Virus record (IMG/VR): IMGVR_UViG_3300036945_000388
DNA length: 38,694 bases
Strand: one strand, 5' to 3'
Origin: a virus
Made by a program: the position numbers and the translations under genes. Below the pieces are notes generated by a model. It was not told the DNA's origin, ran no database searches, and worked only from the letters and a program-made list of their open reading frames with translations. Below are positions 1 to 38,694 of this stretch, piece by piece. Every line of letters begins with the position of its first letter. Position 1 is the stretch's first letter.

Positions 1-127
1 CAATCAGATACGTTCGTCTGCGCTGGCATAACCAGCCGCCATGCCATGCCCTGTGGCCTTGGCGTTGAAGGATATGTGATTGTAGCCATTACTGCATTGC
101 TCCACCGAGGCGCGGCCTACGAAGGCT
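1..127. repeat. Left copy of exact 127-bp terminal direct repeat (identical to 38568..38694); circular-closure overlap
   Basis: Read directly: bases 1-127 (caatcagatacgttcg...ggcctacgaaggct) equal the last 127 bases. Unit genome length is 38567 bp. Confidence 0.95.
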
Positions 128-1912
128 TGAGATTGTGCGTGACTCTGCTGCCGCTATGATAGCCGGAGCAGCCTCAAGTATGCCCTGCTGCACCTGAGCG
201 CGGACTGCGGCTGGATCGTTTGAGCCACGGGCGTCTACGCTGATGCTAATGGGGCTTCCGCCGCCGCTACGGCCTAATTTATGATTGGGTATTACTTGGC
301 TGCCCCTTGGCAAATTAACCAATTCGGGGCCGCGTTCACCGACAAGCGCCATGCCTCCGGGGGCGTATGACGTTCCATTCGCAAAACCCGGCATAAAACC
401 TGACGGCGGTGTTACAGAAGTTGTTCGCGCAAAACTTTTTGGTGTGCCAGTTGCTCCACCTAATGCCCCAGTAACAAGTCCGACAATCTGCTGCACAACA
501 AACAGTTTCCACAACTGGTCAATCACAGAACTGATGAGGCTGCGCATACCATCTTTCCACGACATCGCACCAGTAAGCATACCCTTGAAGGCATCGCTGA
601 CAGAGTTGCCGAAGGATTCGAACGATTGATTAAGTTCATCTGTGCGGGTCTGGATTGCTTCCATTTCTGGACTGACTTTGGCGGTTGTCTCAAGTATCGC
701 CTTAACTTGGTCTTCAGCCGCCTTGTTCATATCCTTTTCGTTTTCAGCAAGTTCCTTTGCAAATAGTTCTTCGTAAAAACCAAGAAGGCTATCCTTGCCC
801 TTTTCCTTTATCTTTTTAGCTGCATCCGCGCCCTTGGCCGCGCCGCCGTTCGTTTTTTCCTTTGCTTTGTCGGCGGTGTTTCTAGCTGCCGCTAAAGCGT
901 CAGCCCTGCTAGATATATCGCTGCCAACGATGAAATCAGTAGAAAGCGTTTTCCGAAACGCAGCGCCAACTTCAGCGGCAGCTTTCTTGCTTGTACCAGC
1001 CCACTTATTTGTGACCGTCTCAAGGCGACCGAAATTAGCTTCGCCTACGCGAAAGCCCAAGCTGAAAATACCGGAAACTTGGTTGATGTAACCGCCCATC
1101 TTGTTGATTGAGTTCTCAACCATTGCGATCAGCGAGTTTACAGCGCGCACACCCACGTTGATTGTGCCAATAACCAACTCAGCGACCATGCCAAACGAAT
1201 TGCTTGCAAGAATAGATATTGAGTTTACGGCGATCACAAATGTGCGGATAAGGCCATTAGCGACCTTCTCGCCAACAACGCCAAGGTTCTCAAAGAAGGT
1301 ACCAACGCTGTCGATTACAGGCTCAAGGGCCGTAAGTGCTGGTTGGACTGCCTCAATAGCGGGAGTTAAGCCGTTGGCGATTGCTTCACCAATGCTTGCA
1401 AAAGTAGCGATGGCATAATCGCCGAAATTCGCCGTTGCCTCACTAGTCTCTTCAGTCTTTCCCTTAAACTGCTGGAGCAATACGGTTGCGCCGATAATGG
1501 CGATGCCGAGAGGGCCAGCGATAAGGCGACCCAGAGCGCCAACGCGGCCCTCCATCATAGACAGCGCAAAACCGATCTGACCAATCTGTTGGTTAAATGC
1601 TTGCGCTGGGCTTGCACCAGTTGATATGGAAGTCGCAAGGTCATTGAACTGCATACCAAGTTGCTGTGCGCCTTGGCGGCTATTGCGAAGGGCTTTAGAC
1701 TGGGCGTCCAGCGCATTATTGTAACGCTTGCCGTTTCGGATAACAGCATCAGTTGATGTAGCAAGGCCAGTATTAGCAGCGGCTAATTTCTTGGTTTCAG
1801 CCTCAAGCGCACCAACCCGATTAATCAGATTAGCGATTTGCTCCATGCCCTGCGTATGGGCAATGATATTGAAATCAAGATTTTGCTCTGCCACGCTTCT
1901 GGTTTTCCTCAC
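89..1912 (-). CDS. Tail tape measure protein (607 aa, GTG start)
   Basis: Largest ORF directly downstream of the G/GT chaperone. Ala/Gly/Ser-rich with hydrophobic segments (GALGRLIAGPLGIAIIGATVLL). C-terminal MALVGERGPELVNLPRGSQVIP motif is typical of tape measures. Its stop overlaps the ATG of the next tail gene (TAATG) across the junction. Confidence 0.9.
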   Translation of the reverse strand: MRKTRSVAEQNLDFNIIAHTQGMEQIANLINRVGALEAETKKLAAANTGLATSTDAVIRNGKRYNNALDAQSKALRNSRQGAQQLGMQFNDLATSISTGASPAQAFNQQIGQIGFALSMMEGRVGALGRLIAGPLGIAIIGATVLLQQFKGKTEETSEATANFGDYAIATFASIGEAIANGLTPAIEAVQPALTALEPVIDSVGTFFENLGVVGEKVANGLIRTFVIAVNSISILASNSFGMVAELVIGTINVGVRAVNSLIAMVENSINKMGGYINQVSGIFSLGFRVGEANFGRLETVTNKWAGTSKKAAAEVGAAFRKTLSTDFIVGSDISSRADALAAARNTADKAKEKTNGGAAKGADAAKKIKEKGKDSLLGFYEELFAKELAENEKDMNKAAEDQVKAILETTAKVSPEMEAIQTRTDELNQSFESFGNSVSDAFKGMLTGAMSWKDGMRSLISSVIDQLWKLFVVQQIVGLVTGALGGATGTPKSFARTTSVTPPSGFMPGFANGTSYAPGGMALVGERGPELVNLPRGSQVIPNHKLGRSGGGSPISISVDARGSNDPAAVRAQVQQGILEAAPAIIAAAESRTISSLRRPRLGGAMQ

Positions 1913-2371
1913 TCACTTTGAAGAATGCTACCCATTCGTTATACTCTTCAATTGAGATTTGTTCAATCTCCGCAATGGTTTTGCCGAGCCGATCCGCCAA
2001 GGTAATAAGATTATACCTAAGCGGATCGTTTCTTAGTTTTTTTCCTGCTCCTCGACGCTATCTCCGCTCATAAATGCAGCGGCGACAGTCGAGATCACGG
2101 ATACTTCTTCACGCATCAGAACAGCCTTGTCCTCAAGCGTAAACAGCTTTTCACCTTGACCATTCTCAGCCTTGAGAATGATAAGGTCAACCATTGCATC
2201 AAATGATGCGGAACCCAAAAAGTTAGGGTGCTTGCGCTGAATGCGGTTCAGTTCACCAGCAAGCAGAGGGCCATAATAGACCTTCTCTGGCTTGCCTTCA
2301 TCACCCCATTCTGCAACGTCGATGTGACGCTTATTCGATGTCCGCTCTGCGATACGCTTGGCAATACTCAT
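1875..2371 (-). CDS. Tail assembly chaperone, -1 frameshift-extended form (gpGT-like, about 165 aa)
   Basis: After a -1 slip at 2036-2042 the frame stays open for 53 more codons (LRNDPLRYNLITLADRLGKTIAEIEQISIEEYNEWVAFFKVSEENQKRGRAKS), ends at TGA 1875-1877, and overlaps the tape measure start by 38 nt. Confidence 0.65.
2033..2371 (-). CDS. Tail assembly chaperone, short form (gpG-like, 112 aa)
   Basis: Lies between the tail tube genes and the tape measure. Acidic C-terminus. The ORF ends in a slippery heptamer just before its stop. Confidence 0.8.
   Translation of the reverse strand: MSIAKRIAERTSNKRHIDVAEWGDEGKPEKVYYGPLLAGELNRIQRKHPNFLGSASFDAMVDLIILKAENGQGEKLFTLEDKAVLMREEVSVISTVAAAFMSGDSVEEQEKN
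2036..2042 (-). promoter_or_regulatory. -1 programmed ribosomal frameshift slippery heptamer A_AAA_AAC
   Basis: Minus-strand reading is GAG CAG GAA AAA AAC TAA. This fits the X_XXY_YYZ pattern in the zero frame, immediately before the gpG-like stop. Confidence 0.65.
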
Positions 2372-2386
2372 ATTTTATCCTTCTAA

Positions 2387-2779
2387 TTATACAGCCGCGC
2401 TAGTCAAAGCCCCTGTTCCTTGAACAGTGATAGTGGATTCCACCATACCATCGAAGCTGCCTGTGATAGTCTTGCCAGTAACAATGGCTTGACCTGTTAA
2501 ATAAACGTCTGCGGTTGTAGCGCCCTCTGGATAGAACCGGATGGCTACCTCAGAGCCAGGGACCAATGCGCCCTGACCCGTGGTGTCAGTTTCGTCCCAG
2601 AACACATCAACTGAACCAGACCAACCCTTCAGGGTAGTCTTGAACGTGCGATAGCTGTCACCCATTGAAGTGTCTTCAACAGTATCGGCAGTTTCCTCAA
2701 CCGAATACGAACGAATTTCAAGCACGTTATTGGTCGCACCAATGCGTACAGTGCCTTCTGAACCAGTATGGGTAGCCAT
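2387..2779 (-). CDS. Major tail (tube) protein, paralogue 2 (130 aa)
   Basis: Small beta-rich protein just upstream of the chaperone and tape measure. Roughly three quarters identical by eye to the adjacent 132-aa ORF (both start MATHTGSEGT; shared EETADTVEDTSMGDSYR, KTTLKGWSGSVDVFWDETDT, GKTITGSFDGMVESTIT). Confidence 0.8.
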   Translation of the reverse strand: MATHTGSEGTVRIGATNNVLEIRSYSVEETADTVEDTSMGDSYRTFKTTLKGWSGSVDVFWDETDTTGQGALVPGSEVAIRFYPEGATTADVYLTGQAIVTGKTITGSFDGMVESTITVQGTGALTSAAV

Positions 2780-2788
2780 GTCTTATCC

Positions 2789-3187
2789 TTACGCCAGTGT
2801 TGCTTCAGTCAAAGCACCAGTGCCTTGAAGCGTGATTGTCGATTCCACCATGCCGTCAAAGCTGCCCGTGATGGTCTTGCCTGTCACAGTCGCTGTTCCG
2901 GTGTAATACTTTTCAGATACGCCAGCCGACGCACCTTCTGGGAATACGCTGATTGTAACCTGAGCGCCAACCACAAGGGCAACTTGACCGTTCGTATCAG
3001 TCTCGTCCCAGAATACGTCTACGGAGCCTGACCAACCCTTAAGTGTCGTTTTAAAGCTACGATAGCTATCACCCATCGAAGTATCTTCGACAGTGTCAGC
3101 GGTTTCTTCCAGAGAATAGGAGCGAATCTCTGCGATGGTGTTCGCACCAACTTTGAGCGTTCCTTCACTGCCAGTATGCGTAGCCAT
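2789..3187 (-). CDS. Major tail (tube) protein, paralogue 1 (132 aa)
   Basis: Tandem paralogue of 2387..2779. Canonical tail-tube position. Confidence 0.8.
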   Translation of the reverse strand: MATHTGSEGTLKVGANTIAEIRSYSLEETADTVEDTSMGDSYRSFKTTLKGWSGSVDVFWDETDTNGQVALVVGAQVTISVFPEGASAGVSEKYYTGTATVTGKTITGSFDGMVESTITLQGTGALTEATLA

Positions 3188-3333
3188 TACTCAGACTCCT
3201 CGACTTTCTCTGCTTGAACCTTTGGCTTTGCAGCCTTCTTAACATCCCAGCCCTTCGACTGATATTGCTCTAGATCAACCTCACAGGCGAGTATCTCATC
3301 GCCAGTTTTGTTGTAAACTTTGACCATCTTCAT
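3187..3333 (-). CDS. Small hypothetical protein (48 aa), below the ORF-track cutoff
   Basis: Manual translation: MKMVKVYNKTGDEILACEVDLEQYQSKGWDVKKAAKPKVQAEKVEESE. Its ATG overlaps the upstream stop (ATGA) and its TAA overlaps the downstream ATG (TAATG), so it exactly fills the gap. Confidence 0.55.
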   Translation of the reverse strand: MKMVKVYNKTGDEILACEVDLEQYQSKGWDVKKAAKPKVQAEKVEESE

Positions 3334-3773
3334 CTTGGTGTCTCCGCATCCGCAATGTATGTAACATAATCTACGGAGTAAGACAATCGCGCATTGGCAA
3401 TTGGCTTTTCACCCTCGACACTAATGTCAATATTGCTTTCACTCAGAATACAGCTTTTGACCAATCCGTTCAATGAGAAATCAGACCCTATGGCGTCCTC
3501 TATTAAAACACAGGCATCGTCGATCTGGTCGGCTATTGTTGCGCTGGCTCCCTTAATATAAATTTCTACAACAAGATCAAGAGAACCGCGCAGCGTCCTG
3601 TAGCCTATGGTAGCAAGAGATGAAGATTGGCTATTGGTGTAAATCACTGCCGCTGGAAGTTTTGCATCATCCAGAGCATAGGATCGCATTTTGTAAACGC
3701 GACCAGAGAAGAACGGCAACGCCTCAATGATCGTTGCTACACGATCTCTTATCTGTTGGTTGATATGCGCCAT
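3330..3773 (-). CDS. Neck/tail-terminator-like protein, paralogue B (147 aa from MAHINQQIRD)
   Basis: Lies between the FII-like connector and the tube genes (lambda Z/U position). Clear similarity to the upstream ORF (MAH..QQIRD.VA, YK.R.YALD...LPA..VYT, KGAS, F.L.GLVK..IL, GEK.I). Start chosen at the TAATG overlap. Confidence 0.7.
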   Translation of the reverse strand: MAHINQQIRDRVATIIEALPFFSGRVYKMRSYALDDAKLPAAVIYTNSQSSSLATIGYRTLRGSLDLVVEIYIKGASATIADQIDDACVLIEDAIGSDFSLNGLVKSCILSESNIDISVEGEKPIANARLSYSVDYVTYIADAETPR

Positions 3774-4279
3774 TAAATCGATACCTGACAATTGTTTATA
3801 GCGGTTATATATTGCATATTAAATATTATTTTGCCAGAGCCGATGGCCTTTTCGCCATCAGTTTTGACAGAAAATTCTGAACTTGCCAGAATAGATTTTT
3901 TCACCAACCCGCTTAGATCGAAGCTGCCTTCCACCTTATTCATCAAATCAACAAAGAATTGCTCAACACTTTCAAATATGCTTGTGCTTGCACCCTTGTT
4001 TATAATGTCTACCCTTAACTCAAGATTGTGGCTTATGGTCTTCTGGCCCATAGTTACAATTCCAGATATGTCGCTAGTAGTGTAAACATTAAGCGCAGGA
4101 AGACTTTCTTCGTCCAGGGCATACCGACGAAATTTATACAATGAACCTGTTTGTCCGCTATTGCGTACCTGAAGATCATTATCAAAACGATCTTGTATTA
4201 TAATCCCGAATCTATCGTAGATAAAGTTAACCAACAGGTCGGCAACATAGTCCCTGATCTGCTGCCGAACATGCGCCAT
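3773..4279 (-). CDS. Neck/tail-completion-like protein, paralogue A (168 aa from MAHVRQQIRD)
   Basis: Paralogue of 3330..3773 with an extra ~25-aa insertion near the N-terminus. Start ATG 4279 follows the upstream stop by 1 nt. Confidence 0.7.
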   Translation of the reverse strand: MAHVRQQIRDYVADLLVNFIYDRFGIIIQDRFDNDLQVRNSGQTGSLYKFRRYALDEESLPALNVYTTSDISGIVTMGQKTISHNLELRVDIINKGASTSIFESVEQFFVDLMNKVEGSFDLSGLVKKSILASSEFSVKTDGEKAIGSGKIIFNMQYITAINNCQVSI

Positions 4280-4280
4280 G

Positions 4281-4592
4281 TTACACCTTTTCGAGTATAA
4301 GCGTCGATACACCTGTGCCGTCTGTCAGCACAACACGCACGTTGTAGGCCACAGAGCGAATAATAATTTCATCACCATCAGCAGCCAAAGGCACATCAGC
4401 AGTGCGGCAAACAAACTGCGGCGATGGGATTGTGATGTCCATCAGGTCTGTTGCGCCACGGCTGGCCTGTGGAGCATCGAAGATGCCATTCACAGAAACA
4501 GCACTGCCACCTACGGGAGTGTAAGTGGCAGTATCTGCAAAATCATCGACTGTGAAAAAGTCGAGAATGTCATCTGCGCTCTCAACGCCCAT
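4281..4592 (-). CDS. Head-tail joining protein (lambda gpFII-like, 103 aa)
   Basis: Size, position after the capsid gene, and pattern (FADTATYTPVGG..V.VNGIFD.....DITIPSPQFVCRTADV...DGDEIIIRSVAYNV..VLTDGTGVSTLIL) resemble FII-type head-tail joining proteins. Confidence 0.6.
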   Translation of the reverse strand: MGVESADDILDFFTVDDFADTATYTPVGGSAVSVNGIFDAPQASRGATDLMDITIPSPQFVCRTADVPLAADGDEIIIRSVAYNVRVVLTDGTGVSTLILEKV

Positions 4593-4788
4593 TCTTAGGA
4601 CCGCGCTTGATTACAGGATCGCGATGCTCAACCTTTGGGGCTTCAGCTACGCGCACAGCCTCTTCAAAGATTTCGATTTTCTTGGCAGCGATAAGCACCA
4701 AGGCCTCGCCATGTGGGAGAGTAGCAACATCGCCCGGAGTAAGCGGACCTTGAGACGTTACAACGCCACGAATACATTTGTACTGCAT
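4582..4788 (-). CDS. Small head-associated hypothetical protein (68 aa from MQYKCIRG)
   Basis: ATG 4788 is preceded by GGAG (cggagaatgacATG). The longer track ORF (to 4845) would run through an 11-bp perfect hairpin, so the shorter start is preferred. Confidence 0.6.
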   Translation of the reverse strand: MQYKCIRGVVTSQGPLTPGDVATLPHGEALVLIAAKKIEIFEEAVRVAEAPKVEHRDPVIKRGPKNGR

Positions 4789-4807
4789 GTCATTCTCCGA
4801 AGGAGTC

Positions 4808-4840
4808 GAGGGCCGATACGACTTCCAAATATCGGCCCTC
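4808..4840 (-). other. Perfect 11-bp stem-loop immediately downstream of the capsid gene
   Basis: GAGGGCCGATA (4808-4818), 11-nt loop, TATCGGCCCTC (4830-4840). No U-tract follows on the transcribed strand. Confidence 0.7.
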
Positions 4841-4848
4841 AACATCTA

Positions 4849-6732
4849 TTATGCGCCGTCGTTGTTGTATGCGAACGAGACTGGGTTGCGAAGTGCAACG
4901 TCAATCGTCTGAAGCGCAACGATACGAACAGTACCAGTGGTCGATGCAGTGTATGGATCAACCGTCAGGTCGAGGCCACCCCACATACCGATCATGCAGT
5001 CGCTGAAGTTACCGAAGTAAACGTTACCAGCAGTTGACTGCTGAGTGCGGATTACGTTGTAACCGTTAGCCTGACCGCCTTCAAGTACGAACATGCCCGA
5101 ACCAGCGTCCTTAGCTTTAGTCTTCAGACCGCCGTAAGTGGCTGCGTCCGTGATGTAGGCCAAGTTACCGAACAGAGCGTTGTCTTCTGCAATAGCAGTT
5201 TCCATCGCAACCATTTCAGCAAAGGTTGGAACCGCAGCAGCAAACGAGGTTGGCTTGTTAACGCCAACAGTGCTGAGGATACCAGTTGGCTGACCGGAAA
5301 GGCCTGTGCCTTCCAATGCGCCCTTGTCGATTGCCAGTGCCAGCGATTGCGTCAAGTCGTCACGGACCAACTGCTCAATTGCTGGTGTCGATTGGAGGAT
5401 CAACTGACGAGTCATGTCAGTGAACGCACCAATGTTCTTTGGCGTCAAGGAGACAGTGCCGAAAGTCGCTTCCGACTCAGCAGCAGCGCCGCCTTCAGTG
5501 CTGATCCAGCCAGCCGAAGAAGCAGCAGTCTTTTTAGGGATTGCTACGTTGCCAACCAGACCGGGGAGCATACGCGCACCAGCTTGCATGACAGACGACG
5601 AGTTGCGCAGAACGTCGATGAACTCGTTAGCAAGCAAGTTGGTTGCAACGATTTCGTTGTCGTCAGCGGTGTTCAGGTCGCGCTTCCAGACGCCGAGAAT
5701 GTCGGTTGGGAGCATAACGCCCTGTGCGCCACGGCCATAACGCTGTGCAGCAGCTTCCGAGACTTCAAACTCGAATGCAGCGGCTTCGCGGAGGCGACGG
5801 TCACTTGGGTTGGCGAGAGCAGCAATTGCACGAACAACCGAGAACTGACGGATTTCTTTTTTCGTCAGGCCAATGTTTTCGTTTTCAAGCGGCTTGTCCG
5901 AACCGATTACGTCAAGCAGTTCACCACGGAACTGTTCAATGCTCTTGCCCGAACGGAGGGCTGCGTCTGCGAGGTCACGCTTGTTGTGACGAGCGCCGAG
6001 CGCGATGATTTCGGAGGCGTTACGGGCGGCAGCAGCATTTGCTTCGGCCCGAACCGCATCCAAGTTTACTTCGTCAGTCATTTTGACTTCCTTTTTGATG
6101 GATGGTTCAACTTTAGGTTGGGGTTCGAGAGCAGCCGCGCTACGACCCACACCAACTGACTGGTCAGCGGGGATAGAAACGACAGATACCTCAAGGGGCG
6201 ACCAGGAGCGAACAAGGTACTCGTCCTTATTCGTCGCGGATCGCTCCATTTTGTTGACGCGGTAGCCGACGGAGACGTTCCCCCGGATGCCATCGACAAC
6301 GTCCTGAAAAATCTCTTGCGCCAAAGCAGAGCGCCCAAAGCGAACATTCGCCCTAAGCACCCTATCAGCATCGAGACCAACAGATTCAATCACGCCAATT
6401 TGGCGCTCCATATCATGGTCGAGTAGCAACGGCGCACGGCCAGATGACAAAAACGCCATATCAATGGCATTCGACTCATGAACAAGGATTTCTTTTCCGA
6501 ACGAGCGTTCGACGGGAAGTTCAGACGACACCGCAATGGATACAGTGCGCTTCTTCTCGTCAACGCCACGAACAGCAATGTCAACAACGGCAGAACGGCG
6601 CTCAAGATCAGCGTCCTTGCGCTCTTCTTCAGAGGGCATGGCCTCCTCGTCAACTGCCTCCATATCAGGATGGTCCTCAGTATCGATTTCTATCTCGACC
6701 TTGATTGTGGCTCGTTCCTCAACTTCTGACAT
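4849..6732 (-). CDS. Fused HK97-type prohead protease / major capsid protein (627 aa from MSEVEER)
   Basis: The N-terminal ~200 aa look like an HK97-family prohead protease (PLLLDHDMERQIGV, GNVSVGYRV). The middle is Ala-rich and helical, like a delta domain. The C-terminal ~300 aa look like an HK97-fold MCP (LTPKNIGAFTDMTRQLILQS, ALAIDKGALEGTGLSGQPTGIL). GGAG lies 7 nt before ATG 6732. Confidence 0.85.
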   Translation of the reverse strand: MSEVEERATIKVEIEIDTEDHPDMEAVDEEAMPSEEERKDADLERRSAVVDIAVRGVDEKKRTVSIAVSSELPVERSFGKEILVHESNAIDMAFLSSGRAPLLLDHDMERQIGVIESVGLDADRVLRANVRFGRSALAQEIFQDVVDGIRGNVSVGYRVNKMERSATNKDEYLVRSWSPLEVSVVSIPADQSVGVGRSAAALEPQPKVEPSIKKEVKMTDEVNLDAVRAEANAAAARNASEIIALGARHNKRDLADAALRSGKSIEQFRGELLDVIGSDKPLENENIGLTKKEIRQFSVVRAIAALANPSDRRLREAAAFEFEVSEAAAQRYGRGAQGVMLPTDILGVWKRDLNTADDNEIVATNLLANEFIDVLRNSSSVMQAGARMLPGLVGNVAIPKKTAASSAGWISTEGGAAAESEATFGTVSLTPKNIGAFTDMTRQLILQSTPAIEQLVRDDLTQSLALAIDKGALEGTGLSGQPTGILSTVGVNKPTSFAAAVPTFAEMVAMETAIAEDNALFGNLAYITDAATYGGLKTKAKDAGSGMFVLEGGQANGYNVIRTQQSTAGNVYFGNFSDCMIGMWGGLDLTVDPYTASTTGTVRIVALQTIDVALRNPVSFAYNNDGA

Positions 6733-6797
6733 AAATTGCTCCAAAAAGCGTTTCGACGAAACAATAACATCAAACCAAGCAACAATCAATCACGCTG

Positions 6798-7829
6798 TTA
6801 ATCTAATGCGAAATCAAGAATAAACAGCAGTTCATCGTCGCTTGGGTCGTTCCAACTGGATTCCGCTCTGACGCCCAGCATATATGTTTCGATCTGCGTG
6901 AACGCCAAGCTGGTGCGCGAGTTGATTGGATCAGGCGATGTGGCCACCACAGAGCCGACAGAGACAGTTGCTGACAGTCCCGCTAAGATTGTCTTGGCGC
7001 TTACGTCAGGAAGTTTCTTTTCTTCCTCTGGCAAGTCAATGAGGATAGCCGGACGGAACTTACGCCGTGGCCTTACAAGTGATCCACCGCCTAAGATGGG
7101 CTGGATGGGAGTAGCGCCAATGCTTGCTGGGAAGAATGTGTTGGTGTTGGTAAACAGCGATGCCGTCAGAGTTTGTGGTCCACCAACCTGTGTAACGACA
7201 GGTGGGAATACGAAATCGCTATCCGCAAATAACGGAGGTGCGATTGTGTTGAAACTATTTGCCGTAGAGTCGTAGAATGTTTGACTATTCGTGAATAGAC
7301 TTGCAGATAACGCTTTGGTGGTCGTGACCGCTGCGCCATAAAATGTTTGGCTATTGGTAAATAGCGTAGGCGCAATATTGCTTACGCGGCTAATCGTTGG
7401 GCCGTAGAATGTCTGGTCGTTGGCAACCAGTGTCGGTGCAATAGTATTGCTTGATGTCCGCGTAGGTGCGAAAAACGTATTGTTATTGGTGAATAGAGCC
7501 GCAGTCAGATTGCTTGTGGCCGCAACCGCTGGTGCGTAGAATGTTTGGGTATTGGTAAATAACGAAGCCGTAAGGTTTGTTATTTGTGCAACCGTTGGAC
7601 TATAGAATGTCTGGTTGTTCTCTACCAGTGTTGGCGCAATGGTATTAGTTGACGTTCTGGCAGGGGCGTAGAAAGTCTGGCTGTTAGTAAAAAGCGTAGG
7701 CGTCAGAGTTTGGTTTGACGGTCCCGTGGGATTAGCCACAGAATCATCATCAAACCAACCCGCTGGCTGCAAGTCTGGGTCGAACCAAGCAACTTGAACC
7801 AGTTGGGGATCAAATACCCCTTCCGTCAT
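6798..7829 (-). CDS. Repeat-containing hypothetical (probably virion) protein, 343 aa
   Basis: N-terminal AWFDPDLQPAGWFDDD motif, then nine ~22-aa repeats (L/I)(T/A)P(T/S)LFTNxQTFYxP..., then a charged linker (PRRKFRPAILIDLPEEEKK). Its start overlaps the upstream stop. Confidence 0.75.
   Translation of the reverse strand: MTEGVFDPQLVQVAWFDPDLQPAGWFDDDSVANPTGPSNQTLTPTLFTNSQTFYAPARTSTNTIAPTLVENNQTFYSPTVAQITNLTASLFTNTQTFYAPAVAATSNLTAALFTNNNTFFAPTRTSSNTIAPTLVANDQTFYGPTISRVSNIAPTLFTNSQTFYGAAVTTTKALSASLFTNSQTFYDSTANSFNTIAPPLFADSDFVFPPVVTQVGGPQTLTASLFTNTNTFFPASIGATPIQPILGGGSLVRPRRKFRPAILIDLPEEEKKLPDVSAKTILAGLSATVSVGSVVATSPDPINSRTSLAFTQIETYMLGVRAESSWNDPSDDELLFILDFALD
7104..7706 (-). repeat. Nine tandem ~66-bp (22-aa) coding repeats inside 6798..7829
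   Basis: Residues 42-242: LTPTLFTNSQTFYAPARTSTNT / IAPTLVENNQTFYSPTVAQITN / LTASLFTNTQTFYAPAVAATSN / and so on. Confidence 0.85.
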
Positions 7830-8731
7830 TAGCTTACTGCAGCGTAGATACTAGTCACCACAAATGCAAGCGCGGCGGCAGGGTTTGGTAGCGCCGTGGT
7901 CAGGCCGGTTGTGCTTGACCCAAAGATGATGGGCGCAACAGCCGCCAACTGACCACCCGTTCTCGCCGTTCCGCCTTTAATTGTCGGGAGGGTTGTGGCG
8001 GTCATAAAGTAGCCGATGTAATAAGCGCCGCTCACTTGAACGCGATACGGTGAAGTCATTGCCAGCGTCTTGACGGTGTTGGCAGGCCATGCCGTTGTAG
8101 TCTGGTTTGCAGACTGTGCCAGCAAGTTCCGGTTGCCGTCATACAGCGCAAAGAAATAGTTTGTTGGCGTACCAGCAGCAGTAGTTGCGCTACATAGTGT
8201 GATTTTAGAAATCAACTGGCCAGCAGTCAGGTAGATAAGCTGCATATTTAGTACGCCGGAGCCAGCTACCGAAGTGTTAACTTCTGGGCAAATCTCACGC
8301 GGCATACTTTCAGCCAGTGTTCCACTTATACCTAAGTTTGCATTATTTGGCGCTTGATAGGTATATTCTGCCAGTGTAGCTGAACGGTGAACCCAAGAAC
8401 CATTCTCATTCATGTTGAGATGCTCGTCAGGAAGCAGGGTGCAGTTCACCAAATCAACGTTTGTCGTGCCATCAAAGTGCTGCACAGTTACAGTCGTAGA
8501 CACAGTTGCGCTGGCGTTGTGAATATAGATCGCCTTGATGTTGCGCTGGGTAGACGCAGCAGGAGAGCCAGCAATGGTCGTGGTCGTGGCGGAAGTAATC
8601 GGCGGTGTATTTGTGCGCCCCGGCGTTACCGTTGTGCCGTTAATGTCCACATAAGACACATGCGCGTCAACGTCAGCCGCGCTGCCTGTGACGACGCGGA
8701 TAATGTCAGAAGTCGAAGTTAAAAGCAGCAT
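7829..8731 (-). CDS. Hypothetical protein, 300 aa (Thr/Ser/Ala-rich, beta-rich; probably structural)
   Basis: Long ORF tightly packed in the head-gene operon. I recognise no motif. Confidence 0.75.
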   Translation of the reverse strand: MLLLTSTSDIIRVVTGSAADVDAHVSYVDINGTTVTPGRTNTPPITSATTTTIAGSPAASTQRNIKAIYIHNASATVSTTVTVQHFDGTTNVDLVNCTLLPDEHLNMNENGSWVHRSATLAEYTYQAPNNANLGISGTLAESMPREICPEVNTSVAGSGVLNMQLIYLTAGQLISKITLCSATTAAGTPTNYFFALYDGNRNLLAQSANQTTTAWPANTVKTLAMTSPYRVQVSGAYYIGYFMTATTLPTIKGGTARTGGQLAAVAPIIFGSSTTGLTTALPNPAAALAFVVTSIYAAVS

Positions 8732-8740
8732 AAAGTAGCC

Positions 8741-9142
8741 TTAAAGTTGGAATATACCCGAAACGTTCCAAGTAACCGTAATGTCACCGCCATTTGGCGT
8801 TACTGGCAATCCGGTTACGCCAGTATCAATAAACGCTACAAGACGCGATGTGCCAGCAGTGCCAGTGTCAATGTAAATGACCAATGCTTCAGCCGAGTTG
8901 CCCGTAACCGCAGTGTAAGTAACGTTGTCACCATCAAATAGACCGTTGGTCACAGTAGTTGCAGCAATGGTCTGCGCCGTACCAACAACGCCCGTGAGCG
9001 AGGTGAGGAACTGGTGAGCAGCCGAATAGGTGTAGGTTCCCGTATCAACCAAGGCAACTTTTACAGTAAGATCGTTAAGATCGATGTTGGCATCACCATC
9101 AAGCAAGGCTTGCTTGTAAAGTGGGTATATTGCGTTAGCCAT
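8741..9142 (-). CDS. Hypothetical protein, 133 aa, distant paralogue of 9152..9553
   Basis: Same length as its neighbour and a shared pattern: YK..LL.G near the N-terminus, AL(V/Y), a mid-protein F/YxDxD, and a C-terminal NG..I.V......GI..L. Confidence 0.7.
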   Translation of the reverse strand: MANAIYPLYKQALLDGDANIDLNDLTVKVALVDTGTYTYSAAHQFLTSLTGVVGTAQTIAATTVTNGLFDGDNVTYTAVTGNSAEALVIYIDTGTAGTSRLVAFIDTGVTGLPVTPNGGDITVTWNVSGIFQL

Positions 9143-9151
9143 TCTTCAGCC

Positions 9152-9553
9152 TCATTTTAAGCGGACTATTCCGCGTGGGGACTCTACCTCAATCTTGCCG
9201 TTCCGTGCGGTGAGCGTTTCACCAAAGTTGAACACAGCAACTGACCGATTTTCTTTGGATGCGTTATATATCAAACATCCATCAACTGCAACTGTCAACC
9301 GAGCGTACACCACTGGATCGAAGTCAATATAAAACTCAGGTCCGTTGCTCTCGACCCGCATATTGGGGATCGGGATGCCACCAGCCTCATAACCTTCGCC
9401 TATAGCCTCGTTGCTGTCGCTATAAGCTGTGGTCGCGGCAGACAGACGCGCACCGTCAACATACAGCGCCATGCGATAGTCGTCAGTGATCGCGTGAAGC
9501 CCCATCAGGAGTTCCCGTTTGTAGGATTCACAAAGGGCTGTGACTATTGCCAT
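9152..9553 (-). CDS. Hypothetical protein, 133 aa, distant paralogue of 8741..9142
   Basis: Starts 1 nt after the portal stop. Contains GEGYEAGG and FDPVVYARLT motifs. Function unknown. Confidence 0.7.
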   Translation of the reverse strand: MAIVTALCESYKRELLMGLHAITDDYRMALYVDGARLSAATTAYSDSNEAIGEGYEAGGIPIPNMRVESNGPEFYIDFDPVVYARLTVAVDGCLIYNASKENRSVAVFNFGETLTARNGKIEVESPRGIVRLK

Positions 9554-9554
9554 A

Positions 9555-11174
9555 TTATTCCTCGTTAGCCTCTACGCCTACGACAACGCCCTTTTCGTCA
9601 CGCACCAACTTGACGGAGCGTTTCTTCTGTGGCTGTTCTTGCTTGATATTGACGACAACCTCTTGTCGGCGAGGTACTGGCTCGTCCTCATCATCCGCGT
9701 CATTATCGTCCTCAACCTCAACACCCTTAGTAGCCTCATTCCCGCCGAACGGGAAGAAGGCCAGTTCAAGGCCAAAGGTATCAGCCATTTCTTTATCACG
9801 CTGCCACTGGCTGAATGTCTCTTCAACATCGCGGCCATACTGACCAGCAACATCCTGCATGGACATAACACCATTGTGCATCGCAGTAACCGCTGCGTTG
9901 ATTTCCTTCTGTGGATCGACCCACTGCCAACCACGGGGGCGGAAACTTGAAGCGGACGAGAACTTGTTAAAGCGCGATGCTGGAATTGGAATAAAACCAA
10001 ACTCCATAACGTGCATAAGCCAAGCATTGTATGCTGGGATGATGAAATGTTCCATTAGGAACTGCTGCATCATTTTGTAAGAGTCGCGCTCCTCCAATGC
10101 ACCCTGACGGATGGAACTGTAAGAAGTGCCTTCAAGATCGTTCGACAACGCAGCGTAAGATACGCCAAGGCCAGATGCTATCCCGCGAATAATGCCCTTC
10201 TGGAAATCGCTGAATGCAGTTGCCGGATGCGATGGGTCGAACGGCTTAAAGTCAACGCCGTTAGGCAACTGGTGGAAAGTGCCGGGTTCAGCATCGATGA
10301 TCGGGACGGTGTTGTCGTAATCGTCGGCTGGGGCATCCTCGCCAGTATCTGAGGTAAAGAAGCCCATCTTAGACGCAGCCATACGCGATGCTACTAACTC
10401 AGCCTCACGGTGAGCGTTGAGCATCTTCAACTGGCTTATTGCTGGTGACATCCAAGGCTCACCGCGTGTCTGACCCGCACGGATGGGGTCGTAAACGTGG
10501 ATGATATTCTTCGCGTCAATGCGGTTAGACGAATTGATAGAGATGGACGAAAACTCAGAATCACCAGGGTGACGCTTCTTCACCCAATAGGCAACAGGAC
10601 GCTGGAACTCATCGACCTCAACGCCCATGCGGATTTCGCGTCCATTGCGCAGCTTCTCATTCTTCTGCTCATCAATCTGGTCAGATTCGATAGGGTGGAA
10701 TGCAATACCGTGAATAAATACACGGTTAGGCACGATCTGAATAATCGCCTCGCCATCACGCGCAGCCGCTTCTATCACATATTTCTGAAGATCGATCCAG
10801 CTTAGGCGACCATCTGCTGTGCAGTTGCCTTTAAGGGCAAACTGGGCAAAGGCGTCTTCAATAATCTGGTTGCCAATGGAATCCAGCGACCCGTTTGTGT
10901 TCCGCGCCTTGACTTGCAGGGTCATGCCTTTGTCGCCAACCACGTTGGTCTTCAGCAAGTTTAGGAACCGCTTAACATAAACATCATTCCGCGCCAATTC
11001 ACGCGAACGGTTGCGCATCAGGACAAGGTCAGGTCGCAGTTCGCTGTCTGGGCTACGGCTAGATGCCATAAAGTCGGCAAAGAGCCGACCCGTGTTCGCA
11101 GCGTGGTATGAACGCTTTGCTACCTTGTTCTGTACCTTTGGGGGCAAACCCAATGCTTCACGCCACAAACTCAT
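9555..11174 (-). CDS. Portal protein, lambda (gpB) family, 539 aa
   Basis: Size, position after terL and W, and N-terminal pattern (RSYHAANTGRLFADFMASSRSPDSELRPDLVLMRNRSRELARNDVYVKRF...NVVGDKG) are typical of lambda-type portals. Acidic C-terminal tail. Confidence 0.85.
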   Translation of the reverse strand: MSLWREALGLPPKVQNKVAKRSYHAANTGRLFADFMASSRSPDSELRPDLVLMRNRSRELARNDVYVKRFLNLLKTNVVGDKGMTLQVKARNTNGSLDSIGNQIIEDAFAQFALKGNCTADGRLSWIDLQKYVIEAAARDGEAIIQIVPNRVFIHGIAFHPIESDQIDEQKNEKLRNGREIRMGVEVDEFQRPVAYWVKKRHPGDSEFSSISINSSNRIDAKNIIHVYDPIRAGQTRGEPWMSPAISQLKMLNAHREAELVASRMAASKMGFFTSDTGEDAPADDYDNTVPIIDAEPGTFHQLPNGVDFKPFDPSHPATAFSDFQKGIIRGIASGLGVSYAALSNDLEGTSYSSIRQGALEERDSYKMMQQFLMEHFIIPAYNAWLMHVMEFGFIPIPASRFNKFSSASSFRPRGWQWVDPQKEINAAVTAMHNGVMSMQDVAGQYGRDVEETFSQWQRDKEMADTFGLELAFFPFGGNEATKGVEVEDDNDADDEDEPVPRRQEVVVNIKQEQPQKKRSVKLVRDEKGVVVGVEANEE

Positions 11175-11758
11175 AGGAAACGTACCTTCATCGTGGTCTT
11201 AGTCGGCTTTCCAAGAGCAATGGCGTTATCGCGCCGCTCCTTTAAAACTTCCTTGCGATAATAATCACGCCATTGCAGTAAATCCACAATGGACATTTTG
11301 GCAATAGAGCGACCCTGAATAGAATAGGAAGACACATCCTTGTCAGCGCGACCCTGCAACAAGGACTCAATCTTATCCAGCATAATCTCAGCATGGGTGC
11401 GTGGATCAGCGCCGTTTACATCTAAGTCCTGAATGGCCTCAAACTCGCCGCGCTCAACCACAATGCGATTGTTCGTTGACGTTTGGACTATCTCAAGTTG
11501 CCAATGATAGAAGCCGGGTTCAAACGCAGCGGATGTGGCGCTACTGGCCGTAAACAAATAATAGCCAGTTCTTTCAACGGCTGGTAATTGTATCTCACTA
11601 GAGCCGCCACCAGTAACCCGCGCAACATAGTTGGCAGAGTAAAGTGCAGGAGGATATGTCTCTGCAAGAGCCGTCTTTTTCCACTGAATAAAATCGCCAA
11701 CTACGATTTTCAGTGGTTCGCCCTCTGGTGCTTCGTTCTCGTCAAAAAGATTAGCCAT
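11171..11758 (-). CDS. gpW-like head-tail joining protein with N-terminal extension (195 aa)
   Basis: Occupies the lambda W slot between terL and portal. The C-terminal ~70 aa (DPRTHAEIMLDKIESLLQGRA..SYSIQGRSIAKMSIVDLLQWRDYY) look gpW-like. The N-terminal ~120 aa are extra. Confidence 0.55.
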   Translation of the reverse strand: MANLFDENEAPEGEPLKIVVGDFIQWKKTALAETYPPALYSANYVARVTGGGSSEIQLPAVERTGYYLFTASSATSAAFEPGFYHWQLEIVQTSTNNRIVVERGEFEAIQDLDVNGADPRTHAEIMLDKIESLLQGRADKDVSSYSIQGRSIAKMSIVDLLQWRDYYRKEVLKERRDNAIALGKPTKTTMKVRFL

Positions 11759-11764
11759 TATCCC

Positions 11765-13621
11765 TCAGCGCCAGTTGTTAGCAAAGCCACCCCTGCGGAC
11801 GGCTTTTTTACCACCCGCTAAAGGATGGGGTTTATCAGCTTCTTCCGCATTTGGCAATTTATGCTTTTCCATGTTAGCATAAAACTTACGGGCCACGCTA
11901 TCCATATTTACATTTAGGATCGTAAGTGCCGCAATTGCGTACACTCTAACGTCCAAAGCCTCGTTTCGTGTTCGCGTTTTAACCCAGACCCGCGACGGGA
12001 AACCCTTGTGATATCGGATCATCTGCTTTTCGGCAGTCAACTGCTTAAAGTATTCATCATCCCGCTTGGCTGGGAAGTGACAGTAGCCTGGGCCAGCCTC
12101 ATCCATCTTCAGGCGCGAGTAATGCACTTCCTTCGCAGTATCAACGCCAATAGGATACAGCGGAACCCTGCCGATGTTGTTCTTGGACGGACGCCCGACA
12201 ATCGGCTTGCCCTCGCCGCCAACACCCTTAATGGCGAACACTCTGTGTCCAGCCCTAGTCTTGGCATAGTTGTAAACGGCCCTTGTGTGGTGTCCGCCAG
12301 TATCGATACAGGTGGCGCGGACAAGCATAGGCTCACCGCACGGGTGCTCATAGGTCGCCAGCAAGACCTCATCGACCTTGTGCCATAGCTGTGTGGTGGA
12401 CGGATCGCCATAAATCACATGGTAATCGACTTGCCAACTTTCTTCGCCAGCGCCCCAGCCCACAATCTCCACTTCGACGCGGTCATCCTGAACGTCGGCT
12501 CCAGCCGTGAGCAGCACCACCTCATCAGGGATGCCTTCGTAATCTTCCTTGCGCTGGGCAACCGCATAATCATCGACACCCTCGCCAGCATCCTCCCATG
12601 TCTCGCCAAGGAAGGTATTAACAAAGGTTTTGAGCCGCATTGGGTTCTTTCGAGCCGCTAAAAACTCTTCGATGGCGTCAGATAGCACCGACCAGGGCGA
12701 GTAAAGTGCATTGAGATGGAACCCTGCCACACCATTAAACGGCGCATTCGCCACCCACTCGCCATTACGAACTGCCCTATGCCGATCCGTATCAGACCAA
12801 GTCACGCCACATTTATCGCAGTGATACTCACCAGTGCTGGGGTTATCATCCCGCCAAGTCACATTCGACCACGCCAAGACCTGTTTGTGGCCGCACTCAT
12901 GGCACGGAACCATGAACTTGCGCTGGTCGCTTTCCATATATGCGGACTCGATCCGGCTCCCACCCTTATTTGTAGGCGTGGATACTAGAATGATCTTCCT
13001 GTTCCAGAAGGTAGCTGCTCTTCGTTTGGCAAGAGAAATAGGGTCACCTTCTTCACCAGCAGAAGGAGGATATCGATCAACTTCATCGCAAAGAACAACA
13101 CGAATCGGGCGAGAAGCAAGGGAACTAGGAGAATTAGCGCCGACAAGAGATAGAGCGCCACCAGGGAATACTTTATGGAGCGTAGTGTTGTTTGCATCTT
13201 TAGCCTTACTGTCTTTGACCTTGTCCCGAAGGCAAGGGGTTGAACGGAGAAGACCCGCAGTTACGCGGTCCTTCGAGAATGACTGCGCCATGTCCACGGT
13301 GGGCTGCATCATTAGAATTGGCGCAGGATCGTGAGCCATGTGGTAGCCAATGGTGTTCAGCAGCATCTCAGACTTGCCAAGCTGCGCACCGCACATCACC
13401 ACAACTTCTTTAACAAGGGGGTCGGAGCAAGCGTCCATGATCCCGCGCTGATACTCAGCCCTCGCCGTGACCCATCGACCAGGCTCCGAACTGCTCTGCG
13501 AGTCCAGCCGCCGTTCATGGTCGGCCCACTGCGCCACACTCATGCGCGGAGGCGGCGTCATCTGGTGCATGGCCTTCGCCATTAACTCTAGTGCGGCCTG
13601 TCTGGTGGCTTGTTCGATCAT
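11765..13621 (-). CDS. terL: Terminase large subunit, lambda GpA family, 618 aa
   Basis: Pattern SVAQWADHERRL...EPGRW....AEYQRGIMDA, Walker A-like VMCGAQLGKSE, Walker B-like VVLCDEVDRY, and Cys-rich CHECGH...CDKCG. ATGA overlap with terS. Confidence 0.9.
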   Translation of the reverse strand: MIEQATRQAALELMAKAMHQMTPPPRMSVAQWADHERRLDSQSSSEPGRWVTARAEYQRGIMDACSDPLVKEVVVMCGAQLGKSEMLLNTIGYHMAHDPAPILMMQPTVDMAQSFSKDRVTAGLLRSTPCLRDKVKDSKAKDANNTTLHKVFPGGALSLVGANSPSSLASRPIRVVLCDEVDRYPPSAGEEGDPISLAKRRAATFWNRKIILVSTPTNKGGSRIESAYMESDQRKFMVPCHECGHKQVLAWSNVTWRDDNPSTGEYHCDKCGVTWSDTDRHRAVRNGEWVANAPFNGVAGFHLNALYSPWSVLSDAIEEFLAARKNPMRLKTFVNTFLGETWEDAGEGVDDYAVAQRKEDYEGIPDEVVLLTAGADVQDDRVEVEIVGWGAGEESWQVDYHVIYGDPSTTQLWHKVDEVLLATYEHPCGEPMLVRATCIDTGGHHTRAVYNYAKTRAGHRVFAIKGVGGEGKPIVGRPSKNNIGRVPLYPIGVDTAKEVHYSRLKMDEAGPGYCHFPAKRDDEYFKQLTAEKQMIRYHKGFPSRVWVKTRTRNEALDVRVYAIAALTILNVNMDSVARKFYANMEKHKLPNAEEADKPHPLAGGKKAVRRGGFANNWR

Positions 13622-14055
13622 ACGATTATCGTTCGACCCTTCTTGGGGCGACCAACCTTGCGTTTGGGCTGCTCGACAACCGCCGTTTCCTCTGTGGCCT
13701 CCTGCGCCACCGATCCGGTGCGGACAGGGTCGATGCTTGGCTGGTAGTTGGACAATTCCGTCAGAGCCTCGCGAATCGCGTTCTCTAAGTAGTCCTTGGC
13801 TACAACAACATCTGTCTCTGTGGCTAAAATTGGCGCGACTTTAGTAGGCAGGGCCAGAAACTTGGCCTTACAGGCGTGAAGGACGCTTTCCCAAGCTGCC
13901 ACCACATCGTTGGTCATGCAAAGAGTGCCGCGAATTTTGGCGAGTTCCAGTTCTGCGATTTCGGCTTCGGCATTTACCTTGCGCGTCCGTGCCTCGTCAT
14001 AGGATGAGCCGATCAGAATCCCACCAGTAGTAGGTTTACGCTGCTGTGCTGTCAC
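13618..14055 (-). CDS. terS: Terminase small subunit candidate (145 aa, GTG start)
   Basis: Immediately upstream of terL and translationally coupled to it. Coiled segment ARTRKVNAEAEIAELELAKIRGTL resembles Nu1-type small terminases. AGGAA lies 6 nt before the GTG. Confidence 0.65.
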   Translation of the reverse strand: MTAQQRKPTTGGILIGSSYDEARTRKVNAEAEIAELELAKIRGTLCMTNDVVAAWESVLHACKAKFLALPTKVAPILATETDVVVAKDYLENAIREALTELSNYQPSIDPVRTGSVAQEATEETAVVEQPKRKVGRPKKGRTIIV

Positions 14056-14444
14056 AATGGTTCCTAAATTCGTATGAAAATATCATTTCAGTTTCAGTTT
14101 AAAACAGGTTTTATGGATGCGTTTTGACATTGTGACATCAGGGCCACGGCCTGTCTAGCCCAAATCTGCGCAACAATATTTCAACAATAGGTTTGGAAAT
14201 TGCTCTCTCTGCAAATCGTTTGGGCTCCTAATCACCCGCAGGGGCCATCCTCCCCATAGGACCCGCTTTCAGACGGGCTATAATAGGGCCATAGACGCCC
14301 GTAAACGGGCTATATGGCGTCAATCCGCTTGCCCCTGCCACCCTACTAGCTAGGCGCAATGGCATGGCCTGAAACGGCTTTAAAATGGCCCTATGCATAA
14401 ACGCCAAATGCCAGCGCAAGGGCTGGCATGGCCTATTCAATAGG
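14056..14444. promoter_or_regulatory. Non-coding repeat/hairpin-rich region upstream of terS: candidate cos/pac site and late promoter
   Basis: About 390 bp with no credible ORF. Contains direct repeats ACGGGCTATA (14273, 14305), CAGTTTCAGTTT, TGACAT x2, hairpin ATGCCAG-N8-CTGGCAT, and GCGCAACAATATT (14168-14180), which is related to the 16262-16423 array motif. Confidence 0.5.
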
Positions 14445-14470
14445 CAAAAAAATAGGGGCCACTGGCCCCT
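14445..14470 (-). terminator. Rho-independent terminator ending the leftward early/accessory operon
   Basis: Minus strand reads AGGGGCC-AGT-GGCCCCT (7-bp GC stem, 14454-14470) followed by ATTTTTTTG (A-run 14446-14452 on the plus strand). It lies 24 nt after the stop at 14494. Confidence 0.8.
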
Positions 14471-14493
14471 AGTTTCGTTTCGATAGTGTTAAC

Positions 14494-14646
14494 CTATATC
14501 ATTGCCATTAGTCGCTCTAACGTAGGCGTTAGCCGCCTACTCCCCGCTTCAAGCCGCCCTATATGCCGGGGACTAATCCCTAACAGAAACGCGGCTTGTT
14601 CTTGGGTGAGGGCGCGAGCTTGCCGCCATGCTTTAACCGTTACCAT
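14494..14646 (-). CDS. XRE/Cro-family HTH protein (50 aa), below the ORF-track cutoff
   Basis: Manual translation: MVTVKAWRQARALTQEQAAFLLGISPRHIGRLEAGSRRLTPTLERLMAMI, a classic HTH_XRE pattern. Its ATG overlaps the upstream stop (ATGGTAA). Confidence 0.7.
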   Translation of the reverse strand: MVTVKAWRQARALTQEQAAFLLGISPRHIGRLEAGSRRLTPTLERLMAMI

Positions 14647-14813
14647 TGGTCCCGGTCCCTATAGCCGCAACGCTTAACTTTAACCCCTTCATATACCATG
14701 CCGCGCTTGATAAAATCAAAGCGCCATTTGGCTTGCGCTTGTCTAAGGTTAGGCCATGCCAGTTTCTGACCGTCCTCTAATATAACCCAAGCTATCCAGT
14801 TGTTACTAGTCAT
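14640..14813 (-). CDS. Hypothetical protein (57 aa), below the ORF-track cutoff
   Basis: Manual translation: MTSNNWIAWVILEDGQKLAWPNLRQAQAKWRFDFIKRGMVYEGVKVKRCGYRDRDQW. Starts 1 nt after the upstream stop and overlaps the downstream HTH gene. Confidence 0.55.
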   Translation of the reverse strand: MTSNNWIAWVILEDGQKLAWPNLRQAQAKWRFDFIKRGMVYEGVKVKRCGYRDRDQW

Positions 14814-14814
14814 A

Positions 14815-15513
14815 TCAATTTACCCCCATTGCAACGGCACTGGCTTTGCGCTTGCTAGTCCCATGCGCGGGAAAGCCAATAATCGAAAGTCGATCGATTT
14901 TTGCGCACAAGCCGCATGTTGTGCAATTGACATTATCAGATAGGACCGCCGGGCAGATTGCGACCTTGCGACCGTTAGGCGTTAGCGTTGCCGTCAATTG
15001 GTCGCTAGGCAGCACCACCACCACCGGGCCTATTTCTAAGTCCGCCAATTGGTCCGCTTCTGCTAAGTTGTCCGCCGATAGGTTAACGGCAAAGCCGCGT
15101 GAATTGGCATAGGCAACGCTATGCGCATTGGCTTCATGTTGTGCGTCAAGATTAACAGACACTGGCTTGTGCGTATATGTGAAGCCGCGCTTGCCTCTGT
15201 TGGCATTTATCAATTGGTGCAATGCCGTTGCGTCTATTGCGTCACCCGTCCCCGGCAAGTCCCCGGCTTGATTGTGCCGCCATAAAGTCCCCTTCGGCAA
15301 CTTAGCAATCTCTGCCATTGCGCTATCCCATGCAATCCCGGCTTTGCGCTCTGTGACTTTGCGCCATAGCAAGGCAAGCGGTCCGCTATCGGCAAAGCAC
15401 CCGTTGTGTTTAAGCGGGCAAGCTTGCGGGCAACTTTCCTCTGACGTTGTAGTGACTGGCATAGGGCCAGTCTTAGAATTGCGGCTTGTCCGGGTGAATT
15501 GTATCTGATGCAT
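14815..15513 (-). CDS. Cys-rich conserved hypothetical protein, 232 aa (possibly GP88-like; unverified)
   Basis: N-terminal SKTGPMPVTTTSEESCPQACPLKHNGCFADSG and C-terminal CPAV....VNCTTCGLCAK....IGFPAHG cysteine clusters. The family name is recalled from memory only. Confidence 0.7.
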   Translation of the reverse strand: MHQIQFTRTSRNSKTGPMPVTTTSEESCPQACPLKHNGCFADSGPLALLWRKVTERKAGIAWDSAMAEIAKLPKGTLWRHNQAGDLPGTGDAIDATALHQLINANRGKRGFTYTHKPVSVNLDAQHEANAHSVAYANSRGFAVNLSADNLAEADQLADLEIGPVVVVLPSDQLTATLTPNGRKVAICPAVLSDNVNCTTCGLCAKIDRLSIIGFPAHGTSKRKASAVAMGVN

Positions 15514-15541
15514 TATAAAATATCCTTAATGTTAAAAGTTA
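15511..15541 (-). repeat. 31-bp exact repeat, copy 1, spanning a stop-RBS-start gene junction
   Basis: cattataaaatatccttaatgttaaaagtta is identical to 15806..15836. Minus strand reads TAA-cttttaacattAAGGAtattttata-ATG. Confidence 0.95.
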
Positions 15542-15808
15542 AAATATAATCTCTATATCTCCATATTCCCCTTCGAAGGGGACTTCTGTTATAAAATATC
15601 CAAGCCGATTAATTCGCCAAAATCCGCTAACAATAAAAGTTTCCCCGCCCTCATCGCATAAGGTCCAAACAAGATTTTGGCCCCTAGCTTCCCAAACATG
15701 CTTAACTTCATCGCCATAAGTTTCAAACATAGTGCCGTCAAAGCCAGCATGTTCAACTATGTTATTTTGCACCGGCTTATATGTTTCAATCCATTGGTCA
15801 TAGGTCAT
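15539..15808 (-). CDS. Hypothetical protein, 89 aa
   Basis: ORF with an AAGGA RBS inside the 31-bp junction repeat. Contains FETYGDE....VWT..DEGG...IVSGF.RINRLGYFIT. Function unknown. Confidence 0.7.
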   Translation of the reverse strand: MTYDQWIETYKPVQNNIVEHAGFDGTMFETYGDEVKHVWEARGQNLVWTLCDEGGETFIVSGFWRINRLGYFITEVPFEGEYGDIEIIF

Positions 15809-15836
15809 TATAAAATATCCTTAATGTTAAAAGTTA
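15806..15836 (-). repeat. 31-bp exact repeat, copy 2, spanning a stop-RBS-start gene junction
   Basis: Identical to 15511..15541. Confidence 0.95.
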
Positions 15837-15926
15837 TGCAAAAATTAAATATTCAAGCGCCAAAGCCGCCAAAATATAAATGCAAAGCAAGGCAACATGC
15901 GTTGCGGCTAATTTATGCGGGCTCAT
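15834..15926 (-). CDS. Possible 30-aa hydrophobic peptide
   Basis: Manual translation: MSPHKLAATHVALLCIYILAALALEYLIFA. ATGA overlap with the upstream ORF, and its stop lies inside the junction repeat. Very short, so tentative. Confidence 0.35.
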   Translation of the reverse strand: MSPHKLAATHVALLCIYILAALALEYLIFA

Positions 15927-16102
15927 GCAAATTTATCCGCAAGATATTCTAATTCTTCGTCAAGAATATCCATCCGTGAATAATCGTCATCACTTAGCAA
16001 TTGGCGCTGTTTGTCGGTGATATGGGGATATGCATCATATAGGTCGATAATATCACCGTCTGAATTGCGCTTGATTGCATTAAATTGTTTCATAGTAAAC
16101 AT
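15923..16102 (-). CDS. Hypothetical acidic protein (59 aa), below the ORF-track cutoff
   Basis: Manual translation: MFTMKQFNAIKRNSDGDIIDLYDAYPHITDKQRQLLSDDDYSRMDILDEELEYLADKFA. AAGGA lies ~11 nt upstream. Confidence 0.55.
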   Translation of the reverse strand: MFTMKQFNAIKRNSDGDIIDLYDAYPHITDKQRQLLSDDDYSRMDILDEELEYLADKFA

Positions 16103-16261
16103 AGTGTTAAATCCTTAAATCTGATTTTAAAAATCGGGAAATTTTGTCCCGATAAGCAGGGCCATATAGGACCAATGGTCCACTTACAAGAAAAAAATGC
16201 AATGCGGACCAATGGCCCTAGCGTCCCTATATATAAAGCCTAAAATTAACGGATTGACGCG

Positions 16262-16423
16262 ATAATTGCGCATTCCAGCAACATTATTGCGCCAAAGAAA
16301 CATTGTTGCTTTTGGTCATACTATTATTGCGTCTATATTGATTGTTGTTTCGCATTATTGCGACAACGCGCAACATTATTGCCTATGCGCAACATTCGTG
16401 CGCGATTGAGCAATATTCGTGCG
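16262..16423 (+). repeat. Phased array of 8 (9 with one degenerate copy) direct 9-mers ATTATTGCG/ATTCGTGCG (extended consensus GCAACATTATTGCG)
   Basis: Copies start at 16262, 16283, 16302, 16323, (16341), 16354, 16375, 16394 and 16415. Spacings are 21-19-21-31-21-19-21 bp, about two helical turns. Non-coding. Confidence 0.85.
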
Positions 16424-16425
16424 CG

Positions 16426-16447
16426 AGGGGTCTAAAAATTGACCCCT
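16426..16447. other. 7-bp GC-rich hairpin AGGGGTC-N8-GACCCCT
   Basis: Read directly. Lies between the 9-mer array and the 27-bp repeats. No U-tract on either strand. Confidence 0.6.
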
Positions 16448-16525
16448 CCCCGGTTTATGGAGCAAAAATTACCCCCATACGATTTATGGGCCAAAAATCC
16501 CCCATACGATTTACGGACTAAATTT
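16447..16525. repeat. Three tandem ~27-bp repeats (CCCCCATACGATTTAYGG...AAAAT)
   Basis: CCCCCATACGATTTA is exact at 16472-16486 and 16499-16513. A degenerate first unit lies at 16447-16471. The last unit overlaps the stop of 16518..16706. Confidence 0.8.
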
Positions 16526-16706
16526 TCTTTACGCCCAGCGCCTTCGCGCATTCCTTGGACCAAAACGCCCAATCGTAAATCAATCCCTCATCATCGCACC
16601 GATCCAAGCCTTCTTTGGCGGCATTGTCCATCAGCACCATCAGAGCGTTCAACAGGTCCGTGGCAAACAGATGCTTCGGACCTTCGTGTTCAATGTTATC
16701 GTTCAT
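16518..16706 (-). CDS. Hypothetical protein, 62 aa
   Basis: ORF starts 1 nt after the upstream stop (TAACATG). No recognisable motif. Confidence 0.6.
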   Translation of the reverse strand: MNDNIEHEGPKHLFATDLLNALMVLMDNAAKEGLDRCDDEGLIYDWAFWSKECAKALGVKKI

Positions 16707-16707
16707 G

Positions 16708-17460
16708 TTATAGCCTAGATACCATTCGGTTAATTATACGGTTAAAGTGCAGCGGCAGACTGTAAGCGACCTGCTTCTGTCCAACGCCAAAATAATCATA
16801 ACGCTTCTTATATGGCCTTCTTGTCTTGGTATTTACAAGCATTATTTTAATGTCCTTGCCACGGCGCTCTGCAATTCCGATAGGAACGCCCTCGCGCTTC
16901 ATAACAAAGAAGCTGATGTTCTTACGATTCCGCTGCTTGCCCTTGGGCATTGCGCTACGGGCAGTCTCAGACAATGCGCCAACAGCCGCCAGCATTTCAC
17001 TATACCGAGCGCCATTGATGTCACCGCCTGATCCACGGGGATAGTTTCTACCTTGGACAGTGTCTTGTGTTCCAAGCAAAGCCACCCGATCCTGTAATCG
17101 CCTCTCAGACGCCTTACGCGACCTTAGCCCACCAAACACATGCGGCTTGACGATGCTCTCAGGCGAACCAGTGCCACCAAAATATTCAAAGTAAGTTCCA
17201 GCCTTCAATACACCCTGACCAAATCTGGCCCTGTTCGATTGACCCTCACGGCCACCAGGGTAGCTTTTCTTCAAGCCCTTCAGCACATATGGCGATGGAT
17301 TATTAAAGACAGACTTCATCTCCAACTCTTGCCGAGTGTAGAGATCGTCCACGGTATCAGACAAAGCGCCCACAATAGCCTTGCGGATCATATTAGGCGT
17401 TTCAGCAAGGACCTTTAAGCCCCTGTCGAAGTCGCTTGTCTCAACCCGCATTGCTAACAT
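16708..17460 (-). CDS. Hypothetical basic protein, 250 aa from MLAMRVETSDF
   Basis: Start chosen at the TGATG overlap with the upstream gene. The N-terminus faintly resembles HK97 gp10-type neck proteins (weak, by eye). The C-terminus is Arg/Lys-rich. Confidence 0.65.
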   Translation of the reverse strand: MLAMRVETSDFDRGLKVLAETPNMIRKAIVGALSDTVDDLYTRQELEMKSVFNNPSPYVLKGLKKSYPGGREGQSNRARFGQGVLKAGTYFEYFGGTGSPESIVKPHVFGGLRSRKASERRLQDRVALLGTQDTVQGRNYPRGSGGDINGARYSEMLAAVGALSETARSAMPKGKQRNRKNISFFVMKREGVPIGIAERRGKDIKIMLVNTKTRRPYKKRYDYFGVGQKQVAYSLPLHFNRIINRMVSRL

Positions 17461-17648
17461 CAGTCTATGTCCTCGAACTCGCCACACCAATTAAAGGGTG
17501 AAGTCACTGGATTGAAAAACTTGGCCCGACCTTCTGCATCCATGTTTGTGAACACGGGCGGAAATCTTTTGCAGAAACCGTGGCTACCAGAAGGGCTTCC
17601 CTGAAAGAACAAACACTGCCCACAAGACTCATCATTATTCTTACTCAT
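17460..17648 (-). CDS. Small 4-Cys protein, 62 aa from MSKNNDES
   Basis: CGQC...G.C.....PP......WCGEF pattern, shared with 25043..25237. AAGGGA lies 5 nt before ATG 17648. Confidence 0.65.
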   Translation of the reverse strand: MSKNNDESCGQCLFFQGSPSGSHGFCKRFPPVFTNMDAEGRAKFFNPVTSPFNWCGEFEDID

Positions 17649-17725
17649 AACATCCCTTTCCACATACCTAATTCTATATCACCAGAGGTCCAATGACAAG
17701 TGGTCAGGACACCCCGCAGGACAGA

Positions 17726-17894
17726 GTGGACAAGTGGACAACACCTATAGGTGTGTTGTCCTGTCCGTCCACCCCTGCCTACCTTGCCCCTACCTTGTCC
17801 ACCTTCTTGTCCACCCCTACCTAAAAACCGCAGAAAAGCGTCAGTTTAGGTGGACAAGTTCTGTTTTGTCCACCCTTGTCCACCCTTGTCCACC
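17726..17894. repeat. Iteron cluster, 8 perfect TTGTCCAC/GTGGACAA 8-mers (DnaA-box-like): candidate origin of replication
   Basis: Plus-strand copies at 17795, 17807, 17866, 17876 and 17886. Inverted copies at 17726, 17734 and 17850. Degenerate copies at 17757 and 17765. 14-bp perfect palindrome ACACCTATAGGTGT at 17741-17754. The last three copies have exact 10-bp phasing and abut the primase-helicase stop. Confidence 0.75.
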
Positions 17895-17896
17895 CC

Positions 17897-19915
17897 CTAT
17901 TTATACTCACTTCTTGAAATCATCATGGACGAGGCATTTTCAGGGCAAATAACCACCCATCCATGCTCATGTCTGCTCACCATTTCGCTCACAACAAGCG
18001 TCCCAATCAGCCTATTGGTCTGGCTCTCCTGACACATTTTCTTTGCCGCATCTTCATTCTTAGCCAAGCCCTCTTTCATGATATGATCTATCAGGGCAGA
18101 GCGAGACAGGTACGGCATGTCATCCCTGACTTCGCGCCCAGCCTTATGCCAAGCGCCATCAAATATCTTGAAGTTGCTTTTGTGCTTTGCTTCTTTGCGT
18201 GTCTCAGGCGGAGCCTCAGTTTGCATTATAACCGCACTGGACACTTGCTCACCATCTTCATCGAACCAGCCGTTGATCTGTACAAGTTCCAGTACAGCAT
18301 AGACAGGCTTTGCCTCTTCGGCATCCTTGGACTTGCGCTGGACGATCTGGATAGGTCCGTCGCCCTTGGCTGGGACAACACTGATTTCGATTTCGAGAGC
18401 GCCCTTCCATGCTGACGATCCACGCGCACGGTGCTGGGCCTCATCTGACACGCCAGTGTGATGGACAAGGATGATGCTGCAACCGAACTCACGCATAAGC
18501 GCAGCACAGGCATCAATCATTGTTTTGGCATCCTGTGCGCTGTTCTCGTCGCCGGACAGGAACCTGTGCAGGGTATCGACCACAATAACACTGGGCGGAT
18601 GTGGCAGCGCCCTGATGGCCTCGACCACCTTCATGTAGCCTTCAGGCGTGTTCAGATCGCAGCCAGCCTTGGACAGCCACATATTGACGCTGGATACGCC
18701 GTGGTGCTGTTTCCATGCCGAGATACGCGAACGCAGACCGTGATGACCCTCACCAGCCAGATAGACCACCGTGCCGTTCTTAACCCTGTGACCGTTCCAA
18801 TCGGTCAGGCTGGAAGCTATGTGCAGACACCAATCAAGGGCCACGAAGGTCTTGCCTCCGCCTGACGGCCCGTGGATCATGATAAGGGCATCATCCTGTA
18901 TCCAGTTCTTGACCATCCACTTGATAGGGGCTGGCTTAGTGCAGAACTCGTCGGCTGGGATAAGCCAATCCGAAACTGGTGGAATCAGCAGGACGGATAA
19001 GTCGCCCCCTGCTGCCACATAATCGTTCGCATCGCCCTGGAAGGGTGGCATGATGGTCCGCGCACCAAACTTGGCTGATGCTTGGTCAGCATATTTCTGA
19101 CCCGTGTTGGACGCATCATTGTCCGCCACGATGACGATTTCTTGGGTTGGGCCGTATTTGTCCCGCGCCTCACCAGTTACAGGAACAAGGTTCGACGCCG
19201 AATAGGCCACAAGGCATGGGCGACCCGTTACCTGATGGATAGTGGCTGCTGTGGCAAAACCTTCGGCCACATATACAACCCCAGGCTCGTCCATTGTCCC
19301 GACCATCCAAGAGCAGCCGCCTGTCTGTCCGCCAGCATGGTATAACTTGCCACCCTCACGATCTATGTATTGCAGAGAGGATAGTTTGCCGTTGGGACTG
19401 AACAAGGGAACAACCAGCCGTCCGTCGCCTGTGACCCTCGCGCCATTGACGCCAATGCCTTTGCGGGAAAGATACGGGTGATCCGGATGGGCAGCGGTTG
19501 CCTCTGACCAAATCTTCTCGACGGTGTTCGATGCCACCTCCCGCGATTTAGCCAGTTCGATGTCCCGTGCGGCCTTGGCCTCTGACATGCGCCGGACATT
19601 TGCCATCTCTTCGGATGGTGTCAGCTTACGGCCAACGTCTGCCCTCCATGTCATTTCCATGCCAGCCCTCCAGCAGCCGAAGCGGCCAGCGGGAACGCCA
19701 TCACCATAGGCAATATACCAGCCGGACTTATCGTGTCCGCCCTTGCCTTTGGTTCCGGAGTTGAAGCGGTGCATCTTACCATCAAGGACAATGTCCTTGG
19801 GCGGTGTTATGCCGCTGTTCTCTATGGCGTCACGAAGCTGTAGTTCCGGTGGGTCAGCCTTTACCTCTGCTGGCGGCGACCATGAGCCGCCCAAGATGTT
19901 TGTTAGATCAGCCAT
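17897..19915 (-). CDS. Bifunctional DNA primase / replicative helicase (Toprim + RepA/AAA_25-like P-loop), 672 aa
   Basis: Toprim pattern VYVAEGFATAATI...IVIVADNDASNTG...GDANDY. Walker A IHGPSGGGKTF. Walker B VIVVDTLHRF. ILVHHTG motif. Confidence 0.85.
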   Translation of the reverse strand: MADLTNILGGSWSPPAEVKADPPELQLRDAIENSGITPPKDIVLDGKMHRFNSGTKGKGGHDKSGWYIAYGDGVPAGRFGCWRAGMEMTWRADVGRKLTPSEEMANVRRMSEAKAARDIELAKSREVASNTVEKIWSEATAAHPDHPYLSRKGIGVNGARVTGDGRLVVPLFSPNGKLSSLQYIDREGGKLYHAGGQTGGCSWMVGTMDEPGVVYVAEGFATAATIHQVTGRPCLVAYSASNLVPVTGEARDKYGPTQEIVIVADNDASNTGQKYADQASAKFGARTIMPPFQGDANDYVAAGGDLSVLLIPPVSDWLIPADEFCTKPAPIKWMVKNWIQDDALIMIHGPSGGGKTFVALDWCLHIASSLTDWNGHRVKNGTVVYLAGEGHHGLRSRISAWKQHHGVSSVNMWLSKAGCDLNTPEGYMKVVEAIRALPHPPSVIVVDTLHRFLSGDENSAQDAKTMIDACAALMREFGCSIILVHHTGVSDEAQHRARGSSAWKGALEIEISVVPAKGDGPIQIVQRKSKDAEEAKPVYAVLELVQINGWFDEDGEQVSSAVIMQTEAPPETRKEAKHKSNFKIFDGAWHKAGREVRDDMPYLSRSALIDHIMKEGLAKNEDAAKKMCQESQTNRLIGTLVVSEMVSRHEHGWVVICPENASSMMISRSEYK

Positions 19916-20159
19916 TTTCAGCCGCCAAAATCTGTAACGATGTCACGATGCTGCTATGGTCCCTATTCATTATGCGCCCAATCTCAGTGGTTGAAAAGCC
20001 CTTGGCGCGTAGCATTCCTATGCACTCACGCCGTACTGCTACCATTTTCTTAAACCGTCTAGGGCCAAGCATGTCCTCGACGGTGTATCCATATTTATAT
20101 GCTATTTCGCCAATTGCTGCGAGGTTCTTTTCCCGTGGTGTCATTATATATTGCTCCAT
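19908..20159 (-). CDS. Stand-alone DnaA domain IV-like HTH protein (83 aa from MEQYIMTPREK)
   Basis: IGEIAYKYGYTVEDMLGPRRFKKMVAVRRECIGMLRAKGFSTTEIGRIMNRDHSSIVTSL aligns by eye with E. coli DnaA domain IV ([59 protein letters not shown]). Confidence 0.65.
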   Translation of the reverse strand: MEQYIMTPREKNLAAIGEIAYKYGYTVEDMLGPRRFKKMVAVRRECIGMLRAKGFSTTEIGRIMNRDHSSIVTSLQILAAENG

Positions 20160-20166
20160 TTTAAAA

Positions 20167-20343
20167 TTACTCACCTTCACCAATCAGATAACCAGCTAAA
20201 CGATTAAGCGTGTCGATCTTGGGGTTTTCTTCCTTGCCGTCCCTTATGCGGGTAACGGTGTTGACATGCAGACCAGTGCGCTCCGCAACTACCTTGGGCC
20301 TTCTATCTAGCAAGGCCTGTCTAATCCATGCAATTTCGATCAT
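20167..20343 (-). CDS. Cro/XRE-type HTH regulator (58 aa), below the ORF-track cutoff
   Basis: Manual translation: MIEIAWIRQALLDRRPKVVAERTGLHVNTVTRIRDGKEENPKIDTLNRLAGYLIGEGE. GGAG lies 8 nt upstream. First gene of the leftward unit. Confidence 0.7.
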   Translation of the reverse strand: MIEIAWIRQALLDRRPKVVAERTGLHVNTVTRIRDGKEENPKIDTLNRLAGYLIGEGE

Positions 20344-20460
20344 TAGCTATACTCCTTTTTAATGTTATTTTTCTCCTTTACATATCAAAATTTGGCTGTA
20401 AAGACATTTCTACGCACTAACTGGATAGTCCGAATTGTGCTGAAACGAAAGGAGCCTTCA
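20344..20460. promoter_or_regulatory. Divergent early control region (promoters/operators inferred)
   Basis: 117-bp AT-rich gap between divergent operons. 7-bp inverted repeat CTTTACA (20376-20382) / TGTAAAG (20397-20403). RBS AAGGAG lies before ATG 20461. Confidence 0.5.
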
Positions 20461-21138
20461 ATGGCTATTAATCTAAAGAAGACCGGAGGTCTAACCGCCA
20501 ATGGTGTCAAGCTGCTTGTATATGGTCAGGCTGGCGCTGGTAAGACATCTCTTATCCGCACACTGCCGAACCCTGTGGTTCTGTCGGCGGAAGGTGGGCT
20601 GTTGTCCATCCAAGATGCTGACCTTGCCTATATTGAAATTAAGAACATGGAAGATTTGCGCGAGGCGTATGCCTGGGCCAAGGACAGCGAAGAAGCCGCT
20701 GGCTTTGAAAGCGTTGCACTCGACAGCATCAGTGAAGTGGCCGAGGTTGTCCTTCAACATGAACTGCGCACCAACAAGGATGGACGCGCTGCTTATGGCG
20801 AACTTAACACCGTTATGCAGGAACTGATCCGTGCGTTCCGTGATTTGCCAAACAAGCATGTCTACATGAGCGCCAAGCTGGAGAAATCCACCGACGAGAT
20901 GGGCAAGTTGCTTTATAATCCATCAATGCCGGGAAAGTCGTTGACGCAGGGTCTGCCCTACTTCTTCGACGAAGTCTTGGCTCTGCGTGTGGAACGCGAT
21001 GCGGATGGCAATGCCCAACGTGCCATTATGTGCGACAGCGATGGTTTATGGTTGGCTAAGGATCGCTCCGGCAAGTTGGCGTCATGGGAGTCCCCTGACC
21101 TTGGTGAGATCATTCGCAAGATTGGGGGTGTGTCGTGA
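20461..21138 (+). CDS. Sak4-like / AAA_24 RecA-fold ATPase (225 aa from MAINLKK)
   Basis: Walker A VYGQAGAGKTS and Walker B VALDSISE. Typical partner genes follow (DUF669-like, nuclease). AAGGAG RBS. Confidence 0.8.
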   Translation: MAINLKKTGGLTANGVKLLVYGQAGAGKTSLIRTLPNPVVLSAEGGLLSIQDADLAYIEIKNMEDLREAYAWAKDSEEAAGFESVALDSISEVAEVVLQHELRTNKDGRAAYGELNTVMQELIRAFRDLPNKHVYMSAKLEKSTDEMGKLLYNPSMPGKSLTQGLPYFFDEVLALRVERDADGNAQRAIMCDSDGLWLAKDRSGKLASWESPDLGEIIRKIGGVS

Positions 21139-21521
21139 CGCTAACTCCAATTGAACATGAAAAATTAACCTGCCGAGCGTGGAATGTTTTGCAAAACAAT
21201 GATCTGGGAAAATATAATGTTGGCGTAAATTTGGAAGCTATTTCTTCCATGACAGATGACATGTTTTTAGCACTAGAAAATTGTGGCCGCAAAACTCTCA
21301 AAGAAGTTGAAAATTTGTTAGCGAGTTATGGGAAAAAGTTTACCGACGATTTTGTTGAAGCTGATTGGGCCACAGAACTATGGGCCGATGCATTAATGGC
21401 TCATGGAATGTGGGTAAAATCCAAAACTCTTCGCAGAAAAGGACCCAATATAAATGATATTGCGGCAATTAAATTGCTTCGCCTTCGCTTTGAGCAAATG
21501 ATGAACGGAGAAGCGCCATGA
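21135..21521 (+). CDS. RNA polymerase alpha C-terminal-domain-like (HhH) protein, 128 aa, GTG start
   Basis: EKLTCRAWNVLQNNDLGKY...ISSMTDDMFLALENCGRKTLKEVENLLASYG parallels E. coli alpha-CTD [50 protein letters not shown]. GTGA coupling to the upstream gene. Confidence 0.5.
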   Translation: MTLTPIEHEKLTCRAWNVLQNNDLGKYNVGVNLEAISSMTDDMFLALENCGRKTLKEVENLLASYGKKFTDDFVEADWATELWADALMAHGMWVKSKTLRRKGPNINDIAAIKLLRLRFEQMMNGEAP

Positions 21522-21895
21522 TGAACATTTACCAAGATTGGTTAGCCGCCAAGGCCGAGGAAGCTGAGGCGACATCCAGACGCCGTGAGATTGAGGATCA
21601 GATGGTTGCGCAGTTTAACGTCCCATCCACCCTCGACAAGACGGCCAACTTTGAAGCCGACGGCTACAAGGTCAAGATCGAAGGCCGCATCAATCGCAAG
21701 ATCAACAGCGAGAAGCTGCAAGAGATTGCGGTGGAGCATGGGTTGATGGCGCATCTAGAATGCCTGTTCCGGTGGAAGCCGGAGATTAATGCGGCAGTCT
21801 GGAAGTCAACCGACCCAGCAATCACTACCCCACTACTGGACGCAATTACCTCAACACCAGGGCGTCCATCATTCACTATCGTTAAAAAGGATTAA
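21518..21895 (+). CDS. Hypothetical protein, 125 aa
   Basis: ATGA-coupled ORF in the recombination module. N-terminal coiled segment. No motif recognised. Confidence 0.7.
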   Translation: MMNIYQDWLAAKAEEAEATSRRREIEDQMVAQFNVPSTLDKTANFEADGYKVKIEGRINRKINSEKLQEIAVEHGLMAHLECLFRWKPEINAAVWKSTDPAITTPLLDAITSTPGRPSFTIVKKD

Positions 21896-21899
21896 TCAC

Positions 21900-22385
21900 A
21901 TGGCATTTTTAGGTGAAACATTTTCGACAGACAGCCTTCCTGTTTCGGATCGTTCGTATGATCTGATCCCAGAGGGCTGGTACAACGCCACCATTACCAA
22001 GGCGGAACTTAACAATACCAAGGCTGGCACAGGTCAAAAGATTGACATGCGCTATGACATCACTGGTCCGACGCAGCAGGGCCGTGTGGTTTTTGGCACA
22101 GTCAATGTCCGCAACCAGAGCGAACGGGCCGAGGCGATTGGTCGCCAGCAACTTGGTGAGATCATGCGGGCTGTGGGCTTGGCTAAAATCCAAGACACTG
22201 ACGAACTGGTCGGCGGTAGCATCTGCATCCGCGTCAAGATTAAGCCAGCCGAAAATGGTTATGATGCCCGTAATGAAGTTAGCGGGTTCAAGTCAGCATC
22301 AGGCGCATTGCCACAGGTCGCAGCATCAGCTTCTCCAGAGCCTACCGCATCTGTCGGCGGCGCAAAGCCACCTTGGGCTAAGTAA
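21900..22385 (+). CDS. DUF669-like protein (SSB-like Sak4 partner), 161 aa from MAFLGETF
   Basis: LIPEGWYNATITKAELNNTKAGTGQKIDMRYDITGPTQQGRVVFGTVNV.N....AIGRQQLGEIMRAVG pattern. AAGGA RBS. The track ORF start at 21789 overlaps the previous gene and is rejected. Confidence 0.7.
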   Translation: MAFLGETFSTDSLPVSDRSYDLIPEGWYNATITKAELNNTKAGTGQKIDMRYDITGPTQQGRVVFGTVNVRNQSERAEAIGRQQLGEIMRAVGLAKIQDTDELVGGSICIRVKIKPAENGYDARNEVSGFKSASGALPQVAASASPEPTASVGGAKPPWAK

Positions 22386-22391
22386 ACAAAA

Positions 22392-22417
22392 ACCCCCGCT
22401 CTATCACTAGGGCGGGG
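22392..22417. other. GC hairpin CCCCCGC-N12-GCGGGGG between the DUF669-like and nuclease genes
   Basis: Read directly. The A-run precedes it on the plus strand, so the T-run follows on the minus strand. This orientation is atypical for a plus-strand terminator. Confidence 0.5.
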
Positions 22418-22444
22418 GAAGTTTGTAGGAAAGGAGATAACACA

Positions 22445-23455
22445 ATGAGCAAGTTGCCCGACCCAGTTAATACCATCGCAACGATGATAGATCAATACCA
22501 TGCAAGCAAGAAGTCTAGGCCGCGTCCGCACATGGGCGTCAGCCTCTTGGGACACCATTGCGACAGGTGGCTTTGGATTAACTTCCGCTGGGCAGTGGTC
22601 GAGGATTTCGATGGTCGCATCCTGCGCCTGTTCCGTCGTGGACACAGCGAGGAAGACACCATCATCCGTGACCTTCGCAACATTGGTATCGACATTCGCT
22701 CCAGCCAGAGGCGCGTAGACTTTGGCAACCATGTAAGCGGCAGTCTTGACGGCGTGATCGAGAAAGGCGTCCCAGAGGCCCCCAAGGCGCGTCATGTGGC
22801 CGAGTTTAAGACGCACTCGAAAAAATCATTTGATGACATGGTGAAGAACGGCGTGGAGAAATCCAAGCCCATGCACTTTATCCAGATGCAAGTTTATATG
22901 CACGGGACCAACATTAACCGTGCGCTCTATCTGGCGGTCTGCAAGGACGATGACCGCATCTATACCGAGCGTGTGAAATACGACCAAAAGGTGGCCGAGG
23001 ACGCGATTATACGCGGCAAACGGATCGCCATGTCAGATCGTATGCCTGAGCCGTGCAGTGCCGACCCTAGCTGGTATCAGTGCAAGTTCTGTCCCGCACA
23101 CAGCTTCTGCCACAAGCAGGAGCCGACCAAGCGGATCAATTGCCGCACCTGTGCGCATAGCACTGCAATGGCGGACTCTACATTCCGTTGTGAGCGTCAT
23201 GAAGCCGACGCCATCCCAGAGGATTTCCAGCACGAAGGCTGCGATGACCACATCCTGCATCCAGACATGGTGCATTGGCCTATGGAAGGCTCAGACGATG
23301 GTCACAGCGTCAAGTGGAAGATCGGCGACAAGTGGATCGTGAATGGCAAGGGCGGCTACAAGAGCCGCGAGATACTCGCCAACGCAGAGGCGCTGGATGA
23401 TCAGGTCGTTCTGTCGATTAAGGCGATGTTCCCTGATGCGGAGGTGGTGGGCTGA
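22445..23455 (+). CDS. PD-(D/E)XK (Cas4/RecB-like) nuclease with C-terminal Cys clusters, 336 aa
   Basis: SLDGVIE...HVAEFKTHSKK (D...E.K), QMQVYMH (QxxxY), Cys clusters CSADPSWYQCKFCPAHSFC and CRTCAHS...FRCERH. AGGAG RBS. Confidence 0.75.
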   Translation: MSKLPDPVNTIATMIDQYHASKKSRPRPHMGVSLLGHHCDRWLWINFRWAVVEDFDGRILRLFRRGHSEEDTIIRDLRNIGIDIRSSQRRVDFGNHVSGSLDGVIEKGVPEAPKARHVAEFKTHSKKSFDDMVKNGVEKSKPMHFIQMQVYMHGTNINRALYLAVCKDDDRIYTERVKYDQKVAEDAIIRGKRIAMSDRMPEPCSADPSWYQCKFCPAHSFCHKQEPTKRINCRTCAHSTAMADSTFRCERHEADAIPEDFQHEGCDDHILHPDMVHWPMEGSDDGHSVKWKIGDKWIVNGKGGYKSREILANAEALDDQVVLSIKAMFPDAEVVG

Positions 23456-25059
23456 TGCTGCGACCATACCAACAACGCGCCATCGATGATCTATACAAGT
23501 GGATGGGCAAAAACGAAGGCAACCCATGCTTGGTACTGCCTACAGGATCAGGCAAGAGTCATATTGTTGCGGCATTTTGTAAGAATGCTGTGCAGAATTG
23601 GCCTGACACTAAAATTATGATGCTGACCCATGTAAAGGAATTGATCGAACAGAACGCCGAGAAGATGCGACAGCATTGGCCGGGTGCGCCTATGGGCATC
23701 TATTCGGCTGGGATGCGCAGGAAGCAATTGGGTGAGCCAATCACCTTCGCTGGTATTCAGTCGATCCACAGCAAGGCCAGCCGTGTAGGCCACATCGACA
23801 TTTGCATCATCGATGAGTGCCACTTGGTCAACCATAAGGCGATTGGCATGTACCGCGCATTTCTGGATGCGTTACTGGTTATCAATCCATCCATGCGAGT
23901 GGTCGGTCTTACGGCAACGCCATATCGTCTGGGGCATGGGCTGATTACGGATAAGCCAGCCATCTTTGATGATTTGCTCGACCCAGTGACCATTCCAGAA
24001 CTGATTGAGAAGGGATTCCTCGCCCCGCTTAGTTCCAAGGTCACCAAGACCAATTACGATCTGTCAGGCGTCCACAAGCGCGGCGGTGAGTTCATTGAGA
24101 GCGAACTGCAAGCTGCTGTCAATACCGACGAGAATAACGACAGCGTCATCAGGGAAGTGATTTCCTTGGCAGGGGATCGCAAGTCATGGCTGTTCTTCTG
24201 CACTGGCGTCCACCATGCCCACGCCATAGCTGAATCGCTCAGGCGCGAGGGCATCAGTGCGGCCTGTGTGACAGGGGAAACGCCAAAGGAGGAACGGGAA
24301 AAGATACTGGCTGACTTTAAGGATGGCCGGATACAGGCGCTGACCAACGCCAACGTGCTTACGACGGGTTTTGACGCGCCAAACATCGATCTGATTGCGA
24401 TGCTGCGCCCCACTATGAGCGCCAGCCTGTATGTCCAGATGGCTGGTCGCGGCATGAGGCTGAAGGACCACACCGACCATTGCCTGGTGCTTGACTTCGC
24501 TGGGGTTGTGCGGACACATGGGCCAATCATCGATGTTACCCCGCCACAGCGCAAGGGTGAGGATGGGCGAGGGGCGGGTGAGGCTCCGGTCAAGGTCTGC
24601 GACAACTGTGACGAACTGGTCGCCATCAGTGCCAAGGAATGTCCGGCTTGCGGGATGGCGTTTCCTGAGCCTGAGAAGGCTGTTCTGAAGCTGCACAACG
24701 ATGACATTATGGGTGTATCTGGCACAGAGATGGTGGTCACTGATTGGCTGTGGCGCAAGCACACCAGCAAAACCAGTGGCAAAGATATGCTCTGCGTGTC
24801 ATATTATGGCGAGTTGACTGATCCGAGTGTGACTGAATATTTGCCTGTGACGCATGAGGGATACGCCGGGCAAAAGGCCATAACGCAGTTGGTCAAGATA
24901 GCGCAAAGCGCAGGGGCGACATTTGATGGTGTAAGTTTGCTTGAGGATTGGGCGGAGCGCCTGAACGCCGCACATCCACCGATTGTGATTAGCTATAAGC
25001 GCGACGGTAAATATCATAGGGTTTTAAAAAGGGAATGGAATAATGAAGCGTTTGCCTAA
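23455..25059 (+). CDS. SF2 DEAD/DEAH-box DNA helicase, 534 aa
   Basis: Motifs LPTGSGKSH (I), IIDECH (II), TATP (III), QMAGRGMR (VI). C-terminal zinc ribbon CDNCDE...CPACG. Confidence 0.9.
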   Translation: MLRPYQQRAIDDLYKWMGKNEGNPCLVLPTGSGKSHIVAAFCKNAVQNWPDTKIMMLTHVKELIEQNAEKMRQHWPGAPMGIYSAGMRRKQLGEPITFAGIQSIHSKASRVGHIDICIIDECHLVNHKAIGMYRAFLDALLVINPSMRVVGLTATPYRLGHGLITDKPAIFDDLLDPVTIPELIEKGFLAPLSSKVTKTNYDLSGVHKRGGEFIESELQAAVNTDENNDSVIREVISLAGDRKSWLFFCTGVHHAHAIAESLRREGISAACVTGETPKEEREKILADFKDGRIQALTNANVLTTGFDAPNIDLIAMLRPTMSASLYVQMAGRGMRLKDHTDHCLVLDFAGVVRTHGPIIDVTPPQRKGEDGRGAGEAPVKVCDNCDELVAISAKECPACGMAFPEPEKAVLKLHNDDIMGVSGTEMVVTDWLWRKHTSKTSGKDMLCVSYYGELTDPSVTEYLPVTHEGYAGQKAITQLVKIAQSAGATFDGVSLLEDWAERLNAAHPPIVISYKRDGKYHRVLKREWNNEAFA

Positions 25060-25237
25060 GCCGGATTTCTTGGTGCAGTATGAGGAGTGGATCAAGGATG
25101 GTCCGCCTCAATGTTGCCACACTTGCGACCATTTTGCAGGGGACGGAAAGTGCTTTGCATTTTCAATGTATCCGCCAGCCGATTTCGTTAATAGCCAAGG
25201 GCAATGTGCCGCTTGGTCATGGGAGGTTCCATTTTGA
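25043..25237 (+). CDS. Small 4-Cys protein, 64 aa (same pattern as 17460..17648)
   Basis: CHTCDHFAGDGKCF....YPP.......GQCAAW. Confidence 0.65.
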   Translation: MKRLPKPDFLVQYEEWIKDGPPQCCHTCDHFAGDGKCFAFSMYPPADFVNSQGQCAAWSWEVPF

Positions 25238-25590
25238 CCGACAGAATACCAACAGAGCATGAGGAACAGCGCCAAGTTGTAATGTGGTTCCGCCAGACCT
25301 ACCGACCCATGCGGATATTTGCGATTCCGAACGGTGGCCTTCGATCAAAGGCAGTTGCAGCCAAGCTGAAGGTAGAGGGCGTCACCCCAGGCGTTCCCGA
25401 TCTGTTTATCCCAGAACTGAAGCTGTGGATCGAAATGAAGCGGGTCAAAGGCGGCAGATTATCGCCAGAGCAAAAAGATTGGATAAATTATCTTGCCTCT
25501 GTGGGTTATGTGTGCTTTATTTGCTCTGGCGCTGAAGACGCCAAGATACAAATATCTGATTATATTAAGGATTATAAAAATGAGACATGA
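25234..25590 (+). CDS. VRR-NUC domain nuclease (~118 aa; start TTG 25234 preferred, ATG 25219/25204 possible)
   Basis: EHEEQRQVVMWF...GVTPGVPDLFI...LWIEMKRVKGGRLSPEQKDWINYL..VGY. GGGAGG lies 7 nt before TTG 25234, which overlaps the upstream stop (TTGA). Confidence 0.8.
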   Translation: MTDRIPTEHEEQRQVVMWFRQTYRPMRIFAIPNGGLRSKAVAAKLKVEGVTPGVPDLFIPELKLWIEMKRVKGGRLSPEQKDWINYLASVGYVCFICSGAEDAKIQISDYIKDYKNET

Positions 25591-25897
25591 CATAAAACAG
25601 AAGGTTCGCCACCTTTGTGGCTACATCACTGACCGAAGCGCGGTCCTGAACCACATTAATCGTGACTATGGCACTTCATATAAGATGAGGGATTTGGAAC
25701 AGGCTCTGATCTCGTTCCCAACACCGCGCAAGAAAGCCCATATAGAGGACAACTCGCTTCCTCTGACGCCGCCTGTCTCCACACATGATGGCCGTGGTTA
25801 CGATCCACTGGCTATTGCGCTGTTTAAATATCATGCAGCGCGAACCACTGGCGAAGATAAGCGCCATTGGGAACGTAAACTAGCAAAGGTATTTTGA
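25580..25897 (+). CDS. Hypothetical protein, 105 aa from MRHDIKQ
   Basis: ATG 25580 overlaps the VRR-NUC 3' end by 11 nt. The longer track ORF (25493) lies inside VRR-NUC. Confidence 0.6.
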   Translation: MRHDIKQKVRHLCGYITDRSAVLNHINRDYGTSYKMRDLEQALISFPTPRKKAHIEDNSLPLTPPVSTHDGRGYDPLAIALFKYHAARTTGEDKRHWERKLAKVF

Positions 25898-25898
25898 T

Positions 25899-26087
25899 AT
25901 GACACTTAATGAACTTAGAAACATAGTCGCAGATCGTGTTGAGATGACGCACGGCAACGTGGAATTTATTCGCCAGATCAGAAATGGTGAGCAGGACGAT
26001 GGCCCGTTCATGGTTGGCGCTTTGGCAGTCTGGGCCAAGTTTATGGAAGGCTTGCAGCCAGCACCGGAGGTATTGGCAGATGATTAA
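25899..26087 (+). CDS. Hypothetical protein, 62 aa
   Basis: Tightly packed ORF 1 nt after the upstream stop. Confidence 0.55.
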   Translation: MTLNELRNIVADRVEMTHGNVEFIRQIRNGEQDDGPFMVGALAVWAKFMEGLQPAPEVLADD

Positions 26088-26217
26088 GCCAGCACAAGCA
26101 GCCCCTATGGGCAAACCCTATCGTGTATCATCAGATAGCGCATTTCCGCTACGGAACTCAGAGGGCTTGACCTTCGCAGAAGCAAAGCGCCGCAGGGAAC
26201 AGGAACAAAGCAAATGA
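26080..26217 (+). CDS. Hypothetical protein, 45 aa (MIKPAQAAPMGKPYRV...)
   Basis: ATGATTAA overlap with the upstream stop. Its own stop overlaps the next ATG (ATGA). Confidence 0.45.
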   Translation: MIKPAQAAPMGKPYRVSSDSAFPLRNSEGLTFAEAKRRREQEQSK

Positions 26218-26588
26218 CCGAGTATGGCAAAGTTCACATTGACGGAAGCCGCTCCGGTGGTCAGCCTGTGGGCGACCCCCTCACTTGCCGCGCCTGCGCC
26301 CAGAATCGGGGAACTATCTTGCAATTAAAGCAGGAACTCGCTGACTTCAAGCAGGAGGTGAGCGATGCTGCTGAAATGGCGGTTGAGGCTATAGTAGAGT
26401 GGTCAGACGACATCGACAAGGCTGAATTCCTCCACCAATTCATCATCTCCAAGCCCAAGCCTGATCCGCTGGTTGAGGCGATGAAAAAAATGGGTTGGTA
26501 TCTTTCGGAAAGATTTCAAACAGACGCTGAAAAATTCCGCGCCGCACTGGACGCCCTTGGCTTTGAGATACGGGAGAAGGGGCAATGA
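26214..26588 (+). CDS. Hypothetical protein, 124 aa
   Basis: ATGA-coupled at both ends. Central coiled-coil-like segment. Confidence 0.65.
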   Translation: MTEYGKVHIDGSRSGGQPVGDPLTCRACAQNRGTILQLKQELADFKQEVSDAAEMAVEAIVEWSDDIDKAEFLHQFIISKPKPDPLVEAMKKMGWYLSERFQTDAEKFRAALDALGFEIREKGQ

Positions 26589-26845
26589 CTGACGATGACA
26601 AGGCGCTGGTAGAGCGGTTAAAACGCTTTTCAACCCGACCGATAGAACATGATGCCCCAGCGATGAACCGCGTTGCGATGAAGGAAGCCGCTGACCGCAT
26701 CGAAGCCCAAGCGGCAGAGATTGAGCGGCTAACAGACTTGCTACGCCGCGTTGTTAATTTGGCTGAAGCCTACGCAACAGGAACAGGCGAAGCTTTCAAC
26801 AACACTATGACGGAAGCCCGCGCAGCATTGGAGCAAAGCGAATGA
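26585..26845 (+). CDS. Hypothetical protein, 86 aa (coiled-coil, Ea22-like style)
   Basis: ATGA-coupled. AADRIEAQAAEIERLTDLL segment. Confidence 0.6.
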   Translation: MTDDDKALVERLKRFSTRPIEHDAPAMNRVAMKEAADRIEAQAAEIERLTDLLRRVVNLAEAYATGTGEAFNNTMTEARAALEQSE

Positions 26846-26919
26846 CCCTGCGCCAATTCCTGCACGATAATTTCGGCTGGGATATTTACGACTGGGGCGA
26901 CGAGGACATTCGGTTTTAA
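26842..26919 (+). CDS. Possible 25-aa terminal peptide of the rightward operon
   Basis: ATGA-coupled. MTLRQFLHDNFGWDIYDWGDEDIRF. Its stop overlaps the convergent spanin stop. Very short, so tentative. Confidence 0.3.
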   Translation: MTLRQFLHDNFGWDIYDWGDEDIRF

Positions 26920-27392
26920 TCTACCTTACCAACGTCAAGCGCCCAAGCCCGTAACGCATCCAACTGCGCGTAGGCGTCAGCGACTATTTCGAGATCGGCA
27001 ACAGGAACGATGGCCGTTTCGGCTCCTGACACAACTTCACCGGACACTGGGGCGGCTTTGCTTGCTCCGGTGCTTCCGGTATTACCTTTATTGGCTTGTT
27101 TACGCATCCACTCAGACAGAGCCACGCGGTTATCAGCAATACGTCTTTCATAATCGGATTCTGCCTTTTCTGATATAGCGGCATATTGGCGCTCAATCTC
27201 AGCGACCTTAGCCTTGTTTAACTCTTTAGCAGCAACCTGTGCGGCCTCATACTGCGCCACTACCTTTTCAGAGGCAGCATATTGCTTTTGCCAATGCCGA
27301 GCGTTGCCGTACTGAACGGCAGCCAGTAGAGCGAACAGGGCAATCCCTGCATATGGTGCAAACTTCAGATACGGAACAAATTTAGTTAGCAT
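26916..27392 (-). CDS. i-spanin (Rz-like), 158 aa
   Basis: N-terminal TMD (APYAGIALFALLAAVQY), long coiled-coil periplasmic domain, last gene of the lysis cassette, and an embedded lipoprotein ORF. Confidence 0.8.
   Translation of the reverse strand: MLTKFVPYLKFAPYAGIALFALLAAVQYGNARHWQKQYAASEKVVAQYEAAQVAAKELNKAKVAEIERQYAAISEKAESDYERRIADNRVALSEWMRKQANKGNTGSTGASKAAPVSGEVVSGAETAIVPVADLEIVADAYAQLDALRAWALDVGKVD
26984..27151 (-). CDS. o-spanin (Rz1-like lipoprotein), 55 aa, fully embedded out of frame in the i-spanin gene
   Basis: MKDVLLITAWLCLSG|CVNKP has a lipobox L-S-G-C. The mature 40-aa part is Pro-rich with 2 further Cys. The track ORF is 26984..27196; start taken at ATG 27151. Confidence 0.75.
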   Translation of the reverse strand: MKDVLLITAWLCLSGCVNKPIKVIPEAPEQAKPPQCPVKLCQEPKRPSFLLPISK

Positions 27393-27636
27393 CAGTTATC
27401 TCAATTCCATCTTTGCCAGCCTTGATGCTTCTTTTCACAAACAATGCAGTAAACGCAGTCAGGCCAAGCATAATCTGCGCATGAGCAGCCAGTGCCAGGT
27501 AGAAGGTGTACGCGGCGTTTCCCGACACTAACCACACGCCCACGGCTGCAAAGATAGTCATAATGACGCAGCCGCCGAGCAATGCCCCAAAGGCAGCGGC
27601 CCTGCGTCCGTTTGGTGTCCACAGCAAGCTAATCAT
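27382..27636 (-). CDS. Holin candidate, 84 aa from MISLLWTPNG
   Basis: 2-3 predicted TMDs and a charged C-terminus (KRSIKAGKDGIEITDAN). ATGA overlap with the endolysin stop. Overlaps the spanin start. Confidence 0.7.
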   Translation of the reverse strand: MISLLWTPNGRRAAAFGALLGGCVIMTIFAAVGVWLVSGNAAYTFYLALAAHAQIMLGLTAFTALFVKRSIKAGKDGIEITDAN

Positions 27637-28097
27637 ATTGGCATCCCCTGAGCAAACCAAGCTGGCATATCGAAGCAGGGGCATTCTTTCAGCCATTCAT
27701 GCTTCTCGACCACGCCATCGCCATCCTTGTCAGGCGACAGATCGCGGTGGCCCATAACTGGTGCGTTCTTGTGCAACGCCCTCATGCGGGTGATGATTTC
27801 CTTCAGCGCCTTCTTCTGGGCTGGCGTCCGCGTGTCCTTGGCCTTGCCGTCCTTGTCCAGACCACCAACATAGACAATGGCGATGCTGCCAGTGTTCCAG
27901 CCTTTTACATGCGAACCAACGGCAGTATCAGGGCGACCTTTCTCGACCCGACCATCCAGCCGCACCACATAGTGATAGCCAATATCCGACCAGCCCTGCT
28001 TCAGATGCCAGCCGCGAATGGTGGCCGCACTTACATCTTGGCCCTCACGGGTTGCGGTGCAGTGGACCACAATGCGCTTAATCGGAAAATTGCTCAT
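27633..28097 (-). CDS. Endolysin: N-acetylmuramoyl-L-alanine amidase (Amidase_2 / T7-lysozyme-like), 154 aa
   Basis: IVVHCTATREG....IRGWH...GWSDIGYHYVV..DGRVE.GR....GSHV.GWN..SIAIVYVGG ... GHRDL ... CPCF. Confidence 0.9.
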   Translation of the reverse strand: MSNFPIKRIVVHCTATREGQDVSAATIRGWHLKQGWSDIGYHYVVRLDGRVEKGRPDTAVGSHVKGWNTGSIAIVYVGGLDKDGKAKDTRTPAQKKALKEIITRMRALHKNAPVMGHRDLSPDKDGDGVVEKHEWLKECPCFDMPAWFAQGMPI

Positions 28098-28293
28098 GAT
28101 CTATCCTTGCTATCTCGCGGTCAATATACCACCGCGCTTTTCTCAAGTCCTCTATAGCATTATTTTTAAGCCCTGCCCTCCAAATATATTTGATGGCATT
28201 GCCAAGGCAGAAATTCATATGTTCCGTGATCTGGATGCACTCAACGCCCGATGGGTGATCTTGGTAGTGCGGTGGGTTTATTGCGTCAGTCAT
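28078..28293 (-). CDS. DUF3310-family phage protein, 71 aa
   Basis: NPPHYQDHPSGVECIQITEHMNFCLGNAIKYIWRAGLKNNAIEDLRKARWYIDREI matches the DUF3310 pattern recalled from memory. Confidence 0.7.
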   Translation of the reverse strand: MTDAINPPHYQDHPSGVECIQITEHMNFCLGNAIKYIWRAGLKNNAIEDLRKARWYIDREIARIDHEQFSD

Positions 28294-29465
28294 GTTATCT
28301 CCAGCATTTCAGTTGTAATCATTACACGCCCTACAGCGCCGTACTTCTTATGGTATGTTATAGCCCATGCCGCCCTGTCCGCAATCCATCCGCCACGGGC
28401 AGCGTAAGCATCTCTAGCAGCAAGCGTTGGATGCTGCACCACAGTCACGCCATTATACTCTTTTTCGTCCCTGTGGTGGCGATGCCCGCAGTGGATTTCG
28501 CGCCGAGTAGTGCGACCCCATTCTTGCGGAAACTGTGCCGCAAACAGCAGCGGCAGGGACTCGTTCTTGACCTTGTGGCCGTGATGGATGCCCAGCATGG
28601 TAGCGCCCCATTCAAACACATAGAACGGTAGGACGCTGTCATTCACAGCCACGCGAGGCTCTTCTTCGTAATGCACCGCGAACAGGTCTGACAGCCATCC
28701 TGCGCTTTCCTCGTCGTGGTTGCCTTCAGCGATAATCAAGCGCACCTCTTGATGGCGTTGCAAACAGATCGCCACCAGTGAGCGGATGATCCGGATCGCG
28801 GAGCGGCGTATCTTAGGGAAGCGACTGTCAGCATCCAGAACGTGCTTTGACGCTGGCGTCACAGGTGTCTTGCCGTCTGTATGCAAGAAGTCACCTTGGA
28901 TATTGAGTACTGCTGTGTGCGCATTAGGGCTTTGATTGACCATCTGTACCAGCGCAGCCAGAATCGTTTTCTCAGCTATGGCGATGCTCCAATCGCTTCC
29001 GCCCTCTTTATGCCACGCCAACATGCCAAGGTGGTAATCGGTAAAGGTATAAAGGTTGCACAGATGCTCCTCAGAGCCTTCTGGGGCGATGATAACACTG
29101 GCTGGCAGTATCTCGTCCTTAAAGCCATCTACGGCCTCACGCATGGCGTCCACCAGAGCCTGATGGCTTAGTGATGCCTTGACCCATTGTCCGGCTGGCT
29201 TGCCTTCAGCGTTGTAGTAGGTGCTGACGCCCTTGGCTACATAGCCATCCGGCACTGGCCGAGTGAAGTCATGCTCTGGGGCATAACCAAACTTAGCGGC
29301 CTTTTTCTTGACGGCGAGATAAGTCTCGCTTGCGCCGCCAATGTTCATGCCCAATTCAACGGACGCGGCCCTAGCACTGCCAAGACGATCTATGGCTTCA
29401 AGGGTTTCCCTCTGACGAGGCGTACAATATTGGTACAGGTTCTCGTCTATTTTTAATGGAGTCAT
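28290..29465 (-). CDS. HTH (sigma-70 region 4 / LuxR-like) fused to a calcineurin-like metallophosphoesterase, 391 aa from MTPLKIDE
   Basis: N-terminus: TPRQRETLEAIDRLGSARAASVELGMNIGGASETYLAVKKKA. Five MPE motifs: FTDYHLG, IQGDFLHTDG, AEGNHDE, GIHHGH, CGHRHH. Start at ATG 29465 avoids overlap with the upstream gene. Confidence 0.75.
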   Translation of the reverse strand: MTPLKIDENLYQYCTPRQRETLEAIDRLGSARAASVELGMNIGGASETYLAVKKKAAKFGYAPEHDFTRPVPDGYVAKGVSTYYNAEGKPAGQWVKASLSHQALVDAMREAVDGFKDEILPASVIIAPEGSEEHLCNLYTFTDYHLGMLAWHKEGGSDWSIAIAEKTILAALVQMVNQSPNAHTAVLNIQGDFLHTDGKTPVTPASKHVLDADSRFPKIRRSAIRIIRSLVAICLQRHQEVRLIIAEGNHDEESAGWLSDLFAVHYEEEPRVAVNDSVLPFYVFEWGATMLGIHHGHKVKNESLPLLFAAQFPQEWGRTTRREIHCGHRHHRDEKEYNGVTVVQHPTLAARDAYAARGGWIADRAAWAITYHKKYGAVGRVMITTEMLEIT

Positions 29466-29473
29466 TAAACACC

Positions 29474-29674
29474 CTAATCTCTTGGCAAGCGTCCACCTGA
29501 GAACCTTGCTTCCAACCAATCATAAATTCTAAGCGACATCCAAACTATCGTCAAAAGGGATGCCAATGGCGGCAAAAACTGCACCAAAGTTCCAAACGCA
29601 GCAGCCACTGCCAAACCGTCAGCAATATGCTTCACGTTGTCCCCCAAATGATTAAGTATTGTATGAACGCTCAT
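29474..29674 (-). CDS. Small membrane protein, 66 aa from MSVHTILNH
   Basis: Hydrophobic stretch GLAVAAAFGTLVQFLPPLASLLTIVWMSL and a basic C-terminus. Function open (holin/antiholin-like or other). Confidence 0.55.
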   Translation of the reverse strand: MSVHTILNHLGDNVKHIADGLAVAAAFGTLVQFLPPLASLLTIVWMSLRIYDWLEARFSGGRLPRD

Positions 29675-29717
29675 TGTACGCCCCAAAATAGAGGTATGTT
29701 TGAAAAATTATGTAACA

Positions 29718-30080
29718 CTATTTGACTTCGCTGGGTAGTGTTATTTCTACCCATGCCAGCGTTGCTTCGTCCCAATAGTAGGGTTTGCCGTCATCTGGCT
29801 TGGCTGCCGGTGCATCCCATAGGCAAGTATCTTCGTTAATCGTCCATGAGGCAAAAGGCTGTGGCGGAATAAACGCATCACGATCTGCGTCGTATGCGTA
29901 ACCGACGCCAGCATAGTTCTTACGCAGCGGACGGCCTTCGGGATGAATGCCGCCATGTGTGTTATACGATGTCTGCACGAATAGCGCAGGATCGCCAAAT
30001 AGGCCCGTGTCGATAACGTCCTGCTCGATAACTAGAACTTCTGTGACGATGCCGTCTTCTACTTTTGCAAAATGTGCCAT
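29718..30080 (-). CDS. Hypothetical protein, 120 aa (MAHFAKVEDGIVTEVLVI...)
   Basis: Compact ORF after the fibre genes. The N-terminal pattern is common in phage hypothetical proteins. Function unknown. Confidence 0.7.
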   Translation of the reverse strand: MAHFAKVEDGIVTEVLVIEQDVIDTGLFGDPALFVQTSYNTHGGIHPEGRPLRKNYAGVGYAYDADRDAFIPPQPFASWTINEDTCLWDAPAAKPDDGKPYYWDEATLAWVEITLPSEVK

Positions 30081-30089
30081 TGTACGTCC

Positions 30090-31346
30090 TTAGAATGTAA
30101 TCGAGCCAGATGAGGCAAATGTGTAAACGTAGTTAGTTCCTGCCCGTGACTCTCCTGGACTGCCAGTGGTCGCAACAGCTTGAGTTGGGGATGAAATGAT
30201 AACAACACCTGAGCCACCATTGGCATTAGAGCCACCACCGCCGCCTGTGCTTGCACTGCCAGCCGTTCCAACTGTTGAGGAGCCATTGCCACCACCGCCA
30301 ATGCCGCCAGTGCCAGACGTATCTCCAGCAGTCCCACCGCCACCGCCGCCGCCAGCGTAGTAAACAGTGGTTCCTGTAATTGTTGATGCAGCACCAGCAC
30401 CTCCAACTACGGGGTCTCCTTCATTTGATGCCCCTGCTGCTGCGCCAGCACCACCGCCGCTACCGCCCATAATGCGACCGAAATCGCTACGGTAAGAACC
30501 AGCGCCACCAGCAAAGCCTTGGCCTGATGTTCCCGCTCCGCCAGCGCCAAGCCACCAACCACCGCCGCCGGAGCCTCCAGCTACTCCATTGCCAGCGCCG
30601 CCGCCTGTGCTGGTAATGCTGTTGAAAGCACTATTGCCGCCATTACTTCCGTTTGATGCACCTGATGTTCCGGTAGCCGCATTGCCACCAGCGCCAACAG
30701 TAACCGCGTATGTAGTTAAACTTGTTAAAGCGGAGCTTCCAGTCCGAAAGCCGCCTCCGCCACCACCGCCAGCACCCGCGCCATTACTACCATCACGCCC
30801 ACCACCGCCACCGCCAGCCACAATCAAATAAGAAACTGTCGGGCTTGACGAGCTTGCAACAGTGCCGAATGTGCTAATCCAAGAGTTTGTCGCTGTCTTC
30901 AGTAATTGCACAGAAGCATTCGCCGGCACAACTGGGACTGACAACGCAGATGCCGAGTTATTTACAAAAATAGAAACGCCTGATGCACTCAAAAGTATAG
31001 GGTTGGTTCCCCTGTTCACAATCGTGATTAACGCCCCAATTTCAAAAGCAACCGACGCGTTGGTCGGGATCGTGATTGTCTGAGCGCCAGTGTTGGCCGA
31101 ATAGATATGCTTGCCAGCATCATCAAGCACTAGCGTGTAGTTGCCGCTTTGGATGTTCTGTGGATATGAAACAGCAGTGCTGCCACCACTAGCGCCCGAA
31201 CCAACAAGGATTACAGTACCACCTGTTGTTTTGGTATACAACTTTGCGTCGGCAAGATTAACTGCCAATTCACCCGGCTGCAAAGAACCAGCGGCAGGAA
31301 TTGAACTGGCCGTAGAAGACTTTTTAAGAATAATTGTTGCTGCCAT
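30090..31346 (-). CDS. Glycine-rich tail fibre-like protein, 418 aa
   Basis: Fibre-type N-terminus (IILKKSSTASSIPAAGSLQPGELAVNLADAKLYTK). The C-terminal half has long poly-Gly/GGxGG tracts ending GGSGVVIISSP. Confidence 0.75.
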   Translation of the reverse strand: MAATIILKKSSTASSIPAAGSLQPGELAVNLADAKLYTKTTGGTVILVGSGASGGSTAVSYPQNIQSGNYTLVLDDAGKHIYSANTGAQTITIPTNASVAFEIGALITIVNRGTNPILLSASGVSIFVNNSASALSVPVVPANASVQLLKTATNSWISTFGTVASSSSPTVSYLIVAGGGGGGRDGSNGAGAGGGGGGGFRTGSSALTSLTTYAVTVGAGGNAATGTSGASNGSNGGNSAFNSITSTGGGAGNGVAGGSGGGGWWLGAGGAGTSGQGFAGGAGSYRSDFGRIMGGSGGGAGAAAGASNEGDPVVGGAGAASTITGTTVYYAGGGGGGGTAGDTSGTGGIGGGGNGSSTVGTAGSASTGGGGGSNANGGSGVVIISSPTQAVATTGSPGESRAGTNYVYTFASSGSITF

Positions 31347-31405
31347 AGGGCTACTCTTTCTTGGCTATAGAGCCGAGCATTGTGAAGGGGCGCAACCCCC
31401 GAAAA

Positions 31406-32629
31406 TTAGAACGTGCCGCCGTCGATAGTGCTGTTTGGATCAAGATAATCAGTTCCAGCAACAGCCACTGAATAAGCCGTTCCGTTGCCCTTCAACAAGC
31501 CATTAACAGCAGTTGTTAGACCAATACCGCCATAAGCTATGCCAATGGTCGATCCGTTCCACGTTCCGGTTCCAATCGTTCCAAGCGTGGTGATTGATGT
31601 CTGACCAACATAAGTTGATGCAATGTCAACACTGTCAGCCGCAACCGAAATTCGATTTGCTGTACCTACGACATCAAATGTGTTGCCAGTTAATGTTAAT
31701 CCATTCCCAGCGGCGTATGAGCCAGCGCCAGAAAATTGAGTAAACGTAACGCTTGTAGAGTTCAGCGTCCCGCCGGGGTCTACTGTGCAAACAAAACCAA
31801 CGTCGGCATTAACAGTTCCACGCTCAACAAACACAAATGCACTGACTAATTCATTCCAAGTGTCAGCGTCAGCGGCTCTTGTCCAAGCGCCAGCAGCAAC
31901 GAGATAAATTCCGTTTTGAGAAGATGTTGCTTGGTTCTTAACCAGAACACGATCACCAGCAATGACAGAAATTCCGTCAATGGTTTGTGGCGCTGTGAGC
32001 GTAATGTCCGCAGTGGTCGCGGCTACAACAGATGCCTTAACATCCAAGCCCTGCGCTACGCTATCAACATAGTTCTTAGTTGCAGCGTCAGTCGATGCGC
32101 TTGGCTCTGCAAGGTTTGTGATCCGCTGTGAGTTAAACGAATAAGCGGACGTTGGTGCGCCAATATCATTAAGGATCGCGTTCGCAGCAGCGGTTACTAA
32201 TCCCTTGCCGTTAACAGTCAGCTTTGTGAATGTTCCAACATTGGAGTTTACCGTTGCAAGAGTAAGGGCCGCGCTGACGTTGGCAGAACCATTAAAGCTA
32301 CTCAGGGTCGCAGTTGCATCACCAGTGAGGGAAAGGTCCCGTGCAGTAGCAAGCGTTGTAGCAGTACCAGCATTGCCAGTGATTGAGCCGCTAATGGTAT
32401 CGGAGAAGGTCTTGACGCCAGCAACTGTTTGAGCGCCAGTAAGAGCAAGATAAGCGCCACTACCAGCGATAGCCTCAACAGTTGTCGCTGATCCACCAGA
32501 GCCACCAGTTCCCTTACCATAGTAAAGGACGTTATCAACTTCGTTAAAGGCTAACTCAGCATTCTGTAGGCTAGTTGGCGCTCCACTGCCGCCAGACGCC
32601 CTGCGTTTAATCCTAAGTGTATTAGCCAT
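31406..32629 (-). CDS. Tail fibre protein, 407 aa
   Basis: N-terminus LRIKRRASGGSGAPTSLQNAELAFNEVDNVLYYGKG, Thr/Ala/Gly-rich beta-type shaft, ends IDGGTF. TAATG coupling to the upstream gene. Confidence 0.75.
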   Translation of the reverse strand: MANTLRIKRRASGGSGAPTSLQNAELAFNEVDNVLYYGKGTGGSGGSATTVEAIAGSGAYLALTGAQTVAGVKTFSDTISGSITGNAGTATTLATARDLSLTGDATATLSSFNGSANVSAALTLATVNSNVGTFTKLTVNGKGLVTAAANAILNDIGAPTSAYSFNSQRITNLAEPSASTDAATKNYVDSVAQGLDVKASVVAATTADITLTAPQTIDGISVIAGDRVLVKNQATSSQNGIYLVAAGAWTRAADADTWNELVSAFVFVERGTVNADVGFVCTVDPGGTLNSTSVTFTQFSGAGSYAAGNGLTLTGNTFDVVGTANRISVAADSVDIASTYVGQTSITTLGTIGTGTWNGSTIGIAYGGIGLTTAVNGLLKGNGTAYSVAVAGTDYLDPNSTIDGGTF

Positions 32630-33003
32630 TAGAAGTTGCCCCCATCAACAAGATTTTCACGCGCCTGATTTTGCCACTTATTGACTGACGCTGCATAACA
32701 CAAAACATTACCATCAACAAGATTTGATAAATCGACATCATCTAGTTCAGATAATGATAGGGGGCTTGCTGTTGCTTGTGTGGTTCCATCTGGAAACTTA
32801 AAGCCACCAGTTGTGCTTTCTATGACATCAGAAGAAGTGAGTTTGCCTGTTTTACTGATGCTAAACTTAGAATTAGCATTTATCCGTAGATCAAGCAGCT
32901 TAGAGTCAGCCGCACTGGCAGCATCAGTGACATTAATCTTGATGCCGTTGAACGAGGTCCCGCTATTGTTCCAATTGTCAGTTAGGTCATAGATGTAGGC
33001 CAT
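32629..33003 (-). CDS. Small fibre-associated protein, 124 aa
   Basis: FKFPDGTTQATA motif. C-terminus VDGGNF mirrors the C-terminus of the next fibre. Confidence 0.65.
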   Translation of the reverse strand: MAYIYDLTDNWNNSGTSFNGIKINVTDAASAADSKLLDLRINANSKFSISKTGKLTSSDVIESTTGGFKFPDGTTQATASPLSLSELDDVDLSNLVDGNVLCYAASVNKWQNQARENLVDGGNF

Positions 33004-33063
33004 AACTTCTTCCTATCATTTTATGGCTTAAATGCCAACTGAGTATTGCAGTCAAGTCCGCAA

Positions 33064-33801
33064 TCAATAGAAAGTCTGCGGGACCGGAATGTTGGTTACA
33101 TCAATCACTAGCAATTTGGATGGAGTGTCCCAATCCGGTGGCACATTGTAGCTGCTTGAATCCCCAACAGTTATAACAACGTCGTCGAAACTAACGCCTG
33201 ATGTGTCCACTGTTTGAAAAGAGTTGCTGAGTATTCCGCCATATAGGTCGCAGTCATTTATTATCCGAAGTGACGCACAATAGCTGAATCCATCCCATAT
33301 TTCTGGTCCACCAGTATCATAGCAATAAACATCGCCTCGCGTGGCGTAACCGCCCATTGAAGCATTGGCTATCGCCAAGGTTTTGCCAGTGTGCGTAACA
33401 TTGGCGCTGCCTGTGAGCATATTCAGAACCTGCATTGGGAAGAAGTTGCTATTAAACACTCTTTGCCCACTGGCGTTAAATATCTCTATTCCATATGACC
33501 CAGAGTTTGCTGGCAAAGAGGCCGCGTAATCAAAAATATAATAAGTGTACGAAGTGCCTATTGGTGCGCTTGTAACGTATGTGCTGCCACCCGCCTTCGC
33601 TACGTTATACCCAGCCATTTTTATCGCCACGATAGGATTCGTCATGCCACTTACATCTACGGTAAGCGAAGATGGGGAACTATTGCCTACTACGCGAGAT
33701 ACTGTAGTTCCAGTTCCGGTCTTTCTGCAAAACCAGCAGATCATTTCAGAGTTGGCCTGTAGGGTTCCGTCAGCAGCGTATATTTCTATTCCATAAGCCA
33801 T
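33064..33801 (-). CDS. Tail/baseplate-associated hypothetical protein, 245 aa from MAYGIEIY
   Basis: An internal repeat of the N-terminal motif (MAYGIEIYAADG / SYGIEIFNASG) also matches the upstream 108-aa ORF (MAFGLEAWNANG). Confidence 0.65.
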   Translation of the reverse strand: MAYGIEIYAADGTLQANSEMICWFCRKTGTGTTVSRVVGNSSPSSLTVDVSGMTNPIVAIKMAGYNVAKAGGSTYVTSAPIGTSYTYYIFDYAASLPANSGSYGIEIFNASGQRVFNSNFFPMQVLNMLTGSANVTHTGKTLAIANASMGGYATRGDVYCYDTGGPEIWDGFSYCASLRIINDCDLYGGILSNSFQTVDTSGVSFDDVVITVGDSSSYNVPPDWDTPSKLLVIDVTNIPVPQTFY

Positions 33802-33803
33802 AT

Positions 33804-34130
33804 TTAGAATATCCCATAAGTAAAAGTTGTGTCCGGCCTTGTCAGAGAACCTGGGGAAGAAGCCCCATTGGGGAAACTCCATGTCAAGACATTGCCACTA
33901 ATGCTAAACACCGCAGTGTTCCCGTCTGGGTCGATGCCGCCAGTTATAGGCATGGCAAACGCAACATGACCAGAATACGCCGTAAACCTTGTGTCAGTGA
34001 TTGTGCCAGACACTGCCGTTCCAGTGTAGGTATTTCCTATGCTGGCAACGCCAAAGAATTTAGCCACCTTTGATGTTATGCTAATGGTTTTATCGCCATT
34101 AGCGTTCCAAGCCTCCAATCCAAAAGCCAT
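33804..34130 (-). CDS. Tail-associated hypothetical protein, 108 aa
   Basis: Directly after the J-like gene. Shares the N-terminal motif with 33064..33801. Confidence 0.65.
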   Translation of the reverse strand: MAFGLEAWNANGDKTISITSKVAKFFGVASIGNTYTGTAVSGTITDTRFTAYSGHVAFAMPITGGIDPDGNTAVFSISGNVLTWSFPNGASSPGSLTRPDTTFTYGIF

Positions 34131-34142
34131 AGCAAATGCTCC

Positions 34143-37046
34143 CTATAGACTTAGATTGCCGATCTTAACGCGCACTCTGGTCGCATCGAATACCTTAATA
34201 ATGTTGTCAGATATTTCAACTCGCTCACCAGTGGTGGCCGTCCGTAGCGTTCCTATTGTCGCTGTTATGGCTGACAATTGCGTCACATTTATTTTCGCTG
34301 CGGTCACAGCGCCAGCCGCTATTTCATCCGCAGTGATGGCATTACTTGCGATTTGTCCGGCAGTGATTGTGTTCGCAGCAATTTCGTTTGCTGTTACTGC
34401 GTTGGCAGCTATTTTTGGAGTTGTGATCGCATCTGTGCCAATTTGTGTTTCGGTAATTGTTCCAGTAATATCAACCGCAGGAACTGCTGATGTCCACGCC
34501 GTTCCATTGTAGCGATACAGCTTATCGTCTGATGTAAGGAAAACGACCCTGCCTTCAAACAAATCAGTAGTTGGCAATGTCGCAACTATCTCATAACCGC
34601 CCTTTGCCTTAGATAGCGAAAGCACCTTATCAAGCGTTACCCCAGCATATGTTCCTGATCCGGTAGCGCGGATTGTAAGGCTGGCTGTATCCTCATTGGC
34701 ATCAAAGCCACCAGTTACAGAATATGTTTGAGAGGAATAGCCGACAGTCAGAGTCTGTGGGTTGCTCAGGGTCGAAAGCGAGAATGATGAACTTACATCC
34801 GTATTACCGCTGAACACCTTAAAGGTTCCCGTCGCTGGACCATAGGAAACAACGCCGCCATTAGCATAGGAGAATAACTGAACAGCCTCTCTGGTAAGAT
34901 AGCCAGTGATTGCCGCAGTTCCGGCAGCGCCTGGTGCGCCATCAGCACCAGCGGGGCCAGTAGCGCCAGTAGCGCCAGTAGCGCCCGTAGAACCTTGCGA
35001 AGCCAGCAGCGCCCAATTTGTTCCGGGAGGGCCATTAAGGGCCGTTGATGTATGGGCAATGATTACGGAATAGCTTGATCCGTTGCGCTGCACAAAATCG
35101 CCAACAATGTATGACACGGACGAGCCTGACCACTCGCCCCTGTTGACGTTCCGTGTGGTGTATTCCGCCACTGCCTTATTCAGCAACTCAAGTTCGTTTA
35201 CATATTCCTGCAAAGCAGTGTCTAAGCTGTTACGAACAACTGGCGAGTCTTCGGCTGTGTTATTCCAAGCTGGCGTAATCGCAGCAAGCAGATTGAGCCA
35301 AGCAGTCCTCTTTGTGTTGACATTCGTTGTCGAAATCGCCCGTGTGGTCGCAATTGAAAACAGCGCCTGATATGAACTTTCTAGTTCAGCCGCCTTTGGT
35401 ATCAGAATACGAATCTTCTCATCGATGGTCAGTATTCCATCATCATCAAGTTTTGCGATTAGATCGAATGTCTGCTCAATGCCAAGAATGAATGGGCTGT
35501 TGAGCGGATTGTAAATGGTCGGCGCAGTTGGCGTTATAGGCGCAACTTCATTGGCATCCCATGCGTAGATAGCCGCGTTTTCTTCGACCAACGCCATTGG
35601 CACTTGACCGTCAAAGCGAATCTCTTGGCTAACAACGCGGAATAGTTTGTTCGACCAGCCCAATGCCTCAAGGTTTATGCGGACAACATCACCGACCTGA
35701 CAACCCAATGCTTTGGCGTTAAAGGTTGTAGAGAACATGCCGCGATACTGATTGCGCTGCAAAACTTGCTTGGCAATGCGCTGCGCACGGCGACCATCTT
35801 CGACATATGGAAGATCAAGGGACATAACCCGCTCAATCCCATCAGGGGCCGCAAAGCCTACTTCTGGGTAGTCAACCATCTGATAAAGGCTGTTGGCTGA
35901 TGGATCGACATAACGGCCACGGGCAATGTTGTAGTTTTCCGTCAATCCGCGAGTTTGCTGCCAATCAAACTCACCCAGCATGTCGCCTTCATTAAAGGTA
36001 AGCACATAGTCGGCAAGGTCGTTCTTCATTGCCGTTACTGTCAACTTGCCGCCATTGTCACGGAGCGTACCGTTCATTGACGCAAGCAAGTTGTTAATAA
36101 TTTCCATACGGTCATCAGCATCAGATGCTGTGCCGCTGGTGCGGTAACGCTTTTGAGTTCCGCCAATTGCCAAGGTTACATTCTCATCACAGGCGTTCGC
36201 TGCTGTAATGAACGACTCCATGTCGATGCGGGTATAGGGAACACCACAGCCAACAGATAACTTGCCGTTGATCTCCCAACCAAGCAGCCACCATAGCAGT
36301 TGCAGGGCAGGGTTATCGGTGTCATCCGCATTTGTGTACGCGCCCCAAGTGCTTTGATCTGTGGCGCGGTGTGAGCCAGAGCCACCGGGTACTGTGCTAT
36401 CTTTGCGCGGATCGTAAAGCAAAGCGCCGTCGCCAATAACAGTTACGCGGCTGGGCAAGCCACTTACCAGTGGACTCTCTGCTTTTTTGGTAAGACCAGT
36501 TCGCTTAATGCGAAGATGCAAATAAGCGCAGCCAGTAAGGCGACGGGTCGAACCCCATTTGCCACCACCGTTAATTGAAATGTAGTTGCCAGCCGTTCCC
36601 TCAGTGCGAACAGTAACAGTCAGATAACCAGAGTAAGTGCCTGTAACACCGCCAGCGAGTGTCCATGCTTGCTTTTCTTCAAACCATATTTCCGTAATAG
36701 ACGCAACTTTATGAGCCGCAACAGCAATAATATAATCAACATACTCTTGATCTGTGCCGCTGGATTCATGATACCGAAGATCAAGAGGCATCGCCGTTGT
36801 GCCGAACACAGCTTTTCGTGGCGTTGACGGGTCTAGGCTGACGTTCAGGCGTGATATTTGTGTCTTTGGTATCTTTGGGCCAAACAGCGCCATTGAGGCT
36901 GTAGAAAGGGCTAGTGAAGCTCCTACGGCAGCAATTGCGGCGGCGGTGGCAGCGCCAGCGCCAATTGCAGTGGCGATTGGACCTGATAAAACGACAAGCG
37001 CAACACCAACCGCAACCAATGCAATAGTTTTTAGAGTTTTACCCAC
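34143..37046 (-). CDS. Central tail fibre / host-specificity protein (lambda gpJ-like), 967 aa, GTG start
   Basis: Largest tail-tip ORF after the M/L/K-like genes. Hydrophobic Ala/Gly-rich N-terminus, collagen-like G-X-Y run, and C-terminal 10-aa repeats. Confidence 0.8.
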   Translation of the reverse strand: MGKTLKTIALVAVGVALVVLSGPIATAIGAGAATAAAIAAVGASLALSTASMALFGPKIPKTQISRLNVSLDPSTPRKAVFGTTAMPLDLRYHESSGTDQEYVDYIIAVAAHKVASITEIWFEEKQAWTLAGGVTGTYSGYLTVTVRTEGTAGNYISINGGGKWGSTRRLTGCAYLHLRIKRTGLTKKAESPLVSGLPSRVTVIGDGALLYDPRKDSTVPGGSGSHRATDQSTWGAYTNADDTDNPALQLLWWLLGWEINGKLSVGCGVPYTRIDMESFITAANACDENVTLAIGGTQKRYRTSGTASDADDRMEIINNLLASMNGTLRDNGGKLTVTAMKNDLADYVLTFNEGDMLGEFDWQQTRGLTENYNIARGRYVDPSANSLYQMVDYPEVGFAAPDGIERVMSLDLPYVEDGRRAQRIAKQVLQRNQYRGMFSTTFNAKALGCQVGDVVRINLEALGWSNKLFRVVSQEIRFDGQVPMALVEENAAIYAWDANEVAPITPTAPTIYNPLNSPFILGIEQTFDLIAKLDDDGILTIDEKIRILIPKAAELESSYQALFSIATTRAISTTNVNTKRTAWLNLLAAITPAWNNTAEDSPVVRNSLDTALQEYVNELELLNKAVAEYTTRNVNRGEWSGSSVSYIVGDFVQRNGSSYSVIIAHTSTALNGPPGTNWALLASQGSTGATGATGATGPAGADGAPGAAGTAAITGYLTREAVQLFSYANGGVVSYGPATGTFKVFSGNTDVSSSFSLSTLSNPQTLTVGYSSQTYSVTGGFDANEDTASLTIRATGSGTYAGVTLDKVLSLSKAKGGYEIVATLPTTDLFEGRVVFLTSDDKLYRYNGTAWTSAVPAVDITGTITETQIGTDAITTPKIAANAVTANEIAANTITAGQIASNAITADEIAAGAVTAAKINVTQLSAITATIGTLRTATTGERVEISDNIIKVFDATRVRVKIGNLSL
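34290..34439 (-). repeat. Five tandem 10-aa (30-bp) repeats near the J-like C-terminus
   Basis: GTDAITTPKI / AANAVTANEI / AANTITAGQI / ASNAITADEI / AAGAVTAAKI. Confidence 0.85.
34914..34994 (-). repeat. Collagen-like run of nine G-X-Y triplets (GSTGATGATGATGPAGADGAPGAAGTA) inside the J-like gene
   Basis: Read from the translation. Includes a 9-bp tandem DNA repeat, gtagcgcca x3. Confidence 0.85.
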
Positions 37047-37437
37047 GGCCTACACTCCAGCACTTATCCCATAAGGATCGGTTGATGCGCTCCAAGCCAT
37101 CGTCTGAAACGAAGTAAGCGAAGCCACCCATTACTACACCAACGCTGCCATCAAAGAAAGCCAAGTCGCCGCGCTGGGCATGACCTATTTCTACTTCTGG
37201 GAACTTGGCGTCCATCGTCTCTTCAAGCGTTCCTGCGCCAATATCCTTAATCGCCTTCAGGCTAGTTTTAAGGCTATCATATTGCCCACGGAACTCAGAC
37301 ATAGGGTCTTCGCCAGTTATGGCCTCAACGGCTCCTGCGGCAAACAGGCAGCAGTCATTTACGCCATACTCAAACGGTTCATGGCGCTTGGCGACAATGT
37401 AGCCAGATAAGGCGTCTTCCCAAGTTGATATTCTCAT
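37039..37437 (-). CDS. NlpC/P60-like (papain-fold) tail-tip protein, gpK-position, 132 aa
   Basis: FEYGVNDCCLFAAGAVEAITG (candidate catalytic Cys) and HAQRGDLAFFDGSVGVVMG (candidate His). Lies between the L-like and J-like genes. Confidence 0.55.
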   Translation of the reverse strand: MRISTWEDALSGYIVAKRHEPFEYGVNDCCLFAAGAVEAITGEDPMSEFRGQYDSLKTSLKAIKDIGAGTLEETMDAKFPEVEIGHAQRGDLAFFDGSVGVVMGGFAYFVSDDGLERINRSLWDKCWSVGRG

Positions 37438-38066
37438 CTGAAATTCGACATCCCATAATCGTTTTCGCCAGCGCCGCCCCCACCGTAGCTGTAGCTACCA
37501 GCTTCAGCCATACCGTTCGCTGCCGCTATAGATGTTTCCGCACTAAGATCACCAGCATCAAAAATGTTTTGAATAAGGTATGTCTTATTTTGTGCGCCAG
37601 CAATACTTGCCAAATAGTTTTCAATTGTAAGTGTGACTGTCTGGCTTCCCGCGCCGCCAGAAATACTTACCTCGTTCATGTACCCAGTGTAATAAGGTAT
37701 TACAGAACCAACTTGGCTCTCATTCTGGTCAACGCAATAAAACCAAAGCCTAGCAATGCGCCCCTGCCATTTTGACTTGTCGCCAATAATAGCTAAAAAG
37801 TCAGCATTGTTTACGATAAGACCGCTCATTGAAATTGCGACGGTATCAGAACCTGTTTCACTGTGCTTAACAGGGGATACATTTATTAGATTGTGATCAA
37901 AGCTATCGTAAGTTCCATCCAGTTCAGTGTCGCCCGATCCAGAAATAACCTTGTCGTAAAGGCCGCTTGTGCCGCGCAAAACATCGCCAACAAAGTCAGC
38001 GTAAATAAGCACCCGCCAGTTAACGACTGTGGCTTCAAGCGCAGCCTGTGTGGTTGCATCAACCAT
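37434..38066 (-). CDS. Tail tip assembly protein (gpL-position), 210 aa
   Basis: Synteny M-L-K-J. ATGA/TAATG coupling on both sides. No Cys cluster seen. Confidence 0.55.
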   Translation of the reverse strand: MVDATTQAALEATVVNWRVLIYADFVGDVLRGTSGLYDKVISGSGDTELDGTYDSFDHNLINVSPVKHSETGSDTVAISMSGLIVNNADFLAIIGDKSKWQGRIARLWFYCVDQNESQVGSVIPYYTGYMNEVSISGGAGSQTVTLTIENYLASIAGAQNKTYLIQNIFDAGDLSAETSIAAANGMAEAGSYSYGGGGAGENDYGMSNFR

Positions 38067-38656
38067 TAAAAGGACTCCCGTAGGTTCAGTGATAGGCTAT
38101 ATACATAACCTGTCTCAACTGAAAGCGTTGGCTCCTCCACCAGATACATTAGGCAATATGGGTTCTTATATTCAATCGCAGCATTGTCTGCTGGCGATGT
38201 GCGGATCGGCGGCTCGAACGTCAGCACAGCAACGCCAGAGCCGTTAGATGTGACGTTTTCAGTCAACTGCAAAAGCTGGTTGTTAATGGTCACATACTGA
38301 CCCGCCTGTAAGACGGTAGTGGACAGGGGCCAGCCATCAGTGTTCAGCGTCCGGCCTGTCTGAGCAGCGCCGTTCACCAGTGGGGTTGCTGTTGCAGCCG
38401 ACTGCGCAACAGGATCGACGGGAACCTGAAAGTCGTTTGCCGCACCACGCGATTTGGCAATGAAAGAGCGCCAAGCATTGATGCTGAGTGTGCCTACAAT
38501 TGGCGGGAAGGTGATCTGGGCTTCCCACCATCCACGGCCAGAGGCAAGCGTCTGACGCCGTCCCGTCCAATCAGATACGTTCGTCTGCGCTGGCATAACC
38601 AGCCGCCATGCCATGCCCTGTGGCCTTGGCGTTGAAGGATATGTGATTGTAGCCAT
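38066..38656 (-). CDS. Distal tail protein (Dit / gpM-position), 196 aa
   Basis: First gene after the tape measure once the contig is circularised (TAATG overlap at 87-91 = 38654-38658). Beta-rich. Confidence 0.6.
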   Translation of the reverse strand: MATITYPSTPRPQGMAWRLVMPAQTNVSDWTGRRQTLASGRGWWEAQITFPPIVGTLSINAWRSFIAKSRGAANDFQVPVDPVAQSAATATPLVNGAAQTGRTLNTDGWPLSTTVLQAGQYVTINNQLLQLTENVTSNGSGVAVLTFEPPIRTSPADNAAIEYKNPYCLMYLVEEPTLSVETGYVYSLSLNLRESF

Positions 38657-38694
38657 TACTGCATTGCTCCACCGAGGCGCGGCCTACGAAGGCT
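38568..38694. repeat. Right copy of the 127-bp terminal direct repeat
   Basis: Identical to 1..127. It contains the start of the Dit-like gene and the stop of the tape measure gene. Confidence 0.95.

Follow-up and report, generated by a model that had tools for sequence, protein, structure and literature searches.

The gp-alpha protein of satellite phage P4 joins a primase, a helicase and a C-terminal origin-binding domain in a single polypeptide that reads short repeated octamers (TGTTCACC), and P4 replicates with no need for host DnaA, DnaB and DnaG loading. The system, with its ori and crr, was reportedly worked out by Ziegelin et al. in 1993-95, and 1KA8 is the structure of the P4 origin-binding domain. 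The iteron plasmids pSC101, P1, F and RK2 have DnaA boxes flanking their iterons; they rely on a distinct Rep protein for iteron binding and recruit DnaB and DnaG of the host. The fused primase-helicase of P4 is also mentioned elsewhere (PMC7145576). The Rep proteins of the SaPIs possess a C-terminal winged helix that reads iterons of 5-6 nt directly downstream of rep; the SaPI ori contains six to twelve such iterons, in opposed orientations on the two sides of an AT-richer centre, and PriRep5, a SaPI primase-helicase fusion, is a self-loading initiator-helicase (PMC9371898).

We describe here a phage replicon from a stretch of viral DNA of 38,694 nucleotides (the window), in which a 233-bp gap (17664-17896) lies directly 3' of a primase-helicase gene and a small DnaA-like gene lies at the 5' side of the same gene. 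Our overall reading, drawn from sequence comparison and held as probable, is that the gap is an iteron-type origin read by the primase-helicase and that the DnaA-like gene is an accessory. The leftward early operon begins with a Cro/XRE-type helix-turn-helix (HTH) protein of 58 aa (20167-20343, minus strand; Pfam HTH_26, 25.1 bits; PHROG 18104, 'transcriptional regulator'), followed on the same strand by the DnaA-like protein of 83 aa (19908-20159) and the primase-helicase of 672 aa (17897-19915). Directly downstream of the gap the ORF list gives a Cys-rich ORF of 67 aa (17460-17663, minus strand; weak HIPIP match under the cut-off), whose N-terminus is kept after the origin in the related loci L008, L009, L010 and L012. 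A predicted sigma-70-like promoter, TTGTCA-17-TAGAAT, with 10 of 12 consensus matches, is placed at the far end of the origin (17671-17699, minus strand), where it would drive this next gene, and its sequence is kept in L008, L010 and L012.

The primase-helicase is a fusion of a Toprim domain (about residues 213-304; Pfam Toprim_3, E 2e-13) with a RepA/DnaB-like RecA-fold helicase (about residues 321-490; AAA_25, E 3.5e-37). It matches RSF1010 RepA (PDB 1g8y) at E 4.4e-7 and is assigned by PHROG to primase and primase/helicase families, in agreement with the name that it carried in the initial annotation. Its last 95 or so amino acids (residues about 578-672) form a separate domain encoded at 17900-18184 on the minus strand; this coding region adjoins the origin, and physical linkage alone could give co-inheritance of the two. 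The C-terminal domain has no match in Pfam, PHROG or the PDB sequences. Its AF2 model has a pLDDT of 87-91 across the folded part and the topology H-E-H-H-H-E-E-H, and Foldseek returns weak matches only (E of at least 0.1, the best 0.11), many of which are winged-helix DNA-binding domains, including wHTH regulators and the winged helices of ORC and RuvB. The P4 origin-binding domain was not retrieved with this domain by sequence or fold search. From the model, the Foldseek matches and the pattern of divergence between relatives, we propose a winged-helix-like fold for the domain and a role in iteron specificity.

Membership of the P4 alpha and SaPI Rep families (SF3/AAA+) was considered for the primase-helicase and rejected in view of the AAA_25 and 1g8y matches, and we treat the protein as an analogue instead. 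It resembles P4 alpha in that primase, helicase and a proposed origin-reading C-terminal domain would be held in one protein that acts on short iterons. P4 alpha, however, has a different primase and an SF3-type helicase where the window protein has Toprim and a RepA/DnaB-like RecA fold, and the P4 origin does not adjoin the 3' end of its gene as the gap in the window does. The resemblance to SaPI PriRep5 extends to the primase-helicase fusion, the iterons 3' of the gene, their opposed orientations and the more A+T-rich centre, although the SaPI Reps, helicases of the AAA+ type from Gram-positive islands, are unrelated to the window protein in sequence.

The exact 8-mer TTGTCCAC is found eight times in the window, every copy lying inside 17726-17893, against 1.12 on average and never more than 5 in shuffled sequences. 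Five copies are on the plus strand (17795, 17807, 17866, 17876 and 17886) and three on the minus strand (17726, 17734 and 17850). Repeat mapping places the final three at 10-bp spacing as tandem iterons TTGTCCACC (17866-17894, plus strand), which end 3 nt short of the primase-helicase stop codon (17897-17899). The 5-nt core TGTCC/GGACA is present 12 times in the gap, where 0.42 copies are expected (Poisson P about 5e-14), in a 7 to 5 split of orientations that starts a few nt past the stop codon. Further from the gene there is a conserved central spacer (17818-17848; gene strand ...CTGACGCTTTTCTGCGGTTTTTAGG), which has the highest A+T of the gap, yet only 56-60%; the window shares it with L003, L012 and L015, L042 and L072 have an equivalent A-run, and its A+T profile and conservation make it a candidate unwinding or priming site. 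Comparison across iteron classes then reveals a segment (17777-17815) made up of a conserved non-iteron motif (gene strand GGTAGGGGCAAGGTAGGC, 17777-17794) and two direct iterons (17795-17802 and 17807-17814); the motif GGGGCAA(A/G)G occupies the same relative position in most classes. The distal segment (17726-17773) is centred on the palindrome ACACCTATAGGTGT (17741-17754), with two inverted iterons on one side (17726-17741) and degenerate iterons on the other (17757-17772). A palindrome centred on CCT(A/T)TAGG with converging iterons on its flanks is found in nearly all classes (for example TCTCCTATAGGAGA in L003, ACACACCTATATAGGTGTGT in the cultured phage 1N2-2 and CCCCCCCTTTAGGGGGGG in L042). 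The initial annotation had listed the eight perfect 8-mers, five direct and three inverted, the 10-bp phasing of the last three beside the stop codon, two degenerate copies of the repeat and the 14-bp palindrome, and had taken them for an iteron cluster; these observations hold throughout, and the gap shows the anatomy of an iteron origin. Across the window no second repeat cluster was found outside the gap, and the GC skew gave no independent support for an origin there.

Relatives of the primase-helicase number more than 500 in IMG/VR, and the cultured members of the replicon family are CGphi29, 1N2-2, PB15 and XX1924. The 81 relatives that were compared, a set that takes in CGphi29 and 1N2-2, share one origin layout just past the stop codon, written in about 14 iteron sequences. 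From the stop codon outwards it runs from tandem repeats through one inverted repeat and an A/T spacer to a pair of repeats; next come GGGGCAAGG, overlapping repeats, the CCTWTAGG palindrome, inverted repeats and TGCGG. The non-iteron elements of this layout, GGGGCAAGG, the palindrome and TGCGG, are additional to the SaPI anatomy, as are the host DnaA boxes that flank the iterons in many members. Where two primase-helicases are 90-100% identical elsewhere, their C-terminal domains are on average 92% identical if the iteron is the same and 57% if it differs, with iteron classes that were assigned automatically and are crude, as some GGTAAC versus GGAAC pairs share 97% identical C-termini. Relative to the window, L012 is 99% identical in the rest of the protein and 97% in the C-terminal domain, and L010 90% and 86%, both with the same iterons; L008, with altered iterons, is 98% and 68% identical, and L003, with different iterons, 95% and 52%. 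In these alignments the iteron sequence tracks the C-terminal domain of the primase-helicase and not the DnaA-like protein. We consider it very likely that replication originates in the gap and that its specificity is set by the C-terminus of the primase-helicase. The initiator would then most likely be the adjacent 672-aa primase-helicase itself, whose C-terminal domain would read the class-specific iterons GGTGGACAA/TTGTCCACC (core GGACA) directly 3' of its own gene, after which the protein would self-load and prime at the iterons.

The 83-aa protein is, by sequence profile and predicted structure, a genuine stand-alone DnaA domain IV. It scores 34.3 bits (E 2.5e-8, profile positions 7-66 of 69) against Pfam Bac_DnaA_C (PF08299), for which the curated gathering cut-off is 31.5 bits; precomputed PF08299 matches are recorded for every member of its family, and its PHROG is 27829, 'DnaA-like replication initiation protein'. 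A profile of the family finds DnaA in the PDB (2hcb/1l8q, E 7e-6; 1j1v, 9e-5; 3pvp, 1e-4). The AF2 model has five helices and a pLDDT of 94.4, and its best Foldseek matches are 3pvp, 3r8f, 1j1v and 2hcb (TM 0.72-0.76, rmsd 1.8-2.3 A over 71-76 residues). An alternative in-frame ATG at 20144 would give a protein of 78 aa and fits the conserved N-terminus of the family, MTPREKNL. In E. coli DnaA the corresponding elements read TTA and TnCACA (PMC5742627); the residues here that match its box contacts R399, D433, H434 and T435 are R35, D67, H68 and S69, and its RDHTTV signature is matched by R66-D67-H68-S69-S70-I71. Equivalents of E. coli R399, R407 and R432-D433-H434-T435-T436 are near-invariant among 61 family members; P423 and H439 are each represented by Thr in the window protein, and the H439 position is H, T or V family-wide. 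The protein thus has the fold and signature of DnaA domain IV (1J1V, 3PVP, 2HCB), including the R399 and R432-D433-H434-T435-T436 equivalents. It differs from DnaA in having no domains I-III and no oligomerisation or helicase-loading surfaces, and in being phage-encoded and mobile between neighbourhoods. Domain I and the AAA+ domain III are absent: only the C-terminal 60-75 or so residues of DnaA models align, and in the NCBIfam DnaA models the aligned positions are 354-414 of 437 and 372-434 of 462, far under the cut-offs. The identity that had been assigned by eye, the RDH(S/T)(S/T)(I/V) segment, which is kept along with the basic-loop arginine, and the missing AAA+ domain are all confirmed by these searches, and the Bac_DnaA_C comparison proposed with them falls above the cut-off.

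The match of the iteron at 7 of 9 positions to the E. coli DnaA box TTATCCACA that had been noted at the outset is correct, with two mismatches. The actinobacterial consensus is TT(G/C)TCCACA (PMC4285127), and the window iteron agrees with it, as TTGTCCACA, at 8 of 9 positions; on account of this likeness it is chemically plausible that a domain IV protein binds it. The gap contains no canonical TTWTNCACA box, and the window has a single one (at 4551), where 3.4 are expected. In 32 of the 81 primase-helicase relatives, two or three canonical boxes, nearly all perfect copies of TTATCCACA, flank the iterons at fixed positions, and one or two of the perfect copies lie no more than about 35 bp past the stop codon. 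These relatives are like the iteron plasmids in joining class-specific iterons to perfect host DnaA boxes at fixed flanks. They differ from such plasmids in that the proposed initiator carries its own helicase and primase, and the window origin itself differs in having no canonical DnaA box.

The DnaA-like gene fills a slot whose limits are exactly the stop codon of the HTH gene and the start codon of the primase-helicase gene, its ORF overlapping the latter by 8 nt, and the contents of this slot vary. Loci L010 and L012, with primase-helicases 90% and 99% identical to that of the window, share its GGTGGACAA/TTGTCCACC origin; L010 has nothing in the slot, and L012 has a PHROG 757 methyltransferase there. 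The cassette is dispensable, as judged from these two natural loci. Conversely, L003/L004 and L015/L016 have the gene (80%, 78% and 60% identical) beside the different iterons GCGGGACAT and GGGGACATG. The recognition helix does not follow the iterons either: L003 and L015 have identical helices, yet their iterons differ, and in L009 the helix differs from that of the window beside the same iterons. The origins of L015 and L016 are almost identical and use one iteron, with small proteins that differ markedly (78% and 60% identical to that of the window). Some 70 relatives have this origin layout and no DnaA-like gene, cultured CGphi29 and 1N2-2 among them, with other iterons. The small-protein family, on the other hand, comprises at least 301 clusters at 50% identity, some members having two or three tandem copies of the domain, and only 8 of the 80 IMG/VR loci that encode relatives of the protein adjoin this primase-helicase family; other settings are beside a T7-like PolA, beside DUF1376, and between MazG and DUF3310. 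Since the cassette is optional and occupies a variable slot, the 83-aa protein is not expected to be the origin-recognition protein, and we hold with high confidence, from this distribution, that the gene is accessory and does not define the origin. Wherever the gene occurs within the primase-helicase family, the iteron has the core GGACA, and a functional tie between the two may exist; these loci form one clade, however, so the association is not independent evidence and descent may explain it.

The alternative that fares best is a lineage-specific modulator, in which the primase-helicase reads the origin and the small protein also binds the DnaA-box-like iterons; it could thereby keep host DnaA filaments off the origin, adjust initiation or copy number, or act as a regulator of the promoter at 17671-17699. 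Besides the likeness of the iterons to DnaA boxes, this proposal draws on the retention of the gene, within the replicon family, in the GGACA-iteron clade only, and on its exchange there for a diverged allele that occupies the same position (L015 versus L016), which suggests selection for having one. The inverted iterons at 17726-17741 sit 27 bp upstream of the -35 element, and the perfect host DnaA boxes at fixed flanks of other relatives give a precedent for DnaA-type binding. Against it, the sister phages L010 and L012 have identical iterons and no gene, the iterons of L003 and L015 are missing CACA, the half-site read by the recognition helix of DnaA, and the family is found for the most part in unrelated neighbourhoods, where no similar repeats lie close by. 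We regard such a modulator as unlikely.

Still less probable is the proposal of the initial annotation that the truncated DnaA mimic binds the TTGTCCAC repeats, marks the origin and recruits the primase-helicase. The true domain IV with its contact residues kept, the 7/9 and 8/9 box matches, the overlap with the primase-helicase start codon, which suggests co-expression, and the GGACA-core iteron at all loci with both genes would each agree with it. It is weakened by the natural deletions in L010 and L012, which keep the origin, by the occurrence of the gene beside the poorly DnaA-box-like iterons ATGTCCCGC (L003) and CATGTCCCC (L015), by a recognition helix that does not covary with the iterons, by the many relatives, including both cultured phages, that share the layout and have no gene, and by a family most of whose members are not beside any primase-helicase; the GGACA link, coming from a single clade, is not independent evidence. 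That the repeats instead serve the Cro-like HTH protein or another transcription factor as operators or promoter elements, with replication starting elsewhere, is most improbable. In favour of this reading, a good promoter stands at the gap edge, phage intergenic repeat clusters are often operators, and the GC skew lends the origin no independent support. Against it, the 12 copies lie in both orientations in an architecture that about 14 iteron classes share and that is in every case anchored at the stop codon of the primase-helicase gene, the repeats covary with the C-terminal domain of that protein, the window has no second cluster, and the HTH protein, 91% identical between the window and L003 and with nearly identical recognition regions in the window, L003 and L015, is conserved while the iterons differ and is thus not the iteron reader.

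With the primase-helicase as the preferred reader of the origin, the small protein requires another target. Because its box-reading residues are near-invariant across a large family in unrelated neighbourhoods, it most likely binds canonical DnaA boxes, which may belong to the host, at oriC and in the DnaA regulon, or may be operators on the phage's own DNA. There it would compete with host DnaA, as the second option of the initial annotation has it, or serve as a regulator, a role that we favour tentatively; the DnaA-box-like iterons may serve it as secondary sites on an origin that would work without it. The prophage-encoded antagonists YqaH of the B. subtilis skin element and YfdR of E. coli are reported to bind or counteract the DnaA protein (bioRxiv 10.1101/2020.11.18.388090; PMC4776307). 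As described there, they share with the 83-aa protein a small size, a phage origin and a proposed niche in host replication initiation, but the 83-aa protein copies the DNA-binding domain of DnaA and would compete for its DNA sites. The searchable literature yielded no mimic of the DnaA DNA-binding domain of this kind and no characterised member of the small-protein family.

The replicon is, on our best reading, a variation by analogy on a known logic, that of the self-loading initiator with a 3' iteron origin seen in P4 alpha and SaPI PriRep5. The analysis defines a common aquatic-phage replicon in which the origin, the likely specificity domain and the exchangeable iteron classes can be read from sequence, which is of use for annotation, for phage-derived vectors and for the study of incompatibility between phages. 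The link between the origin and the DnaA-like gene is corrected, the gene being cargo and not the initiator. The perfect host DnaA boxes in many relatives, though the phage has its own helicase and primase, raise the question of what host DnaA contributes. It is possible, if somewhat doubtful, that the stand-alone domain IV family consists of phage mimics that occupy DnaA boxes without oligomerising or loading a helicase, and, in a joint proposal that we put forward no more firmly, that one branch of the replicon recruits host DnaA through perfect boxes while another carries its own copy of domain IV. If this were so, host chromosome initiation would be shut down or the DnaA regulon rewired, and some phages would gate their own DnaA-box promoters or DnaA-box-like origins. 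Should the small proteins compete with host DnaA, they would represent a new route by which phages interfere with host replication control.

In the ORF map of the window, the minus-strand genes of the region form one operon, in which a Cro/XRE-like HTH protein of 58 aa (20167-20343), the 83-aa ORF (19908-20159) and a primase-helicase of 672 aa (17897-19915) are followed by a 233-bp gap (17664-17896) and a 67-aa ORF (17460-17663), all on the minus strand. The repeat cluster that the initial annotation described in this gap is confirmed. Eight exact copies of TTGTCCAC occur in the 38.7-kb window, five on the plus and three on the minus strand, and every one lies inside 17726-17893; shuffled windows contain a mean of 1.12 and a maximum of 5. 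The three copies closest to the primase-helicase stop codon are spaced by 10 bp, the palindrome ACACCTATAGGTGT is found at 17741-17754 and the gap contains 12 copies of the 5-nt core TGTCC/GGACA, where 0.42 would be expected. An Rfam scan of 17300-20500 returned nothing meaningful, and the GC skew was rejected as evidence of an origin because its change of sign, at approximately 20-21 kb, coincides with a switch in gene orientation.

The 67-aa ORF is Cys-rich, with HIPIP as its sole, below-threshold family match; a promoter (TTGTCA-17-TAGAAT) drives this ORF 3' of the origin, and its N-terminus is kept in the related loci L008, L009, L010 and L012. In the rightward early operon, a 128-aa ORF (21135-21521, plus strand) gives a weak, sub-threshold match to the C-terminal domain of the RNA polymerase alpha subunit (E 5.6e-4, 20.0 bits, cut-off 23.8). 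The phage recurs in metagenome 3300043036, where five contigs of 20-50 kb, one of them 38.6 kb long, encode the exact 83-aa protein. In the search for a host, a scan of species-representative genomes yielded only three short MAG contigs (Pseudomonadales and Brevundimonas bins), and a search of E. coli genomes with an enterobacterial-looking relative gave no match.

Several comparisons uphold the identification of the 83-aa protein as a stand-alone DnaA domain IV. It scores 34.3 bits against the Pfam Bac_DnaA_C model (gathering score 31.5), matches PHROG 27829, 'DnaA-like replication initiation protein', and covers just the last 60-75 or so residues of the NCBIfam DnaA models. As a single sequence it has no match in the PDB and so a family profile was needed; the profile of 61 family members retrieves the DnaA proteins of Aquifex (2hcb/1l8q, E 7e-6), E. 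coli (1j1v, E 9e-5) and M. tuberculosis (3pvp, E 1e-4). The AlphaFold2 model is confident (pLDDT 94.4) and superimposes best on the DNA-binding domains of DnaA proteins, with TM scores of 0.72-0.76 and an rmsd of about 2 Å. In E. coli DnaA, the helix spanning residues 434-451 recognises TnCACA and R399 recognises TTA (PMC5742627). The signature R432-D433-H434-T435-T436 corresponds to R66-D67-H68-S69-S70 of the window protein, while R399, P423 and H439 correspond to R35, T58 and T73, respectively, and all of these positions, except the equivalent of H439, are near-invariant across the small-protein family. A tblastn search of 50,697 phage records with the 83-aa protein found nothing at E <= 1e-3 and, at E <= 1, weak matches only, such as Pelagibacter phage HTVC100P 'DNA replication initiation'.

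Set against related loci, the view of the region as an unusual replicon organised around a DnaA mimic no longer holds, since L010 and L012 have the iterons of the window without the DnaA-like gene. The gene is a dispensable and mobile cassette whose edges lie exactly between the HTH stop codon and the primase-helicase ATG. In L010 the slot is empty, with the stop codon of the HTH gene overlapping the start of the primase-helicase gene (2499-2503); in L012 the slot (1900-2508) holds a 202-aa PHROG 757 DNA methyltransferase. The DnaA-like gene in L003/L004, L015 and L016 adjoins iterons unlike those of the window, and the recognition helices of the small protein are identical in L003 and L015. 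L009 carries the window's iterons, yet the recognition helix of its small protein is unlike the window's, and L015 and L016, which have near-identical origins with the same iterons, encode clearly different small proteins, 78% and 60% identical to that of the window. A neighbour-joining tree built on the conserved part of the primase-helicase groups all loci that have the DnaA-like gene in one clade, within which L010 and L012 are nested, a topology that fits a single gain of the gene followed by loss and replacement. Because these loci make up a single clade, the co-occurrence of GGACA-core iterons with the DnaA-like gene was rejected as independent evidence of function. The same variable cargo slot, between the cro-like and primase-helicase genes, is also empty in two cultured phages, Salicola phage CGphi29 and Idiomarinaceae phage 1N2-2.

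In the primase-helicase, which is also encoded by Alteromonas phages PB15 and XX1924, a Toprim domain is combined with a RepA/DnaB-like helicase domain (AAA_25); its closest solved relative is RSF1010 RepA. The HTH gene of CGphi29 and 1N2-2 is followed by the primase-helicase gene in an operon from which a DnaA-like gene is absent; in both, the gap 3' of the primase-helicase holds an CCTATAGG-type palindrome and many short repeats in both orientations, which differ from those of the window (ATGTCCCC and (A/G)TGTACCG). A comparison of 80 IMG/VR loci with relatives of the primase-helicase reveals a single conserved layout directly 3' of its stop codon: tandem repeats, one inverted repeat, a spacer richer in A/T (in the lineage of the window, GACGCTTTTCTGCGGTTTTT), two direct repeats, a GGGGCAA(A/G)G motif, two to three overlapping repeats, a palindrome centred on CCT(A/T)TAGG, two to three inverted repeats, TGCGG and finally the promoter and the next gene. 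Judged from sequence, the layout is that of an iteron origin, of which TTGTCCAC is the putative class-specific iteron in the window. The repeats themselves fall into approximately 14 sequence classes, including GGTGGACAA, GCGGGACAT, GGGGACATG, AGGGTCAA, CGTATCTT, CCCCCTAG, GGTAAC, GGAACG, CGGACCG and CGTACCG. Three non-iteron motifs, GGGGCAA(A/G)G, the CCT(A/T)TAGG-centred palindrome and TGCGG (17777-17794, 17741-17754 and 17713-17719 in the window, with equivalent positions in loci L001-L087), are kept across these classes; their probable contacts are with conserved components of the replication machinery or with a host factor. We found no published description of this origin family in the searchable literature.

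The part of the primase-helicase that varies with the iterons is its C-terminal domain: the last 95 or so residues are far more divergent than the remainder, and their divergence parallels that of the iterons. Where the iterons are those of the window, identity to the window in the rest of the protein and in the C-terminal domain is 0.99 and 0.97 (L012), 0.90 and 0.86 (L010) or 0.91 and 0.88 (L009); it is 0.98 and 0.68 in L008, where the iterons are partly changed, 0.95 and 0.52 in L003, with GCGGGACAT iterons, and 0.76 and 0.40 in L015, with GGGGACATG iterons. Among all pairs with 90-100% identity in the rest of the primase-helicase, mean C-terminal identity is 92% within an iteron class and 57% between classes. 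The Cro-like HTH protein was considered as the iteron reader and rejected, since the window and L003, whose iterons differ, encode versions of it that are 91% identical and share one recognition region.

Predicted from an alignment of full-length database matches, the C-terminal domain gives a confident model (pLDDT of approximately 87-91) in the order helix, strand, three helices, beta-hairpin, helix, and appears winged-helix-like; its fold matches are weak (E >= 0.1), with many winged-helix DNA-binding domains among them, and neither the profile-to-PDB nor the fold search retrieved the P4 origin-binding domain. A word-indexed search with the C-terminal 102 aa found four proteins only. A free-standing 106-aa protein (P0121), on a 33.6-kb contig, shares 84% identity with the proposed iteron-specificity domain at the C-terminus of the primase-helicase and may represent either a truncated gene or an origin-binding, possibly regulatory, protein in its own right. 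In the tree built from conserved primase-helicase sequence the iteron classes are scattered, which implies that the C-terminal domain and the origin have often been exchanged as a module between lineages.

Canonical DnaA boxes do occur in this origin family. Two to three of them, nearly all perfect TTATCCACA, stand at fixed positions in 32 of 81 origins (among L036-L085, e.g. L042:2631-2890 and L063:4511-4770), against a background of 0.07 per 260 bp: one or two follow the stop codon within about 35 bp, 11-12 bp apart when paired, and one more is found some 180-190 bp beyond, past the iteron array. The boxes accompany iteron classes D, E and F and are therefore independent of the iteron sequence. 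These host DnaA boxes are present although the phages encode their own helicase and primase. None of the 32 box-bearing loci has a domain IV gene, and the window has no canonical box in its gap and one in total, at 4551. The actinobacterial DnaA box is TT(G/C)TCCACA (PMC4285127). As the window iterons match 7 of 9 positions of the E. coli box and 8 of 9 of the actinobacterial box, secondary binding of the small protein or host DnaA to them would be plausible on chemical grounds; the origin can do without such binding by the small protein, as L010 and L012 show.

The small-protein family extends well beyond this replicon. A word-indexed database search found 124 close relatives of 74-111 aa, nearly all below 100 aa; IMG/VR holds at least 212, and an exhaustive HMM search gave 301 clusters (50% identity, E <= 1e-10), of which the best-scoring 150 representatives are nearly all 66-300 aa long. 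Some polypeptides, among them P0247 (308 aa), P0253 (299 aa), P0313 (434 aa) and P0346 (482 aa), contain two to three tandem DnaA domain IV repeats, an arrangement that would suit the predicted binding of adjacent DnaA boxes. In the searchable literature we found no characterised phage protein that consists of DnaA domain IV alone; automatic annotations do exist (PHROG 27829; JGI 'chromosomal replication initiation ATPase DnaA'). Small-protein genes adjoin this primase-helicase family in just 8 of 80 loci; a DUF3310 gene comes next in 34 of the 80, many of these with a MazG-like gene before, and others lie beside methyltransferases, a T7-like PolA module or a DUF1376 module.

In these other contexts we found no cluster of DnaA-box-like repeats near the small-protein gene, the repeat clusters there being unrelated sequences or simple tandem repeats. 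In an unrelated phage, an origin-like cluster (L108:6210-6520) of CGGGACGGG/GTCCCG repeats, in opposed orientation, flanks a more A+T-rich centre about 1.2 kb downstream of the domain IV gene. Near-matches to the DnaA box around small-protein relatives number 169, against 127 +/- 7.5 in shuffles; the commonest, TTTTCCACA, 17 nt before the gene, was discounted because it falls within conserved coding sequence at the 3' end of the MazG gene. Perfect TTATCCACA is present in the early intergenic region of ten domain IV loci, mostly of MazG/DUF3310-type phages (for example L107:814, L114:1967, L116:1886, L130:2017, L153:1535, L155:1825 and L163:1573). In the operon that includes the domain IV gene, the start codon of the leading gene follows the end of this site after about 20 nt, and the site is kept where the flanks diverge (L155). 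Since the DNA-reading surface is conserved while gene neighbours and nearby iterons vary, the small protein probably has a constant target; the canonical DnaA box would be the obvious candidate, and the early-promoter copies of TTATCCACA provide a supporting lead.

To the anatomy, the homologies and the covariation of iterons with the C-terminal domain demonstrated here we add a proposed mechanism. The primase-helicase would bind its own iterons via the C-terminal winged-helix-like domain, assemble on both sides of the central spacer, melt it, and then load itself and prime, and the 83-aa protein may bind DnaA boxes as a monomeric competitor or regulator. P4 alpha follows the same self-loading initiator logic. 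The present replicon would work like the P4 alpha and SaPI PriRep systems but lies outside their protein families, because its helicase is RepA/DnaB-like whereas theirs are SF3 or AAA+, so that P4 would be a functional analogue only. For SaPI Rep/PriRep5, the same self-loading logic has been shown experimentally (PMC9371898). What is left standing is a well-defined modular origin family, together with a large family of DnaA-domain copies whose role is putative.
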